Below are positions 1-64,000 of a DNA stretch of 64,000 bases, one piece after another (the first letter of the stretch is position 1; every line of letters begins with the position of its first letter). The notes beneath the pieces were generated by a model that saw only the letters and a program-made list of their open reading frames with translations, did not search any database and had not been told where the DNA came from. Both the position numbers and the translations under genes were made by a program. The DNA is from Kiritimatiellia bacterium. Its GTDB lineage: Bacteria; Verrucomicrobiota; Kiritimatiellia; RFP12; UBA1067. The stretch lies in assembly GCA_050949565.1 (NCBI GenBank), contig JBMNFY010000015.1, positions 1-64,000 on the forward strand, in the 5' to 3' direction.

Positions 1-6
1 GAGAAA

Positions 7-168
7 CGGGGTCGTAGTTTGACATTAGACAAACAGCAGAAAGGCGAAGACAAGGAACGGTGAAATGATAGCGGCTCGGCTGAAAACCAACGGGTCTTGT
101 ATCGGTCGGTTGCGCACGTATCGAGGGTGCTGGAAAAATGAAATGTCTCATGTCAAACTACGACCCCG
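7..168. mobile_element. Putative 162-bp MITE with 25-bp terminal inverted repeats
   Basis: 7-31 cggggtcgtagtttgacattagaca and 144-168 tgtctcatgtcaaactacgaccccg are inverted repeats (24/25 match). The right part recurs at ~472-545 and a degenerate right end at 1968-1985. Confidence 0.6.
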
Positions 169-214
169 ATAACCACAAAGGGGCTTGGACTTCGCCACAG
201 CGGAAAAAGCGCTC

Positions 215-360
215 ACCGTTAAACGTTCTTTAACTCAGAACGCTGAACGTCGAACTCTGAACTCTGAAGGTGAAAACTCCTTGCCTATCGCTTACACCGA
301 TCAAAGTTGTCCTCATTTACATTCCTGTGCGAAGCGCGGGCGGTGGGCTAACCGATCACC
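215..360. repeat. Dispersed ~150-175 bp element, copy 1 (others at ~1812-1967 and ~12656-12840)
   Basis: Shared block ttaactcagaacgctgaacgtcgaactc...gaaggtgaaaac...cctcatttacattcc.gtgcgaagcg in all three places. Confidence 0.85.
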
Positions 361-584
361 ATTCAAGGGTTGCGAAGCGTTTTCGCGGTGTGCTAATGTA
401 TCGCCGTGGCAAGGTAACTGTGGCAGCAACGGAAGGATGGCAGCTCGGCCGAAAACCAACAAGCTTTGTATCGCTCGCCGGCGCACGTACTGAAGGTGCT
501 GGAAAAATGAAATGTCCAATGTCAAACTACGACCCTGATAACCACGACCCTGATAACCACGCGACCCCGACAACCACGCGCACC

Positions 585-1811
585 ATGAACCGGCATCTGC
601 TTAGGCTGACGCTCTTGCTGACGGCTCGCCTGCTCTGCGCGATTGAAACGCCCACCGTGGACCTCTATGCAGGGTGGAGTTGGCTGCCGTACGGCTATAG
701 CTGGTACGACCCCTACCGCTACCCCTACTCATCCGCCGGATGGCCGTGGCGGCCGCATGCTGGCATCCTGTTTCCATTGGATGGAGGCGACCGTCTGTTA
801 CGCAATGGTCCCTATGGCTATTACGGCTACGGTTACGCCCCCTACGGCTGGGGATTTGACTACGGCGTGCGCATGCGGCTGGATGATCGTCCCCTTTTCG
901 CAATGCCGGACGATCCGCACACGCCGCCGTTGCCGGGGTCCGCGCCGCTCACGCTGCGCGATCTGTCACAGGAAGAGAGCTGGACACGCGCCTTCAACGA
1001 GTTGCTGAAGGGCAATGATCTCGAAGCGTGGGGTGTCCACACCAGCACCAACGCCCCGGCAAAGGACCGCAAAGTCAAAGGTTATACTTCACGGAGCCCC
1101 GATAGAACCGATTGCGCAATATGCCCGGATTCACCAAGTACAGTTTCCCAGTGCCTTGCTTATGGAAAATGGGATAACATTAATGCGTCTGCTAATATGT
1201 GTGAGAACGCGAATGTGGCACCCGCACCAAGACCCACGAATGATTCTCATGATCGTACACTCTTCGCCACGTGGGCGTACAGACGCATCGAATTAGTTGG
1301 CGATATTGTTCGATCAGCGGATAGCAATGCAGTTATGCGGTTACGCGAGATTCTGCTTGGTGACAAATATTTTGGAGAGTTTCTCAACTCAGAAAAGGAG
1401 CAATCGCGGGCCGAGTCATCCTATCTAGGTTGGCAGCAATATGCGGCAATTCAAGCCAGCAGGCATCCTGACATATTCGGAGACGTACTTGTCAGTTATT
1501 ACTATGCGGACCTCTCTACAACATTGAGCGAACAATCAGATGCGGAGCAATTGCGCACTGCATCTCTGAAGTTGATACAGGAAGGCCCTCTCTATGAGTC
1601 GCAACTAAACAAAGTGGGCCTTGATGGTGGCAGCACACATAGCATGTATACAATTCGTCAGATACAGATCAGCAATGATCTCGCTACTGTTGATGCTGCA
1701 TTTCTATCTCCACTAGCCAGTCGCGGCTACCGTATTCAATTCAGAAAGGTACGAATACGCAATGATGGCGTTTGGCTACCGTATGAAAAAAATCTAACGT
1801 GGTTAAACTAG
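585..1811 (+). CDS. Hypothetical secreted protein, Tyr/Gly/Trp/Pro-rich N-terminal half fused to a lower-GC C-terminal half
   Basis: The ORF opens at 270, but the first ATG followed by a signal peptide (MNRHLLRLTLLLTARLLCA) is at 585 and the upstream part is repeat DNA. Composition shifts near 1075. Confidence 0.55.
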   Translation: MNRHLLRLTLLLTARLLCAIETPTVDLYAGWSWLPYGYSWYDPYRYPYSSAGWPWRPHAGILFPLDGGDRLLRNGPYGYYGYGYAPYGWGFDYGVRMRLDDRPLFAMPDDPHTPPLPGSAPLTLRDLSQEESWTRAFNELLKGNDLEAWGVHTSTNAPAKDRKVKGYTSRSPDRTDCAICPDSPSTVSQCLAYGKWDNINASANMCENANVAPAPRPTNDSHDRTLFATWAYRRIELVGDIVRSADSNAVMRLREILLGDKYFGEFLNSEKEQSRAESSYLGWQQYAAIQASRHPDIFGDVLVSYYYADLSTTLSEQSDAEQLRTASLKLIQEGPLYESQLNKVGLDGGSTHSMYTIRQIQISNDLATVDAAFLSPLASRGYRIQFRKVRIRNDGVWLPYEKNLTWLN

Positions 1812-1967
1812 ACTTGCCTATAACTTGAGCGTTAAAAGTTGAACGTTGAGCGTTGAACGTTTTTTAACTCAGAACGCTGAACGTCGAACTCTGAACTCTG
1901 AAGGTGAAAACCCCTTGCCTATCACGTCCTCATTTACATTCCCGTGCGAAGCGCGGGCGGCGGGCTC
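1812..1967. repeat. Dispersed element, copy 2
   Basis: cttgcctataacttgagcgttaaaagttgaacgttgagcgttgaacg... is identical to 12656 onward. Confidence 0.85.
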
Positions 1968-2128
1968 ATGTCGAACTACGCCCCCTAAAAACCAAGCCCC
2001 GCGTCTCCGCGTCTCTGCGTTAAAAAACCGAGCGAAACAATGAAGCGGATTTGCCTTGCCGAGAAAGCGGTTTTGGGCGAATATGTCATTTTTCTTAAGT
2101 ACGCATTTTCGCGTCTCGCAAGTGAAGG

Positions 2129-3904
2129 ATGGTTATGTCGAAAACGAGCAGTCTGGATGTTATCGCGTCGCTGTGCAAACGCCGCGGGTTTATTTTTCAC
2201 AGTTCGGAAATCTATGGCGGGATCAATGGCTTCTGGGATTATGGTCCGCTCGGCTGTGAATTGAAGCGCAACGTTAAGGAGGATTGGTGGAAGACGACGG
2301 TGCGCAACCGCGAGGATGTGGTCGGCCTTGACGCCACGATCATCATGCACCCGGCGATCTGGAAGGCGTCGGGCCATCTCGACACCTTTTCCGACCCGAT
2401 GAGTACCTGCCGCGCCTGCAAAAGATTGATGCGCGCCGACCAAGTGTGGGACATGCTCGCGGAGAACCCGACCGGCCAGAGCCTGCAAGCGCTGCTGGAC
2501 GAAGGCGCGGAGGCGGGGAAGATCGTGGCTTGGTGCAAAGGCAAGGCCAAGGGGCTCGCGCCGAACCTGGCGTCCGTGCTTGATGCGGACACGCTGAATG
2601 CCGCCTTTGAGAAACTCACGGCCGATCCGGCGTCGTACACCACCGTGCAGGCGGTCTACACGTTGCTGGCCAATGCCAAATCCCCGCAACCCGCTGTCGT
2701 CCCCTGCCCCCACTGCGGCGGCGAACTGACCGAGCCGCGTCCATTCAACCTGATGTTCAAGACGGTGGTCGGGCCGATTGATGACCCGTCGAACGTTGCC
2801 TACCTGCGGCCGGAAACCGCGCAGGCGATCTTCGCGCAGTTCCAGAACGTGCTGGCCACCAGCCGCATGACGGTGCCGTTCGGCATCGCGCAGATGGGCA
2901 AGTCGTTCCGTAACGAGGTCACGCCGCGCAACTACACCTTCCGCTCGCGCGAATTTGAGCAGATGGAGTTGGAGTTTTTCATCCGCCCCGATGAGGCGGT
3001 CGAACTGATCTGCGGGCACGTCACCACCATGGCCGACAAGCCTGACCTTTCGGTGCCGCAGGATTCGTGGGGCTGGGAAGTGTGGCACGCCTATTGGGTC
3101 GAGCAGCGCAAGGCCTGGATCGTGGCGTGCGGCCTGCCCGAGGATTCGTTCGTTGAGTATTGGCAAAAGCCCGAGGAACTGGCCCACTACGCGCGCGCCT
3201 GCGTCGACATCGAGTACAACTTCCCCTTCGGCATCCAGGAGTTGGAAGGCATCGCGGCGCGTTCGGACTACGATCTCTCGCAACACCAGAAGCACAGCGG
3301 CAAGAGCATGGAGGTCTTCGACGAGCCGCTCAAGCTCGCCGCCGACAAACTGGACGACGCCGCCAAAACCGCATTCGCCGACAAGGTCATCGCCGAGTGG
3401 TGTGCACGCGGCAAGAGCGAGGACGAGGCGCGTGCCTTCGTCTTCAAACTCTTCACGGGCAAGTACGTGCCGCACGTCGTCGAACCCTCGGCCGGCGTGG
3501 ATCGCATGATGCTCGCGTTGATCTGCAACGCCTACGAGGAGCAGAAGCTGACCGACGACAAGGGCAAAGAGGACACCCGCATCGTGATGCACTTCAGCCC
3601 ACGCATCGCGCCGGTCAAAGTAGCTGTCTTCCCGCTGCTCAAAAACAAGCCGGAGATCTACAACAAGGCGCGCGAGATCTTTGAGCATCTGCGCCGCCGC
3701 TACGCCGCATTCTGGGATGAAGGCGGGGCGATCGGCCGCCGTTACCGCCGCCAGGATGAAATCGGTACGCCGTGGTGCGTGACCATCGACTTCCAGACGC
3801 TTGAGGATGACACGATGACGGTCCGTGACCGTGATTCCATGCAGCAGGAGCGCCTCACGCTGGCCCAGCTCAAAGAGAAGCTCGACGAGGCGCTGCTCGT
3901 GTAA
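2129..3904 (+). CDS. glyQS: Glycine--tRNA ligase, homodimeric (alpha2) type
   Basis: KRRGFIF..SEIYGG..G.WDYGPLG, YLRPETAQ, GKSFRNE..PRNY.FRSREFEQME, EPSAGVDR, and anticodon domain GRRYRRQDEIGTP. Confidence 0.97.
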   Translation: MVMSKTSSLDVIASLCKRRGFIFHSSEIYGGINGFWDYGPLGCELKRNVKEDWWKTTVRNREDVVGLDATIIMHPAIWKASGHLDTFSDPMSTCRACKRLMRADQVWDMLAENPTGQSLQALLDEGAEAGKIVAWCKGKAKGLAPNLASVLDADTLNAAFEKLTADPASYTTVQAVYTLLANAKSPQPAVVPCPHCGGELTEPRPFNLMFKTVVGPIDDPSNVAYLRPETAQAIFAQFQNVLATSRMTVPFGIAQMGKSFRNEVTPRNYTFRSREFEQMELEFFIRPDEAVELICGHVTTMADKPDLSVPQDSWGWEVWHAYWVEQRKAWIVACGLPEDSFVEYWQKPEELAHYARACVDIEYNFPFGIQELEGIAARSDYDLSQHQKHSGKSMEVFDEPLKLAADKLDDAAKTAFADKVIAEWCARGKSEDEARAFVFKLFTGKYVPHVVEPSAGVDRMMLALICNAYEEQKLTDDKGKEDTRIVMHFSPRIAPVKVAVFPLLKNKPEIYNKAREIFEHLRRRYAAFWDEGGAIGRRYRRQDEIGTPWCVTIDFQTLEDDTMTVRDRDSMQQERLTLAQLKEKLDEALLV

Positions 3905-3914
3905 CGGAGAGCGC

Positions 3915-4583
3915 ATGACCGACGATCTGCACTTCGCAAAACCCGACTACGCCCGCCAGCAGCGGTGCGGCGTGCCGGAGGTGATCTACGGCGCGGGCAA
4001 AACCGCGTCGCAGATCGTCGCGATCATACGCGCGCTGAACGATGCCGGTCAAAACGCCTTCGCTACGCGCGTAACACCAGAGCAAGCCGCCGCTGTGCGC
4101 GAAGAGTTGCCGGATGCGGTCTACCGCGCCGAAGCGCGCATCCTGGTCCGCGATGTTGTCCCACTACCGCCGCCCGCCGGCAAGGTCGCCGTGCTCTGCG
4201 CAGGCACCTCAGACCTGCCGGTCGCGGAAGAGGCCGCCGTCACGGCGGAGCGCATGGGCGCGGCGGTTGAGCGCATCTACGATGTAGGCGTGGCGGGGCT
4301 TCACCGCCTGCTTTCGCGGGTTGAGCGCTTCGCCGACGCGCACGCCATCATTGTGGTCGCGGGCATGGAGGGCGCGCTGCCCTCGGTCGTCGGCGGGCTC
4401 ATCGACAAGCCGGTGATCGCCGTGCCGACTAGTGTGGGCTACGGCGCCAGCTTCAACGGACTGGCGGCCCTGCTCGGCATGCTGAACACCTGTGCGGCTG
4501 GCGTCACCGTGGTCAACATCGACAACGGCTTCGGCGCGGGCGTCGCCGCCGCGCGCATCAACCACGGCGCTACAGCGAATTGA
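3915..4583 (+). CDS. larB: Nickel-pincer cofactor biosynthesis protein LarB (PurE-like)
   Basis: G.PEVIYG.GKT, AGTSDLPVAEEA, DVGVAGLHRL, AGMEGALPSVVGGL, VPTSVGYG, VVNIDNGFGA. ATG at 3915. Confidence 0.92.
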   Translation: MTDDLHFAKPDYARQQRCGVPEVIYGAGKTASQIVAIIRALNDAGQNAFATRVTPEQAAAVREELPDAVYRAEARILVRDVVPLPPPAGKVAVLCAGTSDLPVAEEAAVTAERMGAAVERIYDVGVAGLHRLLSRVERFADAHAIIVVAGMEGALPSVVGGLIDKPVIAVPTSVGYGASFNGLAALLGMLNTCAAGVTVVNIDNGFGAGVAAARINHGATAN

Positions 4584-6408
4584 CGTACTCGGCGAGGTCG
4601 TCGACCTCTTGCGGCGTCAAATCCTTGGTGTTGCCGTGCTTGTTATTCTTGTTATCGGTCGTGATGACGTCCCGGATGGTCACCGCACGGCCGTCGTACA
4701 TGTAGGGCGCGGTACGCCATATCTCGATCAGGATCGGCGTGGCGAATTCACGGTCACGCTCGCCGTCCGTACCCAACCCGAACGCGTACTTTTTCTTATC
4801 GCCGTAATAAGGCGGCGTGTGGCACTTCACGCAACCGGCCTTGCCCTCGAAAACCACCTTGCCCCGCTTCGCCGCATCGGTCAACGAACCGTCCGGCTTG
4901 AGGTACGGGCTCGGCACCGGTTCGCAGGTCCGCAGATAGGCGTCAACGCCGTCCAGTTGCGGCTGGGGCAGCTCATGGAACTGGATAAGCTCGAATCCTT
5001 TCGCCACCGCGATTTCTGCCGATGCGCGCACGCCCGTGATCATGACCGGCGAGGTGCGGTGTGTGTAGAGCAGACTGCGCGACTGCTTGGGGTTACCGAT
5101 GCCGTCATTCATTAAATCCCAGTTGGTGCCGTCCGTACGCGCTTCCGGGTGGCAGCTTGCGCAACTCAGCCAGTGCTGGTAGCAGAGCGTTGCATCATTG
5201 AACGCCATCTCACCCTGTCGCACCGGCGTAAGTTGCGGCGGGGCATCCGTCAGCGGCAACTCGACGGCCGCCCCCGGCCCGTCCTCCCAAAGCTCCACCA
5301 TATTCAGGCTGTCGCCGAAATACATCGCGCTGTACACGCGCTCCCCGCACACCGTCAGCGCGCGCGGCCCCTGTCCCTCTAATTGCACACGGGTCTTGAT
5401 GTCGTACAGGAAACTCAAATCGTTGACCACCTCTTCCGGCTTTTCTGTTGCGGTCAAACGCTTCATCATTTCCGCGATATCCACCACCATCAGTTCGTGC
5501 GTACCGGAGGCATTGACGCACAACCAGCGCCCGTCGGGCGACACCACGACGCCCCACGGATTCGCCGCGCCCCTGACGGTGTCGTCCAAGAGCACCGCAT
5601 TCACATAGGTACGCGACGTCACGTCAAAGATCGACACCGCGCTGGTATTGATCCAGCCGCGATCGAGGTGCGTGGTCGGAACGGTGAAACGGCCGACCGA
5701 GTGAGTGATGAAGCAGTAGCGCCCATCCGGGCTCATCGCCATATCGCGCACCCCGAAAGCGCCGGGCGGCAGATTGAGTGTTGCCACCGGCGCAAGTGTC
5801 GCGCTGTCATACACGTTGAGCACGGCATAGACATGCTCACTGTTTGCAGGCATGAGGGGCAGATAGTTGCCGACCCACAGCGTCTTGCCGTCCTTGGCAA
5901 GGCAGATCGCGGCCGGCTCGCGTACTGCTTTAGCCGAGCACTTGACCTTGCCGCTGGCGAGATCCAGCGCGTGAACATCCTTCCCGTCCCCGCGCGAAAA
6001 ACGGTTACAGTAGTAGAGCGTCTTGCTGTCGTGACTGACCACCATCGATTCCGGCGTATGTCCGGCCGGCAGTGAGCGCACGCTCTTCCCGGTCGGCACA
6101 TCGATCTCGTGAATCATGCCGTTCATCACATCCGCCGAGACAAACAGCCGCTTGCCATCCGGCGAAAGCGCGACGCGACGCGCCTGCTTGACCGGGTAGC
6201 GCGCCACCACCTTTTCGGTTTCGACATCGAACGCCAAGACAACATCACCCGTCTCGCACGCTACATACAGCCGTTTGCCTGCACCGTCCGCCACCACTGA
6301 TGTCGGCGACAGGTATGGTGCGGGTGCTCCGGAGACCCCGAGCGCTCCAACACACACCAGCCACGCAAACGCGGCAACCCCTATTCGACGATATAAAAGA
6401 CCCAACAT
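4570..6408 (-). CDS. Secreted YVTN-type beta-propeller plus di-heme cytochrome c (peroxidase-like) protein
   Basis: Signal peptide, repeated S.DG..L(Y/F)V propeller blades, heme motifs CASCH and CVKCH, and TAPYMYDGRA.T typical of CCP/MauG-like C-termini. Confidence 0.8.
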   Translation of the reverse strand: MLGLLYRRIGVAAFAWLVCVGALGVSGAPAPYLSPTSVVADGAGKRLYVACETGDVVLAFDVETEKVVARYPVKQARRVALSPDGKRLFVSADVMNGMIHEIDVPTGKSVRSLPAGHTPESMVVSHDSKTLYYCNRFSRGDGKDVHALDLASGKVKCSAKAVREPAAICLAKDGKTLWVGNYLPLMPANSEHVYAVLNVYDSATLAPVATLNLPPGAFGVRDMAMSPDGRYCFITHSVGRFTVPTTHLDRGWINTSAVSIFDVTSRTYVNAVLLDDTVRGAANPWGVVVSPDGRWLCVNASGTHELMVVDIAEMMKRLTATEKPEEVVNDLSFLYDIKTRVQLEGQGPRALTVCGERVYSAMYFGDSLNMVELWEDGPGAAVELPLTDAPPQLTPVRQGEMAFNDATLCYQHWLSCASCHPEARTDGTNWDLMNDGIGNPKQSRSLLYTHRTSPVMITGVRASAEIAVAKGFELIQFHELPQPQLDGVDAYLRTCEPVPSPYLKPDGSLTDAAKRGKVVFEGKAGCVKCHTPPYYGDKKKYAFGLGTDGERDREFATPILIEIWRTAPYMYDGRAVTIRDVITTDNKNNKHGNTKDLTPQEVDDLAEYVNSL

Positions 6409-6421
6409 GTTTTCACCATCT

Positions 6422-9400
6422 TCACTCTTCAACGACTATCCGGAACCCGACATTGAACACGCCCTGCCACGCCTCGTAACCGAGACGGTAACTTGATGTG
6501 GCGCGGTACGGCCGGTCATAGAACGACCCGCCGCGCACCGTCTTCTTCACGTCATGACGCCGCGAATCGCTCTTGGGCGAATACGGATAACGCGCGTAGT
6601 CGCTGCGCGTCCACTCCGCCACGTTTCCATGCATGTCAAACAGCCCCCACGCATTGGGCTGGTACTGTTTGGTGCCGGACACCAAGAACTGCTTGTCATC
6701 AAAGTCCGAGACGCGCGGCACAAAGTCATAGGCCCTGTTACCCACAAGTCCCTTGTTAAAGACCGGATTGACCCCGTTCACCGCATACTTCTGGATCGAC
6801 TTATCCGCGAGGTTCGCGAACGGGCTGAAATCATCGGTGACCGCACCGAACGACATGGGCGACGCGCTGCCCGCGCGGCACGCCCATTCCCACTGCGCCT
6901 CGGTCGGCAACGCGACTTTCGCGCCGCTCCGTTTCGCTGCCCAGGCGCAGAAGGCGTCGGCATCGATCCAGCTCATACGCACGGCGGGCTGCTCGACATA
7001 GTTGGCATAGTAACCGAGCCGCACATGGTCTTTGTATTGCTGATCGAAGACACTGGCGTTATGATCGGGTTTGAATGCAAAGAAGGCCGCATTGTTGATT
7101 TCGCTTTCTGACATCCAGAAGGGCTTCTCGATCTTGATATGATGGCGCGGCTGCTCGAACGCGGTCTCCGTATCGCTGCCCATCACGAACTCGCCCGCCG
7201 GGATACGCACCAGCGTGATGCGGATGCCGTCTCCCAGATCAAGCGTGCGCGTGATCTCGCCCCCCGCCTCACGCTGCATACGCTTGGCGGTATCGGCATC
7301 GAACGGCCATCCCTTCGCCGAGACGTTGACCGGCGCGGAGCGCTCTTCGCTCTTCTCGCCGGTGGGCTTGACCGGGTAAGGCTGCGCCGGCACCGCCTCC
7401 CAATCGTCGTCAATGTTGGCGTATTTCGCGCGCAACTCGGCTGCACGTGCGGAGATGTTGGTGGTCCACGCATGCCGATTGACATCCAACGAGTAGACCG
7501 ACGTCCAGTTGCCGTGGTAGGGCACGTTCAGATCGATCCACGTATAGAGGCGCTGCCACGATTCATCGTCCAACTTCACCCCGTAATGCCCCTTCTCCAA
7601 AAGCTGTATGCCCTCTGAGGTCGAGGCGTGGAATTCATAGGGGATGCCCATCGTTCCCGCGCTCTCTGGACCGGGACGACGGAAGTAGCGGTGGAAAGCG
7701 TGATACGAGTGGCTGAACCGCTCCTCGATGCGCTTGGTGTCGACCAACTCCTTGTTTTTGAAGTCGGGCTTCTTCGGGTCGCTGCCGTCATGGCAGCGGA
7801 TGCAGTAGGCATCAAGAACCGGCTGGACCTCCATCGCGAAGGCAAAGCCCTCCACCGTCGCACGGTGCGGCGTGATGGCCTGCGGCGGCTTGCCGGAAGC
7901 GATGGTCTTGGTGGTGATCGGCGGCTCGTTCGGCGGCTCGTGGCAGCCGATGCACGAAAGCTTCTCGCCCGGCATCACGACCAGCCAACTCCGGAAGAGT
8001 TGGACGGCACGGCCTTGGCTGTCGAGCGGCTGCAGCGAGATCGTGGTGTTGGCCGGTACGCGGAACATGGCCGAGCCGTCTTCCTCAACCTTCACAGTAC
8101 CCAGCAGGCGCTTGATGTCCCAGCCGCTTTCAACACCGATGTGATGGTGGTTGCCGATGTTGTAGTAGCCGTATGCGTAAGTGAAGAGCCGCAGGGATTT
8201 GATCGTGCCCTCCGGCACACCCTTGAGACCGGGACCGCGATAGACGTTCTGAATGTAGCAGACCCCCTCCTTGTCCTTCAGGTTCACTTTACTCGGAATG
8301 ACGGGCGGACGTACGCGCTTCTTGAACGGATAAGGCTCGACCATGTAACGGTATCCGCCGGCCTCAGGATTAGCGAGGGGCACCATGTTGTCAAACGTGT
8401 CGACCAGATAGAGCCCCCACGAGCCCTGCCCGGTGAGCTTGGCGACCGTCAGGTAATACTCCGCGCTGAGCGGATAGGGCTGGACGAACTGCGGGAAGAC
8501 GCCGTCAACCAGTGTGTCCAGATCCAGCGCCATCTCAGGATAGATGTGTTTCAGCCGGGGATAGCACTTGTTGAAGAAATCGTTGTTCAACTCATGATAG
8601 TCTTTGTCCTTCTGCGACTCCGGCGGCATCTGCTCGGCAATCAGCTTATCGACATCCTGCTGCAGGTTTGGGAACTGCCCCAGCAGTTCTTTCTTGACGG
8701 TCGGATAGAGCTGGTCCACGGTCACATGCGTCACCTTCTTGCCGTAACCGGGAATGTGCTGGACCACGCCGTCAGCATGCACATGCCCCTTGTTGGTGTC
8801 AAAGATCGTCAGCTTGCCCGATCCCGCGACGCCGTGATGCCCCGAGACCACAGCGATGAACTGGCCGGGCTTGCCGGGGATCGGCCGCGCGTTGAACATG
8901 GAGTTCGGCCACAGGCACTGCGATCCGTAGATGGAGCGCTGGTTGGTGCCGTCCGGATTCATCGTCATCATGATGCGCGCATAGTAGTGCATGATGTCGG
9001 TGTATTCCCACCGCAGATACATGATTTGGCCATCCTCGCGAACCGTCGGATACCAGTCCGCGTCCTGCTCGAATGTCAACTGCCGCGTGTTGCCACCGTC
9101 GGCATCCATCACATAGAGGTTGGGCACCGTGCGCGACCCGCCGATGCACGGCACGCCGATCAACGGCGCAGTGGAACTGAAAACAATCCGCTCGTCCGGC
9201 AGATAAATGCCACCGTAGTTATGCACGTACTGCCCGATGATCGTCGAGACCTGCCGGAGATTCTTGCCGTCGATCCCCACCTCCATCACCTGGAACATAT
9301 TGTTGGTGTCGGTCGCTGTGAAAAGCAACTTGTCACCGTCGTAGTGCAGATCCAACTCACCCAGATACGAGCCGTCCTTCGGCTCATAGATGTCGGCGAC

Positions 9401-10309
9401 CGCCCCCGTGCGCAGGTTGACGCGCGCGATCTTGTTCTTATAGCCCTTGGGCGCAAGCGTATGCGTGCCCAGCCAGTTGGCCTTGAGCGCCACCCTGTCA
9501 GACAACACGACCAGAATCTCGTCAAAATCAACATAGGGGTTTTCCGCGACCAGCGCCTTGAACTTCAGATCGCTGAAAGCGGCGAGTTCCTTGATAGCCT
9601 CGGCATCGCCCTTCTCGATGCGCTCCAGCAGCGCGGGCATGTTCGCGACAAACGCTTCCGCCTTTTTGAGGTACTCGCGCCCATTTTTGTAGGCGCGCGG
9701 CTTGGTCTTCAGGATGTGCCGGATCGAGCGCACCAGCGCCTCGGGCGATGAGATCGATATCAGCGCTTTCTGCGCTTCGGCGGCTTCGCGTTGGCGCGCC
9801 TTCTCGCGCATCTCTCCCATATCCTGCCGCTTGCTACTGGGCGTGCAAGCTGCGGCCAGTTCCCCTGCCTGACCGCCCGGCGCCTTCACTGTCGCCTTGA
9901 GTGCGTGACCGCCGATGTGATTGAAATAGAGCAGGTTGACCTGATGCTTGCCGACCGGCAGTTCGATACTCCCCTTACGGCTGACAGTCCCGTGCAGGCC
10001 GTCGTTCATGACCACCGGCTGGCCGTTGACATACAGCGCGCTGCCGTCGTCCGAGGCGACCTCGAACTCATAGGAGCCTGCGGTCTTGACCTCAAGCAAG
10101 CCGGAAAACTCGATATTCCAGAAGTCACCGTATTTTTTGTCGCCCATCGAATCGATGACGCCGACCGTACCGGTCCCCAACTGCTTGCCTTCACCGATCA
10201 TCGCCACCGTGCTCAACTTGCCTGAGTGCGCAAAGAAAGTCATCTCGGCACGCCCGGTCCCAGCCAGGCACGCCAACACGATCAAACGCAACCATCCGCC
10301 TTTGTTCAT
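6422..10309 (-). CDS. Large secreted protein: PA14 + HzsA-like propeller/middle domain + 2 c-type hemes + FGE-sulfatase (SUMF1) domain
   Basis: PA14 motif (YEFEVASDDGSALY..NDGLHG), LGTVKVEEDGSA.F.VPA...LQPLD..GRAVQ, CIGCH, CIRCH, LPTEAQWEWACRAG, PNAWGLFDMHGNVAEW, RGGSF, GFRIV. Likely start MNKGG at 10309. Confidence 0.85.
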   Translation of the reverse strand: MNKGGWLRLIVLACLAGTGRAEMTFFAHSGKLSTVAMIGEGKQLGTGTVGVIDSMGDKKYGDFWNIEFSGLLEVKTAGSYEFEVASDDGSALYVNGQPVVMNDGLHGTVSRKGSIELPVGKHQVNLLYFNHIGGHALKATVKAPGGQAGELAAACTPSSKRQDMGEMREKARQREAAEAQKALISISSPEALVRSIRHILKTKPRAYKNGREYLKKAEAFVANMPALLERIEKGDAEAIKELAAFSDLKFKALVAENPYVDFDEILVVLSDRVALKANWLGTHTLAPKGYKNKIARVNLRTGAVADIYEPKDGSYLGELDLHYDGDKLLFTATDTNNMFQVMEVGIDGKNLRQVSTIIGQYVHNYGGIYLPDERIVFSSTAPLIGVPCIGGSRTVPNLYVMDADGGNTRQLTFEQDADWYPTVREDGQIMYLRWEYTDIMHYYARIMMTMNPDGTNQRSIYGSQCLWPNSMFNARPIPGKPGQFIAVVSGHHGVAGSGKLTIFDTNKGHVHADGVVQHIPGYGKKVTHVTVDQLYPTVKKELLGQFPNLQQDVDKLIAEQMPPESQKDKDYHELNNDFFNKCYPRLKHIYPEMALDLDTLVDGVFPQFVQPYPLSAEYYLTVAKLTGQGSWGLYLVDTFDNMVPLANPEAGGYRYMVEPYPFKKRVRPPVIPSKVNLKDKEGVCYIQNVYRGPGLKGVPEGTIKSLRLFTYAYGYYNIGNHHHIGVESGWDIKRLLGTVKVEEDGSAMFRVPANTTISLQPLDSQGRAVQLFRSWLVVMPGEKLSCIGCHEPPNEPPITTKTIASGKPPQAITPHRATVEGFAFAMEVQPVLDAYCIRCHDGSDPKKPDFKNKELVDTKRIEERFSHSYHAFHRYFRRPGPESAGTMGIPYEFHASTSEGIQLLEKGHYGVKLDDESWQRLYTWIDLNVPYHGNWTSVYSLDVNRHAWTTNISARAAELRAKYANIDDDWEAVPAQPYPVKPTGEKSEERSAPVNVSAKGWPFDADTAKRMQREAGGEITRTLDLGDGIRITLVRIPAGEFVMGSDTETAFEQPRHHIKIEKPFWMSESEINNAAFFAFKPDHNASVFDQQYKDHVRLGYYANYVEQPAVRMSWIDADAFCAWAAKRSGAKVALPTEAQWEWACRAGSASPMSFGAVTDDFSPFANLADKSIQKYAVNGVNPVFNKGLVGNRAYDFVPRVSDFDDKQFLVSGTKQYQPNAWGLFDMHGNVAEWTRSDYARYPYSPKSDSRRHDVKKTVRGGSFYDRPYRATSSYRLGYEAWQGVFNVGFRIVVEE

Positions 10310-10417
10310 CGCAAAAATCCTCCGCTCGTCACTAAGAGTGTGAAATATGTGGTTTAGCTTACCCTGTTTAGCCGCCTCGTTCAAGGTCAGAGAGAGGCAG
10401 AAAAGTTAGTTGGTTAT

Positions 10418-11545
10418 TCACTTTCCGATCACATGTCGGTAAACGGCCGCGGTGCGTGCGGCGGTTTCTTCCCAAGTGAATTGTGCGGCGCGTGCGCGGC
10501 CGCGCTCAATCAGCGCCGCGCGCTGCGCGGGATCGTCCAGCACGGACACTAAACACGCGCGCAGGCTGTCGGCGTCCTCCGGCGCAAAGTAGAGCGCGGC
10601 ATCGCCGCCGACCTCGGGAAAGCAACTCGCCTCCGCCAGCACAGCCGGACAGCCGGCAACAAAGGCTTCCAGAATCGGCAACCCGAAACCCTCGTATTCT
10701 GACGGGTAGATAAACGCGCTCGCTTGTCCGTAGAGCCGCGCCAGGTCTGCGTCGTCGTAAAACTCAGCGGATACCCGGCGCGCAATCCCCAATCGCCGTA
10801 ACAACACGGTTTCGCGGCGCGTGAACGACGCCCCCGTGCAGACCAACCGCAACGCGGGACGCTCTCGCAGCAACGGCGCCAGCGCTTCGACCAGCCACGC
10901 GAAACGCTTCTGCCGGTTGCGCGTCCCCACATAGAGCAGGAATGGGGCGCTGCTCGTATCTGCTGTCTCTTCTACCGATGGCGCGGGAAGGGTCGGCGCG
11001 TGGTAGATAACCTCGACCTTGCTCTCGGGAACCCCGAAAAAGTGCACGCAGTCGCGGCGGGTATTTTCCGAAACCGCGATCAGTCGAGCCGCGCGCGCCG
11101 CCAGTCGTTTGCGCTGTTCAAAATAAACCGGGCTCTGCCAGTAGCGCTCGGGGATCAGGTCGTGAACCGTATAGACGAACGGTATATCGCCGAGCAACGG
11201 CAACCAATCGTCATCAAAATCCAGCGTGATGTGCAGCACGTCCGGCGGGTTGCGGCGGAGCAGCGCATGCAGGTGGGGACGGTTGAGGCGACGCAGGTGC
11301 GCCTCGCGCAGTTTCCGAACCAGCCGGCCTCGCGCGAGTCCGGCTGGTAGCACGCCGTCCTCAGCCCAGAGCCCGCGGTATGGCTTTACACCGGGCAACT
11401 CTACAGCATGGACGTTGGGCGAGACCGACACCCCCACAACCGGTGTGCAGTCGGCCGGCAGGTGTGCGATCAGTTTGGCAAAGTATCGCGAGATACCGCC
11501 CCACCGCTGGTAGATGAAGATCTGATCGTCGTAGAGAATACGCAT
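10418..11545 (-). CDS. Glycosyltransferase family 4 (group 1)
   Basis: MRILYDDQIF..Q.WGGISRYF, YTVHD.IPE, IAVSENT, FIYPSEYEGFGLPILEA. Confidence 0.93.
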   Translation of the reverse strand: MRILYDDQIFIYQRWGGISRYFAKLIAHLPADCTPVVGVSVSPNVHAVELPGVKPYRGLWAEDGVLPAGLARGRLVRKLREAHLRRLNRPHLHALLRRNPPDVLHITLDFDDDWLPLLGDIPFVYTVHDLIPERYWQSPVYFEQRKRLAARAARLIAVSENTRRDCVHFFGVPESKVEVIYHAPTLPAPSVEETADTSSAPFLLYVGTRNRQKRFAWLVEALAPLLRERPALRLVCTGASFTRRETVLLRRLGIARRVSAEFYDDADLARLYGQASAFIYPSEYEGFGLPILEAFVAGCPAVLAEASCFPEVGGDAALYFAPEDADSLRACLVSVLDDPAQRAALIERGRARAAQFTWEETAARTAAVYRHVIGK

Positions 11546-11588
11546 GAGGTGACAAGTAATAGGTAACAGGTAAGAAGTAGAAGGTAAG

Positions 11589-11645
11589 TCTTGCCCGTGT
11601 ATCATGGGCGGGACGCCCATGTCACGAGGGGCTTTGCAAGAGCCT
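11589..11645. repeat. Partial reverse copy of the 99-bp REP-carrying MITE (see 63174)
   Basis: tcttgcccgtg..catgggcgggacgcccatg...ttgcaagagcct. Confidence 0.75.
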
Positions 11646-11666
11646 TGTTCGTTCAATGTTCGGGGT

Positions 11667-12587
11667 TCACACCTTTGCGTTCTCGCGGAAAAAGGTCTCT
11701 TCGGTTTCGGCAAACGGGTCGAAGGAGGCGGCATCCATAATCAACAGGTCGAGGTAGTAGCAGCCGTCGGCTTGATGGTAGGCCAACAGGTCACGGAAGG
11801 TGCGAGTGTCGGCGCAAGTATCGCGTCCCATCAGTACCCCGAAATTGTCATAAATCAGAAATCCGTGGTAGCCGTAGGCGACCAACTGCGCGACCAACTC
11901 GGCGCAACGCTCGCCGAAAGCCGGATCGCCACGGGCGTCGCACTCGATCAGCAGTGCCGGGCGGTCGCGCTGCAACAAGTCACGCGCGCCCTCCAGCACC
12001 TCGAACTCGTGACCGTCGGTATCGATTTTGAGCAGATCGACCCCGCTCGCGAACGGAGCGTTTTGCGTCAAGGCGTCGAGGGTCGTGCACCGCATCGGTT
12101 GGCCGTGATCGGCGGGCGTGATCGTGGCAGAGCCGTCGCGTTTATGAATGACGGCACGCATCTCGCCACAGGCAGCACCGCAGAATTCTTGACGCAGTGT
12201 CACGCGCGGATCGCGCCCCCAGTTGTGTTGCAGACAATCGAAAAATGTCGGATCGGGCTCGATCGCCAGCAGGTGGTCGTCGGACTGCGGATCGAATGCC
12301 GCCAGCGTGTCGCCGATGTTGGCGCCGACATCAATCGCCGTGAGGCGGCCGCGCGCGCGGCGCAGGAATCCTGCCAACCGACGCGGCAGGCGGTCGTAAA
12401 AGCGGTAGCGTGCCAGATAGTCGGGCAAGATGTGCGAGAGCGGCATACGGAGTGTGCGTCCGTGGACCGTCATCGCGCATGCGGGATCGCCCAACAGCCG
12501 CACTGCGACCGCGCGGATACAGAACCACACTTTACGTCGCAGGCCGCGAGTAGCCAGGCAACGGGAATAGAGCCGTGTTGCGAACAT
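11667..12587 (-). CDS. FkbM family methyltransferase
   Basis: IDVGANIG, AIEP, LLKIDTDGHEFEVLEGA. Confidence 0.9.
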   Translation of the reverse strand: MFATRLYSRCLATRGLRRKVWFCIRAVAVRLLGDPACAMTVHGRTLRMPLSHILPDYLARYRFYDRLPRRLAGFLRRARGRLTAIDVGANIGDTLAAFDPQSDDHLLAIEPDPTFFDCLQHNWGRDPRVTLRQEFCGAACGEMRAVIHKRDGSATITPADHGQPMRCTTLDALTQNAPFASGVDLLKIDTDGHEFEVLEGARDLLQRDRPALLIECDARGDPAFGERCAELVAQLVAYGYHGFLIYDNFGVLMGRDTCADTRTFRDLLAYHQADGCYYLDLLIMDAASFDPFAETEETFFRENAKV

Positions 12588-12655
12588 ATGTGATTGCTCC
12601 CGACTCACGGCTCTCCTTTTCACTGGGAACGCATGATCTTCGCACATCTTTATCG

Positions 12656-12840
12656 CTTGCCTATAACTTGAGCGTTAAAAGTTGAACGTTGAGCGTTGAA
12701 CGTTTTTTAACTCAGAACGCTGAACGTCGAACTCAGAACGCTGAAGGTGAAAACTCCTTGCCCATCACTTACACTGATCAAAGTTGTCCTCATTTACATT
12801 CCCGTGCGAAGCGTAGGCGGCGGGCTAACCAATTACCATC
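12656..12840. repeat. Dispersed element, copy 3
   Basis: Matches 1812-1967 and 215-360. Confidence 0.85.
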
Positions 12841-14170
12841 ATTGCAGCACCAATCGCGGGAAGACGATCAGGATGATGACGAGATGGATGACGGCTGCAA
12901 GCAGGCGCGAGGCGGCCAGTCCCTCGGCCCCCCACTGGACCAGATACCAGCCGCCGATGAGCATGGTTGCGGCCCAGCCGGTGTTGATTAGAAAGCCGGC
13001 CCACATGCGTCCGCTGGCAGTGATCGCGCTGGCGACCGGCGTGAGTACGGCTGACACCGCGCCAGCCAGAACCAGCATGATCATCGTCCAGTAGCCATCG
13101 GCGAAGGCGGGGCCGTAGCTGCGCATCACGAGGGGACTGAATAAGCAGAGCAACAGCGCGACGGGCAGGGTGACGCAGGTCACGCCTGCGAGCATGCCGC
13201 GTAGGACGCGCAGCGAGGCTTGTACCTCGCCGGCGCCGAACTGTTCGGCCATCACCGGCACGGTCGCTGTGCAAAGAACGGTAGCCAGGAATTGTAGCGC
13301 GGCCTGCCATTGGAACGCAGCATTGAAGACACCCAGTTCTGCATAGCCGTCGGGCTGGTTGGCCAGAAACGCGCAGGTGGCCCAATTGACCGGACCGAGG
13401 AAGAGCAGGATCAGGAAGGTCGGCAGACTATAGTGGATCAGTACCCGCCACTCGGCCATCATGCCGCGCCAACGCAGACGCAGATTAAACGACCGCCAGG
13501 CGCGTCGCACCGCCAACAGTGTCAAAAGTGCCGTGCCGCCCGTGCCGCACGCCAGCGCGGTCACCGCGCCCACCATGCCCCATCGCCAGGCCCCCAACAC
13601 CACCAACAATGACTGGAGCAGACTGCCGGCAATGTTGACGCGCGAGGCGGAAGCGAAAGCTTCGCATCCGCTCAGCGAGCAGCTCTGCACGCTGATCAGC
13701 ACCCCGAGTGCCATCGTGACCGCGCTGATGCGCAGGAGCCCCGCAAGGTGCGGCGCGGCCAAGGCACGCTCGGCCAACCACGGCGCAAAAAAGAAAAGCG
13801 CGACCCCGCACAGGATCGCGCTCGCAGTGGCGACAAGCATTGATAACGCCAAGATTCGTCCAGCACGTTCGGGATCGGCGTGTTTCAGTTCCGCGATGTG
13901 CTTCGTGACGGTTTGACCGAGGCCCAGGCCGGCCAGGCTGGCGACGGTCGCCGCCGTGCCGTTCACGATGCCGTACTCGCCGAAGCCGGTGCGCCCGAGT
14001 ATGCGCGCCAGCAGAAACGAACAGACCACCGTGATGACGCGCGAACCGACGGCAGCCACCGCGCCCCAGAACGCACCACGCGCCAACCGGCGGCGTATCG
14101 GCGACGCAAGCAGCGGCAGAATGCGCTCACGCACAAACGGAAGCTGCTGAATGGCGGCAAGGAGAGACAC
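12839..14170 (-). CDS. Oligosaccharide/O-antigen flippase (Wzx-like)
   Basis: About 12 hydrophobic segments, LARILG...FGEYG and GLG..TKHIAE, within a polysaccharide cluster. Confidence 0.88.
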   Translation of the reverse strand: MSLLAAIQQLPFVRERILPLLASPIRRRLARGAFWGAVAAVGSRVITVVCSFLLARILGRTGFGEYGIVNGTAATVASLAGLGLGQTVTKHIAELKHADPERAGRILALSMLVATASAILCGVALFFFAPWLAERALAAPHLAGLLRISAVTMALGVLISVQSCSLSGCEAFASASRVNIAGSLLQSLLVVLGAWRWGMVGAVTALACGTGGTALLTLLAVRRAWRSFNLRLRWRGMMAEWRVLIHYSLPTFLILLFLGPVNWATCAFLANQPDGYAELGVFNAAFQWQAALQFLATVLCTATVPVMAEQFGAGEVQASLRVLRGMLAGVTCVTLPVALLLCLFSPLVMRSYGPAFADGYWTMIMLVLAGAVSAVLTPVASAITASGRMWAGFLINTGWAATMLIGGWYLVQWGAEGLAASRLLAAVIHLVIILIVFPRLVLQ

Positions 14171-14179
14171 GGGGGGAGG

Positions 14180-14500
14180 GAGAGGTAAGAGGTAAGAGGT
14201 AATAACGCGGGCGGCGCCCGCAATCTAAGTTAATTAGTTAATTAGTGCATGAGTTCATTAGTCCATCTGGGAGCGCGCTACCTTGCCCAAAAAACCTCTG
14301 TGCCTCCGTGCCTCTGTGGTTAAATAGCCGAGCAGCAGCGCTTTTACTCTCACAGTTGCGAACCACTGCGTGGTCGCAGGTTGACTCGCGACCCGCGACT
14401 TGCGACTTGCGGCTAGCCCTGCCACCCCCCAAAAAAATCTGCGTAATCTGTAAATCTGTGGATAACAAACCCGAGCCATGCCAAAACAAACTAACGCACT
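14180..14500. repeat. Intergenic mosaic of short repeat modules
   Basis: (gtaagag)n, ttaattag/ctaat repeats, ctctgtgcctccgtgcctctgtggttaa, palindrome ttgcgaaccactgcgtggtcgca, (gcgactt)n, atctgcgtaatctgtaaatctgtggataa. Confidence 0.8.
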
Positions 14501-15161
14501 AATGCACTTCTTCCTTGGCTGTTGCAAAATGCAGAATGCTTTCGATGGTGCCGAAGAGGAGGATCAGATAGCCGCAAAATTCGCCGCTTTCTTCGAAGAC
14601 GCGCTTGATGTTGCGCACATGCTCCTCATCCATGAAAAGCCGGAAAAAAGGACCATGGCCGACCAGTTGCGCGAGCGGCACGGCGACCATAAAACCGGCC
14701 CAGAGTACCGCGAAGGCTGGCGTGCGCAGGAATGCCGCGATCTGCGGTAGCAGCGTGCGATGGTGACGCACTAACAACCAAGCGGCCACCACCAGAAACA
14801 CCCCCCCGATCTTCCAGCCCACGACCGGTAACAGGCGGTTCAGCACACGATCCACCTCACGCGTCGCCGCAAAGGCTGTGACACAACCAAGCAGTAGCGC
14901 AAGTTGCCGGTGTTTCGGCAGACAGAGTGCACTCAACGTGAAAAGTAGAATGTTAGTTGTCAACAAACCGAACTGAAACCACTCAAGAGAACCGTTCTCG
15001 TAAAAAAACTCGACACCATGATGACGCACGATATCCGGCAGCATAACCGACAACGCGGCAACCAGTAACGTATACACGGCAAAACGCAGTGCCAACGGCA
15101 GGCTCGCACGGACGGTTGCGGAAGTGAAAACGGAAGTGGAAGTGGGATCGTTTGTGCTCAT
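14499..15161 (-). CDS. Hypothetical membrane protein (~6 TM)
   Basis: Hydrophobic segments, ATG start, co-oriented with the operon. Confidence 0.75.
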   Translation of the reverse strand: MSTNDPTSTSVFTSATVRASLPLALRFAVYTLLVAALSVMLPDIVRHHGVEFFYENGSLEWFQFGLLTTNILLFTLSALCLPKHRQLALLLGCVTAFAATREVDRVLNRLLPVVGWKIGGVFLVVAAWLLVRHHRTLLPQIAAFLRTPAFAVLWAGFMVAVPLAQLVGHGPFFRLFMDEEHVRNIKRVFEESGEFCGYLILLFGTIESILHFATAKEEVH

Positions 15162-15252
15162 TTTTACGAAGTAAGGGGTGAGAGATGAGAGGTAAGAGGT
15201 AAGAGGTAGGAGGCACTTATTACCTATTACCCATTACCTATTACTTGAACTG

Positions 15253-16539
15253 TCAGGCTTTAACGTAATGCGTCGAGGCTGCGGCGAAGGGCATGGCATT
15301 GCGGGTATCGACAATGAGCGCGGCCCACTCGGCGAGCTGGCGGTAATCGATGCAAGTATGCGCGGTGGCGATCAGTACGCAATCAAAGGCGGCGATGGTC
15401 TCGCGAGACCACTCGACTGACTGCGTGCCGGCCCACTGCGGATGTTCGCGCGTGACCTTGATCACCGGCACGAAAGGATCATAGTACGAGACCTGGGCGC
15501 CGCGCTGCTTGAGCAGCTCCATCAGCACGTAACTCGGCGATTCGCGGTCGTCATCGACGTTGGCTTTGTAGGCGAGGCCGATCACCAGCACCCGGCTGCC
15601 GTTGAGCGGTTTTTTGACCGTGTTCAGCGCCTCGCTGACACGCGTGACGACATGTTCGGGCATGCGGGTGTTGATTTCACCGGCCAATTCGATAAAGCGC
15701 GTGGCCTGTCCGTACTCGCGCGCCTTCCAGGCCAGATAAAAGGGATCGATCGGGATACAGTGGCCACCGAGCCCAGGGCCGGGATAGAAGGGCATGAAGC
15801 CGAAGGGCTTGGTTTTGGCGGCCTCGATCACCTCCCAAATGTCGATGTCCATCGCGTCGTACACGATCTTCAGTTCGTTGACCAGCGCAATGTTGACGCA
15901 ACGGAAGATGTTTTCCATCAGCTTGGTGGCCTCGGCGGCGCGGCAAGAGGAGACCGGCACCAACGTCTGGATGGCGATGCCGTAGATCTCCTGCGCCTTG
16001 GCCAAACAGGCCGGAGTGTAGCCGCCAATCACCTTGGGAATCGAGGCAACGACGCTCTGCGGGTTGCCGGGGTCTTCGCGTTCGGGAGAGAAGGCGAGAT
16101 GGAAGTCGCGGCCGGCGGTGAGGCCGGAGCCCGCTTCCAGCACACCGCGCAGATCCTCATCGGTCGTGCCGGGATAGGTCGAAGATTCAAGCGCGACCAG
16201 CACGCCGGGACGCAGATGCGGCGCGAGTGCCTCACCGGTTGACATGATAAAGGAGATGTCCGGCTCGCGGTTTTTGTTGAGCGGCGTGGGCACACAAATG
16301 ATCGCGGCGTCGACCTGCTGCACCGCCGCGAAATCGGTGGTGGCGGAGAGACGTCCGGCGGCGAACTGCTCGCGGATCGCCTCCGGTGTGATGTGCTTGA
16401 TGTAGGAGCGCCCTTGCTTGAGGGCGTCGACCTTGGCGGGATCGATGTCAATGCCGATAACAGTGGCACCGGATCGGCTGAATTGGAGGGCCAAGGGCAA
16501 ACCGACGTAGCCGAGGCCGATGATAGCGATGGTTTTCAT
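15253..16539 (-). CDS. Nucleotide-sugar dehydrogenase (UDP-GlcNAc/ManNAc 6-dehydrogenase, WbpA/WecC-like)
   Basis: IIGLGYVGLPLA, ICVPTP, ESSTYPGTT, SPEREDPGN, K..EN.FR.VNIA, GPGLGGHCIPIDP, GLAYK..VDDDRESP. Confidence 0.95.
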   Translation of the reverse strand: MKTIAIIGLGYVGLPLALQFSRSGATVIGIDIDPAKVDALKQGRSYIKHITPEAIREQFAAGRLSATTDFAAVQQVDAAIICVPTPLNKNREPDISFIMSTGEALAPHLRPGVLVALESSTYPGTTDEDLRGVLEAGSGLTAGRDFHLAFSPEREDPGNPQSVVASIPKVIGGYTPACLAKAQEIYGIAIQTLVPVSSCRAAEATKLMENIFRCVNIALVNELKIVYDAMDIDIWEVIEAAKTKPFGFMPFYPGPGLGGHCIPIDPFYLAWKAREYGQATRFIELAGEINTRMPEHVVTRVSEALNTVKKPLNGSRVLVIGLAYKANVDDDRESPSYVLMELLKQRGAQVSYYDPFVPVIKVTREHPQWAGTQSVEWSRETIAAFDCVLIATAHTCIDYRQLAEWAALIVDTRNAMPFAAASTHYVKA

Positions 16540-16563
16540 AAATCGTCAGGTGGATGAGTTAAT

Positions 16564-17326
16564 TTTTAACGCAGAGACGCAGAGACGCAGAGGTTGTGGG
16601 TTGTGGGGTTTTAACGCAGAGACGCAGAGACGCAGAGGTTGTGGGTTGTGGGGTTTTAACGCAGAGACGCAGAGACGCAGAGGTTGTGGGTTGTGGGGTT
16701 TTAACGCAGAGACGCAGAGACGCAGAGGTTGTGGGTTGTGGGGTTTTAACGCAGAGACGCAGAGACGCAGAGGTTGTGGGTTGTGGGGTTTTAACGCAGA
16801 GACGCAGAGACGCAGAGGTTGTGGGTTGTGGGGTTTTAACGCAGAGACGCAGAGGTTGTGGGTTGTGGGGTTTTAACGCAGAGACGCAGAGACGCAGAGG
16901 TTGTGGGTTGTGGGGTTTTAACGCAGAGACGCAGAGACGCAGAGGTTGTGGGTTGTGGGGTTTTAACGCAGAGACGCAGAGGTTGTGGGTTGTGGGGTTT
17001 TAACGCAGAGACGCAGAGACGCAGAGGTTGTGGGTTGTGGGGTTTTAACGCAGAGACGCAGAGACGCAGAGGTTGTGGGTTGTGGGGTTTTAACGCAGAG
17101 ACGCAGAGACGCAGAGGTTGTGGGTTGTGGGGTTTTAACGCAGAGACGCAGAGACGCAGAGGTTGTGGGTTGTGGGGTTTTAACGCAGAGACCGCAGAGG
17201 TTGTGGGTTGTGGGGTTTTAACGCAGAGACGCAGAGACGCAGAGGTTGTGGGTTGTGGGGTTTTAACGCAGAGACGCAGAGACGCAGAGGTTGTGGGTTG
17301 TGGGGTTTTAACGCAGAGGCGCAGAG
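16564..17326 (+). repeat. Tandem array of a 45-bp unit, 17 units plus a partial 18th
   Basis: Unit ttttaacgcagagacgcagagacgcagaggttgtgggttgtgggg. Units at 16834 and 16961 lack one gcagagac (37 bp) and the unit at 17178 is a 38-bp variant. Confidence 0.97.
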
Positions 17327-17342
17327 GGAGGCAAAGGGGGTT

Positions 17343-17723
17343 TCAAAGTCTGTTTACAACACGATGGATACCCTCTTTAATTGTCGTTGCACCGAAATTG
17401 ACCACAAGTCCCAACTTGAGGCTTTTTAAGCGGAGATACGTCAGCACCTGGATGTCGAAAATCGTGTTGTAGAGCTCAACAGCCTTACACTCAACAACCA
17501 CTTTTTCCTCAACCAGCAAATCCAGTCTCAGGGGTGTCCCTAAACGATGCCCTTTGTACACAAGAGGGACGGGCACCTGTCGTTCTACTGAAACGCCCCT
17601 ATCCTGCAACTCAAATGCTAGAGCTTCTTCATACACGGACTCAAGCAACCCCGGCCCACCCAATTCCTTGTGGACAGCAATCGCAGCATCAAGAATGATC
17701 GCGCTGATCTCATTCTCTACCAT
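17343..17723 (-). CDS. GxxExxY protein (PD-(D/E)XK nuclease-like, PDDEXK_3 type)
   Basis: VHKELGGPGLLESVYE.AL..EL, RLDLLVE.KVVVECKAV, QVLTYL, GLVVNFG. Lower GC than its neighbours. Confidence 0.95.
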   Translation of the reverse strand: MVENEISAIILDAAIAVHKELGGPGLLESVYEEALAFELQDRGVSVERQVPVPLVYKGHRLGTPLRLDLLVEEKVVVECKAVELYNTIFDIQVLTYLRLKSLKLGLVVNFGATTIKEGIHRVVNRL

Positions 17724-17765
17724 TCCATCTCTCCGCAATTAGTATCCCTACGCTAAAAACATCCA

Positions 17766-18072
17766 CGTAGCAACCCCTCTGCGTCTCTGCGCCTCTGCGT
17801 TATTATTTCCCCGTAGCAATGCCTCTGCATCTCTGCGTTACTTATCTCTCCGTAGCAATGCCCCCCAAAAAAACTCTGCGCCTCTGCGCCTCTGCGTTAT
17901 TATCTCCCCGTAACAATGCCTCTGCGTCTCTGCGTTATTATTTCCCCGTAGCAATGCCTCTGCATCTCTGCGTTACTTATCTCTCCGTAGCAATGCCCCC
18001 CAAAAAAACTCTGCGCCTCTGCGCCTCTGCGTTATTATCTCCCCGTAACAATGCCTCTGCGTCTCTGCGTTA
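17766..18072 (-). repeat. Higher-order repeat: 135-bp unit x ~2.2, built from (ctctgcg)n-tta...ccgtagcaatg subunits
   Basis: The block starting ~17795 repeats 135 bp later. Each subunit is the reverse complement of the taacgcagag motif. Confidence 0.9.
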
Positions 18073-19578
18073 TTCGCCGCTTGTGCGTGCCTTCGAGCTG
18101 CGCACTGCGGGTAGAAAGCCGTCGGCGCACACGAAGGAAAGCAGCCAGACGGTCAGAATCGCGGGCGAACGGAAGGGCAGATCGCCGAGCGAATGACAGA
18201 CGGTAGCAGCCGTGCCGACAAAAACCGCGACCGCCTCGGGCGGCAGGTGGTAGAGCCAGACCGGTTTGGCGGGGATCGCGTCAAGTCCCGTAGATGTGAG
18301 CGCGCGGGTCGTACGGACAGACTGCACTACCAGCGGCACGATCAGCGTAAGCGCGCAGAGCACCATCAAGCCAAAACCGACGGCCCCCTGCTCGGCCAGA
18401 AACTGCAACGTATCATTATGCACATTCGCGCCGCCTTGGATCTGCATGGCCTTGCGCTCTTCGGGCGTCATGGAGGCGATGGCAAAGTGAGGATACCCCC
18501 ACCCGCCCACACCAAACAGGCGGTGTTCGTTAAAAATCTCTAGCGCCACGCGCGCATGATATTGACCGCGCCCCGAGACCCGTTCGAAGACCGCAGACGG
18601 CGTGATGGTGGCCAACTCGGTCTTGAGGGCCTTCGGTGCGAAGATGGTGAAGGAAAGAACGACCAGTAGCAGCACACCGAAAATTATGCCGACCAGTTTG
18701 ACATGTCCACCCGACTCGCTCTTCTGCCAAATGCCGACCAACATGTAAATACTAAGGACCAAGAAGACCACACCACAGAGCAGGATCGCGGCGCGGCTCA
18801 GCGAGGCGATGGCGGCCACGAGATTGAGCAACACGGGGATCAGCAACCAGTGCGGACTAGAGACGCTATCATCCTCTGGCCATGTCACGCCAGCTGCGGC
18901 CGGTCCGAGCCGTTCGCCGCTTGCACGGCTAAACCAGAGACCCGTTGCGAGAGCGAAGTGCAGGGTAAAGAAGGCTCCCGCAAAATTGGGGTACCCGAAC
19001 GTGGAGAAAAAGTGGGAGAAAGTCTCTGCGCCCCAGTAGACGCTTGTCGCACCGGTTATCATTTGCGCGAAGCCCAGCAGCGCCAGCGCAGCCGCATTCC
19101 AGCAGAGGGCATGCAGCAGCAGGCGCTTGCCGCGCTTTAGAAGTCCATGCCGCGCGGCGAGCACGGCGATCAGTGCCGGCACATACCAAAGCAACAGGAC
19201 GGCGTGTTCATCGGGATTGACGCAGAAGGGCAGGCCGGGATACGGCGGCGACGGGATGCGCCATTCCTTGGTCTGCACGTTGAACTGCGGTTCCCCCGCG
19301 ACATTGAAGAAGGGAATCACCAACAACACGGTCAGCAACAGGCCGAGGTAGAGCAACGGATCGCGGACTAATGAGCGCCAGACACGGCGGCGCGCTTCGA
19401 CCCATGTCTCGCTGCTTTTGGCCTGCGGAAAGACAAGCAGGTACTCAAGTACAAGCACGGTAAGCCACGGGATGACCGGCATCAGCAGGTCTGGGCGTGT
19501 GCCGCCGTGAATCCAACTGAAGCCGATGACCAGCAGCAGGATGTGGAGCATCAGGACGTTGCGGATGAAGAAGTTCAT
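18070..19578 (-). CDS. O-antigen ligase/polymerase family membrane protein
   Basis: Multi-TM, F.YPNFAG, SLSRAA, FGVGGWG, HNDTLQFLAEQGAVG, HSLGDLP. Confidence 0.88.
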   Translation of the reverse strand: MNFFIRNVLMLHILLLVIGFSWIHGGTRPDLLMPVIPWLTVLVLEYLLVFPQAKSSETWVEARRRVWRSLVRDPLLYLGLLLTVLLVIPFFNVAGEPQFNVQTKEWRIPSPPYPGLPFCVNPDEHAVLLLWYVPALIAVLAARHGLLKRGKRLLLHALCWNAAALALLGFAQMITGATSVYWGAETFSHFFSTFGYPNFAGAFFTLHFALATGLWFSRASGERLGPAAAGVTWPEDDSVSSPHWLLIPVLLNLVAAIASLSRAAILLCGVVFLVLSIYMLVGIWQKSESGGHVKLVGIIFGVLLLVVLSFTIFAPKALKTELATITPSAVFERVSGRGQYHARVALEIFNEHRLFGVGGWGYPHFAIASMTPEERKAMQIQGGANVHNDTLQFLAEQGAVGFGLMVLCALTLIVPLVVQSVRTTRALTSTGLDAIPAKPVWLYHLPPEAVAVFVGTAATVCHSLGDLPFRSPAILTVWLLSFVCADGFLPAVRSSKARTSGE

Positions 19579-19579
19579 G

Positions 19580-19865
19580 GAAGTTAATTAGTGCTTGGTT
19601 TTTTTATCCACAGATGGACACAAGATTACGCGGATTTTTGGGGACAGGGCTCGGGTTTATTTAACGCAGAGGCACGGAGACACAGAGGTTTTTTGGGGAG
19701 TGGCAGGGCTGGCCGCAAGTTATTGCGACCACCCAGTGGTCGCAATGATGAGTGTAAAAACGGGCGGAGGTTGGGCACTGGGCGCACACAGGGCATGCAA
19801 TGAGAGCCGTGACATACCAGATCGTCACGCCACACTCCCAAACTAATGAACTAATGAACTAATGA
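19580..19865. repeat. Intergenic repeat mosaic
   Basis: tatccacagat module, linker gggacagggctcgggttt, taacgcagaggcacggagacacagag, palindrome attgcgaccacccagtggtcgcaat (19722-19746), (ctaatgaa)x3. Confidence 0.8.
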
Positions 19866-20685
19866 ACTTCTCCAACTCCGTCTGCCAATGCGGCATGGGG
19901 GGAAGGCCGGCGAGACGCAACATGCGTTTTTCCAAACGGGAGTTGGCGGGGCGCGGAGCCGGACGCGGAAACGCGGCGGTCGTACAGGGTGCCAGACTGC
20001 GGGCAAGACCGGCACACCGAAAAATCTCACGCGCGAAGCCATACCATGTGGTCTCGCCTTCGCAACTGCCGTGTACCACACCGGGGACCGGATGCTCCAA
20101 CAATCGCGCGATCAGTCCGGCAACCGCCTCGGTTGAAGTGGGGTTGCCGATCTGGTCGTCGACAACCTTGAGCGGCTCCCCCTCCTGAACTCCGAGTTTG
20201 AGCATTGTATGGACAAAACTGGGACCGCCCTCGCCGTAGAGCCAGGCGATACGCACAATCGTGTGGTCGGGACAGTGGCGGCGCACCGCCTCTTCGCCCG
20301 CGAGTTTGCTGGCACCGTAAACCGTGCATGGCGCAGGCACGTCGAATTCGTGATACGGACGGTCAAGGCGACCGTCGAACACGTAGTCGGTGGAGATGGC
20401 GATCATACGCGCACCGTGGCGCGTTGCGGCGCACGCCACACAGGCACTACCCAACGCGTTCACGCGAAAAGCGGCGTCGGCATCCGACTCGCAGACGTCC
20501 ACCTGAGTCATCGCCGCAGCATGAATCACGACGTCCGGCTTGAGGCCGCTGATCACCTGCTCCACACTACGGCTGTCTGCGATATCCACCTCCGGCAGGT
20601 CGGCAATGAACAACTCGTGCCCACATAACTTTCGCTGGAGCGTACGCCCTAGCATCCCCTTCCCGCCTGTGATTAAAAGTTTCAT
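19843..20685 (-). CDS. rfbD: dTDP-4-dehydrorhamnose reductase
   Basis: ITGGKGMLG, HAAAMTQVD.CE, ISTDYVFDG, YGASKLAGE, VVDDQIGNPT, PAPRPANSRL. Confidence 0.95.
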   Translation of the reverse strand: MKLLITGGKGMLGRTLQRKLCGHELFIADLPEVDIADSRSVEQVISGLKPDVVIHAAAMTQVDVCESDADAAFRVNALGSACVACAATRHGARMIAISTDYVFDGRLDRPYHEFDVPAPCTVYGASKLAGEEAVRRHCPDHTIVRIAWLYGEGGPSFVHTMLKLGVQEGEPLKVVDDQIGNPTSTEAVAGLIARLLEHPVPGVVHGSCEGETTWYGFAREIFRCAGLARSLAPCTTAAFPRPAPRPANSRLEKRMLRLAGLPPMPHWQTELEKFISSLVH

Positions 20686-20721
20686 GAGTACATTAGCGCC
20701 CTATCGACCGATAAAAAAAGT

Positions 20722-21200
20722 TGTTTTCACCACGAGGGCACGAAGGACACGAAGGTTTTTGAGGTAGCTCTGCTCGGGTCTGTTTAGCCACAGAGGCACG
20801 GAGGCACAGAGTTTTTCTGGGGGCAGGGCTCCGGGTTTGTTTAACCACGAAACACACTGAATACACGGAAAGGCATGGCTCGGGTCTTCGGAACCGCCAA
20901 GACGCCAAAAACGTCAGGGCAAGCTCCAGTTTTCATGAGGTTTCATGTGTTTCATGGTTCGGTTTTGTTTAACGCAGACGCAGAGGTTTTGGAGGGCGAG
21001 TGTCCCCACGAGCCGCCTTCCGCTATACGGAAGGATGGCCTCAAGTTCCTTCGCAGAGCACTGGGAGGGACGAGCGTCGCTCGTCCGCGGGCAAGCAGAC
21101 GCTTGCCCCTCCCTGCGCTTCGCAAACCGCGCCACTTGATGTTGAAAGTTGAGCGTTCGATCCCGATAGCACACTAATTAACTAATGCACTAATGAACTT
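20722..21200. repeat. Array of six different short-period motifs with linkers, followed by REP-like palindromes
   Basis: Motifs listed in the findings. REP-like ggagggcgagtgtccccacgagccg and ggagggacgagcgtcgctcgtcc..gggcaagcagacgcttgccc at 20991-21112. Confidence 0.8.
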
Positions 21201-22594
21201 CAATAACGATAGTGCTCGGGCTTGTACGGGCCTTCGACTGGCACGCCGATATAATCGGCTTGGGTCTGGCTCATGACCGTCAGCTTCGCGCCGAGCTGGT
21301 CGAGGTGCAAACGGGCGACCTCTTCATCCAACTCCTTGGGCAGGCGGTAGACGTCGGTCTCCAGCGTCTCATTCCAGAGTTTGATCTGGGCGAGGGTTTG
21401 GTTGGTGAAGCTGTTGGACATCACGAAGCTCGGGTGACCGGTGGCGCAACCGAGATTGACCAGACGACCATCCGCGAGCAGGTAGATGCAGTGGCCATCG
21501 GGGAAGATGTACTTGTCCACCTGCGGCTTGATGTTGACGTGGCTGATGCCGGGCCACGCCTTGAGCTTGGCCACCTGAATCTCGTTGTCGAAGTGGCCGA
21601 TGTTACAAACGATGGACTGGTCACGCATGCGGCTCATGTGTTCGGCGGTAATGACATCGCAATTGCCGGTGGCGGTCACATAGATGTTGGCGTAAGGCAG
21701 CGCGTCCTCAACAGTCGCAACTTTGAAGCCGGCCATGCAAGCTTGCAGGGCGCAGATCGGATCGACCTCTGAGACCCACACCTGCGCTTTGTGCGCCTTG
21801 AGCGCCTCAGCGGAGCCTTTGCCGACATCGCCGTAGCCGCAAACAAAGGCAACCTTGCCGGCGACCATCACGTCCATCGCGCGCTTGATACCATCGACCA
21901 GCGACTCGCGACAGCCGTAGATGTTGTCGAACTTGGACTTGGTCACCGAGTCGTTGACGTTGATCGCAGGCACGAGCAGTTTCTTCTCGGCGGCGAGTTG
22001 GTAGAGGCGATGGACGCCGGTGGTGGTCTCTTCGGAAACCCCCTTCCAGGTCTTGACCGCACGACCGAACCAACCGGGCTCCTCCTTAAGGATGCTCTTG
22101 ATCAACGCATTGACGACGCGCAACTCCTCGTTGTCGGTGGGCTCGTCGAGGAAAGCGGCGTCACGCTCGGCATCAAAACCGCGGTGTAGCAACAACGTCG
22201 CGTCACCGCCGTCATCGACGATCAACTGGGGTCCCGAGCCGTCCGGCCAGGTCATCGCCTGCTTGGTGCACCACCAGTACTCTTCGAGTGTCTCTCCTTT
22301 CCAGGCGAACACCGGAATGCCACGCGCGGCGATGGCTGCGGCAGCATGATCCTGTGTGGAGAAGATGTTGCAGGAAGCCCAACGTACATCCGCACCTAGC
22401 TCCACGAGCGTCTCGATGAGCACGGCGGTCTCAACCGTCATGTGCAGGCTACCCATGACGCGCGCGCCTTTGAGCGGCTTTTGCGGGCCGTACTTGGCGC
22501 GCGTGGCCATAAGGCCCGGCATCTCTTTTTCAGCGATCTCAATGGCCCTGCGGCCCCAATCGGCCAAGCCGATGTCTTTGATTTTGTAGTTCAT
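21200..22594 (-). CDS. ahcY: Adenosylhomocysteinase
   Basis: [75 protein letters not shown]. Confidence 0.98.
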
Positions 22595-22596
22595 AA

Positions 22597-23781
22597 TTAT
22601 TTCACACCTGCGGCGGAGCGGAGGGCGGCGGCGCGGTCGGTTTTTTCCCACGGGAATCCCTCACGGCCGAAATGGCCGTAGTTGGAGGTTCCGCGGTAGG
22701 ACCAGCCCTTCGGTTTGGTGAGGCCGAGGTCCTTGATCAGCATGCCGGGACGGAAATCGAAGATTTCATTCGCCATCAGAATCTTGGCGATTTTCTCATC
22801 GTCGATACGACCGGTACCGTAGGTGCTGACGTTGATGCTGAGCGGCTTGGCCACACCGATGGCGTAGGCGACCTGAATCTCGCACTTGTCGGCAAGACCA
22901 GCAGCCACGATGTTCTTTGCAGCATAGCGGCAGTAGTAGGCAGCCGAGCGATCGACTTTCGATGGATCCTTGCCGGAAAAAGCGCCGCCGCCGTGCGATC
23001 CGACACCGCCGTAGGTGTCGACGATGATCTTGCGGCCGGTCACGCCGGAATCCCCGCAAGGCCCGCCGATTACGAAACGACCGGTGGGATTGATGTAGAA
23101 CTTGGTCTTGTTGGTCAGCATGCCGGTGTCTTTGAGAAAATCGCGCGCGACCTCCTCGAGATCCTTACGGATGCGCGTAATCGGCACGTCGCAGGTCTGA
23201 TGCGAGATTACCACAGCAGTGATCTCCTTGGCACAACCGTCCTCGTGCAACACGCTAACCTGAGACTTTGAGTCGGGACGCAGGTACTTAATTTCGCCCT
23301 TCTTGCGTAGCGCCGTGAAAAACTGCAACAGCGAATGCGCGTAGACAATCGGTGCCGGCATGAACTGCCGCGTGGCGTTCGACGCATAGCCGAACATCAT
23401 GCCTTGATCGCCCGCGCCCTGATCTTCGGCTTTGGCCTTGGTAACGCCGCGCGCGATATCGCCTGACTGTCCATGCAGTGCGCAAAGATAGTTGAACGTA
23501 TCGTAGCTGAAGCCTTCCGTAGGATTATCGTAACCGATGTCCTGCACCACTTCGCGCGCGATCTTACCGGGATTGATCCGATCCCAGTTTTTGCAGGTGA
23601 TCTCCCCGAGGTTGACGACGAGGTTAGGGCCGACCGCCGTTTCGCACGCTACACGCGCGGCGGGATCATTTGCCAGACAGGCATCCAGAATCGCGTCAGA
23701 TATCTGGTCGCACACTTTGTCAGGATGGCCCTCTGAAACCGATTCGGAGGTGTACACATGGCGCGTTGTCATCTTACTCAT
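22597..23781 (-). CDS. metK: S-adenosylmethionine synthetase
   Basis: [52 protein letters not shown]. Confidence 0.98.
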
Positions 23782-24102
23782 AACTAGGATCCTTTAAGTC
23801 GCGTTCCCCTACCTCGGTGCGATCAGTGTCCGAAAATGGAAATCACGAATGATAAAATCAGGAACAGACAAGACTCCGTCCCCGCAAAGTACGCACACGC
23901 ATGACGCGAGCATGCTTTGTAACCACTTGAAAACAAACAAGTTACACATCTAAAAAGCAAACCCCAAGGTCAACTGGTCGCAGGATGACCTTGTGGGATG
24001 AGAGAGTAGCACAAGCGGCCCGTCTGTGAAACCCCAAAATCAGCATTGAATCGTATCCCGCTCCCCGTTACACTGTGGGGACCTTTCTCCAACGGGGTTT
24101 TT

Positions 24103-25272
24103 ATGGCGTTACGATACTTGACATCTGGTGAGTCGCACGGTCCCGCTTTGACCGCGATTCTTGAAGGCATGGTGGCGGACCTGCCGCTCACCGAAGCGAT
24201 GATCGCCGTTGATCTCGCGCGCCGTCAGGCCGGTGCCGGTGCCGGCGGCCGCATGGCGATTGAGCAGGATCATGCCGCGATCCTGTCGGGCGTGATGGCG
24301 GGCATGACAACTGGCGCTCCGATCGCGCTCCAACTTGTCAACCGCGACCACGCCAATTGGAAAGGCAAGGCCGTGCCGGCCTACACCACGCCGCGCCCCG
24401 GCCATGCCGACCTCGCCGCCGCCATCAAATATGGTTACGACGACATCCGGCCTGCACTGGAACGCGCCTCGGCTCGTGAAACCGCCGCGCGTGTAGCCGT
24501 CGGTGCTGTCTGCCGTGCCTATCTCAAAACTTTCGGTATCACGGTGGAAGGTTATGTCTCGGCCATCGGCGGCCACGCCGCCTGTCTGGAGGACATGACC
24601 TTCAGCGACCGCATCGCGTACGCTCGCAGTTCGGACGTGCAATGCCCTGACCCAAAAGCCGCTGCGCAGATGATTGCGGCGATCGAGCAAGCCAAAGCTC
24701 AAGGCGAGACGCTGGGCGGTATCATTGAAGTTGTCGTGCAGGGAGTACCGACCGGGCTCGGCTCACATGTCGCTTGGGATCGACGCCTGGACGCGCGCCT
24801 CGCGCAGGCGGTGCTGAGCGTGCCAGCAATCAAAGGGATCGAAATCGGCAACGCTTTCGCCAACGCCGCCAAGCCCGGCTCACAGGCGCACGACGCCATT
24901 GTGCCCGGCACCGCAGGGCTGGAACGCCGAAGTAACGTCTGCGGCGGTATCGAAGGCGGCATCTCCAACGGCCAGCCCGTTTGGCTGCGCGCCGCCATGA
25001 AGCCCATTCCCACTACACGCAAAGGTCAAGATACCGTTGACCTCGCCACCGGCAAACCGTGTACCTCCTGCTATGAACGTTCTGACATCTGTCCTGTGCC
25101 GCGCGCGGTCGTGGTGCTTGAAGCCGTTGTCGCGCTCGTCATGGCCGACGCCCTGATGGAAAAACTGGGCGGCGACAGCATCGCGGAGATGACGCCCCGG
25201 TTCGCCGCGTTGCGGCGTGCAACCCTCGACGACACACGACTGTCCGGCCAGCCGCATCTCTTCTGGCCGTAA
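24103..25272 (+). CDS. aroC: Chorismate synthase
   Basis: LRYLTSGESHG, PRPGHADL, ERASARETAARVA, GGIEGGISNG, MKPIPT, ERSD.C. Confidence 0.97.
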   Translation: MALRYLTSGESHGPALTAILEGMVADLPLTEAMIAVDLARRQAGAGAGGRMAIEQDHAAILSGVMAGMTTGAPIALQLVNRDHANWKGKAVPAYTTPRPGHADLAAAIKYGYDDIRPALERASARETAARVAVGAVCRAYLKTFGITVEGYVSAIGGHAACLEDMTFSDRIAYARSSDVQCPDPKAAAQMIAAIEQAKAQGETLGGIIEVVVQGVPTGLGSHVAWDRRLDARLAQAVLSVPAIKGIEIGNAFANAAKPGSQAHDAIVPGTAGLERRSNVCGGIEGGISNGQPVWLRAAMKPIPTTRKGQDTVDLATGKPCTSCYERSDICPVPRAVVVLEAVVALVMADALMEKLGGDSIAEMTPRFAALRRATLDDTRLSGQPHLFWP

Positions 25273-25297
25273 CCCCGAACCCCTCCATCCTGCGCGT

Positions 25298-26920
25298 ATG
25301 CACCTTTATCTCTACGGCCCTCCCGGCAGCGGCAAATCCACCATCGGCCAAATCCTTGCGCAGCGCTTGGACCTGCCCTTCATCGACCTCGATGCCTTCA
25401 TTGAACGCGCGGCCAAACAGTGCATCCCCGACATTTTCGCCCTCGAAGGCGAGGCGGGGTTCCGGGCTCGTGAAGCTGCCGCGTTCGACCAAGCCGCACA
25501 CGGATCGGCAGCAGTCATTGCCCTCGGCGGTGGTGCCCTGCTCAACGCCAAGAATCGTGCTCTGGCCGAATCCACCGGTGACATCCTCTGCCTCCAGGCA
25601 GACGCCGCCACGCTGGAATCGCGCGTGAACCGCAACCCCGGCCAACGCCCCCTACTCGCTGTGCCGAACATGGAGTGCGCCACGCCCCCCTCCCCCGGCC
25701 AAGCCAAACCCATCGGCCAACTCCTAGCCGAGCGCGCCGACCACTACGCCTCGTTCGCATGCCGCTTGTCGGTCAGCGACCTGCCGCCCGATGTGACGGC
25801 GGATCAGGCGCAAGCCGTACTCGGACGCTTCCGCATCAGCGGTATGGGAAACGCCTATTCCGTCCGCGTCGGCGATGGTGTACTGGACACGCTTGGCGCG
25901 CGCATGGCTGAATTGGGCTGCGGCAACCGCACGGTCGTGGTGGGCGATTCGCACACCCTGCCGCTCTACGGCGAGCGTGTAGCGGCTTCGTTGCGCGCAA
26001 GCGGCATGACGGTCAGTCTCGCCGAGATCCCGGCCGGTGAAGCGACCAAGACCATCGAGACCGTCGCCGCGCTTTGGTCGGCCTTCCTCGACGCCGGTAT
26101 CGAACGCGGCCATGCGGTGGTCGCGCTGGGCGGCGGTGTAGTCGGCGACCTCACCGGTTTCGCGGCTGCCACGTGGTTGCGCGGGGTGCGCTGGATCGGC
26201 CTGCCGACCACACTGCTCGCAATGGTCGATTCCGGACTCGGCGGCAAGACCGGTGCCGATCTGCCGCAAGGCAAGAACCTGATCGGCGCGTTTCATCCGC
26301 CGTCTCTGGTGCTGGCCGACACGTCAACGTTAGCAACCTTGCCCGCGGTCGAGTTGCGGTGCGGCTTGGCGGAGGTCATCAAACACGCGGTGATCGGCGA
26401 TCCGGGGCTGCTGGACGAGTTGCCACGCTTCGCCTTCTGTGCGCAGAGCGCCGACAACGCCCCATGCACATGCCTAGCGGAAAGCGACTGGTTAGCGTCC
26501 TTCGTCGCGCGTGCAATGGCCGTCAAGGTTCGCATCATCCAGCAGGATCCGTTTGAGAAGGGCGCGCGCGCCGCACTCAACCTCGGCCACACGATCGGAC
26601 ACGGTATTGAGAAGGCGACGGATTTCGCCGTGCGTCACGGCGAGGCGGTCGCCATCGGCACCGTACTGGAAGCGCAGCTTGCAGAAGCACTCGGACTGGC
26701 GCAACCAGGTCTGGCGCAACAGCTCGCCGCGCACTTCGCGCAGGTGGGGCTGCCGGTGACAATGCCCGCCGGTATCGACCTGACAGCCGTGCGGGCGGCA
26801 ATGGCGCTCGATAAAAAAAGGGCGGACGGCGAAATACGATTCGCGTTGCCCGCCGCGATCGGCGATGTGCGCACCGGAATCGCGGTCGACGACGCTCTTC
26901 TCGGTAATGTTCTGAGGTAG
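25298..26920 (+). CDS. aroKB: Bifunctional shikimate kinase / 3-dehydroquinate synthase
   Basis: N-terminal GPPGSGKS, D.D, GEAGFR, LGGG. C-terminal GE..KT, LGGGVVGDL.GF.A, PTTLLAMVDS..GGKT, NLGHT.GH, HGEAV, DKK. Confidence 0.95.
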   Translation: MHLYLYGPPGSGKSTIGQILAQRLDLPFIDLDAFIERAAKQCIPDIFALEGEAGFRAREAAAFDQAAHGSAAVIALGGGALLNAKNRALAESTGDILCLQADAATLESRVNRNPGQRPLLAVPNMECATPPSPGQAKPIGQLLAERADHYASFACRLSVSDLPPDVTADQAQAVLGRFRISGMGNAYSVRVGDGVLDTLGARMAELGCGNRTVVVGDSHTLPLYGERVAASLRASGMTVSLAEIPAGEATKTIETVAALWSAFLDAGIERGHAVVALGGGVVGDLTGFAAATWLRGVRWIGLPTTLLAMVDSGLGGKTGADLPQGKNLIGAFHPPSLVLADTSTLATLPAVELRCGLAEVIKHAVIGDPGLLDELPRFAFCAQSADNAPCTCLAESDWLASFVARAMAVKVRIIQQDPFEKGARAALNLGHTIGHGIEKATDFAVRHGEAVAIGTVLEAQLAEALGLAQPGLAQQLAAHFAQVGLPVTMPAGIDLTAVRAAMALDKKRADGEIRFALPAAIGDVRTGIAVDDALLGNVLR

Positions 26921-29234
26921 TTTTTTAACGCAGAGGCGCAGAGACGCAGAGGTTTTTTGGGGGCATGGTTCGGGTTTTTTATCCACAGATTTTTTGTTTT
27001 GCCCGCAGGATGGGAGGGACGAGCGTCTGCTCGTCCGCGGGCAAGCAGACGCTTGCCCCTCCCGGTGCTGCGCGAGACGAATCATAGGCTGGAGGGCGAG
27101 CGTCCCTGCGAGCCGCCTTCCGCGTTGCGCGCGGAGGGAAAGTGGTGCCGCGACCCGCGCACAGCGCGGCCCTTGTCACCGCACTCCAGATCCCGGGCGA
27201 AAAATTTGGAGTGCGGCGGCAAGCGGTATCCCGCGCGACGCCGCTTTTTCGGCGTTCGACGTTCAGCGTTGGGCGTTCGGCGTTCACAAAACGGCGGCGT
27301 GGAACGCCGCCCGGACGGGCAGACGCTTGTCCCTCACGGCTCTCCGCGAGCCCGTACACCGCGCAGGTGGGGCTGCCGGTGACAATGCCCGCCGGTATCG
27401 ACCTGACAGCCGTGCGGGCGGCAATGGCGCTCGATAAAAAAAGGGCGGACGGCGAAATACGATTCGCGTTGCCCGCCGCGATCGGCGATGTGCGCACCGG
27501 AATCGCGGTCGACGACGCTCTTCTCGGTAATGTTCTGAGGTAGTTTTTTAACGCAGAGGCGCAGAGACGCAGAGGTTTTTTGGGGGCATGGTTCGGGTTT
27601 TTTATCCACAGATTTTTTGTTTTGCCCGCAGGATGGGAGGGACGAGCGTCTGCTCGTCCGCGGGCAAGCAGACGCTTGCCCCTCCCGGTGCTGCGCGAGA
27701 CGAATCATAGGCTGGAGGGCGAGCGTCCCTGCGAGCCGCCTTCCGCGTTGCGCGCGGAGGGAAAGTGGTGCCGCGACCCGCGCACAGCGCGGCCCTTGTC
27801 ACCGCACTCCAGATCCCGGGCGAAACATTTGGAGTGCGGCGGCAAGCGGTATCCCGCGCGACGCCGCTTTTTCGGCGTTCGACGTTCAGCGTTGGGCGTT
27901 CGGCGTTCACAAAACGGCGGCGTGGAACGCCGCCCGGACGGGCAGACGCTTGTCCCTCACGGCTCTCCGCGAGCCCGTACACCGCGCAGGTGGGGCTGCC
28001 GGTGACAATGCCCGCCGGTATCGACCTGACAGCCGTGCGGGCGGCAATGGCGCTCGATAAAAAAAGGGCGGACGGCGAAATACGATTCGCGTTGCCCGCC
28101 GCGATCGGCGATGTGCGCACCGGAATCGCGGTCGACGACGCTCTTCTCGGTAATGTTCTGAGGTAGTTTTTTAACGCAGAGGCGCAGAGACGCAGAGGTT
28201 TTTTGGGGGCATGGTTCGGGTTTTTTATCCACAGATTTTTTGTTTTGCCCGCAGGATGGGAGGGACGAGCGTCTGCTCGTCCGCGGGCAAGCAGACGCTT
28301 GCCCCTCCCGGTGCTGCGCGAGACGAATCATAGGCTGGAGGGCGAGCGTCCCTGCGAGCCGCCTTCCGCGTTGCGCGCGGAGGGAAAGTGGTGCCGCGAC
28401 CCGCGCACAGCGCGGCCCTTGTCACCGCACTCCAGATCCCGGGCGAAACATTTGGAGTGCGGCGGCAAGCGGTATCCCGCGCGACGCCGCTTTTTCGGCG
28501 TTCGACGTTCAGCGTTGGGCGTTCGGCGTTCACAAAACGGCGGCGTGGAACGCCGCCCGGACGGGCAGACGCTTGTCCCTCACGGCTCTCCGCGAGCCCG
28601 TACACCGCGCAGGTGGGGCTGCCGGTGACAATGCCCGCCGGTATCGACCTGACAGCCGTGCGGGCGGCAATGGCGCTCGATAAAAAAAGGGCGGACGGCG
28701 AAATACGATTCGCGTTGCCCGCCGCGATCGGCGATGTGCGCACCGGAATCGCGGTCGACGACGCTCTTCTCGGTAATGTTCTGAGGTAGTTTTTTAACGC
28801 AGAGGCGCAGAGACGCAGAGGTTTTTTGGGGGCATGGTTCGGGTTTTTTATCCACAGATTTTTTGTTTTGCCCGCAGGATGGGAGGGACGAGCGTCTGCT
28901 CGTCCGCGGGCAAGCAGACGCTTGCCCCTCCCGGTGCTGCGCGAGACGAATCATAGGCTGGAGAGCGAGCGTCCCTGCGAGCCGCCTTCCGCGTTGCGCG
29001 CGGAGGGAAAGTGGTGCCGCGACCCGCGCACAGCGCGGCCCTTGTCACCGCACTCCAGATCCCGGGCGAAAAATTTGGAGTGCGGCGGCAAGCGGTATCC
29101 CGCGCGACGCCGCTTTTTCGGCGTTCGACGTTCAGCGTTGGGCGTTCGGCGTTCACAAAACGGCGGCGTGGAACGCCGCCCGGACGGGCAGACGCTTGTC
29201 CCTCACGGCTCTCCGCGAGCCCGTACACCGCGCA
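26737..29234. repeat. Four tandem copies of a 623-bp unit (aroB 3' end plus repeat-rich downstream DNA)
   Basis: Units start at 26737, 27360, 27983 and 28606. The junction hexamer cgcgca recurs at 29229-29234. Confidence 0.97.
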
Positions 29235-29261
29235 TCGAAATCTCAATCGGCCTTTCACAGG

Positions 29262-29340
29262 GCGGGCGGGGACGTCCGCTCCCGACTGCGCACACGCAAA
29301 CTACACACTAAACTCGCATGACCCCTGTCACCAACCGATT
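29262..29340 (+). repeat. ~80-bp inverted repeat, partner at 31552-31632 (contains the truA start codons)
   Basis: gcgggcggggacg..cgctcccgactgcgcacac...actcgcATGacccctgtcac.aaccgatt occurs on opposite strands. Confidence 0.9.
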
Positions 29341-29352
29341 ACACAATCAGGC

Positions 29353-29381
29353 TTGAAGGCATGCGTCTCTTCCGGTATTAT
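29353..29381 (+). promoter_or_regulatory. Candidate sigma70 promoter for the AAA-ATPase gene
   Basis: TTGAAG-17 bp-TATTAT. Pattern match only. Confidence 0.35.
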
Positions 29382-29427
29382 ACTGACACTTATTTGCTAA
29401 TTATCTTTCAGTATGTTGAGGGATATT

Positions 29428-30690
29428 ATGGATAAATCGGTCATCAAGGGTCTTATCATTGAAAAACAGCGGGAGGTGCAGGAGGCGGAAATCATCCATC
29501 GCCCGCTCGATTTGGAGCAGTCCGCCAACTACGTCTTCGTCGGGCTGCGACGGGCCGGCAAAACTTATTTGATGTATCAACACATCCAAGACCTGCTCAA
29601 AAGCGGAAAGTGCGCCCCGGAGGACATTCTCTGTCTAAATTTTGAGGACGAACGTCTCGCAGGAATTGCGTCTTCCGATTTGAACACAATCCTCGACTGT
29701 TACCGTGAGCTGTTCGACCGAAAGCCCCTGCTTTTTTTGGATGAGATCCAAAACGTAGACGGATGGGAAAAATTTGTCCGGCGGCTTGCCGACTCCAAGT
29801 ACAGGGTCTTTGTTTCCGGCAGCAATGCCAAAATGCTCAGCAAAGAGATCCACACGACGCTCGGGGGCCGATTTATCTGTAAGGAAGTATACCCGTTTTC
29901 GTTCCGGGAATATCTGTGTTTCAACAAGCTGACCCTTACGGAAAATTGGGACGTCGACGGCGAGACGCGGGCACGTGTAGTCCGCCTTTTCGGCGATTAT
30001 TTCCAGTTCGGGGGATTTGCTGAAACGTTTTGCTTCAAAAACAAACGCGATTGGTTGAACTCGCTCTATCAAAAAATCCTACTTGGCGATATCATCCTCC
30101 GCAATGGCATTCGGAATGAAAACGCATTAAGACTGATGGTGCGGAAACTGGCCGAGAGCGTCATGCAACCCATGTCGCTGAACCGCCTGAAACATCTCCT
30201 CGACGCTTCGCATGCCCCGATCTCGCACAACACCCTTTCCGACTATCTCCGGTATCTCGAAGATGCCTACCTAATCTTCGGACTCCCCAATTACACAGCC
30301 AAATTCGCAGAGAAGGAAACCGTCAAAAAGAGATATTTCTGGGACAACGGTCTTCTCAATTTATTCCTCACCGACCCGTCGAGTCGGCTTTTGGAGAATC
30401 TTGTCGCACTCACGTTAAGGAAACGTTACGGGGACAACCTCTTCCATTACCGGCGCCCGACATCCGAGGTGGATTTTTTCATCCCCTCTGAACATCTCGC
30501 CGTGCAAGCGTCGCTGACCCTCTTAGACCATGCGACAAAGCAACGAGAAATAAAAGCGTTACTTGAGCTTTCAAACGCCTTCGATGTCAGAAGGCTTGAA
30601 CTTGTCACACTCGACAACGAAGAGGACGTTCACATCAACGGTCGCCTGATCTCCATCATTCCCATCTGGAAGTGGCTGCTTTCAGAATGA
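29428..30690 (+). CDS. ATP-binding protein, AAA_14 + DUF4143 type
   Basis: GLRRAGKT, LNFEDER, FLDEIQ, VSGSNAKMLSKEI.T.LGGR, GGFAE, K.YF.DNG, ENLV, EVDF, IPIWKWLL. Lower GC. Alternative start at 29413. Confidence 0.92.
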   Translation: MDKSVIKGLIIEKQREVQEAEIIHRPLDLEQSANYVFVGLRRAGKTYLMYQHIQDLLKSGKCAPEDILCLNFEDERLAGIASSDLNTILDCYRELFDRKPLLFLDEIQNVDGWEKFVRRLADSKYRVFVSGSNAKMLSKEIHTTLGGRFICKEVYPFSFREYLCFNKLTLTENWDVDGETRARVVRLFGDYFQFGGFAETFCFKNKRDWLNSLYQKILLGDIILRNGIRNENALRLMVRKLAESVMQPMSLNRLKHLLDASHAPISHNTLSDYLRYLEDAYLIFGLPNYTAKFAEKETVKKRYFWDNGLLNLFLTDPSSRLLENLVALTLRKRYGDNLFHYRRPTSEVDFFIPSEHLAVQASLTLLDHATKQREIKALLELSNAFDVRRLELVTLDNEEDVHINGRLISIIPIWKWLLSE

Positions 30691-30696
30691 TCGCAG

Positions 30697-30792
30697 AGGC
30701 TCTTGCAAACCCCTCGTGGCATGGGCGTTCCGCCCATGAAACACGGGCAAGATGCCCGTGCCACACCTGCAAGCAAGAAGTCTTTCAAGAGC
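30697..30792. repeat. Copy of the 99-bp REP-carrying MITE with a degenerate right end
   Basis: aggctcttgcaaac...gtggcatgggcgttccgcccatgaaacacgggcaagatgcccgtgccac. Confidence 0.8.
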
Positions 30793-30800
30793 ACCCGCAG

Positions 30801-31574
30801 TCACCGATACCAGACGCGCCACAGGAACAGGCCTTGCGGCGCGGCTGACGGCACACGCGCCTTGCGCGGCGCGCATGCGTCCAGCAACTCTTTGACCGCT
30901 TCCGGCGGTTCGGCCCCCTCGCCTACGCGCAGCAGAAAGCCCACCATGCTGCGCACCTGCTTGTAGAGGAACCCCTCACCGCTCACCCGAAAGGTAATCT
31001 CTTTGCCCCGGCGCGTAATCGTGAAACTGAAGATCGTGCGCACTGTGCTCTCGACCTCGCGCTGGGGGTTGGCCGTGAAGGAGGCGAAGTCGTGCCGCCC
31101 CACAAAATACGCGGCCGCCGTGCGCATCGCCGCCACATCGAGCGGTCGATACACGTGAGTCGCGTAGAGCCGTTTGTCCGGCAATACCAACGTGTCGTTC
31201 CACACGACGTACCGGTACTCCTTGCCGACCGCCGACCGCCGGGCATGAAAATCGGAACGCGCCAAGCTGACCTTAAGGATGCGGATGTCTTGTGGCAACC
31301 GCGAATTAAGCGCGCGTCCGATGGCCTCGGCCGACATCCGGCACGTCAGGTCCACATGCGCCACCTGGCCGCGCGCGTGTACGCTCCGGTCTGTGCGTCC
31401 GCTGCCGTGGACCTTGACGGAATGGCCAACAATCCCCTCCAAAACGTGCTCAATCGTCTGCTGCACACTCGGATGGTTCGGCTGCACCTGCCAGCCGGCG
31501 TAGGCGGTACCGTCATACGCGAGGGTCAGTTTGAAGCGCCGCGTAGGCGGCAATCGGTTAGTGACAGGGGTCAT
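30801..31574 (-). CDS. truA: tRNA pseudouridine(38-40) synthase
   Basis: LAYDGT.YAGWQVQ, GSGRTD..VHARGQV, FHARRSA, GFLYKQVR, PQGLFL. Confidence 0.96.
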   Translation of the reverse strand: MTPVTNRLPPTRRFKLTLAYDGTAYAGWQVQPNHPSVQQTIEHVLEGIVGHSVKVHGSGRTDRSVHARGQVAHVDLTCRMSAEAIGRALNSRLPQDIRILKVSLARSDFHARRSAVGKEYRYVVWNDTLVLPDKRLYATHVYRPLDVAAMRTAAAYFVGRHDFASFTANPQREVESTVRTIFSFTITRRGKEITFRVSGEGFLYKQVRSMVGFLLRVGEGAEPPEAVKELLDACAPRKARVPSAAPQGLFLWRVWYR

Positions 31575-31645
31575 GCGAGTCGAGTGCGTGTTTTGTGTGT
31601 GCGCAGTCGGGAGCGCGGGCGTCCCCGCCCGCAGAAAGTTGAAAG

Positions 31646-32728
31646 TTAAATGTACTTCGCGCCGTCAGGGCGATCCGCGATGCGACGCATCAGTTTTTTG
31701 ACATCCTCCGCGCGCTCCTTCGGACAAATCAACGTGGCAGTGTCGGAGTGGACCACGATCAGGCCGTCCACTCCAATCAATGCGGTCAGCCGGTTCTCGG
31801 AGACCACGATGTTGTTGACCGACTCGAAGGGCTCGCAGGCACCCACCACGACATTGCCGGCGGGGTCGGCTGTGAAGTGCCCGGCCACCGCCGGCCACGA
31901 CCCTACGTCGTCCCATCCGAACGCGCCGCAGGCCATCATGATGTTGTCCACATGCTCCATCACCGCATAATCAACCGATATCGCACGCAACGAGGGGTAA
32001 AGATCGCCCATCACGGCGTCGAGATCGGTCGGCGTTTCGGCTGCGGAAACCGCCTCGGAGAGCTTTGCCAAATCCGGCGCGTGTTGTTCGAGCGCCGCCT
32101 GCATCACTCCCGTCCGCCAGATGAACATTCCTGAGTTCCAGAAGAAATTGCCGCTCTCGACGTAGCGCGCCGCCGTGTAAGCGTCCGGCTTTTCGACAAA
32201 ACGCGTCGCCTTATGGAACCGTGTCACCGTATTCATCTCCATAGCGTCGCCGGTTTCAATATAGCCGAACCCGGTCGCCGGGGCAGTTGGCTGAATGCCG
32301 ATCGTCACGATTGAATCCTGCTTGCGGGCCACCTGAACGGCATCCGCCAGCGTCTGGCGGAATGTCTCGCCGTCACTCATCAAGTGGTCGGCCGTCAGAA
32401 TGCACGCGACGCCTTCGGGATCGCGCCGGTTCACCAAGCCGCAGGCCACCGCGACTGCCGGCGCGGTGTCACGCTTGCACGGCTCACCGACGATATTGGC
32501 GCGCGGCACATTCCAGGCCGCCTCTGCCGTGTTCTCAACGAGGTGCTGCGCCGTGATGATAAAAATCCGGTCGGGCGGAATCAGCCCTTGCAGCCGTTCG
32601 ACCGCCAGCGAGAGCAGCGGCCGTCCCCCGAACAACGAAATGAATTGCTTGGGACGCGCCTTTGTGCTGAGCGGCCAAAACCGCTCTCCGCTCCCGCCCG
32701 CCAAAATCACCGCATACGCATGTTCCAT
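31646..32728 (-). CDS. manC: Mannose-1-phosphate guanylyltransferase
   Basis: VILAGGSGERFWPLS..PKQF, EP..RDTAPA, ADH, TGFGYI, FVEKPD, WNSGMF, ISVDYAVME, WDDVGSW. No PMI domain. Confidence 0.93.
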   Translation of the reverse strand: MEHAYAVILAGGSGERFWPLSTKARPKQFISLFGGRPLLSLAVERLQGLIPPDRIFIITAQHLVENTAEAAWNVPRANIVGEPCKRDTAPAVAVACGLVNRRDPEGVACILTADHLMSDGETFRQTLADAVQVARKQDSIVTIGIQPTAPATGFGYIETGDAMEMNTVTRFHKATRFVEKPDAYTAARYVESGNFFWNSGMFIWRTGVMQAALEQHAPDLAKLSEAVSAAETPTDLDAVMGDLYPSLRAISVDYAVMEHVDNIMMACGAFGWDDVGSWPAVAGHFTADPAGNVVVGACEPFESVNNIVVSENRLTALIGVDGLIVVHSDTATLICPKERAEDVKKLMRRIADRPDGAKYI

Positions 32729-32814
32729 CCGTCAGCTTCCTTTCTTCTTGCAACTGCCTTGCCAGTTTTAGCACATGCATCATAGCACAACGCGCCGGGG
32801 CTTCAAATGGTAAT

Positions 32815-33105
32815 CGGTTTTTAACGCCCAACGCCCAACGCTCAACTTCCAACGCGCAAGTGGGCGGTACATGCGCCGCCGGGCAAGCAGACGCTTGCCC
32901 CTCCCAATGCTCCACAATGAAACCTGAAACCATCCTTCCGCACAGCGGAAGGCGGCTCGTGGGGACACTCGCCCTCCAAATCATTTTAATCATGTCGGGG
33001 AATGAAACCGTGATACACGGGCAAGATGCCCGTGCCACACCCTTTGCAAGACACGTTGTGAACTTATTACCTATTACTTCTTACTTATTACTTCCTCCCC
33101 GCTAT
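32815..33105. repeat. Composite REP-like element (32872-33058, closely related to 40020-40230) plus short repeats
   Basis: gggcaagcagacgcttgccc, ccttccgcacagcggaagg, cggctcgtggggacactcgccctcc, cacgggcaagatgcccgtg, (ttatta/ctatta)n. Confidence 0.85.
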
Positions 33106-33108
33106 TCG

Positions 33109-36100
33109 CTATTCGCTCGTTATTCGTACGTAAGTCGTAGCGCAACGGCGCGAAGCCAGCTCTCGCACACGGATTTGCCACAGGCCGCGCCGGTCGTTCG
33201 GAGCCAGATCAAGCGTGAGCGCGAGCTGTCCGCGTTCGGCGCCGTAATACCCGCTCCACTCCGCCTGCGCGCCGGCCGGATCGAGGATCTCGACACGCAC
33301 CGGTACCACGGCATCGATCGGCTTTCCTTCCGCGTCTACCACAGAAACCGTACAAGGCAGACGACCGCCGAGACGCGCCTCTTGCGCGACGTCGATGCGC
33401 ACGGCATCGATGGCGCGTTCCGTGACCATCAACACGCAGCCGTCGCAGGGACCGAAAGTACGCGCAACGCTCAGCCGCCCATCCTGCACTTTCGCATCCA
33501 AGATGCGCCCTTCCGTCAGGTCGTACACATGCCCCGAGGGACGCGTCAACGACAGCACGGCCTCTGTCGGCAAGCCGTTCTCCATCACCAAACCATGCTG
33601 CCCGACGTAATCGCCGAACTCGCGCCGGTCATTGACAGCAAAGAGGTAATCGGTAGAGCCGTACGAACGGCAGCGGGGCACCACGTCGGGCGTTGAGGCG
33701 TCGCAATAACGCCGGTAACGCGCGTCGAGCGCCGCACGCAACTCGGCGGATTTGGCGATCAAAGCGGCGCGGTCCTCGTCCGCCTTGCGCGTCCGCGTGT
33801 AACTCGCGAGCGTGATGTCGGCGCGGATGGCCGGGCAGAGGCGTTCATCGCCCACCACCACTCCGCCCCGCGCCTGAAACGCCTTGACCGCAGCCGCCAC
33901 ATCGGCCGTCAGCACATCGCAGTCCATCATGACCAACACGCGGTACTTGTCCAATCCGTGTGCCTTCACGGTTTCATCGTAGATGATCTCAGGTTGGAGA
34001 TGCGCCCACAGCAACATCTGATAGGCGTCGCCGGACCACCCGCCGCCCCATCCGTAAGTTCCGCGCCGCGCGAACATCTGCGACGCGAAGCTTTCCAGAA
34101 ATGCAACATCGCTGGGCCGGTCGGGGACTTGCAGCAAGGTGGGTCCCAGCGGCTCCACGACCTCTTTGATCAGGCGGCGCAGCTCATGCTGCGTCTGCGG
34201 ATGGGTGTAACGGTAGGAGCCTTCACCACTCTGCGGCACCAACGATCCCCAGCCATGATACATGATGCCGCGCACCGGCCTGGCCAGTTTGGTCCAGAAC
34301 GCTTCACGCAGATGCATGGGCGCGATGGTCGGGAATGCCGCATCGGGATCGGTGTCCTCCCACGGCGAGGCGGGTGCTTTTCTGACCTCGTCTCCTTTGG
34401 CGATCGGTGCCGTCTGCGAGCGGTACCAGATGATCTGGGTCATCTTCATGACCTGTTGCGGCTGAGCGGCACCGCGCGCCATGGCAAATAGTTCGTCGGT
34501 CGCCACGCCGATGCGGATCGGATCGGGATAGGAGTAGGTCCACTGCGACAGGATATCCGCGCTCCCGCCGCTTCCGTAGACGCTCGCCACACGCACCGCC
34601 GGATCGTGGAATGTCCAAAGTCCTTCCCGCCCGGTCGACCGGAGCCCCCGGTGCAACTCGGAGTTCATGCGGTTCCAGCCGTCGCCCTCTTTCCAATACC
34701 AAGAGAGGAAGCGCAAAAGCGGATGGTCATCAGGGATCACCCTGTCAGACGGGAAGTCGCTCAGCTTGATGTACTCCACACCGTTCTTGTTCGGTGCATT
34801 CGTTGGATAGTCAGAACCGGTCGCGCGCTGGCACGCCTCGCGGTCATGCGCGTGCCAGCAGACGTTTGCGCCGTCACGCACCTCGGTATGCAGCAGAGCT
34901 GCCTGCCAGGCCGGAAAGTCGCTGTAGGCCTGCGCCACCGACGCGCCTACATTGAAGGCGAACGTCTGCATTTCGGGGAACGCCGCACAGAGCGCCGGTC
35001 TGTTGTCGTTGCTGACGCCCTTGCGATCCACGCGCCGGAACTCCGGCTTGGCGTTGGCCGCCCAGTGACCGGGCGAGAGCGTCGCGATGATGCCGACATC
35101 ATGCGCCAGCGCGGTGTCCAGCATCTGCTTGACCGCCGCGACGCGCTCAGGCGTCTCGGGCTCAACCGGCTGCCCCGCGTCAAAGATGCGCTTGAAATCC
35201 GCGCCGAACCCCAGACAGTGCGTGAACCCGATTTCCGTCAGGCGCGGTAGCTCGCGCATGACGTTGCCCGCTCCGTAAAGGCCCCATATCACTACCGGCA
35301 TGCGCGGTGGACGACGCGGCATCAGCGTGAACGTCACGCTCTCTTCGCTCACATAAGGATCGCTCGCCTCCTTCAAAGGGGTCTCGACGCGCAGTCGTAG
35401 TGTATAACTGCCGGGACGCAGCGCCGTATCGACCGGCACCTCGATCGTCCGGCTCTCACCCGCCGCGAGTTCTGGTATCTGGTGGTGCGCGGCTTCGCGT
35501 CCCTCGACCGTGCAGAGCACAGAGATGTTGTGCGCGGCCTCACGCTGGGCATTGGCCAGTTTGAAACGCAAGGCCGGCGTCTTTTCCATACGCACAAACA
35601 CGCTGCGGTCGGATGTCAGGGCCAATGTGACCGGACGAAACTCCAACGCGCCTTGACATAGACGTACCTGCGTCAGGTATCCCGGAAAGCCATGATAGTA
35701 GCTGCCGATGCGGTCGCCGATGGAGAGCGGATGACCGCCCGACGCGATACGCCCGCGTCCCGTCCGGGTGACCGTCCCCTGCGCGGTGCCGTCCCTGAAA
35801 AACCGCACGGTGCCAGCGCCGTCGTAGGTGACCGCGAGATGCGTCCAGATGTTCGTCGCAAACACCGAGGGCTCCGAACTATACACTTCCGAATCGTCGC
35901 CGAAACCGAGCCGCAGATAGGCGCGCCGCTGACCGCTTTTATCGGCGGCTCCCAGCGTCCATTGGTAATCCGTGTGCGCCACGTACTTCTTGTCGATCAA
36001 GAACGCTTCGGGATAATCGACAAATTCAGGCTTCGGCTTGATCCACATCTCCAGCGTGAACGCGCCCCGGGGCGAGAGCGAGGTGTGGTTGGCGACGACG

Positions 36101-36375
36101 GCCGCGTGGCGTTTGTCTTCCACCGGCCAACCGCAGAACGACTCTAGGCAGGAACCCCAACGGGCATCCGGCACCAGCACGGTGCCGTGCAGCACCGCGT
36201 CGCGTCCCTTGCCCGATGCATCCTTCAGATCCGCGAAGGTCCACAGCCCCACCACCTTCTCGCCGGTCGCATCCGCGCCCGTGTAGGGCGACAGCCAATT
36301 CTCGCACGGCTGCTCCGCGCGCAGCATCCACACCGACACCGCCAGCGCACACGTCAATCTGACACCGTTTTTCAT
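33109..36375 (-). CDS. Large secreted protein: LamG-like domain + putative glycoside-hydrolase barrel + beta-galactosidase-trimerisation-like domain
   Basis: Signal peptide, FTLEMWIKP, W.HLAVTYDG...FF.DG, LSIG (LamG), LDKYRVLVM..CDVL...F..RGG.VV. The catalytic assignment is weak. Confidence 0.7.
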   Translation of the reverse strand: MKNGVRLTCALAVSVWMLRAEQPCENWLSPYTGADATGEKVVGLWTFADLKDASGKGRDAVLHGTVLVPDARWGSCLESFCGWPVEDKRHAAVVANHTSLSPRGAFTLEMWIKPKPEFVDYPEAFLIDKKYVAHTDYQWTLGAADKSGQRRAYLRLGFGDDSEVYSSEPSVFATNIWTHLAVTYDGAGTVRFFRDGTAQGTVTRTGRGRIASGGHPLSIGDRIGSYYHGFPGYLTQVRLCQGALEFRPVTLALTSDRSVFVRMEKTPALRFKLANAQREAAHNISVLCTVEGREAAHHQIPELAAGESRTIEVPVDTALRPGSYTLRLRVETPLKEASDPYVSEESVTFTLMPRRPPRMPVVIWGLYGAGNVMRELPRLTEIGFTHCLGFGADFKRIFDAGQPVEPETPERVAAVKQMLDTALAHDVGIIATLSPGHWAANAKPEFRRVDRKGVSNDNRPALCAAFPEMQTFAFNVGASVAQAYSDFPAWQAALLHTEVRDGANVCWHAHDREACQRATGSDYPTNAPNKNGVEYIKLSDFPSDRVIPDDHPLLRFLSWYWKEGDGWNRMNSELHRGLRSTGREGLWTFHDPAVRVASVYGSGGSADILSQWTYSYPDPIRIGVATDELFAMARGAAQPQQVMKMTQIIWYRSQTAPIAKGDEVRKAPASPWEDTDPDAAFPTIAPMHLREAFWTKLARPVRGIMYHGWGSLVPQSGEGSYRYTHPQTQHELRRLIKEVVEPLGPTLLQVPDRPSDVAFLESFASQMFARRGTYGWGGGWSGDAYQMLLWAHLQPEIIYDETVKAHGLDKYRVLVMMDCDVLTADVAAAVKAFQARGGVVVGDERLCPAIRADITLASYTRTRKADEDRAALIAKSAELRAALDARYRRYCDASTPDVVPRCRSYGSTDYLFAVNDRREFGDYVGQHGLVMENGLPTEAVLSLTRPSGHVYDLTEGRILDAKVQDGRLSVARTFGPCDGCVLMVTERAIDAVRIDVAQEARLGGRLPCTVSVVDAEGKPIDAVVPVRVEILDPAGAQAEWSGYYGAERGQLALTLDLAPNDRRGLWQIRVRELASRRCATTYVRITSE

Positions 36376-36398
36376 ACGTTTCCTCCGCCAGTCGGTTC

Positions 36399-37832
36399 TC
36401 AAGCGATTTTAACCAATTCGGATGCGATCGGCCTCCCCTTGGCCCCAAAACACTCAATCGGGCGCACTGTGAAACGGTAAGGCCCTTTCAACGTCAGGTC
36501 TTTACTCAGGAACGTGCAAAGCCCGGATCGATGGAATGACGGTTCGTCGAGGCTGTAGAAGTCCGGCGCGAGTACGCGCCGCTGCGCCTGTATGAGATCC
36601 ACTCCATCCGCTTCAAGCGCCGCCGTGACCTCATACTCGAACACACGACATTTGTTCTTCGTTTCTGCATGAGGGAAGGTTACATCGACAAACTCGGCGC
36701 CTTCTCCGTTCTTACGTATTGCAACGGAGACCTTCGCTCCCGAGGCAAACTCCGGGGCCACGCGCGCCGCGCGGCGCACAGCAAAGTCGAAGGGTTTCTT
36801 TTCGGCGACAGGAAGCGGCAAAACCCATTTGTCTCCCAACGCCATGCCAGAAATGAAATCAAGGCGATCAATGTCAATGCGGTCGTCATAGACCGTCACG
36901 AACTGCCCCTGACGGCACTGCGACAGCCCCAGTGCTTTCATGCGGCGCGCACGCTTCTCCCCTGTATAGCCGAAAGCGTTGTCGCGCCCGTTTTCGCGCA
37001 AGGCGTACTCGTTGCTCCCGTAGTAGAGCGACGACGCATTGATCGAAGTAAAAGCCCCCTGCCAGATCGACCGCTCATCTGTAAGTGAATAATGCGAATG
37101 CCCGGAGAAGGCCACGGCATTCGGAAATGCTGAAAGCGCACGCGTGGAACGTCCGTCGTCATGCCCCCACGCCCAAGGGCCCATAACTGTATCCTTCGGA
37201 TGCTCGTGTTGCGTGTAGAAGAATGGCAGCGACGGATCGATTTCCTTCGCATGCGCCTTCATGAACTCCTCGATCCGGATACCGCCATCGGACTTCTCCC
37301 AATGCGCCCCGATAACCGGATATCCCTTGACGGTCTTCATCCAGATGGGCTGGAAGTCTTCGTGGAACAGCCTACGCCAGGTCTTTTGGCGGACATCGGC
37401 ATAACCGATGGCATCGGCCAGACGAGCCTGCTCGTCCGTTGAAGGTGACCGATAGTGGGGATTTCGCCAGCCGTCGACACAATGGTTGCCGAGGACGAAA
37501 AGGTGTTCGACGGGACGTCCATCCGGTGCCTTGCCATTGGGAAAGACGGAGTACCAGACATTCGCGCAAATCTCGAGTTCCGCGACACGGCCTGTATCGG
37601 CGATGTCACCCGCCAGAAGCACCGCATCCACTCCTCGATCCCTGAAATATTCGAGAGCCTTCCGAAACATCTCACCCTGCTCTGGTTTGTCACAGCGGAT
37701 GTGTATGTCACTGAGAACGCCCATGCGCAGGCGTTCCTTCCCCGAACCGTCCGCCCATGCTGCGCCACCGCCGCAACAGGCGGCCCCAAACAAAGTCGCA
37801 GACTTCACAAAGTTTCTTCGAGAGATTTTCAT
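36399..37832 (-). CDS. Tat-exported metallophosphoesterase (calcineurin-like)
   Basis: SRRNFVK twin-arginine signal, SDIH, GDIAD, GNH, H.HP, SGHSH. Confidence 0.9.
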   Translation of the reverse strand: MKISRRNFVKSATLFGAACCGGGAAWADGSGKERLRMGVLSDIHIRCDKPEQGEMFRKALEYFRDRGVDAVLLAGDIADTGRVAELEICANVWYSVFPNGKAPDGRPVEHLFVLGNHCVDGWRNPHYRSPSTDEQARLADAIGYADVRQKTWRRLFHEDFQPIWMKTVKGYPVIGAHWEKSDGGIRIEEFMKAHAKEIDPSLPFFYTQHEHPKDTVMGPWAWGHDDGRSTRALSAFPNAVAFSGHSHYSLTDERSIWQGAFTSINASSLYYGSNEYALRENGRDNAFGYTGEKRARRMKALGLSQCRQGQFVTVYDDRIDIDRLDFISGMALGDKWVLPLPVAEKKPFDFAVRRAARVAPEFASGAKVSVAIRKNGEGAEFVDVTFPHAETKNKCRVFEYEVTAALEADGVDLIQAQRRVLAPDFYSLDEPSFHRSGLCTFLSKDLTLKGPYRFTVRPIECFGAKGRPIASELVKIA

Positions 37833-38040
37833 AGCCTTATTCCTGACCTGCCAAGTTCTTTCACAAAGTGAACCAGCGAGACACCGGCCCCGCGTCCAGT
37901 ATACATTATGCGAGGGAGAAAGATGGGTCAACCCCTAAACTCACCGCATCACCGAAACCAAAACCGATTGGGGTTGCAGGAGTTTCACAGGCTTTGTATA
38001 GTACGATCGTTCATTTGGCACCAAAAAAGGAGCGCTAAAA

Positions 38041-39627
38041 ATGTGTGGTACGGTTCAATATCATGTGTGTGTGCGTGTCATCGGCCTTGCCCTTCTCGTG
38101 GGAGCCTGCCTGACGGGGATAACCGGTTGTGGGCCTTCCGCCGAAAAAAAGGCGGCACGCGAGGCACTTCTCGGTCACGAGATCGAACGGACGTTTGACA
38201 CCATCCAGCGATTGCGCGGCGAAAACAATAACAGTGAAGCCTTGGCCGTAGCCGAGCGTGCCTTGGCCAACCCGAAATATGCCGCGCACAAAACGCGCTT
38301 CTTCACGGAAAAAATTTCCATCCTCGTGGCGCAAGAAGATGATGTCGCCGCGCGCGCCGCGATTCTCGATGCATGGAAAAAAATGCCGGAAGCCGCGCGC
38401 GCTGTCTTCGGCAGCGTCTACAACATTTACCGGCAAGCGGACCGCCATGCCGACATCCGCAACTGGTGCCGCGACTTGCAGGCGCGCGAAATCGGCTTGC
38501 CGGCTGACCTGTTGCCGCAGGTGCTGAATTGGCAACTCACGGCCTCGCTCGCGATGGCTGATGCGGAACTCGCACAAAACGACCTCGACAGTATCATCAA
38601 CGGGTTGCCGGCTGAGAAGGCGGCCCCCATCGTGCAGCAAGGCATGGGCGGTCTGATCGACGGCGGCCAGTATGCCCTCGCCGCCCGTCTATTGGAGTAT
38701 CTGCAAGCCAAAAAACTGGATGCCGAGGCATACCGTCATCTCTTGTCGGCGCTTTCGCTGCGCACCGTGCTGGCCGCAAAAAAATGGGACGAAGCGCCCG
38801 CCGCGTTCGACGCTTGCGTCGCGCAACTGCCGGACAGCATGCTTTACTCACTCGCGCGCACTTTCTTCACGACGCTCCAAAAAAACGAGCGTAGCGACCT
38901 GATCGAGCAGGCCAGCAAAAAGATGATATACAACGCCCTCGACAAAACCAACTCTGTCAACTATGCGGCACGTGTCTGGGTAGAGGCCGGTGTGGCCGCC
39001 AATCCCCGCTTGCTGCCGGAACGTCTCGATGCCCTGCTGGCTGCCCGCATCTCGCCGGTGCAGGTTGGTAACCTCTTCGACCGCTACTTCTACGAAATGG
39101 TAGATAAGCCCGAAATCATCCGCGCCCTCTGCGCTGTCGGCGAACGCATCCTCGCGACCTGTTCCGACGCGAACACGATCAACTCCGTCAAAATCAAGGT
39201 TCTGGACGGTGCCTTCATCATCGAGAATTATGACCTTGCGGTAGAGATGCTGGAAAAAGGCATTCCGGGGAAAGACAAAAACTGGCATGACATGTCGATC
39301 CCCAAAGTCAAAGCACACCGCGCCATGGCCAAAAAACAGCCGCGCGAGGCGGTCGCTTTCTTCCGTGAGTTCATGAATGCCTGGATTGCCTCAGACCAAG
39401 AGGAGGAGTTCGACCCCACCAGCGGCATCGCCTACAGCCGCGAGTGGATTCTAGGCCGCAACGCCAAACGCATCGGCGACATCCTCGACACGATCCCGGA
39501 CAAGGCCGAAGCGGATAAGGCGCGCGCCGAGGCCAAGGAGTACTTCAAGACCGCGATTAAGAAGGCAGAAAACGATCCGGCCGCGCTTGAGCTACTGAAA
39601 AAAGAGACTGAAGGGTTCCTCGATTAA
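38041..39627 (+). CDS. Hypothetical helical-repeat lipoprotein
   Basis: Lipobox-like ITGC after a hydrophobic stretch, Ala/Leu/Glu-rich helical composition. True start uncertain. Confidence 0.75.
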   Translation: MCGTVQYHVCVRVIGLALLVGACLTGITGCGPSAEKKAAREALLGHEIERTFDTIQRLRGENNNSEALAVAERALANPKYAAHKTRFFTEKISILVAQEDDVAARAAILDAWKKMPEAARAVFGSVYNIYRQADRHADIRNWCRDLQAREIGLPADLLPQVLNWQLTASLAMADAELAQNDLDSIINGLPAEKAAPIVQQGMGGLIDGGQYALAARLLEYLQAKKLDAEAYRHLLSALSLRTVLAAKKWDEAPAAFDACVAQLPDSMLYSLARTFFTTLQKNERSDLIEQASKKMIYNALDKTNSVNYAARVWVEAGVAANPRLLPERLDALLAARISPVQVGNLFDRYFYEMVDKPEIIRALCAVGERILATCSDANTINSVKIKVLDGAFIIENYDLAVEMLEKGIPGKDKNWHDMSIPKVKAHRAMAKKQPREAVAFFREFMNAWIASDQEEEFDPTSGIAYSREWILGRNAKRIGDILDTIPDKAEADKARAEAKEYFKTAIKKAENDPAALELLKKETEGFLD

Positions 39628-40440
39628 CGCGGGCAAAGCCCGCGGATAGGCTGTAAGACTGTGAGGTTGTGAGGCTGTAGGTTGGTTTTTCCATCCGCGC
39701 CGTGCGCGGATACACTTCGTCTCCACACTTAATCGCCACACTTAATCGAATACACTTCGTCCCTACACTTAATCGATTGCGCCAGCGACGAAGCGTAAGC
39801 GACGTGTCTTGGACTGAGTGAACGACGTAGACGACGCAGAGGCACGGAGATTTTTACGGGGTGGCGGCGTGACCGCCGCCGGGGAGGGACGAGCGTCTGC
39901 TCGTCCGCAGGCAAGCAGACGCTTGCCCCTCCCGGCGCTCCGCGAGCCCAGACAGCAGCACTGGAGGGCGAGTGTCCCCACGAGCCGCCGTCCGCGCACA
40001 GCGCGGAGGAAACGCTCAAGCGCCGCCGGGCAAGCAGACGCTTGCCCCTCCCGGCGCTCCGCAATGAAACCTGAAACCATCCTTCCGCACAGCGGAAGGG
40101 CGGCTCGTGGGGACACTCGCCCTCCAAATCGTGTCGTTTATGCGCCCGCGCAGCGGGAAATCATGTCAAAAAATGAAACCATGGAACACGGGCAAGATGC
40201 CCGTGCCATACCCTTTTACAAGACACGTTGTTGCGGGCGAGGACGCCCGCACTCCCGACTCTCTGCTCCCCTTGTCATCAGAAACGCATGACCTTCGCAC
40301 ACCCTGTCGCTAATGCGGGCGGAGCCCGCAACCCAAGTTAACTAGTGCGTTAGTTAATTAGTGCATGAATTTGTCCGGGAGCGCGCTGCCCCCAAAAAAC
40401 CTCTGCGTCTCTGCGCCGCTACGTTAAACAAACAACTTGT
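39628..40440. repeat. ~800-bp intergenic repeat mosaic between convergent genes
   Basis: Hairpin cgcgggcaaagcccgcg, (ggctgtra)n, (acacttaatcg/acacttcgtc)n, multiple REP-like palindromes, ttaattagtgc module, ctctgcgtctctgcg. Confidence 0.85.
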
Positions 40441-40470
40441 TTTTTATCGCATTCGTCGGGTCGTAAGGCA

Positions 40471-41574
40471 CTAACCGACTCCCCACCCTTCCACCAACGC
40501 GGCGATCGTTTCGAGCGCCTCTGACTCGGGTAGCGTCTTGATCCGTTCGCCCCGCACGTAGAGCACAAAGCATCCTTGTCCGCCGGCCACGGCGATGTCA
40601 GCACCCTTGGCTTCGCCCGGCCCGTTCACGACACACCCCATCACCGCCACATGCGGTCGCGGCGCGTCTGGGTACTCGCGGTAGAATCGCTCCAGTCGCT
40701 CTTCGACGCGCGCCGCCAGCCCGGCCACGTCTACGCGCGTCCGGCCGCAGGTCGGACAGGAAGTCACCGCCGCGCCGGGCACACGCAACCCCACGCTGCG
40801 CAGCAGTTCGACCCCCACCCGCACCTCTTTCACCGGCACGTCGGTGAGCGACACGCGGATCGTATCGCCGATGCCCTCCAGCAACAACGCGCCCAATGCC
40901 ACGCAGGAGCGCACCGTGCCAGGCAGAAATGTACCGGCCTCCGTCACTCCAAGGTGCAACGGATACACGGTACGCGCCGATAGCAGACGGTAGGCCGCCA
41001 ACGTGCGCGGCACGTCAGAGGCCTTGACCGAAATCTTGATCTCGCGGTACTCTTCGGCTTCAAGCAGCGCGACATGGCGCAACGCGCTCTCGACCAGTGC
41101 CTCGGCCGTCGCCGATCCGTGCTTGGCCAAGATGTCGGCTTCGAGCGAACCGCCATTCACGCCGATGCGGATCGGCACGCGACGACCGCGCGCCGCCGCC
41201 ACCACGGCGCGCACACGCTCAGATCCGCCGATATTACCGGGATTGATGCGCAGTCCGTCCGCACCGGCTTCCAGCGCCGCAAGCGCCAGCCGGTAATCAA
41301 AATGGATATCCGCCACCAGCGGCAGCGGGGACGAGGCGCGCACCTGCCTGAAGACAGCGGCCGACTCCGCGTCCGGAACAGTCAGCCGGATGATGTCGCA
41401 CCCCAGATCGGCGGCCTCGTTGATCTGACGCAGCAACGCCTGCGCGTCGTGCGGATCGGCGTTCGTCATGGTCTGCACGCTGACTGGTGCACCGCCGCCG
41501 ACCGCCACTGGACCCACAAAAATTTGGCGCGTCTCGCTACGCGGACGCACCGCCGCTGTTGCGCCAGTCTGCAT
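40471..41574 (-). CDS. ispG: HMBPP synthase IspG
   Basis: VQTMTN, PLVADIHF, RINPGNIG, IRIGVNGGSL, LHLGVTEAG, GIGDTIRVSL, SCPTCGR, AVMGCVVNGPGE. Confidence 0.97.
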   Translation of the reverse strand: MQTGATAAVRPRSETRQIFVGPVAVGGGAPVSVQTMTNADPHDAQALLRQINEAADLGCDIIRLTVPDAESAAVFRQVRASSPLPLVADIHFDYRLALAALEAGADGLRINPGNIGGSERVRAVVAAARGRRVPIRIGVNGGSLEADILAKHGSATAEALVESALRHVALLEAEEYREIKISVKASDVPRTLAAYRLLSARTVYPLHLGVTEAGTFLPGTVRSCVALGALLLEGIGDTIRVSLTDVPVKEVRVGVELLRSVGLRVPGAAVTSCPTCGRTRVDVAGLAARVEERLERFYREYPDAPRPHVAVMGCVVNGPGEAKGADIAVAGGQGCFVLYVRGERIKTLPESEALETIAALVEGWGVG

Positions 41575-41579
41575 GGTTG

Positions 41580-41783
41580 CTACGACTCCAACTGATGACT
41601 GATTGCTACCGCCAATATGTCTTCCGACGAAAAGGGCTTACTAGCCGCATTCAGTCGGAAGGCTTCAAAGACTATGGCCATTGCCCTTGTTATGCTTTCA
41701 TCCGTGCCTTTTGGATCTAATTTGGCCAACGCCTCCAGAATTACTGATGAACACTCATCAGTTTTTGCAAAGTTTTGTTTCAC
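41580..41783 (-). CDS. Small hypothetical protein or gene fragment in the low-GC islet
   Basis: 67-aa ORF with GTG start, directly after the DUF3883-like gene. Confidence 0.4.
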   Translation of the reverse strand: MKQNFAKTDECSSVILEALAKLDPKGTDESITRAMAIVFEAFRLNAASKPFSSEDILAVAISHQLES

Positions 41784-41787
41784 TGTA

Positions 41788-42540
41788 CTACCTACCTATG
41801 AATGTTGACCAAGAAACTTGGACCATAACGGTCTCTCGCTGTTCAAAAACCAACTCGGAACTGACCGGATCCTGAAAGATAGTATGGCATGGTTTTTCCG
41901 AGAAATTACGCACGACAAAAAGAAAGAAGCGATCCCTTAACAACTCTGCCGCCTTGTACTCCTTACTTGTTAATTGAACAGTTCCCGCCGGAGCGGTCAT
42001 ACCCTTGACCTCGACAGCAAGAAAAGGTGACGTCGCTGTTAACATTCTGAAATCGAAACCGCAACCCAGCGTAGTTGTGTTCTCCAGTTGACAGTCCTGA
42101 AACATCGGCTCCGTTTTGTAGACCGCTTCAAAATATCTCTCGGCTGCTTGGCCTGTTATCAAGCGCTTGGCGAATGTCGTGGTCTCTTGCGTTTCAATTT
42201 GATCTTTTATGACTGCAAGCTCGCCTTTATCATAAATCTCCGACTTTATTAGGAGAGTGAATTCTTCTAGGCTCAGTTCGCCAAATTGATCCATAAAACT
42301 CTTGCAATATCCACGAATAGGCCGCTTGTGCCAACCTTTTCGTGGATTCGGGAAATAGGGATCGAATTCATCTCGATAGTTCTTCAGAGAAGCGGGGCTC
42401 GCTTCGAGGCTTAATGCGATTACATTGAACGCCTCGGAAAACCCACCAAAACCCAATGCCTTGAGCCCTTCTTCATCGAACTTCGACAGAAACAGGCCAG
42501 CAAGGATTAGTTTGTCTCTGACCGAAAGTACCTTCATCAC
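41788..42540 (-). CDS. DUF3883-type (PD-(D/E)XK) protein, probable restriction endonuclease
   Basis: TGQAAE, G.GFDF, AVEVKG, LTSKE, FFLFVV, N-terminal LKNYRDEFDPYFPNPRKGW. Low GC. Confidence 0.78.
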   Translation of the reverse strand: MMKVLSVRDKLILAGLFLSKFDEEGLKALGFGGFSEAFNVIALSLEASPASLKNYRDEFDPYFPNPRKGWHKRPIRGYCKSFMDQFGELSLEEFTLLIKSEIYDKGELAVIKDQIETQETTTFAKRLITGQAAERYFEAVYKTEPMFQDCQLENTTTLGCGFDFRMLTATSPFLAVEVKGMTAPAGTVQLTSKEYKAAELLRDRFFLFVVRNFSEKPCHTIFQDPVSSELVFEQRETVMVQVSWSTFIGR

Positions 42541-42578
42541 TTAGAACCTAAAAGATCCGCTCACCGGTGGCTCCCCAT

Positions 42579-42683
42579 CTACAATTTATCGATAAATGCG
42601 ACTCCCTCGATTGCGTAGCGAAAGCCGCCTATACCACAGAACAGGTCAATGAAGCGAACGGCCTTTTCTAAGCTCGAAACCAT
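42579..42683 (-). pseudogene. Truncated C5 cytosine DNA methyltransferase (34-aa N-terminal remnant)
   Basis: Translates MVSSLEKAVRFIDLFCGIGGFRYAIEGVAFIDKL*. RFIDLFCGIGGFR is motif I (FxGxGG) of Dcm-type MTases. Not in the supplied ORF track. Confidence 0.85.
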
Positions 42684-42821
42684 GGTTGCGACTGTAACAC
42701 GGGAACGGCCACAAGTTCAAGCCCAACATCGCAACACGCAAGAGGGCACGGAAACGGGAGAAGTTCATTAGTGCCTTACGGCTCAAATTGCGACCACTGC
42801 GTGGTCGCAATAACGCGCGCG

Positions 42822-44258
42822 TCACGGTCGCGCCTCTGCCGCCGCAGGCGGCGCGTTGCTTCCCGTCGCCTCCCGCTGCTCTTGCGCCATCTCGCGCAGC
42901 ACGCGGTTGGTCTTGACCTTGCGCGCGATGTCAACGTAGACCAACAGCAGCATCAGCCCGATCAAAATGACGGCAAAGGTGTTGACCAGCGCGGCGACCA
43001 CTTTGGGGTGCGGCTTGCGGCGCGTGATGATCTCGTACAGCGCGAAGAGGATATGACCGCCGTCCAGCACTGGGAAGGGCAGCAGATTCAAGATCGCCAA
43101 GTTGACGCAGATCAGGCGCAGGAAACCCAGCCCGTCAATCAAACTGCCGCGCACCGTACTGTAGAGCCCCATCACAATCGCCACCGGCCCGCCGATGTTG
43201 CGCGCGACGGCCTTGCGCTCACCTGGCGATTCAGGCGCGAACAGCGCCTGCAAAACCCGCACTACCGAAAGCGAATCCCATTTGATCTGTTGCCACGGAT
43301 CGCGGTACATCATCCACGGCTTTACGCGCTCGCGCCCGTCACTCCAGCGGATGCCGACCAGATAGCGCTTGGCATCTTCCTCATATCTGGGTGTCACCGA
43401 GAGCTGCATGTGCTCGGCGCCTCGCTTCAATGTGAGCAGCGCCGGTTTTGCACCCCGCTTGGCGATCAGCGATGAAAAGTGGTACGCGCCCATCACCGGC
43501 GTCTCGTCTACAGCAAGGATCACATCCTTGACTTGCATTCCGCTCTGCGCGGCCGGCGAGCCGGGAATCACCTCGTTCACCTCGCAGCGCGCTTCGGGGA
43601 AGACGCCGGCGAGTACTCGCACACCCAGCACGTTGTTGGTCTCGAACGCGATGGTCAGATCGTGGCGTGCGCCGTCGCGCAGCACGCCGAAGGTCGCCTC
43701 GTTGGCGCCGCCCGCCAGTTGCCACTCCACCTGTAAGTCAGTCCAGTTCGTCACCTTGTGCCCGTTGACACTCTCGATGCGGTCGCCGGTGCGCAGTCCC
43801 GCCTCCCAGGCCGCCGTCCCTTCCTCCACCAGCCCAATGCGCGTATCCAACGCGCCGGTTCGCACGCCCGGCATCCAAGCAATGCATAAAGCCAGCGCCA
43901 CCGCCAGCACCATATTGCCGAACGGCCCCGCCACCGCAACCACGATCCGCCGCCACGCCGCAATATCGGGCAGGTCATCGCGCGACGCCTCGCCGTTGCC
44001 ACCCTGCACCTTTTCCATACCGGAAGGATCAAGTTGCGGCAACGCCACATACCCGCCGAAAGGTATGCATCCGATCTTATACTCCACACCGTTGACGGTG
44101 CGCTTCCAAAGCGCCGGTCCGAAGCCGATTGCAAAGGCGTCCACCTGCAGACCCATCCAACGCGCAGCCAGAAAATGACCGAACTCGTGGATGAAAATCG
44201 CCAAACCGAACAGCAGGAGCACACACGCGCCCGCTAAGACCGACAACAAAAACTCCAT
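42822..44258 (-). CDS. rseP: RIP metalloprotease RseP
   Basis: HEFGH, AGPFGN, two PDZ domains, NLLPFPVLDGGH. Confidence 0.96.
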   Translation of the reverse strand: MEFLLSVLAGACVLLLFGLAIFIHEFGHFLAARWMGLQVDAFAIGFGPALWKRTVNGVEYKIGCIPFGGYVALPQLDPSGMEKVQGGNGEASRDDLPDIAAWRRIVVAVAGPFGNMVLAVALALCIAWMPGVRTGALDTRIGLVEEGTAAWEAGLRTGDRIESVNGHKVTNWTDLQVEWQLAGGANEATFGVLRDGARHDLTIAFETNNVLGVRVLAGVFPEARCEVNEVIPGSPAAQSGMQVKDVILAVDETPVMGAYHFSSLIAKRGAKPALLTLKRGAEHMQLSVTPRYEEDAKRYLVGIRWSDGRERVKPWMMYRDPWQQIKWDSLSVVRVLQALFAPESPGERKAVARNIGGPVAIVMGLYSTVRGSLIDGLGFLRLICVNLAILNLLPFPVLDGGHILFALYEIITRRKPHPKVVAALVNTFAVILIGLMLLLVYVDIARKVKTNRVLREMAQEQREATGSNAPPAAAEARP

Positions 44259-44294
44259 GATACTCCACCACTCTTTCCCGGCCCGGATCCGTGA

Positions 44295-45515
44295 TCAGGC
44301 CAAAACTTTATCCGCGTCCCGCATGCCGCATCGCTCGGAAGCCGCGATGCGCGCCCAGGTGTCCGCCTCTACAATCGCCTCGTACGTTGCGGCGGGCTGC
44401 ACCGCATGCGCGTCCATCACTTGTTCGACCGTCCGCCAGATGCCGGCAAATGGGATCGCACCCGCCAGGAACGCCTCGACCGCCACCTCGTCCGCCGCGT
44501 TAAGCACTGCCGGCAACGTACCGCCAATGGCCGCCGCCTCGCGTGCCAGCCGTAAGCAGGGGAAACGCGACTCGTCCGGCGCTTCGAACGTCAGACGGCC
44601 TTGGCTCACCAGATCCAGCGGCGGCATCGCGACGGCCAGGCGGTCGGGCCAGGTCAGCGCGTACTGAATCGGGAAGCGCATATCCGGCACCGAAAGCTGC
44701 GCCAACTGCGTTCCGTCCACAAAGGTCACCAGCGAATGCACGATGCTTTCGGGGTGTACGACCACCCCGACCCGCGTAGCAGGCATGTTAAAAAGCCACT
44801 GCGCCTCCATGATCTCCAAGCCCTTGTTCATCATGGTAGCCGAGTCGATCGTCACCTTGCGCCCCATGTTCCAGCACGGATGATCCAGTGCCTGTTCGGG
44901 TGTCACCCGTTCGAAATCAATCTCGCGCTGCGCCGCGAAAGGTCCGCCCGAAGCGGTGAGCGTAAGGCACGTCACGCGCTCTTCGGCCGCCGGTTCATTG
45001 TCGTGCGTACGCACACAAGCCGGAGAGAAGGCAGAGGATTGCAGGCACTGGAAGAGTGCGCTGTGCTCGCTGTCCACCGGCAACAGCCTAACGCCAGCCT
45101 CAGCACGCCGCCGCATGACCAGTTCGCCGGCCGCGACCAGCACCTCCTTGGTGGCCAGCGCCACATCCTTGCCCGCCTCCAGTGCCGTCAACACCGGTTG
45201 CAGACCGGACAGGCCCACCAACGCGCAGAGCACGGTATCGGCCACCGCCAGTCCGGCTAGCGCCGTCACGCCCTCCGCGCCACCCCAGACCTGAATGCCG
45301 TGCGGACGCGCCAGCGCCTCCGCCTCGGCGGCAGCGGTCCGGCTCCCGACCGCGACCACCTTCACGCCGAACTGCAACGCCTGCTCAATCACGCGCTTGA
45401 CCTTTGTATGCGTGGCAAGGCCGACCACCCGCACCGCATGCGGCAGAGCCTCGGCGACCTTGAGCGTGTTTTCGCCGATTGAGCCCGTACTTCCGAGTAT
45501 GACGACAGACCTCAT
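44295..45515 (-). CDS. dxr: DXP reductoisomerase
   Basis: ILGSTGSIG, LATKE, PVDSEHSA, LTASGGPF, MGRKVTIDSATMMNKGLE. Confidence 0.97.
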   Translation of the reverse strand: MRSVVILGSTGSIGENTLKVAEALPHAVRVVGLATHTKVKRVIEQALQFGVKVVAVGSRTAAAEAEALARPHGIQVWGGAEGVTALAGLAVADTVLCALVGLSGLQPVLTALEAGKDVALATKEVLVAAGELVMRRRAEAGVRLLPVDSEHSALFQCLQSSAFSPACVRTHDNEPAAEERVTCLTLTASGGPFAAQREIDFERVTPEQALDHPCWNMGRKVTIDSATMMNKGLEIMEAQWLFNMPATRVGVVVHPESIVHSLVTFVDGTQLAQLSVPDMRFPIQYALTWPDRLAVAMPPLDLVSQGRLTFEAPDESRFPCLRLAREAAAIGGTLPAVLNAADEVAVEAFLAGAIPFAGIWRTVEQVMDAHAVQPAATYEAIVEADTWARIAASERCGMRDADKVLA

Positions 45516-46417
45516 GGCGATATTGATTGTCCGACAAACCAAGCGAGATAGAAATAGAGGACCGCGGGCGTGAAGGTCAGGCTGTCGAACATGTCAAGGA
45601 TACCGCCGCCACCGCCCGGCAGCAGACCGGCGGAGTCCTTAGTGTTTGCCGAACGTTTAAACATCGACTCGATCAAATCTCCCATCGCACCGACCACCCC
45701 CAGCACCGCACCCAAGATCAGCGCATGCGGCACATTCAGCGCGGTCAGCGGGCCGCCTGGCAACCAGGTGTAGTGTTTCGCCGCCTGGATCATCGCCACG
45801 CTCACGAGCATGGCAGCAGCGATCCCACCGAAAAAGCCCTCCCATGATTTTTTAGGCGAGATGCGCGGAAACATCTTGTGGCGCCCCCACGTGACCCCGA
45901 CCGCAAAAGCCCCCACGTCGCTGAACTTCACGACCGCTGCCAAGTAAGAGGCCAGATACACACCGACGCGCGCCGAGGGAATCTCAAACATCGAGTCTGC
46001 CCCCCATTGCGCCAACCGGATAAAAAAACTGAGCATAAAGGGCAGATAGAAGAAACCCAGCAGCGTGACGCCCGTGTGTTCGACCGGCCGTGCGATCCGC
46101 GAGTCAAACAGCACACGCAACAGCAACGCGAAGATCAATGCCGCCAGCACCAGCGTTTCGAACTGATGGCCCATCGGCAGTTCGTATGCCGCGCAGGGCG
46201 GAAAGGCGTAACAGGCGATCAGCCACACTGCGCCCATCGCCATGCCGCCGTTGCGGCTGACCGGATGGCCGTTACGTTTCATCATCTGGTAGAACTCGTT
46301 CTGGCAGGCGCAGGACATCAACAGCAACACACCGAAAAGCATCCAGCCCGGCATATAGCATAACGCAATAAGCCAGGCCGCCCCAACCAGCACACCCGTG
46401 ACAACTCGTTTCGTCAA
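45512..46417 (-). CDS. cdsA: Phosphatidate cytidylyltransferase
   Basis: SD.GA, ISPKKSWEG, GDLIESMFKR...KDS..LLPG.GG.LD.FDS. Confidence 0.95.
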   Translation of the reverse strand: MTKRVVTGVLVGAAWLIALCYMPGWMLFGVLLLMSCACQNEFYQMMKRNGHPVSRNGGMAMGAVWLIACYAFPPCAAYELPMGHQFETLVLAALIFALLLRVLFDSRIARPVEHTGVTLLGFFYLPFMLSFFIRLAQWGADSMFEIPSARVGVYLASYLAAVVKFSDVGAFAVGVTWGRHKMFPRISPKKSWEGFFGGIAAAMLVSVAMIQAAKHYTWLPGGPLTALNVPHALILGAVLGVVGAMGDLIESMFKRSANTKDSAGLLPGGGGGILDMFDSLTFTPAVLYFYLAWFVGQSISP

Positions 46418-47178
46418 GATTCCTGCTCCTGCTTAGACCGCACCGTTTCCGCGCACGGCGTCCCCGACTCCACGCTGCCAAAACGGCGATCGCGTACGGC
46501 ATAAGCCGCTAGCGCCGCCTGGAAATCCGCCTCCCGGAAATCCGGCCACAGCACTGGGGTCACGTAGAACTCGCTGTAGGCGCACTGCCACAGCAAAAAA
46601 TTACTGATGCGCAACTCGCCGCTCGTGCGGATGATCAGATCCGGGTCCGGCACGTCCGGCGCATCGAGGCGCGCGGCCACGACAGCCTCGTCGACCTCTT
46701 CCGGCGCGAGCGTTCCAGCCTTGACCTCTTCGGCAATGCGCCGCGCGGCACGTGCCAATTCGCTACGTCCACTGTAGCTGAGCGCGACGATGAGCTGGCG
46801 GTCGAACGTGGCGGTCGCGCGTTCGATACGTGCCAGCGCCTGCTGCAATGAGCTTGAGAGGTCTTCGCGCCGTCCGATCACACGCAAACGCACCCGGCGC
46901 TCGATCATCTCGCGCTCGTACTTGTCAATGAACGTGCGGAGCAATGTCATCAACCCCGACACCTCCGCCTGTGGACGCGACCAATTTTCGGTGCTGAAGG
47001 CATAAAGCGTGAGGTAATTGATCCCGGCATCACGGCAGTAATCGAGCACACAACGTACCGTCTCGGCACCGGCCTCATGTCCGGCGAGGCGCGGCTTTCC
47101 GCGCTGCCTGGCCCAGCGACCGTTGCCATCCATGATGATGGCAACATGCGCTGGCACTCTATTGGCTGGTTTTTCCAC
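46414..47178 (-). CDS. uppS: Undecaprenyl diphosphate synthase
   Basis: HVAIIMDGNGRWA, YAFSTENWSRP, DPDLIIRTSGELRISNFLLWQ. Confidence 0.97.
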   Translation of the reverse strand: MEKPANRVPAHVAIIMDGNGRWARQRGKPRLAGHEAGAETVRCVLDYCRDAGINYLTLYAFSTENWSRPQAEVSGLMTLLRTFIDKYEREMIERRVRLRVIGRREDLSSSLQQALARIERATATFDRQLIVALSYSGRSELARAARRIAEEVKAGTLAPEEVDEAVVAARLDAPDVPDPDLIIRTSGELRISNFLLWQCAYSEFYVTPVLWPDFREADFQAALAAYAVRDRRFGSVESGTPCAETVRSKQEQES

Positions 47179-47236
47179 CGTGCGACTTCCCGCCTTCCGC
47201 GTTTATGCGTTGAGGGTCCGCCCATCTCTTTAGTTT

Positions 47237-48517
47237 TTACAACCCGAGGCGCAACGTGGTCTCACGCGCCGGCCCAACAGAGAGGATGCCCAATCGGCCG
47301 CCGATCAGCGATACCAGGCGCTCAACGTAGGCGCGCGCCTTAATCGGAAGCTCCTCGTAACGCGTGCAGGTACTGGTCGATGTCATCCAACCCGGCATCT
47401 CCTCATAAACCGGCGTACAGCGCTCCAGAGTACTCAGATCCGCTGGGAAGGTCTCATAGCGTACACCGTCGTCGCGCTCGTATGCGGTACAGATTTTGAT
47501 GGTCGGCAGTTCGTCCAGCACGTCCAACTTGGTCATAGCCCAGAAATCTACGCCGTTGACCATGGCGGAGTAACGGCCCACGACCGCGTCAAACCAGCCG
47601 CAACGCCGGGGACGTCCGGTGGTCGTGCCGAACTCGCCACCCTTCTGGCGCAGATGCTCGCCGGTAGCGTCGGTCAATTCGGTGGGGAACGGTCCCGCGC
47701 CGACGCGCGTCGTGTAGCACTTGATCACGCCAACCACCCGGTCTATCCTGCGCGGCGAAAGCCCCGAGCCCGTGCAGGCACCGCCAGCCGAAGGATTGGA
47801 CGATGTCACAAAGGGATAGGTTCCGAAATCGATGTCCAGCATGGTGCCCTGCGCACCTTCCATTAAAATGCTCTTGCCGGCACGGTCAGCGGCATTCACA
47901 AGTGCCACCGTGTCCGCGATGTAGGGCTTCAGCGTCTCAGCCGCCTGCGTGTAGGCCGATACCGTCTCCTGCACGTCCAGCGTCGGCGCGCCCCGGCTTG
48001 CGAGGATCGTGTTCGCTTCTTCAACCCCGGACCGGACCTGATCCAGAAACCGGGGGCTCAGCATTTCGCCAACACGCAGGCCGACGCGGCTCATTTTGGA
48101 ACCGTAGGCCGGTCCGATACCGCGCCCCGTGGTGCCAATCTTACGCTCTTGCGAACGGCGCGCCTCGTCGGCCGCATCCAATGCACGATGCCAACGCATC
48201 ACCATGTGTGTGCGGTCGCTGATCGCCAGGCGGCCTTGCAAATCAAAGCCCCGCGCTTGCAAGCCTTCGATCTCCTGAATCAGGTCGAAGGGATCCATCA
48301 CCACACCGTTGCCAATCACGCACTGTTTGTCGGGATGCAGGATACCGGAAGGGATCAGATGCAGGACATACTTCTCGCCCTCCGCAATCACGGTGTGCCC
48401 GGCGTTGCTACCGCCTTGAAACCGTACAACCACATCCGCCTGTGACGTCAGGACATCAATCACCTTGCCCTTACCTTCGTCACCCCACTGCGCACCCACC
48501 AAAATCGTATTCGGCAT
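47237..48517 (-). CDS. purA: Adenylosuccinate synthase
   Basis: QWGDEGKGK, GGSNAGHT, IGTTGRGIGPAY, EGAQG..LD.DFGTYPFVTSS, TTGRPRRCGW. Confidence 0.98.
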   Translation of the reverse strand: MPNTILVGAQWGDEGKGKVIDVLTSQADVVVRFQGGSNAGHTVIAEGEKYVLHLIPSGILHPDKQCVIGNGVVMDPFDLIQEIEGLQARGFDLQGRLAISDRTHMVMRWHRALDAADEARRSQERKIGTTGRGIGPAYGSKMSRVGLRVGEMLSPRFLDQVRSGVEEANTILASRGAPTLDVQETVSAYTQAAETLKPYIADTVALVNAADRAGKSILMEGAQGTMLDIDFGTYPFVTSSNPSAGGACTGSGLSPRRIDRVVGVIKCYTTRVGAGPFPTELTDATGEHLRQKGGEFGTTTGRPRRCGWFDAVVGRYSAMVNGVDFWAMTKLDVLDELPTIKICTAYERDDGVRYETFPADLSTLERCTPVYEEMPGWMTSTSTCTRYEELPIKARAYVERLVSLIGGRLGILSVGPARETTLRLGL

Positions 48518-48547
48518 AAAAACTCCCAATGAACGGTCTACCGGCCG

Positions 48548-49948
48548 CTATAGCCTTTTGTGAACAACAGCCGTAGAGTGTACCCTATTCTGTGCGGTCG
48601 GGGCAACCTTTCGCTGCACCTTTCGCTGCACCTCTGCACCTTTCGCTGCACCTTTCGCTGCATCATGTTCCAGCAGCCAGCGCCAGAGTGGCACGATGCG
48701 GACACCATCGCGCTCGCCTTCCTCGTTCCATGTGACCAGCGTGCGTCCGGCTTTCGGATGCAAGGGCAGGGCGTCAGCCAGCCCTCGGAATTCCCTGGCG
48801 GCAGTCTCTGCGTCCGCCAGCGACCAGCACGCCTGCACGAATTGCCATCCGTCTCCGTCTTTATAGACAAAGTCGACGCCGGTCTTCTGCGGTGTCACGA
48901 CATAATCCGGACAAAAACCGCCGGCTCTCAACGTCGTGAAGACCACGCCTTCAAGCGCCGCGCCCCTGTCGCCCGTGATCCCCGAAGAGAAGGCCCGACA
49001 CAACCCCGTGTCAGCAGCATATACCTTTTTTGGATTGACCTGCCTCCGGTTCAATGACCGGTCATGTACTTCCACAGGAAAGCAGAAAAAGGCATCATGC
49101 AGATGATCCAGTACGTCGAACAACAAATTCTTGCCGCACGCGATGCCTGCCTGCGAAAACGTCGCCGCAAGCCGCGTCACGCTCAAAAGCTGTCCGGGAT
49201 TCTGCACGATGTGACGCGCAAGAGCCTTTACCGCCGCATAGTTCCCCAACCCGTGCCGTTCGATCACGTCACGCAGGATCACCACGTCCGCATATTCCTG
49301 AAGCACTGTCCGCCAGATGTCCTCTTCGCATTTCTGGACTTCAGGAAACCCCCCCGTGCGCAGGTAACCTTCCGCCGCCTTCGCCAGCGCGTAACGGTCG
49401 CGGTCGCCGTAGACCGACCGCTCCGGCACATGCACGTCCTGAAATCGGCAGTACTCGCAGAATGACAACGGGAACACCTCGGTAGCCAGCGACCGCCCGC
49501 GCATGGCCGTACCGATCTCCCGGCTTAAAAGCTTCGCCGAAGAGCCGGTCAGCATGACCTCCACCCGCTCATTGTCTAGAATGCGCCGGATGAACAGTTC
49601 CCACTGGTCGACTCGCTGGATCTCGTCGAAGAAAAACCAGCAGGTCTGTTCCTTGAGCGCAGGATTGGCACCGTAAAAAGCTTCGACAATCCACTGCAGG
49701 TCGCCTACCCGCACATGCGCAAGGCGGTCGTCCTCAAAATTCAGATATAGCAGCCGCTCGCGCGCCACCCCCGCGGCCAACAGCTCGCGCATGGTCTGAA
49801 AACAGAGCGATGTCTTACCTGTCCGCCGCATGCCGGTCAGCACGGAAACCTTACCCGCCATCTTTTTAATGCAGATATCACGCGGCACCGTCTCGGGTAT
49901 CCGCCGCGTCAACGCCTCGCCCACCAGCCTTTCAATCACCGTTCTCAT
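48548..49948 (-). CDS. ATP-binding protein, AAA_14 + DUF4143 type (second copy), with a repeat-derived C-terminal extension
   Basis: GMRRTGKT, LNFEDDR, FFDEIQ, TGSSAKLLSREI.T.MRGR, GGFPE, KVY.ADTG, VDF, VPLWRWLL. Confidence 0.92.
   Translation of the reverse strand: MRTVIERLVGEALTRRIPETVPRDICIKKMAGKVSVLTGMRRTGKTSLCFQTMRELLAAGVARERLLYLNFEDDRLAHVRVGDLQWIVEAFYGANPALKEQTCWFFFDEIQRVDQWELFIRRILDNERVEVMLTGSSAKLLSREIGTAMRGRSLATEVFPLSFCEYCRFQDVHVPERSVYGDRDRYALAKAAEGYLRTGGFPEVQKCEEDIWRTVLQEYADVVILRDVIERHGLGNYAAVKALARHIVQNPGQLLSVTRLAATFSQAGIACGKNLLFDVLDHLHDAFFCFPVEVHDRSLNRRQVNPKKVYAADTGLCRAFSSGITGDRGAALEGVVFTTLRAGGFCPDYVVTPQKTGVDFVYKDGDGWQFVQACWSLADAETAAREFRGLADALPLHPKAGRTLVTWNEEGERDGVRIVPLWRWLLEHDAAKGAAKGAEVQRKVQRKVAPTAQNRVHSTAVVHKRL
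48607..48662. repeat. 12-bp tandem repeat (cacctttcgctg), about 4 copies with one truncated unit between them
   Basis: Read directly from the sequence. Confidence 0.9.
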
Positions 49949-50099
49949 GGTGACAATATATCTCTCTTTCAGGTACGGTTTCAAGCAAAACCGTCTTTTT
50001 TTGAAAGATACTTTTTCCGCCGCCGCGCTGCGAGTATCCCTGCGGGGCACAGCCGCGCTGCGCGCGGAAGGGCTCTTTTCTGGGCTGTCTCCTCGCACA

Positions 50100-50220
50100 C
50101 CACCATTGCATGTCCTGTGCGCTCCCGACGCTCGCCCTCCCGCCCGTTTTTACACTCATCATTGCGACCAGCCCTGCCTCCTAAAAAAACTCTGCGTCTC
50201 TGCGTCTCTGCGTTAAAAAT
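50100..50220. repeat. Repeat module related to 19660-19800 (reverse orientation)
   Basis: cgcccgtttttacactcatcattgcgacca.ccctgcc followed by ctctgcgtctctgcgtctctgcgttaaaa. Confidence 0.85.
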
Positions 50221-50251
50221 CGAGCATCGCCCTCTCAAAGACCTCGTCGTT

Positions 50252-51034
50252 TTAGGAGCGGCCCCGGATCTTTCCTGTGACCAGATACGCGCGGTACGCC
50301 CAGTATCCGATAAGCTCCTTCTGGACTGCTGAACTCTTGTTGAGACAGTCGGCTGTCGGCAAATAATAGGTTAAGCATGAAGGGGAGAGCATGCCGCGCG
50401 TCGACAGTGCTTCGTAGTCCGTGGCGGCCGGTATCGCCTCCACACCCATGTGTTTGAAAACCAGCAGCGAACGCCGCATGTGCCACGCCGAGGTGACCAG
50501 AAGGACGCGTTTGGCTTTGATCTCCTTGAGCTTTTCGCGCGTGAACAGGCTGTTTTGATAGGTGTTTTTGCTGTCGGTCTCCAGCACGATTTTATCTGCA
50601 GGCACCTTGAGATCAATCAGGAACCGGCGCATGCCGGGGCCCTCGCCGACGCCCGAAAAAAGGATCAACGGCGCTCGACCCGCATGGTAACAGCGCGCCG
50701 CGTGCCAGCCGCGGTCAGCCGCAGTGGTCAGATCGGCATCGGGCGTCAGGTGCGTCGGCGATTTGATGCCGCCGCCCAGTACGACGATTGCGTCGGCGCG
50801 CGGCAACGACTCCGGCTTGGCCGGGGGATAGGCCCGCTCCAACGCGCCGCCGATCAGAATGAAGAACCACGGCGACGCCCAGACCCACAGCCACACCACC
50901 GACAGCGCCAACGCCCACAGGCCGCGCCGCAGATGATCACGCCATACCCAGTAGCCGCCCAGCAGCACGCCGAACACCGCCAGCGTCAACGGGCTCAAAA
51001 ACCAAGTGATGAACTTCATCAAATTGAATAACAC
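50252..51034 (-). CDS. YdcF/ElyC-like (DUF218) membrane protein
   Basis: DAIVVLGGG, SG.GEG..M, E.DSKNTYQN, LVTSAWHMRRS, KE.IG. Confidence 0.9.
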   Translation of the reverse strand: MLFNLMKFITWFLSPLTLAVFGVLLGGYWVWRDHLRRGLWALALSVVWLWVWASPWFFILIGGALERAYPPAKPESLPRADAIVVLGGGIKSPTHLTPDADLTTAADRGWHAARCYHAGRAPLILFSGVGEGPGMRRFLIDLKVPADKIVLETDSKNTYQNSLFTREKLKEIKAKRVLLVTSAWHMRRSLLVFKHMGVEAIPAATDYEALSTRGMLSPSCLTYYLPTADCLNKSSAVQKELIGYWAYRAYLVTGKIRGRS

Positions 51035-51037
51035 GGT

Positions 51038-51454
51038 CTACTCCCCGATGATCTTGACCAGTACGCGCTTGTTACGCAACCCGTCGAATTCACCGTAAAA
51101 AATCTGCTCCCACGGCCCGAAGTCCAGCCGACCTTCGGTCACCGCCACGACCACCTCGCGGCCCATAATCTGCCGTTTCAGATGCGCATCGGCGTTGTCC
51201 TCCGCGCCGTTGTGCGCGTACTGGCTGTGCGGCTTTTCCGGCGCCAACTGCTCCAGCCAGTGCTCGAAATCGGCGTGCAGCCCTCGTTCATCATCGTTGA
51301 TAAACACACTTGCCGTAATGTGCATGGCGTTGACCAGACAGAGTCCTTCACGGATTCCGCTCTCACGCAGGCACGCATCCACTTCCGGCGTGATGTTAAT
51401 GTACGCCCGTCGGCTCGGCGCCTTGAACCACAACTCCTTGCGAAAACTTTTCAT
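51038..51454 (-). CDS. yjbQ: YjbQ / UPF0047 family protein
   Basis: [15 protein letters not shown]...[25 protein letters not shown]. Confidence 0.93.
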
Positions 51455-53406
51455 TTCTCATCCTCCTTCTCATGCTGCGTCTGTGGTGCGGCTTTCGCCT
51501 CGCACAACAATTTCTCCTCACACGCCCAAAGCAGCACGCACAAACCCGCCTCGCTCAGCACGCGCACCACATGCGCTTGTTTCGCTTCGTCCATCAGGCA
51601 GGTGATAATTACGCCATCTACCTGCTGCTGGGGCAACCACTCGTCTAAGCGGTCGAAACCGCCGATCACCCGGTGTCCGGAGATGATCCGACCGCGCAGG
51701 TTGATGTCATCATCGATGATCCCAATAATGACCCGATCGTTCAATCCGGGGCGCACCCGCAACTCTCGCAGATAGCTTCTGAAGCGGATGCCGCCTCCGT
51801 AGGCCAGCAGGCGTTTCACGTCGGGCTTCTTGAACAGGATCTTCCGTTCCAAAGACTGTGTCAGGCCACTCACGCTGTCGCGCCACAGGCGGATCGCACA
51901 CAGCGGAATCATAGCTTGTGTGCCGAATAACAGCGTAAAGCGGCCCACATGCGGATGCTCCGCGCTGAACAGCCAAACCAGTCCGGCACCGATGGCGGCT
52001 CCCGCCGCCACGGCCACGCCGAGAATCGCAAAATCGCGGATCTGCGCCCGCGACCAGACACGCTGATAGACCTTCGCCACCACCAGCAGCACAAACACCG
52101 GCACCACATAACGCGGCAGGTCGGAAAGGAATGCCGCGCGGGAAAGCGGCAACCCCGTCTCCCAGCGCGCCAGCACCCACACCCCGCACAGCAGCAGCAC
52201 GTCCAATACGATATAGCACGGCACCAGTAGCCCTTGACGTATCGTTTTTCGCGTGCCAGAGAGCAACCGCCCCGTATCCCACAGTTCCACGCTCTCCAGG
52301 TGGCGCGCCACCACCGCAATCGCCACCACGAATGCGATCAGGAAAAGCCCCGGCGCACGCCCCTTCAGCAACGTGCCGATCAGCCCGAGCGCCACCAGTG
52401 CCACGCTTATCGTGTAGAGCATCACCGCCACGCTGCGCTGATTCATCGTCTGGCGCAGCAGCCGGTGGTGCAGATGGTCGCGGTCAGGCTGCATCACCCG
52501 CACACGGCCGCCCATTCCTCTGAGCGGCTGCGGCATCAGCGATCTGACCGACCGCCGCCAGATCGCCAGCATCGTATCGAAAATCGGTACGCCCATCGCC
52601 AGCAGCGGCATCCCAAGCGACGCCACCAACTCTTTGCGCGAGCCGCTCACTAACGGCAACGTCGCAATACATAGCCCCAGAAACATGCTACCCGAATCGC
52701 CAAGAAACACGGTAGCGGGATGGAAGTTATAGCGCAAAAACCCTAGACACGCACCGCACAACACCAAATAGGGCAGCGTTGCTGACGAGTTTCCGGTGAA
52801 CAGCAGCGCGCCCGCCAAGCCCGCCGAAGCGATCACCGCCAGCCCCGTCGCCAGCCCGTCCATGCCGTCAATCAGATTGAACGCATTCACCGCCCCGACA
52901 ATCCACAGCACCGTGACCAGACAATCCAGCCACGGCGGGAACGCCACCACGATTCCGCCCACATGCACCCCGGATGCATACAGGATCAGTGCCACCGCCG
53001 TCTGCCCGGCCAGCTTGACCATCGGGCGCATGCCGAATTTGTCATCGATGAGACCAATCACCACCAGCAGACCGGACGCCAGCAGAAAGCTCCGCTGCCA
53101 GTGGAGAGAAAACTGCTGACTGATCGGTTCGCCCGTCCATAGGACCAGCAACTCCAATGTCACATAAAAGGCTACAAAGATCGCGAGCCCGCCGCCGCGC
53201 GGTATTGGCACCTTGTTGATGCGGCGCGCACTCGGCTGGTCGACCATCCCGACCTTGCGCGCCGCCTCACGCAGTAGCGGCGTCAGCAGCAGCGAGATCG
53301 CCAACGCGCCGCCGAAGGCCGCCGCATACTTGACGCCGTCCGTCGCGATGCGCGCGATCACGTTCTCCGACGCCCTAACCCAATCTGTGACCCAATTGAC
53401 CGTCAT
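51451..53406 (-). CDS. WecA/MraY-family polyprenyl-phosphate sugar-1-P transferase fused to a CapD-N/CoA-binding-like region
   Basis: [47 protein letters not shown], then VYQRVWS..LLAYGGG..GIIDDD..GR.I.G. Confidence 0.88.
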
Positions 53407-55211
53407 TCGCCATCCCTGCCTTGTTCGAGCACGACTTGAGGGTACAACTCGGACAAAAACGCTTCGAACCGTTCGATCCCCTCGGGCGAATCGAGCCCCG
53501 ACAACACATTCACCGCGATCATGACCCACCGGTTGATCCGGTTGTGGATCGAGCGGTCCCACACATCCAGCAGGATACGCTCGGCGTGCGAGCAACACTC
53601 GCGGTCATGACTCAAAAACCAGTATACCAAGCTCATGCGCGCCCCGCCAGAACGTTGCGCGTTGATCCGGCGCACCTCCAAACTCTTTCCGTCAGCCAAC
53701 TTAAGCGGCACGCGCGCCGCATCCAGCATCGCGAACCCCTGCGCGGGCAGGCACAACTCCGCGCGGTGGATGCTGTTGCGCTGCCGTCCCCCCACTACCA
53801 CGCTCACCGCATAGACCAGTCCGTCTGGCGACCGGTAATTCCGTTTGATGATCACGGTGTCCTTGGGCAGGTCACTCCACTCGCCCAGCGAAACCGACGC
53901 CATCTTCCCGCCGCACCTAGGACAAACAAAACCCTCTGCCCCGCGCTTTAGCGTCGACTCCTCTGCCATCGCTAAGCATTGCGGATCGTGGCAAAACCAC
54001 GGCGCCTCGCCCGCAAACTCACCCACACGCGCCGGCAACTCTGACGCCACACACGAGGAGGTGTCAAACACCGGCGGCGGCATCGACAGATTCGCCGCAA
54101 ACACCGCCAGCACCACCGCACACACCCCCACCACGATCCCTATTCCCCACCTATCACTTCGACATTCGGCGTTCGGCGTTCGGCGTTCTTCCCGTACAGG
54201 CTGTGAGGCTGTAAGGCTGTGAGGCTGTAAGGCTCTTTCCTTCTGAGTTCTGAGTTCTGAGTTCCGCGTTCCGCGTTTCGCGTCCTCACCACCACCTATT
54301 ACCTCCCCCCTATTACCTATTACCTCCTCCTTATTACTTATTACCTCACTACTTATTACCTCTCCCTTCTTCCTTCTCCCCTTAATCCATTCTCCCGCCT
54401 GCACCATCAGCAGCACGCCCACCAGAAACACCACATATCCAGAGTAGTCATGATAGTACCCGGTGGCCACCTGCTGCCCGAACCACGCGGCCACTACGCA
54501 GATCGACATGATACGCACCATGTTGCCGATCATCGCGATCGGCAGCGAGCAGGCGAAGAGCAGCCACTTGCGCCATGTTTCCCGCAACGTAAAATGGGCA
54601 TATGCCGCCGTGAGAGCCATCATCGCGAACAGCGAGCGGATACCGCTACACGGATCCGCCACATCTACATTGAACTCGGCACCGGGCACCCGCGAATAGA
54701 GCGCCGTACCCGACCGCTCCACCGCCAGCCCCACACCGTTCAGCAGGCCAGTCGCGAGCGACGTCGAAAAGATACGTAGATGGATCGTGAAAAAATCGAG
54801 GAAAGACGACACCGGGATCGTGAAGCACAGAAACGCCGCCGGAAAGCGCATCAGCCGCTCTACGCCGCGTCCCCAGAAGGCGTACGGCAACGCCCACACC
54901 AGACCGATGAACGACACCTGCTCCATGCGCGACTGCCCGCCACGCCCGCCGAACCAGGCAATCACCAGAAAAACCATCACCCATGCCACGCCCACCAGAC
55001 TCGGCGCCCCCGCCGCCGCCCGTAGCGCGTCGCGCTGCCGCCACAGCACCGCCAAGCTGACGAACGGCACCAGCCAGCCATGCGACATGTCCTCGATTGG
55101 AGACGCGAACATCACCATCGTGAAGTCGAACATGTAGCGGTAGTTGAACACCGCCGCCACTGCGATCAGCGCCAACGCCGCCCACCGTATCCAGTTGAGC
55201 CGCTTCGTCAC
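53403..55211 (-). CDS. Exosortase fused to an EpsI-like domain
   Basis: SHG..VP, VADPCSGIRSL, NMVRI, YHD (Cys/Arg/His triad). C-terminal SIHRAELCLPAQG and YWF. Confidence 0.88.
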   Translation of the reverse strand: MTKRLNWIRWAALALIAVAAVFNYRYMFDFTMVMFASPIEDMSHGWLVPFVSLAVLWRQRDALRAAAGAPSLVGVAWVMVFLVIAWFGGRGGQSRMEQVSFIGLVWALPYAFWGRGVERLMRFPAAFLCFTIPVSSFLDFFTIHLRIFSTSLATGLLNGVGLAVERSGTALYSRVPGAEFNVDVADPCSGIRSLFAMMALTAAYAHFTLRETWRKWLLFACSLPIAMIGNMVRIMSICVVAAWFGQQVATGYYHDYSGYVVFLVGVLLMVQAGEWIKGRRKKGEVISSEVISNKEEVIGNRGEVIGGGEDAKRGTRNSELRTQKERALQPHSLTASQPVREERRTPNAECRSDRWGIGIVVGVCAVVLAVFAANLSMPPPVFDTSSCVASELPARVGEFAGEAPWFCHDPQCLAMAEESTLKRGAEGFVCPRCGGKMASVSLGEWSDLPKDTVIIKRNYRSPDGLVYAVSVVVGGRQRNSIHRAELCLPAQGFAMLDAARVPLKLADGKSLEVRRINAQRSGGARMSLVYWFLSHDRECCSHAERILLDVWDRSIHNRINRWVMIAVNVLSGLDSPEGIERFEAFLSELYPQVVLEQGRDGE

Positions 55212-57412
55212 GCGCCCTCCTTCCCAACTTCAACGTTCGGCGTTCGGCGTCCTGAGTTCTGCGTTCTCGGGCAAGCGGACGCTTGACCCTCCCGTTTCCC
55301 CACTTCTGAGTTCTGAGTTCTGAGTTCAGCGTTCGGCGTTCTCCCCTCCCCAACTTCAACGTTCGGCGTTCGGCGTCCTGAGTTCTGCGTTCTCGGGCAA
55401 GCGGACGCTTGACCCTCCCGTTTCCCCACTTCTGAGTTCTGAGTTCTGAGTTCAGCGTTCGGCGTTCTCCCCTCCCCAACTTCAACGTTCGGCGTTCGGC
55501 GTCCTGAGTTCTGCGTTCTCCCCTCACCCTCGCCACCGTCCGTCACACTTGCCACCACCCACTCGCGCAATACCGTACGCACCTCCTCTGCCGTCGCACT
55601 GTCCCGTTCCCCCACCAACTGCCGACACGCCGCCAGCATCGCCGCTGTCTGGTCACTGTCCGCAGCCGTATCCTTGCTCACGAAAATCCGCGCGTGCCCG
55701 GTCTTATACGCCGACCGCTCGCTCACGTCCAACTCTTCAAACAGCTTCTCGCCCGGCCGGATGCCGGTGAAAACAATCGGCACATCCTGATACGGGCGCA
55801 GCCCAGAGAGCGCAATCATCCCCTCCGCCAGTTCCACGATCTTCACCGGTTCGCCCATGTCGAGCACAAAGATCTCGCCGCCCTGGGCCAGCGCCGCCGC
55901 CTGCAAAACCAGCGCGACCGCCTCGGCGATCGTCATGAAGTAGCGCTGCATTTCCGGATGCGTCACGGTCACCGCCTCGCCGCGACGAATCTGCTCGCGG
56001 AAGAGCGGCACGACCGACCCCGAAGAGTCCAGCACATTGCCGAACCGAACCGCAGAAAACCGCGTGACCCCGCGTTCGTTCAGCGCCTGCAACGCACGCT
56101 CCGCGAGCCGCTTGCTCATCCCCATCACCGAGACCGGCCGCACCGCCTTGTCGGTCGAAATAAACACAAAACGCTCCACGCCGCACGCCACCGCCAGTTC
56201 GCCCAGCGCGCGCGTCGCCAGCACATTGTTCTTCACGGCTTCAACCGGATTCTGCTCCATCAGCGGCACATGCTTATGCGCCGCGGCATGCACGACGATC
56301 TGCGGCGCGTGCGTGCGGAAAATCGTTTCCATGCGCGCGCGGTCGCCGACATCCGCCAGCAATGCCGTCACCGGCGTCGCAGCCCCGCGCTTGCGGATTT
56401 CGCGCTCAATCTGGTACAGCGCATTCTCGCAACGCTCCACCAGCACCAAACTCGACGGCCCGGCGCGCAGGATCTGGCGCGCCAGTTCGCTGCCGATCGA
56501 CCCGCCGGCACCAGTCACCAGCACCCGCTTCTGCCCCAACAACTCCACCACCGCACGGCTATCGAGCGACGTCTCCTCGCGCCCCAGCAGGTCTGCGACC
56601 GCCACGTTGCGGATGTTCGATGCGGTCAGGCTGCCTTCGATCAATTCGTAATATCCCGGCACAATACGCGCTGGCACATGCGCCTGCTCACACAGCCGCA
56701 CCACGCGCCGGATCACATCGCGCGGCACCCGCACCATTGAGACGATCACCTCATCCACTGCATGCCGCCGCACCAGCGCGGGCAACTCATCGATGCTCCC
56801 CAGCACGGGAAAGCCTTGGATGCGCGCATGGCGCTTGGCCGGATCGTCATCTAGAAAGCCGACCACCACCTGCCGTCGCGTCCCCTGACGCCGCAGTTCG
56901 CGCGCCACCAAGTCGCCAGCCGCGCCTGCCCCCACCAGCAGCACCCGTCGCGCACGACCGTCCAGGACGCCGCCCCGGGCATGCGAGGCGCCTTCAGCCA
57001 CCAGGCGCCCCAACATCCGCACCCCGATCAGGCCACCCGTAACCAAGAAACTGTTGAGGAAGGTGATGCTATAGGGCGGGCGCAACCCCATCTGGTGCGG
57101 CAGCACCACCCGCAGTACCAACAACACGATGGTTGAAGCACCGATCGCGCCCACGAACCGTGGCACATCGCTCGCACTTACGTAACGCCACAGCATCCGA
57201 TTGCAACCGAACAGTTCCAATGCCACGCACTGCACCGCCCACACCGTTACGAACGACACCGCCACCTGGCCCCAACCCCACCACGGCTCCTGAAACTCAA
57301 AGCGCAACAGGAACGCCGTCAGGTACGCCAGCGCCATCACCGCCGTATCTACCGCATGGACGCCTACCCTGACAGCCCAGACGCCAAACTGCTCTTTCCA
57401 CTTCCCAACCAT
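55208..57412 (-). CDS. Membrane-anchored nucleoside-diphosphate-sugar dehydratase (CapD/WbpM/PglF family) with a repeat-derived tail
   Basis: LLVGAGAAG, GFLDDD, DLLGR, VTGAGGSIGSEL, HAAAHKHVPLME, ISTDKAV.P, VRFGNVL.S.GSV, RYFMTI.EA, GIRPGEKL.EEL. Confidence 0.95.
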   Translation of the reverse strand: MVGKWKEQFGVWAVRVGVHAVDTAVMALAYLTAFLLRFEFQEPWWGWGQVAVSFVTVWAVQCVALELFGCNRMLWRYVSASDVPRFVGAIGASTIVLLVLRVVLPHQMGLRPPYSITFLNSFLVTGGLIGVRMLGRLVAEGASHARGGVLDGRARRVLLVGAGAAGDLVARELRRQGTRRQVVVGFLDDDPAKRHARIQGFPVLGSIDELPALVRRHAVDEVIVSMVRVPRDVIRRVVRLCEQAHVPARIVPGYYELIEGSLTASNIRNVAVADLLGREETSLDSRAVVELLGQKRVLVTGAGGSIGSELARQILRAGPSSLVLVERCENALYQIEREIRKRGAATPVTALLADVGDRARMETIFRTHAPQIVVHAAAHKHVPLMEQNPVEAVKNNVLATRALGELAVACGVERFVFISTDKAVRPVSVMGMSKRLAERALQALNERGVTRFSAVRFGNVLDSSGSVVPLFREQIRRGEAVTVTHPEMQRYFMTIAEAVALVLQAAALAQGGEIFVLDMGEPVKIVELAEGMIALSGLRPYQDVPIVFTGIRPGEKLFEELDVSERSAYKTGHARIFVSKDTAADSDQTAAMLAACRQLVGERDSATAEEVRTVLREWVVASVTDGGEGEGRTQNSGRRTPNVEVGEGRTPNAELRTQNSEVGKREGQASACPRTQNSGRRTPNVEVGEGRTPNAELRTQNSEVGKREGQASACPRTQNSGRRTPNVEVGKEGA
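55219..55520. repeat. 126-bp tandem repeat x ~2.4 inside the capD-like 3' end
   Basis: Encodes RTQNSGRRTPNVEVGEGRTPNAELRTQNSEVGKREGQASACP (42 aa) repeated. Confidence 0.92.
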
Positions 57413-57597
57413 GACGTGTCCATCATTTAAGCAGATCGGCCCCTTTGAGAACAGCCTTGATTGTGAAACATGAACGATAAACAAGTGCAACCGCTGGTTG
57501 CACAAAGAACTTCGCGTCTCCGTGCCTTCGCATGAAAAAACAGAACAAGGACGAGTAGACGCTCGTCATCTCATCACCTTGGCGGTTCTAAAAATAC

Positions 57598-59370
57598 TCA
57601 CCGCTCGTCAAAAACCGGCAGTTGCGCTGAACCGAGATCGAAGCCGAAGGTACGGCTCTTCAACGAGAGCACAGGCGGTGCCTGCAAACGTTTGGCTCGC
57701 GCCAGACCGTTGTAGAGCCGCCACATGCGTGTCAGGTCGTTGCGGAATGATGCCTCATCCGGGAAGAGCGCGCGCAGGTCGTCCGGGTATCCGGTGATCT
57801 CCCCCACCGTGCCTGCGGCATACCCGCGCACCAGTTCATCGACCGTCACCGGCACCGGACGCTCTGTCCAAGCGGCGAACAGCCGGTCGTGCCAAGCGTA
57901 GACCAACGGATCGCCCTTGCCTTCGTCCACATTCTGCGCCGAACTCAGCTCCGCCGAGGGCACGATCGTGATCGAACCTTGGGGAATCATCTCACTGCCG
58001 AACACCTCGGCGTTGTAGCAACGCGCAAGTTCCCAGATTTCGCTCTTCCACAGATCACCCAGCGCCGCGAAGAAACCGGCGTTATCACCGTACATCGTGC
58101 CGTACCCGATGGTGCTTTCCGATTTGTTGGTATTGCAGGTGAAGACCCCGCCGAACGCACTGGACATCGCCGCGAGCACGCGCCCCGAACGGTCGCGCGC
58201 CTGCACGTTCTCAACGGCGAGATCAGAGAGCACCAACGCACGCTTCTCGCCGCCGGGGCGCTCGCAGACGCAGCCTTCGATCTGCCGCTTCGTCAGTTCC
58301 ACACTTTCTTGAATCGGAATCTCGGTATAGTAGCAGCCCAAGTTGGCGGCCAGACGGCGCGCGAGGCCGATCGTAGTGCCCGAGCTGTAGCGGCTGGGCA
58401 TATTCACCAGTAGCAGATTCTCCGGCCCCACAACGCATCTGTACAACGCGGCCGCCAGCGCGGAATCGATGCCCCCGGAAGCGCCCACCACCACCCGGCG
58501 CAACCCTAGCCGCTCAAGTTGCAGACGGCAGGCGCGCTCCATCACGTCGATCACCACGCGCGGCGCGGTGTGGTCCGCCTGCGCGACGGTGCTGTCCGAC
58601 GGCATCGTAAGATCCAGCGTCGCCTCGCGCAACAGCGGCGCGTGCTGTACGCGTCCGTCCGGCCAGCGCACCTGCGTGCCGCCCGCCAGCGCGAACAGCA
58701 CCTTGCCGGCGTCGACCACGCCAGTACCGCAACAGCAGGCGGCCGGCACGTCGTCGGCAACCGGCGCGTCGCCCAGCGGCTGATCGCGCGTGTACGGGCG
58801 CGTGTCGAGGCGCAGCAACAGGTCGGCGTCCTGTCGCACCGCGTTGCAGCCGTTCGGCAGCGCCTGACCGCACCACGCCGCGACCGTCATTCCGCTCAGC
58901 GTGAAAGGCGCGAAGAGCGCGGGCAGGGGCACGCCCTCCATCGCCGCCACCGCGCCGGCGCACAGCAGACCCGACACGCCATCAAAGCGGTTCTGCGGCG
59001 AGAGGAGTTTCGGCACGAACGGCAGCGGCGACCCGGCAGGCGCTACACGCCGACCGTCTTCAGCCGCCACCGCCGCGCCGACCAGCCGCCCGCGGTAGGA
59101 GACCACCGTCCCCAAGATCACAGCCAGCCCTTGCGAGGCTTCGACGATACGCGCGAGACCGCGTTCGCACGCCCGCAGGCGGGAGCCGTCGAGCCATTCC
59201 GGACCAGCCAGAAAACCGCTCAGAGCCCACTCTGGGAAGACGGTCACACGTATGCCGTCCGCCCGAGCCTGCGCCATCGCAGCCAGTATCACCTCGGTGT
59301 TGGCACCGGGATCACCCTGGCGGACCAGCATCTGATGCAGCCGCACACGACCTTGGGTTAAAGCATCCAT
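57598..59370 (-). CDS. nadE: NAD+ synthetase with a divergent N-terminal nitrilase-like domain
   Basis: VVGASGGIDSA, MPSRYSS, ENVQARDR, NKSE..IGY.TMYGD, DLWKSE, PSAEL, KR.QAPP. N-terminal VFPE. Confidence 0.9.
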   Translation of the reverse strand: MDALTQGRVRLHQMLVRQGDPGANTEVILAAMAQARADGIRVTVFPEWALSGFLAGPEWLDGSRLRACERGLARIVEASQGLAVILGTVVSYRGRLVGAAVAAEDGRRVAPAGSPLPFVPKLLSPQNRFDGVSGLLCAGAVAAMEGVPLPALFAPFTLSGMTVAAWCGQALPNGCNAVRQDADLLLRLDTRPYTRDQPLGDAPVADDVPAACCCGTGVVDAGKVLFALAGGTQVRWPDGRVQHAPLLREATLDLTMPSDSTVAQADHTAPRVVIDVMERACRLQLERLGLRRVVVGASGGIDSALAAALYRCVVGPENLLLVNMPSRYSSGTTIGLARRLAANLGCYYTEIPIQESVELTKRQIEGCVCERPGGEKRALVLSDLAVENVQARDRSGRVLAAMSSAFGGVFTCNTNKSESTIGYGTMYGDNAGFFAALGDLWKSEIWELARCYNAEVFGSEMIPQGSITIVPSAELSSAQNVDEGKGDPLVYAWHDRLFAAWTERPVPVTVDELVRGYAAGTVGEITGYPDDLRALFPDEASFRNDLTRMWRLYNGLARAKRLQAPPVLSLKSRTFGFDLGSAQLPVFDER

Positions 59371-59393
59371 AATCAAAATGCGCGACAAAGCGC

Positions 59394-60473
59394 TCAGCGT
59401 TGGACGCGGGCGTTACCCTTCCAGACGCTCCAGACCTGATCCTCGTCCGCCGGCAGAGCGTAGTCCACCAGCATCGTCGTGGCCAGCGCACCGGTCGCCC
59501 AGGCGAACTGGATCCACTTCTCCGACGGCCACCCCTTGAGGATGGCGTAGAGCATGCCGCCGACGAACCCATCGCCGCCGCCGATACGGTCCAAAACCGC
59601 AATCGGGCGCGGTTCCACCACATGCCACGCCGAGCCGACCGACATCAGCGCACCCCAATGGTGGGCGTTGGCATGATCGACCTCACGCAGCGTCGTACCG
59701 TAGACCTGCGCGTTGGGGAAGGTCTTTTTGACCGCCTCGATCATGCCCTTAAAGCCGTCGATCTTGGCCTTGATGTCCTTGCCGCCCGCTTCAGGCCCCT
59801 TCACGCCGAGGCAGAGTTGGAAATCCTCCTCGTTGCCCACAAGGATGTCCGTAACGCTGGCGATCTCGGTAAAGATATCCCTGAGTTCCTTTTCGCGCCC
59901 TTTCCAGAACGTTGCGCGATGGTTGAGGTCAAACGAGATCTTGGTGCCGTGCTTTTTAGCGGCGCGCGCCAGTTCAAGGCAGAAGGTACCGGTCTCGGGC
60001 GAGAGCGCGCCGATCAGGCCGGAAAGATGCATGATCTGCACACCTTCCTGACCGAAGATACGGTCTAGATCGAAATCCTTGACGTTAAGAGTGCGCCCCA
60101 CCTCGCCAGCGCGGTCATTCCAGACACGCGGGCCGCGCGCGCCCATTCCGCTGTCGGCAATGTTGATCTGATGACGATACCCCCACGGGCCACCCTGATC
60201 GACTTCAACGCCTTCGTAATCCATGTGGCGGCTGCGCAGATCGTCCTTGATGAGCTGGGCGATCGGACTGCCCTTCACAAAGGTGGTCAGCACCTTGACC
60301 GGCATGCCCAGATAGGACGCCACGCTGGCGACGTTGGTTTCGGCACTGGTCACATGCATCATAAAATTCCCGCCGCAATGCACCGGCTGCCCGTTGAACG
60401 GCGTGATGCGGATACCCATGCTCGTGGGAACCAACAGCGCGTACTTGCAATCCTTTTTCAACTCAAGCGACAT
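59394..60473 (-). CDS. PfkB-family sugar kinase (KdgK-like)
   Basis: SAETNVA, NDRAGE, SFDLNHR..FW, GNEED, DRIGGGDGF.GG. Confidence 0.9.
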   Translation of the reverse strand: MSLELKKDCKYALLVPTSMGIRITPFNGQPVHCGGNFMMHVTSAETNVASVASYLGMPVKVLTTFVKGSPIAQLIKDDLRSRHMDYEGVEVDQGGPWGYRHQINIADSGMGARGPRVWNDRAGEVGRTLNVKDFDLDRIFGQEGVQIMHLSGLIGALSPETGTFCLELARAAKKHGTKISFDLNHRATFWKGREKELRDIFTEIASVTDILVGNEEDFQLCLGVKGPEAGGKDIKAKIDGFKGMIEAVKKTFPNAQVYGTTLREVDHANAHHWGALMSVGSAWHVVEPRPIAVLDRIGGGDGFVGGMLYAILKGWPSEKWIQFAWATGALATTMLVDYALPADEDQVWSVWKGNARVQR

Positions 60474-60623
60474 AACACCCTCCTTCTTTCGATAAAACCA
60501 AGCATATCGGCGATAGAATCGCCTCCCATACCGACTTAAGCATGGATAATTCGAGAGCATACCCCACCCCACCATTTGAAGTCAAGGATTGCGCTTGAGC
60601 ACTTGAGCGGCGGATGCATGAAA

Positions 60624-61358
60624 CTACTCCAGATCGTACAGGCGATTGTCCTCCGAAAGAAAACCACAGCCTTTCGCAGGAGTGCCATATGCCTCCGTCG
60701 AGGTGTAGCGCTTCCTCAGTGACTCGCAATGTCCGTCTGCGAATCCGACATTGGTACATCCGCGGTGTCGGAAACCCTGCGTCCCTCCGAGAGCCAACGA
60801 CGCATCCGCGTCTAAAGGGCCCGCGAAAGGCGATCGCATGAATTTGTTGGCCCCGCTTTCATACTCCCCGTCACCGAACATGGCACATTCGGCGGGGTTT
60901 TTGATGTCTAACAGTTTGGCTGACTCAGTCGAGTGGGAAAGCTTGACGCCTTTTCGGATTAACGTCGTTCCTCCCAAGTAACTCGAATTATAGTTATATC
61001 CTGTGAACACATCGCCCTTCCACATAGAGGCGCCCTTGAATACTGGACACTGTTGCACGCGTTGCTGGAAATTCGAACCCCACAAGAACGACTCCCAAGT
61101 CACGGTCGTTCTCGTAGTGAAATCCCGCACATATGCGGGAGGAAGTTTCCCGTTGTTCAAGTGTGCGTACTGGTGAGCGGCATACACCATTTCTCTGAGG
61201 TTGTTTAGGCAACAAATCTTCCATGCCTCTTCACGAACCTGTTGAAAAGAGGGGATCAGCACGGCCATCAATAGCGAGGCAATGAAAATAACGCACAGCA
61301 GTTCCCACAACGTAAAACCCGTTGTGCGCCGCTGTTCAAACAAGTCTTCACTCGTCAT
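60624..61358 (-). CDS. Prepilin-type N-terminal cleavage/methylation protein with H-X9-DG motif
   Basis: G|FTLWELLCVI, ICCLNNLRE, YNYN, RHRGCTNVGFADGH. Confidence 0.92.
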   Translation of the reverse strand: MTSEDLFEQRRTTGFTLWELLCVIFIASLLMAVLIPSFQQVREEAWKICCLNNLREMVYAAHQYAHLNNGKLPPAYVRDFTTRTTVTWESFLWGSNFQQRVQQCPVFKGASMWKGDVFTGYNYNSSYLGGTTLIRKGVKLSHSTESAKLLDIKNPAECAMFGDGEYESGANKFMRSPFAGPLDADASLALGGTQGFRHRGCTNVGFADGHCESLRKRYTSTEAYGTPAKGCGFLSEDNRLYDLE

Positions 61359-63162
61359 GTCGAACTCGCAGCCTCATAAATCCCTTGCAACCTGTGATAG
61401 GTGCTTCTGACACCACAGGCCGCACGCCGTTTGTCGGGGGTGACGTGGCAACCTCCATCCACACGCCATTGGTGCTCCATACCGGTGCGGCAAGATCATC
61501 CGCCCGTACGATCTCGATAGCCACGTCGGGCGCGTTCGTCGCCACCGCGTACCGGAAACGGAACACGTTCGGCGCGTCAGGAGGACGGATGTCCACGGCA
61601 TACTCCGCAGAAAAAACCGCGTTAGTCGGATCGCGTCCCAGCCCATATTCCATCAGGTTGGCATGACCGTCGCCGTCCGCGTCAGCGATGTCTGTCTCGT
61701 TGGTAGGTGCTGTCATCCACGAAAAGTGCGCGTTGCGCCACAGATCGTATGGCGCAGCCGGCGAGACGTCCGCGACCGCATCCACCTCCGGGTTCACGGC
61801 ACCGCTTCGTTCCACACGAACGTACTTGATCCATTTGAGCCCGTTTGCGTCATCGGTCGGCAGCGCGAAACCGCCGATGTCAAATCCCGTGCCACCCGCG
61901 CTACCGCGATAACGTTCAGAAATCTCTGCTACCGTCATTTGGAGCCAGTCCGACGGCGCAATCGAGGGATCGACTGGCACCGTGGGGTCGGTCGCACCGC
62001 CCCACCATTGGTTCCATGTTCCAAGCGAGGTCGCCACAACGTTCGTGTCGTAGACGCGGCCCAGCGTCGGCGCGAAGTCGTCGGCACCCCTGTCGTTTTC
62101 TCCGGACGGATAGGCGTACCAGGTTACCCCGTCTTGGCTGACAGAGACCTTGCCCTTTTCGACGAAAGCCGAGCCACCGTTGCGGGTCAGATTCGGATCA
62201 CCGTTAGACCAGCCTTCCCCCCCGCCAATAACCTGAAAGCTGTTTCCAAAAACAATGAAGTCAACGCCGTACGGATTGGCTGGATTGTCATAGACGCGGT
62301 GGTCAAAGGCGAGCGTCAACGAACCGCCCTTGCCAATCGTGACCATCTCATGGGAACGAAACGCCGGATAGACGGGCACCACCGGAGCCGGCTCGTCGAG
62401 CGGAATGTACCAGTCGTCACCCGTGGTGTCGACCGTAGGCCGGCCGAGCGCTGTGGTGGGATCAGTGTAGGGGTCGCCGGATATCCAGTCGTAATAGGAA
62501 CCAGAACCTTGGACATAACTCTCGACTGATGCAGCAAAGGGATAGCTGAGCGCGGCAGCGGGAAACCCCGGACGGCGCATGCCGCCTTCCACGCTCAGGC
62601 TCCATGCGTCCCAAGAACCGTCGCTTAACGGATACGTTTCCATGCCCGCGTCGCCAGCGACGAAGTTGGTGGCGGCGTAGACCGTTTGCCCGCCGCACCG
62701 CCAATGACTCCATGTGCCCGCGAGGCAAACGTCACCTGTGTGATCCCATGTGTACGCGGTCCAGCGAACATCGTGCGCACCGGTTTCGGGCAGGATGTCG
62801 CCGCTCCGCGTCGGACGGCGGTATTCGATTCCCCAGACCCGCGTGCCGCCGCCGGTTGTCGTCTCGAAGCCCGTCAGACCGGAGTCGGCACCGGTTACGG
62901 CGCGCCACAGATCGAGCGCCGTGGCGGTTCCGCTCCAGCGGAAACCCCACGCCAGCGCGTGGGGCCGCGTACCGTCATGCCAATCGACCACAAGCGCCGA
63001 GCGGTTCGTTCCCGAACCGCACCAGTGTTCAATGTCGTCCAATGAAAATCCGAAGGCGGCATGCTGCGCGGCTCCCGCCGCGCAGAACGCCAGCGCAACC
63101 CCGGCAACGGACGCGCGTCCAGCCGGCCAACGTTTTATCCATCGCATCACATGCAGGGTCAT
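61348..63162 (-). CDS. Secreted cell-surface protein of unknown function
   Basis: Signal peptide, W.GSGTNRSALVVDW, DP..ALGRP, GG.LTLAFDH...NPYG.DFIVFGNSF, GSAGGTGFDI, DADGDG.ANL.EY..G.DP, C-terminal GFMRLRV. Confidence 0.8.
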   Translation of the reverse strand: MTLHVMRWIKRWPAGRASVAGVALAFCAAGAAQHAAFGFSLDDIEHWCGSGTNRSALVVDWHDGTRPHALAWGFRWSGTATALDLWRAVTGADSGLTGFETTTGGGTRVWGIEYRRPTRSGDILPETGAHDVRWTAYTWDHTGDVCLAGTWSHWRCGGQTVYAATNFVAGDAGMETYPLSDGSWDAWSLSVEGGMRRPGFPAAALSYPFAASVESYVQGSGSYYDWISGDPYTDPTTALGRPTVDTTGDDWYIPLDEPAPVVPVYPAFRSHEMVTIGKGGSLTLAFDHRVYDNPANPYGVDFIVFGNSFQVIGGGEGWSNGDPNLTRNGGSAFVEKGKVSVSQDGVTWYAYPSGENDRGADDFAPTLGRVYDTNVVATSLGTWNQWWGGATDPTVPVDPSIAPSDWLQMTVAEISERYRGSAGGTGFDIGGFALPTDDANGLKWIKYVRVERSGAVNPEVDAVADVSPAAPYDLWRNAHFSWMTAPTNETDIADADGDGHANLMEYGLGRDPTNAVFSAEYAVDIRPPDAPNVFRFRYAVATNAPDVAIEIVRADDLAAPVWSTNGVWMEVATSPPTNGVRPVVSEAPITGCKGFMRLRVRHDE

Positions 63163-63173
63163 CGCAACCTCCG

Positions 63174-63272
63174 AGGCTCTTGCAAAACCTCTCGTGGCAT
63201 GGGCGTCCCGCCCATGAAACACGGGCAAGATGCCCGTGCCACACCTGTAGGCAAGGGGTTTTGCAAGAGCCT
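63174..63272. mobile_element. 99-bp MITE with perfect 16-bp terminal inverted repeats enclosing REP-like hairpins
   Basis: aggctcttgcaaaacc (63174-63189) and ggttttgcaagagcct (63257-63272). Internal catgggcgtcccgcccatg and cacgggcaagatgcccgtg. Confidence 0.75.
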
Positions 63273-63282
63273 TCTCCTTAAA

Positions 63283-64000
63283 CTATTTCACTATGAACAT
63301 CGTACGCCGTGAAGGGCGGTACGCCGCCTCAACCGTGGCATTCTGGTTTGCCGTGAATGTCGCACGGTTGCCATCTGTTTTCGCGCCTTGCGGCAGCGCC
63401 ACCCAACGGTCGAAGGTGTAACCGGCAATAGGGCGAGCGGTTATCGTTACTGATTCCCCCGATGCGTAGGTACCTGTGCCCGCCACCGTTCCATACTCTG
63501 ACAACACCGCGCCCACGCGGTAGGTACCGAGGTAGGCCGCCACGTCGACCAGTCCGCAGATTTCGCCCTGCTTGTTGTTCGGGTCGGTCATTTTCACGTA
63601 ACGGATCCATTCGAAGCCGGATTCGGCCAAATCGAAACCCGTGCCGCCGGCCGATCCGTTGTACAAGCTGATGGCCCGCGCCGCGCTGATGTTGGTGATC
63701 CCGGCAGCGGCGAGCGCCGGATCGACCGGTTTCGTCCAGTCCATCTCTTGTGACGACCAATCGTGCGCCTCCCAATCCCACATGAATGGCTGCGTCGGCC
63801 ACAGCGTGTCACCGAACACGTTGGTGTAGGTGTACCAAGGCCCCTCCGCGTATTGCGCCACGCTCACGGTCACAGGCTCGCCGAAGGTGCCGCCGCCCCC
63901 AAACGTCGGGAGCATGTACGCCTCCAGATTACTGTTCGAATAAGTGAAGCCGCCGCCGGTGAAGAACGCATTGCCGTGGACGAGCAGATCAATGCCGTAT
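63283..64000 (-). CDS. Partial (5' end outside the window) cell-surface protein, paralogous to 61348-63162, with a C-terminal bacterial repeat domain
   Basis: YNGSAGGTGFDL, WIRYV, G.V.GTG.Y..GE.VTITA.P..GY.F..W. The frame appears open to the window edge. Confidence 0.8.
   Translation of the reverse strand, partial: YGIDLLVHGNAFFTGGGFTYSNSNLEAYMLPTFGGGGTFGEPVTVSVAQYAEGPWYTYTNVFGDTLWPTQPFMWDWEAHDWSSQEMDWTKPVDPALAAAGITNISAARAISLYNGSAGGTGFDLAESGFEWIRYVKMTDPNNKQGEICGLVDVAAYLGTYRVGAVLSEYGTVAGTGTYASGESVTITARPIAGYTFDRWVALPQGAKTDGNRATFTANQNATVEAAYRPSRRTMFIVK

Follow-up and report, generated by a model that had tools for sequence, protein, structure and literature searches.

The window, by which we mean the whole 64-kb stretch of DNA that was analysed, carries a small GxxExxY nuclease gene framed by inverted arrays of one short sequence word. 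On balance, we interpret this arrangement as a compact mobile gene cassette, the ends of which are putatively read as word arrays by the nuclease that it encodes. A kind of mobile DNA made up of a nuclease gene and inverted word arms is apparently undescribed. In the accessible text of the literature searched, we found no description of GxxExxY/PF13366 (or PF05635) genes with flanking repeats and, within the same accessible text, no heptanucleotide repeats linked to four-helix-bundle genes. We found no mention of the arm sequences in the literature searched, and, judged by title, none of the literature matches listed was relevant to repeat-associated restriction-endonuclease-like small ORFs.

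The features of the locus are collected in Table 1. The neighbours of the cassette are a Wzy-like gene, an NDP-sugar dehydrogenase gene and, by profile matches, rmlD and a flippase gene, which places it inside a polysaccharide operon, and its orientation is that of both flanking genes and of the operon. The GxxExxY gene has a GC content of 0.485, compared with 0.605–0.616 in the neighbouring genes. The sequence-only reading had described a compact, lower-GC, intact gene within such an operon, with 17 or more motif copies to the left on the plus strand and about seven to the right on the minus strand, and each of these points was confirmed. The unit of the left array consists of TTTT-AAC, two or three copies of GCAGAG at 8-bp spacing and GTTGTGGGTTGTGGGG; the quoted consensus was recovered, with 15 exact three-word matches on the plus strand, and the start codon of the dehydrogenase gene lies 25 bp from the edge of the array. 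The inverted right side comprises five exact 17-mers and two ATGCAGAG variants, with a 135-bp unit repeated 2.1 times according to TRF. The Wzy-like gene takes its stop codon from the outermost copy (TAA, 18070–18072), and its product has a longer C-terminus than the orthologues at the empty junctions described below. Allowing up to three mismatches, the full three-word pattern occurs 25 times in the window and 0 times in 100 shuffles.

Table 1 Features of the cassette locus and solo motif copies in the window
Feature	Position	Strand	Remarks
Downstream host gene, NDP-sugar dehydrogenase	15253–16539	−	428 aa; TIGR03026, 431 bits
Left tandem array, 3′ side of the GxxExxY gene	16564–17326	+	TRF: period 45, 17.5 copies, 93% matches
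Innermost 3′-side arm copy, AACGCAGAGGCGCAGAGGG	17309–17327	+	16 bp from the GxxExxY stop codon
GxxExxY gene	17343–17738	−	131 aa, intact, without stops; matches TIGR04256 and PF13366
Right arm copies (about seven), 5′ side of the GxxExxY gene	17774–18072	−	AAC and 2–3 × GCAGAG, opposite orientation
Upstream host gene, Wzy_C/O-antigen-ligase-like membrane protein	18070–19578	−	502 aa; PF04932, 54.2 bits
Solo single arm	1997–2021	−	3 mismatches
Solo single arm, degenerate words GCAGAG/CACGGAG/CACAGAG	19663–19687	+	Followed by a separate hairpin repeat
Two-word solo	20968–20986	+	Last of six different word modules chained in the rmlD/ahcY spacer
Four solos, starts 26927/27550/28173/28796	26927–28820	+	One per unit of a 623-bp ×4 amplification (26737–29234)
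Solo single arm	40401–40425	−	2 mismatches
Solo single arm	50190–50214	−	Exact

The long tandem arrays (17.5 × 45 bp and others) might be artefacts of assembly, with one arm per side at the real locus, as the short-read relatives, which have just 2–3 array units on the corresponding side, could suggest. Contigs from public runs also break at the arms: two RNA-library and two DNA runs yielded the 534-nt gene piece (482 nt in one) with 0 differences, ending at the arms. The organism occurs in biogas or landfill communities. We consider this account very improbable, however, as the imperfection of the left array is structured (37-bp two-word units are mixed among the 45-bp units, with 6% indels according to TRF), the assembly comprises 21 contigs, including one of 1.97 Mb, and collapse of such arrays, as expected in short-read MAGs, would account for the low unit counts of the relatives. 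The bracketing of the gene is, moreover, independent of copy number. One of the public DNA runs also contains a joint from 17292 to 17777 that skips the gene, at a depth of 2 and with 24 letters on the shorter side, evidence too slight to establish an empty or miniature form.

The window protein is a member of the family defined by TIGR04256 (134.6 bits; cut-off 35) and PF13366 (130.6 bits; cut-off 22). These were the sole matches of the ORF in Pfam/NCBIfam, and no transposase domain was found there. The motif residues are G30-x-x-E33-x-x-Y36, D73 and E83-x-K85; in a 39-sequence alignment Asp73 and Lys85 are invariant and Glu33, Tyr36 and Glu83 are at least 90% conserved. Searches with the sequence against solved structures and with the AF2 model (pLDDT 94.5) in Foldseek gave no match at E ≤ 1 and E ≤ 0.001, respectively. 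The best structural matches of the model are nevertheless all PD-(D/E)XK nucleases, namely BpuSI (Z score of 8.0, r.m.s.d. of 2.5 for 92 aligned positions) and 3ijm (Z score of 7.9), followed by Cas4 (7.2) and Hjc (6.3), with none prominent among nucleases of this fold. The family match, the model and the restriction of its structural matches to this class agree with the PD-(D/E)XK fold named in the sequence-only reading. By its predicted fold, the window protein is thus a PD-(D/E)XK nuclease with its catalytic residues retained. In the available part of a census of this superfamily, PF13366 is classed as ‘Unknown’ (PMC3424549).

All six GxxExxY loci of the genome carry inverted arms consisting of AAC and three words, with five different words among them. 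When all 3032 called genes were scanned without bias for flanks that resemble each other in inverted orientation, five of these loci ranked 74th or better, and at the sixth the arm falls within the called ORF. Two cassettes with the word CATGAAA, 10 kb from each other, share 91% identity across 460 bp. Their homology begins exactly at AACCATGAAA and stops at TTTCATGGTT; the four 29-bp arms are all identical and the body carries 40 differences. Comparison of the two insertion sites revealed no visible target-site duplication, i.e. no flanking direct repeat. At the level of sequence, this comparison shows the cassette to be a discrete unit that extends from arm to arm. Genes for four-helix-bundle proteins (TIGR02436/PF05635) are framed in inverted orientation by 7-bp words, whereas GxxExxY genes are framed by AAC and words at 8–10-bp spacing, so that the type of repeat follows the protein family. 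Since an unrelated fold has the same layout, the layout alone does not establish that the nuclease is the enzyme of mobility.

The flanks of related genes in other genomes were compared using the window protein and the second paralog as single queries, with the own-genome distribution of 3032 genes as the null. Of 48 relatives of the window protein, 40 were analysed, and 38 of these exceed the own-genome 90th percentile for inverted flanks, 22 of them also the 99th percentile; for the second paralog, the 90th percentile is passed at 62 of 74 loci. A permutation control that paired the upstream flank with the downstream flank of another locus was uninformative (control 95th percentile of 26, exceeded by 17 of the 40 loci) because many loci share words. 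Inverted arms flank the genes of relatives with 44–98% identity in many phyla. Relatives with 60–98% identity to the window protein, from Chloroflexota, Myxococcota and Acidobacteriota, have the words CGCAGAG or CGCAAAG; those with 54–59% identity have CACAGAT or CACAGAA and those with 44–48% identity have CGCCAAG. For the second paralog, the word drifts with falling identity from CATGAAA through CACGAAA and CACTGAT to CGCTAAT. Over 100 loci, a Mantel test of word distance against protein distance gave a ρ of 0.453, which none of 300 permutations reached. These comparisons show the word as changing jointly in all copies of both arms as the protein diverges, and they bear out the prediction that flanks collected from many GxxExxY loci would contain inverted periodic motifs that co-vary with the protein clade. 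The mean identity is 0.859 for the arms and 0.753 for the gene DNA, with the arms higher in 37 of 43 pairs; by this measure, constraint acts more strongly on the arms than on the coding sequence. The distribution of GxxExxY genes is patchy, in a pattern of cross-phylum transfer, and on comparative grounds cassette and arms have moved between phyla as one.

The earlier proposal to compare empty and filled sites in relatives was followed at the junction between the Wzy-like and dehydrogenase genes, for which ten loci were obtained. The GxxExxY cassette is present at four of them (three genomes of the genus). Two, in two other genera, are empty: the genes are separated by 8 and 10 bp, and neither arm is present. 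These genera have a Wzy identity of 60–70%, a divergence too high for recognising a pre-existing site of the kind in which a homing endonuclease gene sits and which stays intact in empty alleles. Of the remaining four loci, one carries a solo module, one lacks synteny, one is at a contig end and one (G020, a fourth genus) carries a cassette with a four-helix-bundle (Avd/S23p-like) gene. The comparison thus shows orthologous sites with and without the cassette. The cassette is kept at one site genus-wide, and the junction is therefore no demonstration of recent movement of the window copy.

The CGCAGAG word belongs to one of many 7–10-bp-periodic word families in this genome. Periodic three-unit sites number 1509, of which 1155 lie outside called genes. 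The intergenic spacers string together modules whose words differ and whose skeleton is shared, several ordinary genes are likewise flanked by inverted heptamer tracts and abundant word families occur without a cassette in the 92%-complete assembly (CACAGAT with 94 sites, CACAGAG with 56, CGCCAAG with 31 and CGCGAAG with 29). These observations would fit arms that belong to the host, generic periodic modules filling the intergenic DNA and small foreign genes landing among them. We nevertheless regard a host origin of the arms as improbable. Related proteins have the same word beside them even in unrelated phyla with very dissimilar genomes (for example, CGCAAAG in Sorangium), the five words used by the cassettes of this one genome each match those of foreign relatives, the homology of the paralogous cassettes includes the arms and ends at their outer edge, and two orthologous junctions lack both arms as well as the gene. 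Together with the abundant families that lack a cassette, two families that have one and yet few solos (CACGAAT with seven and CGCAAAG with 12) count against the cassette reading.

Every solo copy listed in the sequence-only reading is present in the window, as found by a motif search with up to three mismatches and, for the two-word copy, by its position at about 20968–20986. Genome-wide, CGCAGAG has 216 sites in 132 loci, and none of the 216 is paired with a site on the opposite strand within 150 bp. The CGCAGAG solos are thus single arms, which would not be mobilised by cut-and-paste transposition that needs two ends; doublets in this genome are found in the CACGGAA family (27–30 pairs). 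Solos of different word families share the host-specific skeleton GCTCGGGTTTRTTT-AAC-words-GTTTTTTGGGG, which hints at a host-level process, and no intrinsic-terminator hairpin is apparent by eye in the skeleton ahead of the solos. Of 118 classified contexts, 79 have the upstream gene on the same strand, with the solo at a median of 55–62 bp past its stop codon, and in five of the 118 the TAA of the motif is itself that stop codon. Such a bias in strand and position might reflect a domesticated host factor that binds or processes DNA sequence-specifically and acts to the cell's advantage on word sites near gene ends, for example in the control of transcript ends, chromosome structure or recombination, with the arms as autoregulatory operators. 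That the gene is intact and that three other genomes of the genus retain it at this site would agree with such a role. A domesticated factor has little probability, however, given the low GC content (0.445–0.485 in five GxxExxY genes, compared with 0.60 for the genome), a frameshifted paralog in this genome, the empty junction in sister genera and the retained catalytic residues. The patchy, cross-phylum distribution also argues against it, and PF13366 is given with ‘multiple transfers’ in the available part of the census (PMC3424549).

Gene-less derivatives with two arms are found in Sorangium, the genome of which has a GC content of 72%. Five Sorangium genomes with cognate cassettes have 121, 115, 21, 42 and 12 exact arm sites (CGCAAAG), and in one of them 28 inward pairs were found among the first 100 matches listed, each an arm–loop–arm miniature without a gene. 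Sorangium genomes with cognate cassettes contain dozens of such gene-less two-armed miniatures. Among 41 genomes related to that of the window, the exact motif count tracks the cognate gene loosely: in G007 the gene (88% identity) is accompanied by one motif site, G002 (56% completeness) has 17 sites with the cognate not found and G011 has four sites and no GxxExxY gene at all. Short-read MAGs lose repeats, so that these counts are weak either way. The association of the motif with GxxExxY genes claimed in the sequence-only reading holds for the flanks of the genes and loosely for genome-wide counts.

The size and layout of the cassette also recall the intervening sequences (IVSs) of 23S rRNA. 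The Coxiella IVS, according to the available part of PMC4990558, measures 428–444 nt, has a 28-bp terminal stem and a small internal ORF, and is excised by RNase III; with IVSs of Coxiella and Leptospira as described there, the cassettes share a size of about 0.43–0.46 kb, 28–29-bp terminal inverted repeats, a single small ORF, horizontal acquisition and insertion within a transcription unit. Analogous cassettes with genes of the four-helix-bundle ORF family of IVSs are present in this genome and at the G020 junction. The window cassette differs in lying between protein-coding genes rather than in rRNA, in encoding a nuclease rather than S23p, in having 25–29-bp arms that are word arrays with no RNA-pairing signature and in having dispersed gene-less copies. 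An IVS-like RNA element would be co-transcribed, its arms would pair as an RNA stem of about 25–30 bp for excision or processing by RNase III, and the protein would take no part in movement. The match in size and arm length to the Coxiella IVS (available part of PMC4990558), the orientation shared with both flanking genes, the S23p/Avd-like cassette at the same junction in another genus and the recovery of the unique 534-nt part in contigs of two metatranscriptome runs, which is no proof of transcription, all accord with such an element. Set against these, the differences between the two arms lack the signature of an RNA helix (120 transitions that keep G·U pairs against 121 that give A·C, 90 loci, p = 1), the arms of different cassettes are conserved in sequence and not just in complementarity, a three-word periodic build is needless for a stem, single-arm solos at more than 130 loci cannot form stems and the repeat type tracks the protein family. 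We therefore judge an IVS-like element unlikely.

In our preferred reading, a mobile cassette with nuclease-read ends, the core of about 0.45–0.5 kb would consist of an arm (AAC and three CGCAGAG words at 8-bp spacing), the gene for the 131-residue nuclease and the inverted arm. It would have entered between the Wzy-like and sugar-dehydrogenase genes in an ancestor of the genus, in the orientation of the operon, and both arms would have been amplified in tandem after insertion, to 17.5 and about seven copies. The protein may read the words at both ends as an array of binding sites, as transposases do at multi-site terminal repeats, and may nick or cut at the arms, thereby moving or copying the cassette. 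Solos and miniatures would be spread by its action in trans on gene-less copies, and the local tandem amplifications could start from breaks at the arms.

The sequence-only reading had likened the locus to RAYT/REP systems with a different fold. RAYT (TnpA-REP) is an HUH Y1 transposase of the IS200/IS605 TnpA type, REPs are imperfect palindromes and REPINs are inverted doublets. The association of REP/REPIN elements with RAYT genes was reportedly described by Nunvar in 2010 and by Bertels and Rainey in 2011. Both systems place a small single-domain nuclease gene between inverted short repeats, disperse the repeat extragenically in tens to hundreds of copies, include gene-less two-armed doublets (the Sorangium miniatures) and have a separate repeat sequence for each protein clade. 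The comparative evidence (a discrete unit, junctions with and without it, co-varying words and gene-less copies) supports the analogy, which breaks down for the solos as paired elements (0 of 216). Unlike a RAYT, the cassette protein is of the PD-(D/E)XK rather than the HUH Y1 class; its arm is AAC followed by 3–4 direct 7-nt words at 8–10-bp spacing rather than a palindrome or doublet, the main family here is scattered as single arms linked in chains with other families, and cassettes occur several per genome and cross phyla.

Tn7, Mu and IR/DR elements have ends with several transposase-binding sites, and MITEs are short gene-less derivatives. The cassette resembles these in its inverted ends of several direct word copies and in gene-less derivatives that keep both ends, and differs in having no DDE or serine/tyrosine recombinase, in a far tighter word spacing (8–10 bp) and in a size below 0.5 kb. 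The combination of target-site duplication and DDE enzyme that marks classical IS and MITE elements was not found, with two insertion sites compared. In IS200/IS605, an HUH enzyme acts on sub-terminal hairpins in single-stranded DNA, and the left and right ends are non-identical. The cassette shares the minimal build, a catalytic protein of about 130–150 residues, the lack of target duplication and of a classical TIR transposase, and abundant derivatives, whereas both of its ends are one word array in inverted orientation.

More tentatively, the cassettes may form a hitherto unrecognised, pan-bacterial class of minimal elements of about 0.45 kb in which GxxExxY proteins are the end-recognising nucleases and the ends are arrays of a 7-nt word, C-R-C-N-R-A-N. 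In this possible class, specificity might be re-set by co-evolution of protein and arm, and the heptamer cassettes with four-helix-bundle genes, including the ORF-bearing rRNA intervening sequences, might be a sister class. The short-period intergenic repeat DNA, so far unexplained, of Verrucomicrobiota, Myxococcota, Bacteroidota and others could conceivably consist in large part of their gene-less arms. Should the cassette reading prove true, the large PF13366/TIGR04256 family would gain a function, and an origin would be found for the abundant periodic repeats between genes in several phyla and possibly also for the ORF-bearing rRNA intervening sequences. The family would then provide small proteins whose DNA-word specificity is readable from their own flanks, making recognition rules directly testable. 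For annotation, it would account for inserts at operon junctions and at gene 3′ ends and for the breaks of short-read assemblies there.

As a separate observation, a lead rather than evidence, the best-scoring column, near the C-terminus of the GxxExxY alignment, covaries with the base at word position 4 in a sample of two query-centred clades: Trp occurs with T (30), Gly with A (25) and Ile/Tyr with G.

The cassette lies in a polysaccharide operon between a Wzy_C-type membrane protein gene and an NDP-sugar dehydrogenase gene, with rmlD and flippase genes, both on the minus strand, also flanking it. It comprises a GxxExxY gene with inverted arms on both sides, an arm being AAC followed by an array of 7-nt words at 8–10-bp spacing and a family being named after its word (here CGCAGAG). 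The encoded protein scores 134.6 bits against TIGR04256 (GxxExxY; cut-off 35) and 130.6 bits against PF13366, and the GC content of its gene is 0.485 compared with 0.605–0.616 for the neighbouring genes. In the orientation of the genes, the order is Wzy gene, about seven forward arms, GxxExxY gene, 17.5 reverse arms and dehydrogenase. The Wzy stop codon TAA forms letters 1–3 of the outermost TAACGCAGAG copy, and the dehydrogenase ATG is 25 bp past the last reverse arm. A three-word pattern with at most three mismatches has 25 matches in the window versus 0 in 100 shuffles. The left array, the inverted right-hand copies, the intact gene of lower GC content and the operon setting described in the sequence-only reading were all borne out, and each of its solo copies (gene-less single arms) was located in the window.

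Coordinates of the cassette, its neighbours and related repeats (window positions unless a contig, C, or fetched locus, L, is named; G000 is the window's own genome and G020 a compared genome)
Feature	Position	Strand	Details
NDP-sugar dehydrogenase gene	15253-16539	minus	
Left arm array	16564-17326		45-bp unit x17.5, 93% matches, consensus TTTTAACGCAGAGACGCAGAGACGCAGAGGTTGTGGGTTGTGGGG (Tandem Repeats Finder)
GxxExxY ORF	17343-17738	minus	intact, 131 aa
Right word array	17774-18072	opposite to left array	~7 copies, built as 135-bp unit x2.1
Wzy_C-type membrane protein gene	18070-19578	minus	
Hairpin repeat, window example	19700-19760		ATTGCGACCACnnnGTGGTCGCAAT then GATGAGTGTAAAA
rmlD/ahcY spacer	20686-21199		six three-word modules
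Tandem amplification	26737-29234		623-bp unit x4.0
CACGGAA hairpin array	G000:C17:1380456-1382762		114-bp units x19.9
CACAGAG array	C17:778495-781514		143-bp units x21.1, 100% identity
Junction insert in G020	L004:1319-1930		~0.6 kb

The assembly (4.66 Mb, 21 contigs, 60% GC), whose nearest named relatives are Kiritimatiellia MAGs, contains six GxxExxY loci, including one with a frameshift. All six have AAC and three words at 8–10-bp spacing on one side, and an inverted copy of this arm on the opposite side; the words are CGCAGAG at the window locus, CATGAAA at two loci, and CACGGAA-like, CACGAAT and CGCAAAG at one each. For 3032 roughly called genes, the upstream flank was scored for similarity to the reverse-complemented downstream flank (median score 8.5, 99th percentile 23.3). 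All GxxExxY genes but one ranked 74 or better, the sixth having an arm within the called ORF, and seven of the nine genes for TIGR02436 four-helix-bundle proteins ranked 85 or better. The remaining top entries are multi-copy genes of 419, 425 and 449 aa that resemble insertion sequences, together with a small number of ordinary genes that have heptamer tracts on both sides. The two CATGAAA cassettes, 10 kb apart at separate gene junctions, are 91% identical over 460 bp, with the alignment starting exactly at AACCATGAAA and ending exactly at TTTCATGGTT. Their bodies show 40 differences, including a frameshift, and all four 29-bp arms are identical; inspection of both copies revealed no direct repeat of flanking DNA at either.

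Ten loci with dehydrogenase orthologues from related genomes were compared. Both filled and empty sites, which the sequence-only reading suggested comparing, occur among them. Within the genus to which the window belongs, a GxxExxY cassette occupies the Wzy/dehydrogenase junction in four loci (three genomes), with CGCAGAG-type words and arm copy numbers unlike the window's, a difference to be read with caution as these short-read MAGs probably collapse tandem arrays. In two genera the Wzy and dehydrogenase genes are 8 and 10 bp apart without either arm, and one genus has ∼96 bp with one module of a different word. In another genus (G020) the insert carries an ORF for a four-helix bundle (TIGR02436, 122.3 bits) framed by inverted GGTTTCA-type words; of the other loci, one lacks synteny and one is at a contig edge. 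Since the same junction holds a GxxExxY cassette in one genus and a four-helix-bundle cassette in another, the two classes filled it independently. It is well supported that the cassette is a discrete unit, mobile both horizontally and within the genome.

With each species represented by a single genome, a scan gave 48 loci encoding relatives of the window protein; among the 40 with enough flank, 38 exceeded the 90th percentile of their own genome for inverted flanks and 22 the 99th. For relatives of the CATGAAA paralogue, 62 of 74 loci exceeded the 90th percentile. AAC with CGCAGAG or CGCAAAG flanks proteins 60–98% identical to that of the window (in Anaerolineales, Sorangium, Thermoanaerobaculia, a Flavobacteriaceae MAG and others), CACAGAT or CACAGAA accompanies Bacteroidales proteins (54–59%) and CGCCAAG Planctomycetota proteins (44–48%). 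Relative to the CATGAAA paralogue, the word is CATGAAA at 76–100% identity, CACGAAA at 58–66%, CACTGAT at 55–60% and CGCTAAT/CACTAAT at 45–52%, and it changes simultaneously in every copy of both arms. A common frame, C-R-C-N-R-A-N, fits the words. Co-variation of inverted periodic motifs with the protein was a test put forward in the sequence-only reading: in a set of 100 loci, arm similarity is correlated with protein identity (Spearman 0.453), and none of 300 Mantel permutations reached this value. Because related sequences share both traits by descent, this correlation shows co-inheritance and not yet recognition. In 43 non-independent cassette pairs with 70–97% protein identity, mean identity is 85.9% over 26 nt per arm versus 75.3% for gene DNA, and the arms are the better conserved in 37. 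Arm conservation above that of coding DNA, together with concerted word change, would be the pattern expected if the arms were sites bound by a factor that co-evolves with them, and the encoded GxxExxY protein is the simplest candidate for this factor. The comparisons point strongly to recognition of the arm words by this protein and make it reasonable to regard it as the putative catalyst of cassette movement. The window feature belongs to a widespread cassette class, of which we found no description in the literature searched.

In an alignment of 39 sequences, Asp73 and Lys85 are invariant and Glu33, Tyr36 and Glu83 are at least 90% conserved. The AlphaFold model of the window protein has a pLDDT of 94.5 and a pTM of 0.88. 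Foldseek gave no match at E ≤ 0.001 (top match Cas4 SSO0001, 1.2e-3), and no sequence relative was found among solved structures. A structural search against representatives returned PD-(D/E)XK nucleases only, with none standing above the others: the BpuSI nuclease domain (Z = 8.0), 3ijm (7.9), an HsdR fragment (7.2), Cas4 (7.2) and Hjc (6.3). The modelled protein is most likely an active minimal nuclease, with a predicted fold that does not indicate a substrate.

In its size and the length of its arms, the cassette is like the ORF-bearing intervening sequence (IVS) of 23S rRNA (428–444 nt, a 28-bp terminal stem and RNase III excision; PMC4990558). The IVS protein family, a four-helix bundle, forms the sister cassettes of this genome. 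Across 90 cassettes no RNA-pairing signature was seen, arm-to-arm transitions keeping G·U in 120 cases and not in 121, although processing of the cassette transcript may be compatible with this lack. Four-helix-bundle genes are framed by 7-bp word arrays and GxxExxY genes by AAC and words at 8–10-bp spacing; repeat type therefore follows protein family, an argument against the cargo gene being a passive passenger. The nine four-helix-bundle genes (L016–L024, for example L018:801-1230, L020 and L021) have inverted arrays of GGTTTCA, GGTTCAA, TTAGGAG, GCCACTA, ATTAGTT, GAACGCA and further words. Most of the genome's 1509 periodic sites are heptamer tracts of such types, which resemble cyanobacterial STRR heptamers.

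Arms also occur without the gene, including families for which the assembly yielded no cassette.

Arm word families in the window's genome (CGCAGAG counted with at most three substitutions)
Word	Cassette in assembly	Sites	Loci
CGCAGAG	yes	216	132
CATGAAA	yes	154	65
CACGGAA	yes	about 130	61
CACGAAT	yes	7	5
CGCAAAG	yes	12	11
CACAGAT	not found	94	74
CACAGAG	not found	56	25
CGCCAAG	not found	31	26
CGCGAAG	not found	29	28

Only 17 of the CGCAGAG sites are near the cassette. Solos of this family consist of one arm, without any opposite-strand partner within 150 bp, unlike the CACGGAA sites, which include 27–30 hairpin doublets. The solos have a skeleton in common, GCTCGGGTTTRTTT-AAC-words-GTTTTTTGGGG, and form chains with modules built on different words, as in the rmlD/ahcY spacer, where each module has a different word (CACGAAG, CACAGAG, CACGAAA/CACGGAA, CGCCAAG, inverted CATGAAA and CGCAGAG). 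A same-strand gene lies upstream of CGCAGAG solos in 79 of 118 classified contexts, with a median stop-to-motif gap of 55–62 bp, and in five contexts the motif TAA is its stop codon. The linker of the rmlD/ahcY modules (...TTTTTGGGGGCAxxGCTCGGGTTTGTTT-AAC...) is host-specific and one serves different word families. In recurrent hetero-doublets at several loci (for example C18:19654 and C5:13414) a forward CACGGAA arm faces an inverted CATGAAA arm; these words differ by transitions only. A separate hairpin repeat, often immediately following a solo arm, has 144 strand-counted matches genome-wide, or roughly 70 sites as it is palindromic.

The exact 17-mer AACGCAGAGRCGCAGAG was counted in 41 genomes of the order: 187 sites in the window's genome (G000), 46 in G004, 17 in G002, eight in G003, five in G005, four each in G001, G011 and G014, one to three in seven others and none in 26. 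All five genomes with a cognate gene (at least 88% identity; G000, G004, G001, G003 and G007) have the motif, but G007 has one site only and ten genomes in which no cognate was found also have copies. With completeness of 56–100% and most genomes fragmented, this weakly supports a motif count that tracks the gene and is not a clean test.

Five complete Sorangium genomes with cognate CGCAAAG cassettes have 121, 115, 21, 42 and 12 matches to a 17-nt arm start and none to its reverse. One has 28 inward pairs 52–158 bp apart (56 of 100 sites, among the matches listed). Eight pairs inspected consist of an arm, a loop of ∼10–40 nt (∼10–12 nt in five) and an inverted arm, the forward arm having the four-word build of that genome's cassette in six. 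Such miniatures are the gene-less two-armed derivatives that would be expected if the protein acts in trans on arms. Three in Sorangium G041 (L154, L156 and L157) are nested inside a larger shared repeat with its own inverted ends (…CAGAAGTTCGGCCAGGGATCC… / …GAACTCTGGCAGGAGTTCTG…).

Genome-wide Tandem Repeats Finder analysis gave 84 arrays (period ≥ 30, ≥ 2.5 copies). The CGCAGAG word is in ten of the 16 top-scoring arrays and another periodic word in most others, and arrays adjoin four of the six GxxExxY cassettes. Arm modules are thus truly linked to amplification; its cause may be slippage, unequal exchange or the repair of cuts made by a nuclease. Of two very long arrays of arm modules, the CACGGAA hairpin array lies immediately downstream of a GxxExxY gene, and the CACAGAG array has no nearby cassette. 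The 623-bp unit comprises ∼184 bp from the end of the gene that terminates at 26920, one CGCAGAG module and ∼400 bp of spacer; units 2–4 each differ from unit 1 by one base, and the array either arose by amplification very recently or is an effect of assembly.

Follow-up and report, generated by a model that had tools for sequence, protein, structure and literature searches.

What brings six different periodic motifs together in one intergenic spacer? The 514-nt spacer between rmlD and ahcY in a Kiritimatiellia bacterium (genome G000; 4.66 Mb, 92% complete) contains such an array. A first-pass annotation of the 64,000-nt stretch of DNA analysed here (the window) had read it as sites of different GxxExxY specificities that accumulated at one hotspot, forming an array that could be an insertion record or a decoy/immunity array. 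The questions that the locus raises are what the units are, where else they occur and whether their arrangement belongs to this site.

Six periodic modules in the rmlD-ahcY spacer

Five forward modules and one inverted module (U5) lie within window positions 20729-20986 (Table 1); the series of six motifs and the linker shared by units 1-4 were both present as first described. All six units fit one grammar, in which a T-rich lead-in and an ACC/AAC-type anchor precede a 7-10-nt word present in 2-3 copies spaced 8-10 nt apart; U4 and U6 are degenerate. The gap between U4 and U5 is without a linker of the GCTC(C)GGGTYT type. The lead-in of U1 also occurs 5' of U1-type modules at C4:23686, C4:131670 and C17:604752 (contig and position in G000).

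Within the array, TRF reported U1, U2 and U5 only. A three-window periodicity score (maximum 24; cut-off 19) reached the cut-off at 2120 sites in the genome, compared with 167 in a shuffled genome. Counted by hand, U1, U2 and U5 scored 20-22 and passed, whereas U3 and U4 scored 17 and 16, a range in which shuffles yield 43-65% as many hits, so that periodicity alone is not significant for either unit. We nevertheless consider U3 and U4 to be real because both match multi-copy families: at 4 or fewer mismatches, and with the array copy counted in, the genome held 110 matches to U3 and 16 to U4, alongside 22 to U1, 10 to U2 and 154 to U5. Most of the U5 matches (107/154) differed at 1 position, and the array copy of U4 is 4 mismatches away from the other 15 genome copies.

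Triple words of the ACTAATG type sit on the 3' ends of both flanking genes: at 19841-19868 for rmlD, where a module at 19841-19863 overlaps the stop codon, and at 21172-21199 for ahcY, where a seventh module (21172-21194) abuts it; the last eight codons of rmlD and its TAG stop appear to be encoded by the repeat. In congener G204, an ACTAATG word provides the TAA that ends ahcY as well as the ATG that begins rmlD, giving a junction of the TAATG type.

Table 1 Features of the locus and GxxExxY loci of the same genome. Positions without a contig are those of the window.
Feature	Position	Strand	Content	Basis
GxxExxY gene nearest to the array	17343..17738	-	Arms ACGCAGAG, CGCAGAG-type (U6 type)	TIGR04256, E 1.9e-39; PF13366, E 4.6e-38
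rmlD (dTDP-4-dehydrorhamnose reductase)	19843..20685	-	Flanking gene	TIGR01214, E 6e-92
Left boundary and lead-in	20713..20728	+	A-run and GTTGTTTTC ahead of the ACC anchor of U1	
U1	20729..20755	+	CACGAAGG-type triple-word module: ACC + CACGAGGG/CACGAAGGA/CACGAAGG	TRF
Linker 1	20756..20785	+	T-run, G-rich stretch, GCTCGGGTCT (20772-20781), TTT lead-in	
U2	20786..20811	+	CACAGAGG/CACGGAGG/CACAGAG; CACAGAGG/CACGGAGG-type module	TRF
Linker 2	20812..20842	+	Core GCTCCGGGTTT (20828-20838)	
U3	20843..20873	+	CACGAAACA/CACTGAATA/CACGGAAA; CACGGAA/CACTGAA-type module	
Linker 3	20874..20892	+	Short; core GCTCGGGTCT (20878-20887)	
U4	20893..20919	+	CGCCAAGA/CGCCAAAAA/CGTCAGGG; CGCCAAG-type module, third word decayed	
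U5	20930..20959	-	CATGAAA x3, period 10, inverted; closing unit of the chain U1>U2>U3>U4><U5	TRF
U6	20971..20986	+	Truncated CGCAGAG-type: two CGCAGAG words, 1-nt deletion	
Hairpin-rich repeat element	20988..21128	+	High-copy, ~130 nt, REP/MITE-like	blastn coverage, fold
Seventh module	21172..21194	+	ACTAATG-type triple words; abuts ahcY stop codon	TRF and word annotation
ahcY (adenosylhomocysteinase)	21200..22651	-	Flanking gene	TIGR00936, E 7.5e-177
GxxExxY gene	G000:C17:1382786-1383127		Arms ACCACAGAA/CACTGAA/CACGGAA (U3 type)	
GxxExxY genes	C17:565156 and C17:555128		Arms ACCATGAAA (U5 type)	
GxxExxY locus	C17:1746651		Arms CACGAAT	
GxxExxY locus	C7:32940		Arms CGCAAAG	

Array modules match the arms of GxxExxY genes

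GxxExxY loci (TIGR04256/PF13366) number six in G000, including a split one, and each has its own triple-word arms. These account for U3, U5 and U6 (Table 1). For U1, U2 and U4, no cognate GxxExxY gene was found in the 92%-complete G000; in other genomes of the class, the U1 type flanks GxxExxY genes at loci L005, L016, L021, L029 and L050, the U2 type is exemplified by L020 and L026, whose arms are nearly the same as U2, and the U4 type flanks genes at L034, L043 and L081. Every unit type of the array is therefore an arm type of some GxxExxY lineage, in keeping with the first-pass annotation.

The family was present in 155 of the 201 genomes searched in the class. We fetched 80 loci, comprising the 73 highest scorers among places no closer than 450 nt to a contig start and 7 from genomes of the same family or order; loci L085, L088 and L089 were left out of the analysis. 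The 84 loci with an ORF comprise 78 of the 80 fetched, the 5 intact G000 genes and 1 syntenic gene from G105, a genome of another genus. Flanking arms of the module grammar were recognisable at 66 of these 84 loci, with none at the other 18, and in many genomes the arms lie 0-30 nt from the GxxExxY start or stop codon. The syntenic G105 orthologue of the gene nearest to the array (89% identity) retains CGCAGAG-type arms.

Across 28 relatives, the protein keeps its catalytic residues E28, D68, E78 and K80 without exception, and the predicted protein model (pLDDT 91.6) has a minimal PD-(D/E)XK core. Its nearest solved folds are Cas4, lambda exonuclease, the AdnAB nuclease domains and Hjc, all distant (TM-scores ~0.5), and a PDB sequence search with the protein gave no match. 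PF13366/TIGR04256 is very large: of 8000 candidate clusters that were scored, at least 7974 matched at E<=1e-10. In the accessible part of one survey, the function of GxxExxY/PF13366 is given as unknown (PMC3424549), and no link to repeats was found in the accessible parts of the literature searched on GxxExxY, PDDEXK_3 and PF13366.

In G000, the arms of the nearest gene are amplified at 16564-17326 and 17777-18074, with a 45-nt unit, made up of triple ACGCAGAG and GGTTGTGGGTTGTGGGG, in 17.5 copies on one side and 38/135-nt units on the other; the syntenic G105 orthologue has one or two arms per side only. G105 also has a GxxExxY pseudogene with one in-frame TAA between metK and ahcY (L001, G105:C111, 5816-6169), two genes that abut in G000.

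Module type follows protein clade

We compared arm type with protein phylogeny, for which a rapid maximum-likelihood tree was built from the 84 proteins. Arms were assigned by eye to 13 classes, because two automatic labelling schemes left 40 and 42 of the 84 loci without a label. Arm class changed 16 times on the tree, the minimum possible being 12; shuffled labels required 43.1 changes on average and never fewer than 37 (300 shuffles). Module type thus appears to be specific to the protein clade, bearing out the proposed correspondence between motif types and GxxExxY clades. The clades cut across host families, with several clades in one genome, and sister clades are often one word letter apart (CACGAAG/CATGAAG, CGCAAAG/CACAAAG and CGCAGAG/CGCAAAG).

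Agreement between arms and clades is not proof of recognition, as common descent of a gene with its arms gives the same pattern. Descent likewise confounds the alignment columns that co-vary with arm class (reference positions 122, 55, 3, 8, 59 and others), as it does three fixed differences, at positions 4, 75 and 121, between the sister groups with CATGAAG and CACGAAG; both sets may serve as leads only.

Mixed chains recur across the genome as blocks

The array is one of many mixed chains. Annotation with a list of 12 word types found 1714 modules in G000; a shuffled genome gave 304, almost all of them with only two words. Chains with at least two types numbered 233 (3 in the shuffle), those with at least three types 66 (0) and those with at least four 37 (none). 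Two loci carried 7 types, and the rmlD-ahcY array and one tandem array carried 6, a ranking favoured by the word list itself, which was written after viewing G000 and contains the six types of the array.

Module order within the chains is biased. CACGAAGG preceded CACAGAG in 12 cases and followed it in 1, and preceded CACGGAA in 11 versus 2; CACAGAG stood ahead of CGCCAAG in 6 cases versus 0. Mixed adjacencies were in direct orientation in 202 of 381 cases, and CATGAAA was opposite in orientation to its neighbour in 145 of 150. Orientation relative to flanking genes showed no consistent bias, although these counts are unreliable because a crude ORF model placed 541 of 1088 chains 'inside ORFs'.

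The order U1-U2-U3-U4-U5(inverted) is repeated at C8:151936-152169, at 78% identity over 251 nt, and recurs in part at C8:238394-238554, C1:142916-143057 and C6:30909-31138. Among 63 chains of at least three types and at most eight modules, 47 had a colinear paralogue elsewhere that covered 80% or more of the chain. Identity reaches 92-95% in several pairs of dispersed chains, and composite units have been tandemly amplified, for example at C5:12435-13500 and C17:778370-781622. Single units of the array match other loci at 92-97%, whereas the best paralogue of the whole block reaches 78%, so unit-by-unit assembly or conversion towards a family consensus is possible. Taking these data together with the arm types, we favour, with a probability of roughly 0.6, the reading that the array is a BIME-like mosaic of gene-less GxxExxY cassette ends, spread and remodelled as blocks. 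On this reading, what the ahcY-rmlD spacer carries is most likely DNA of a selfish or neutral kind.

The first-pass annotation had taken the linker to be conserved, and this held genome-wide within a narrow lineage. Of 175 unique same-strand gaps of 24-45 nt, 127 carry GCTCGG at 1 or fewer mismatches, and the linker consensus is TTTTT-GGGGG-..-GCTCGGGTTT-.-TTTAAC. The pattern GCANNGCTCGGGTTT occurred 67 times in G000, compared with 0 for a reversed-pattern control; in six congeners it was found 8 and 15 times in two and 0 times in four, and it was found once among 19 more distant relatives. The linker is thus a young trait of the lineage rather than a general part of the cassette. A loose linker regular expression gave no enrichment (1916 in the genome, 1836 shuffled). 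As an idea only, the linker core CATGGCTC might be a truncated inverted CATGAAA arm, CATGGTTC, with which it shares 7 of 9 letters; the middle letters of the linker vary.

Resident nucleases may drive the size of module families. The top three families, with 232, 194 and 178 modules of at least three words, belong to types that have a resident GxxExxY gene, but two types with a resident gene form small families (CACGAAT, 7; CGCAAAG, 29). The types of U1, U2 and U4, which are without a cognate gene in G000, have 100, 99 and 33 copies of at least three words.

The spacer and a paralogous site in relatives

The content of the ahcY-rmlD spacer differed in every relative examined. In G204 (G204:C197), where ahcY is 98% and rmlD 82% identical to the G000 genes, ~11 nt separate the ahcY stop from the rmlD start and the mosaic is absent. 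The G203 spacer (~90 nt) has the lead-in that also precedes U1 in G000 (A-run-GTTGTTTTCACC), followed by a hairpin, without words; the G201 spacer (L084, G201:C616, 677-852) is 176 nt long and holds a GGTTCAA-hairpin element. The G105 spacer (L001, G105:C111, ~7700-8350) has a small gene framed by GGTTCAA-hairpin repeats, which we take to encode a four-helix-bundle or 23S rRNA-intervening-sequence-type protein. These differing contents identify the spacer as a landing place for small elements. The G201 spacer looks like a gene-less version of the G105 repeats in an equivalent place, and the repeats and the G105 gene may form a second small gene-plus-arms system.

The spacer is also the border between the conserved metK-ahcY region and a more divergent polysaccharide locus, and the identities of ahcY and rmlD in G204 indicate that it coincides with a recombination border of that locus. 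This position, together with the low rmlD identity, means that the array has no clean empty site. A clean empty site came from the C8 locus, where G000 holds a five-unit chain: in congener G202 the site is unoccupied, between flanks of 95-96% identity, and G204 has a two-arm U1-type element whose outer U1 arm and both flanks are common with G000. No target-site duplication was seen in this empty-site comparison. The three states indicate that chains were inserted and then remodelled at occupied sites. At two further chain loci, the congener contigs break.

These comparisons bear on the proposal that sites of successive GxxExxY specificities were added singly at a hotspot, as a locus-specific insertion record or a decoy/immunity array. 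The variable spacer, empty in G204 and occupied by other small elements in G203, G201 and G105, agrees with that proposal; so does the simpler state of the C8 locus in a congener, which implies that an array already in place can be extended or exchanged for another, as does the higher identity of single units than of the whole block. We nonetheless regard it as distinctly unlikely, because the same type order occurs at other loci within a genome-wide order bias and 47 of the 63 mixed chains tested have colinear paralogues. In addition, the array has no leader-like end, the nearest nuclease gene is 3 kb away and nothing in it is indicative of immunity. Contigs from four sequencing runs (2 DNA and 2 RNA-library) of four studies spanning 2016-2023 are without a single difference across 20300-21017, with no gain or loss of a unit. 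These data do not support a record or decoy array special to this locus. Joints and indels seen at the array in run contigs were rejected as locus variants, as multi-copy depth and extra letters point to cross-mapping from paralogous chains.

In a further explanation, modules are host regulatory sites, such as phased sites for a DNA- or RNA-binding protein controlling polysaccharide gene expression, and the link to GxxExxY is secondary. All spacers of the polysaccharide locus bear forward modules antisense to the genes, and contigs of the two RNA libraries extend from rmlD through the whole chain, which is compatible with transcription but is not proof of it. This explanation is very unlikely, however, given that G204 almost lacks the spacer and that its content is of another kind in G203, G201 and G105, that promoter-like sites (0, compared with a shuffled mean of 0.2) and terminator-like sites (2, compared with 1.2) are unremarkable, that an Rfam search of the window matched no family, and that the module families are genome-wide and not bound to one pathway.

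A hairpin repeat element adjoins the chain

The element next to U6 is covered by 100-260 blastn HSPs per position, corresponding to more than 100 copies, and folds into strong hairpins at 20988-21128. The best copies of a 157-nt form, at C4:131562-131408, C11:47240-47395 and C17:138696-138849 (~90% identity), begin at U6; U6 is the 5' head of a 130-157-nt hairpin element and lies outside the chain proper. The module type 5' of the element varies, being CGCAGAG here but CGCGAAG at C17:453280-453520. The assemblies from the four runs all end inside the element.

An adjoining high-copy hairpin element whose best copies start with a module raises the prospect that another enzyme, for example a RAYT/IS200-type HUH transposase acting on these repeats, mobilises the chains, with GxxExxY genes as passengers that share their ends. 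We consider this unlikely. The modules themselves are not palindromic, and folding of the chain revealed nothing notable outside the hairpin element. Moreover, clade-specific words placed within 30 nt of GxxExxY start and stop codons in many genomes are not expected of passengers.

Relation to known repeat systems and a possible mechanism

The nearest published analogue, judged from the accessible parts of the two papers, is the REP/REPIN repeats with their RAYT transposases and the BIME clusters that they form (Nunvar et al. 2010, PMC2817692; Bertels & Rainey 2011, PMC3116915). Both systems have short dispersed intergenic repeats in which family-specific copies flank a cognate enzyme gene in inverted orientation, gene-less copies far outnumber genes and several enzyme-repeat pairs share a genome; as in BIMEs, copies form composite mosaic clusters with conserved linker motifs. 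Unlike RAYTs, the enzyme here is a PD-(D/E)XK protein of ~125 aa rather than an HUH/Y1 transposase, and unlike a REP, the module is an anchor with three phased direct words rather than a hairpin-forming imperfect palindrome, the only hairpins being those of the adjoining element. BIMEs have alternating orientations in the accessible part of the account (PMC2817692), whereas modules of the chains described here tend to be direct (202 of 381 mixed adjacencies), with conserved linkers, and a single chain can combine arms from as many as seven enzyme lineages.

The array resembles a CRISPR in that conserved stretches of ~30 nt alternate with variable stretches of ~27 nt. However, its linkers (the 'repeats') are only three and loosely alike, its 'spacers' are multi-copy families with internal periodicity, and the window gave no Rfam match. 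Like a MITE, a chain is small and non-coding, has outermost modules that are inverted and, at the C8 locus, is inserted relative to the congener empty site; unlike a MITE, the array has ends of differing types (U1 and U5), an interior made of further end modules and, at the C8 locus, no target-site duplication. New here are the mixed-chain grammar, the preferred order, the block paralogues, the tree test of type-to-clade mapping and the comparison of empty and intermediate states.

The mosaic reading can be put as a mechanism. A complete cassette consists of two inverted modules bracketing a PD-(D/E)XK gene, with its own word for each protein clade, and each module presents two or three words about one helical turn apart behind its lead-in and anchor. 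The array has one forward module of each of four types, connected through the lineage-specific linker, and ends with a fifth type in inverted orientation. Mixed chains in general behave as composite dispersed repeats, which insert between genes, reach other loci by block copying and are altered where a module is already present. We infer that the words may be phased binding sites for the cognate nuclease. A cut at a module could be repaired from an ectopic chain with a shared module, dragging neighbouring modules and linkers along, which would explain both the shared order and the shared linkers.

Clade-specific arms give the PF13366/TIGR04256 family a testable substrate, and mixed chains show several GxxExxY lineages using common landing sites and being copied jointly. 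Should the nucleases indeed read the words, the system would parallel REP/RAYT on a different enzyme fold and provide a natural case of modular sequence recognition. For annotation, it accounts for hundreds of odd intergenic tandem 7-10-mers in G000. A bolder proposal, doubtful but conceivable, is that GxxExxY proteins form a large nuclease family that reads words, with specificity changing one base at a time as the arms change, and that mixed chains are exchange hubs, meeting points of the lineages, in which a cut at any module copies the whole chain. Were this true, chains would spread sites for several nucleases, would allow cassette ends to be swapped and could titrate nucleases through a decoy effect.

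Other repeats in the window

Two further places in the window carry module repeats. The wzy-rmlD spacer (19600-19700) holds a short chain, on the + strand and antisense to the genes, composed of a CACAGAT-type module, the linker known from the array (GGGCTCGGGTTTATTTA) and a mixed CGCAGAG/CACGGAG/CACAGAG module. At 26929-29400, 3' of the aroK/aroB gene, there are four tandem copies of a 623-nt unit, each with a triple CGCAGAGG module at its start and TTCGGCG x5 inside. An ORF within the 623-nt unit weakly matches the C-terminus of aroB (E 1.2e-4), suggesting that the end of the gene was duplicated along with the repeat.
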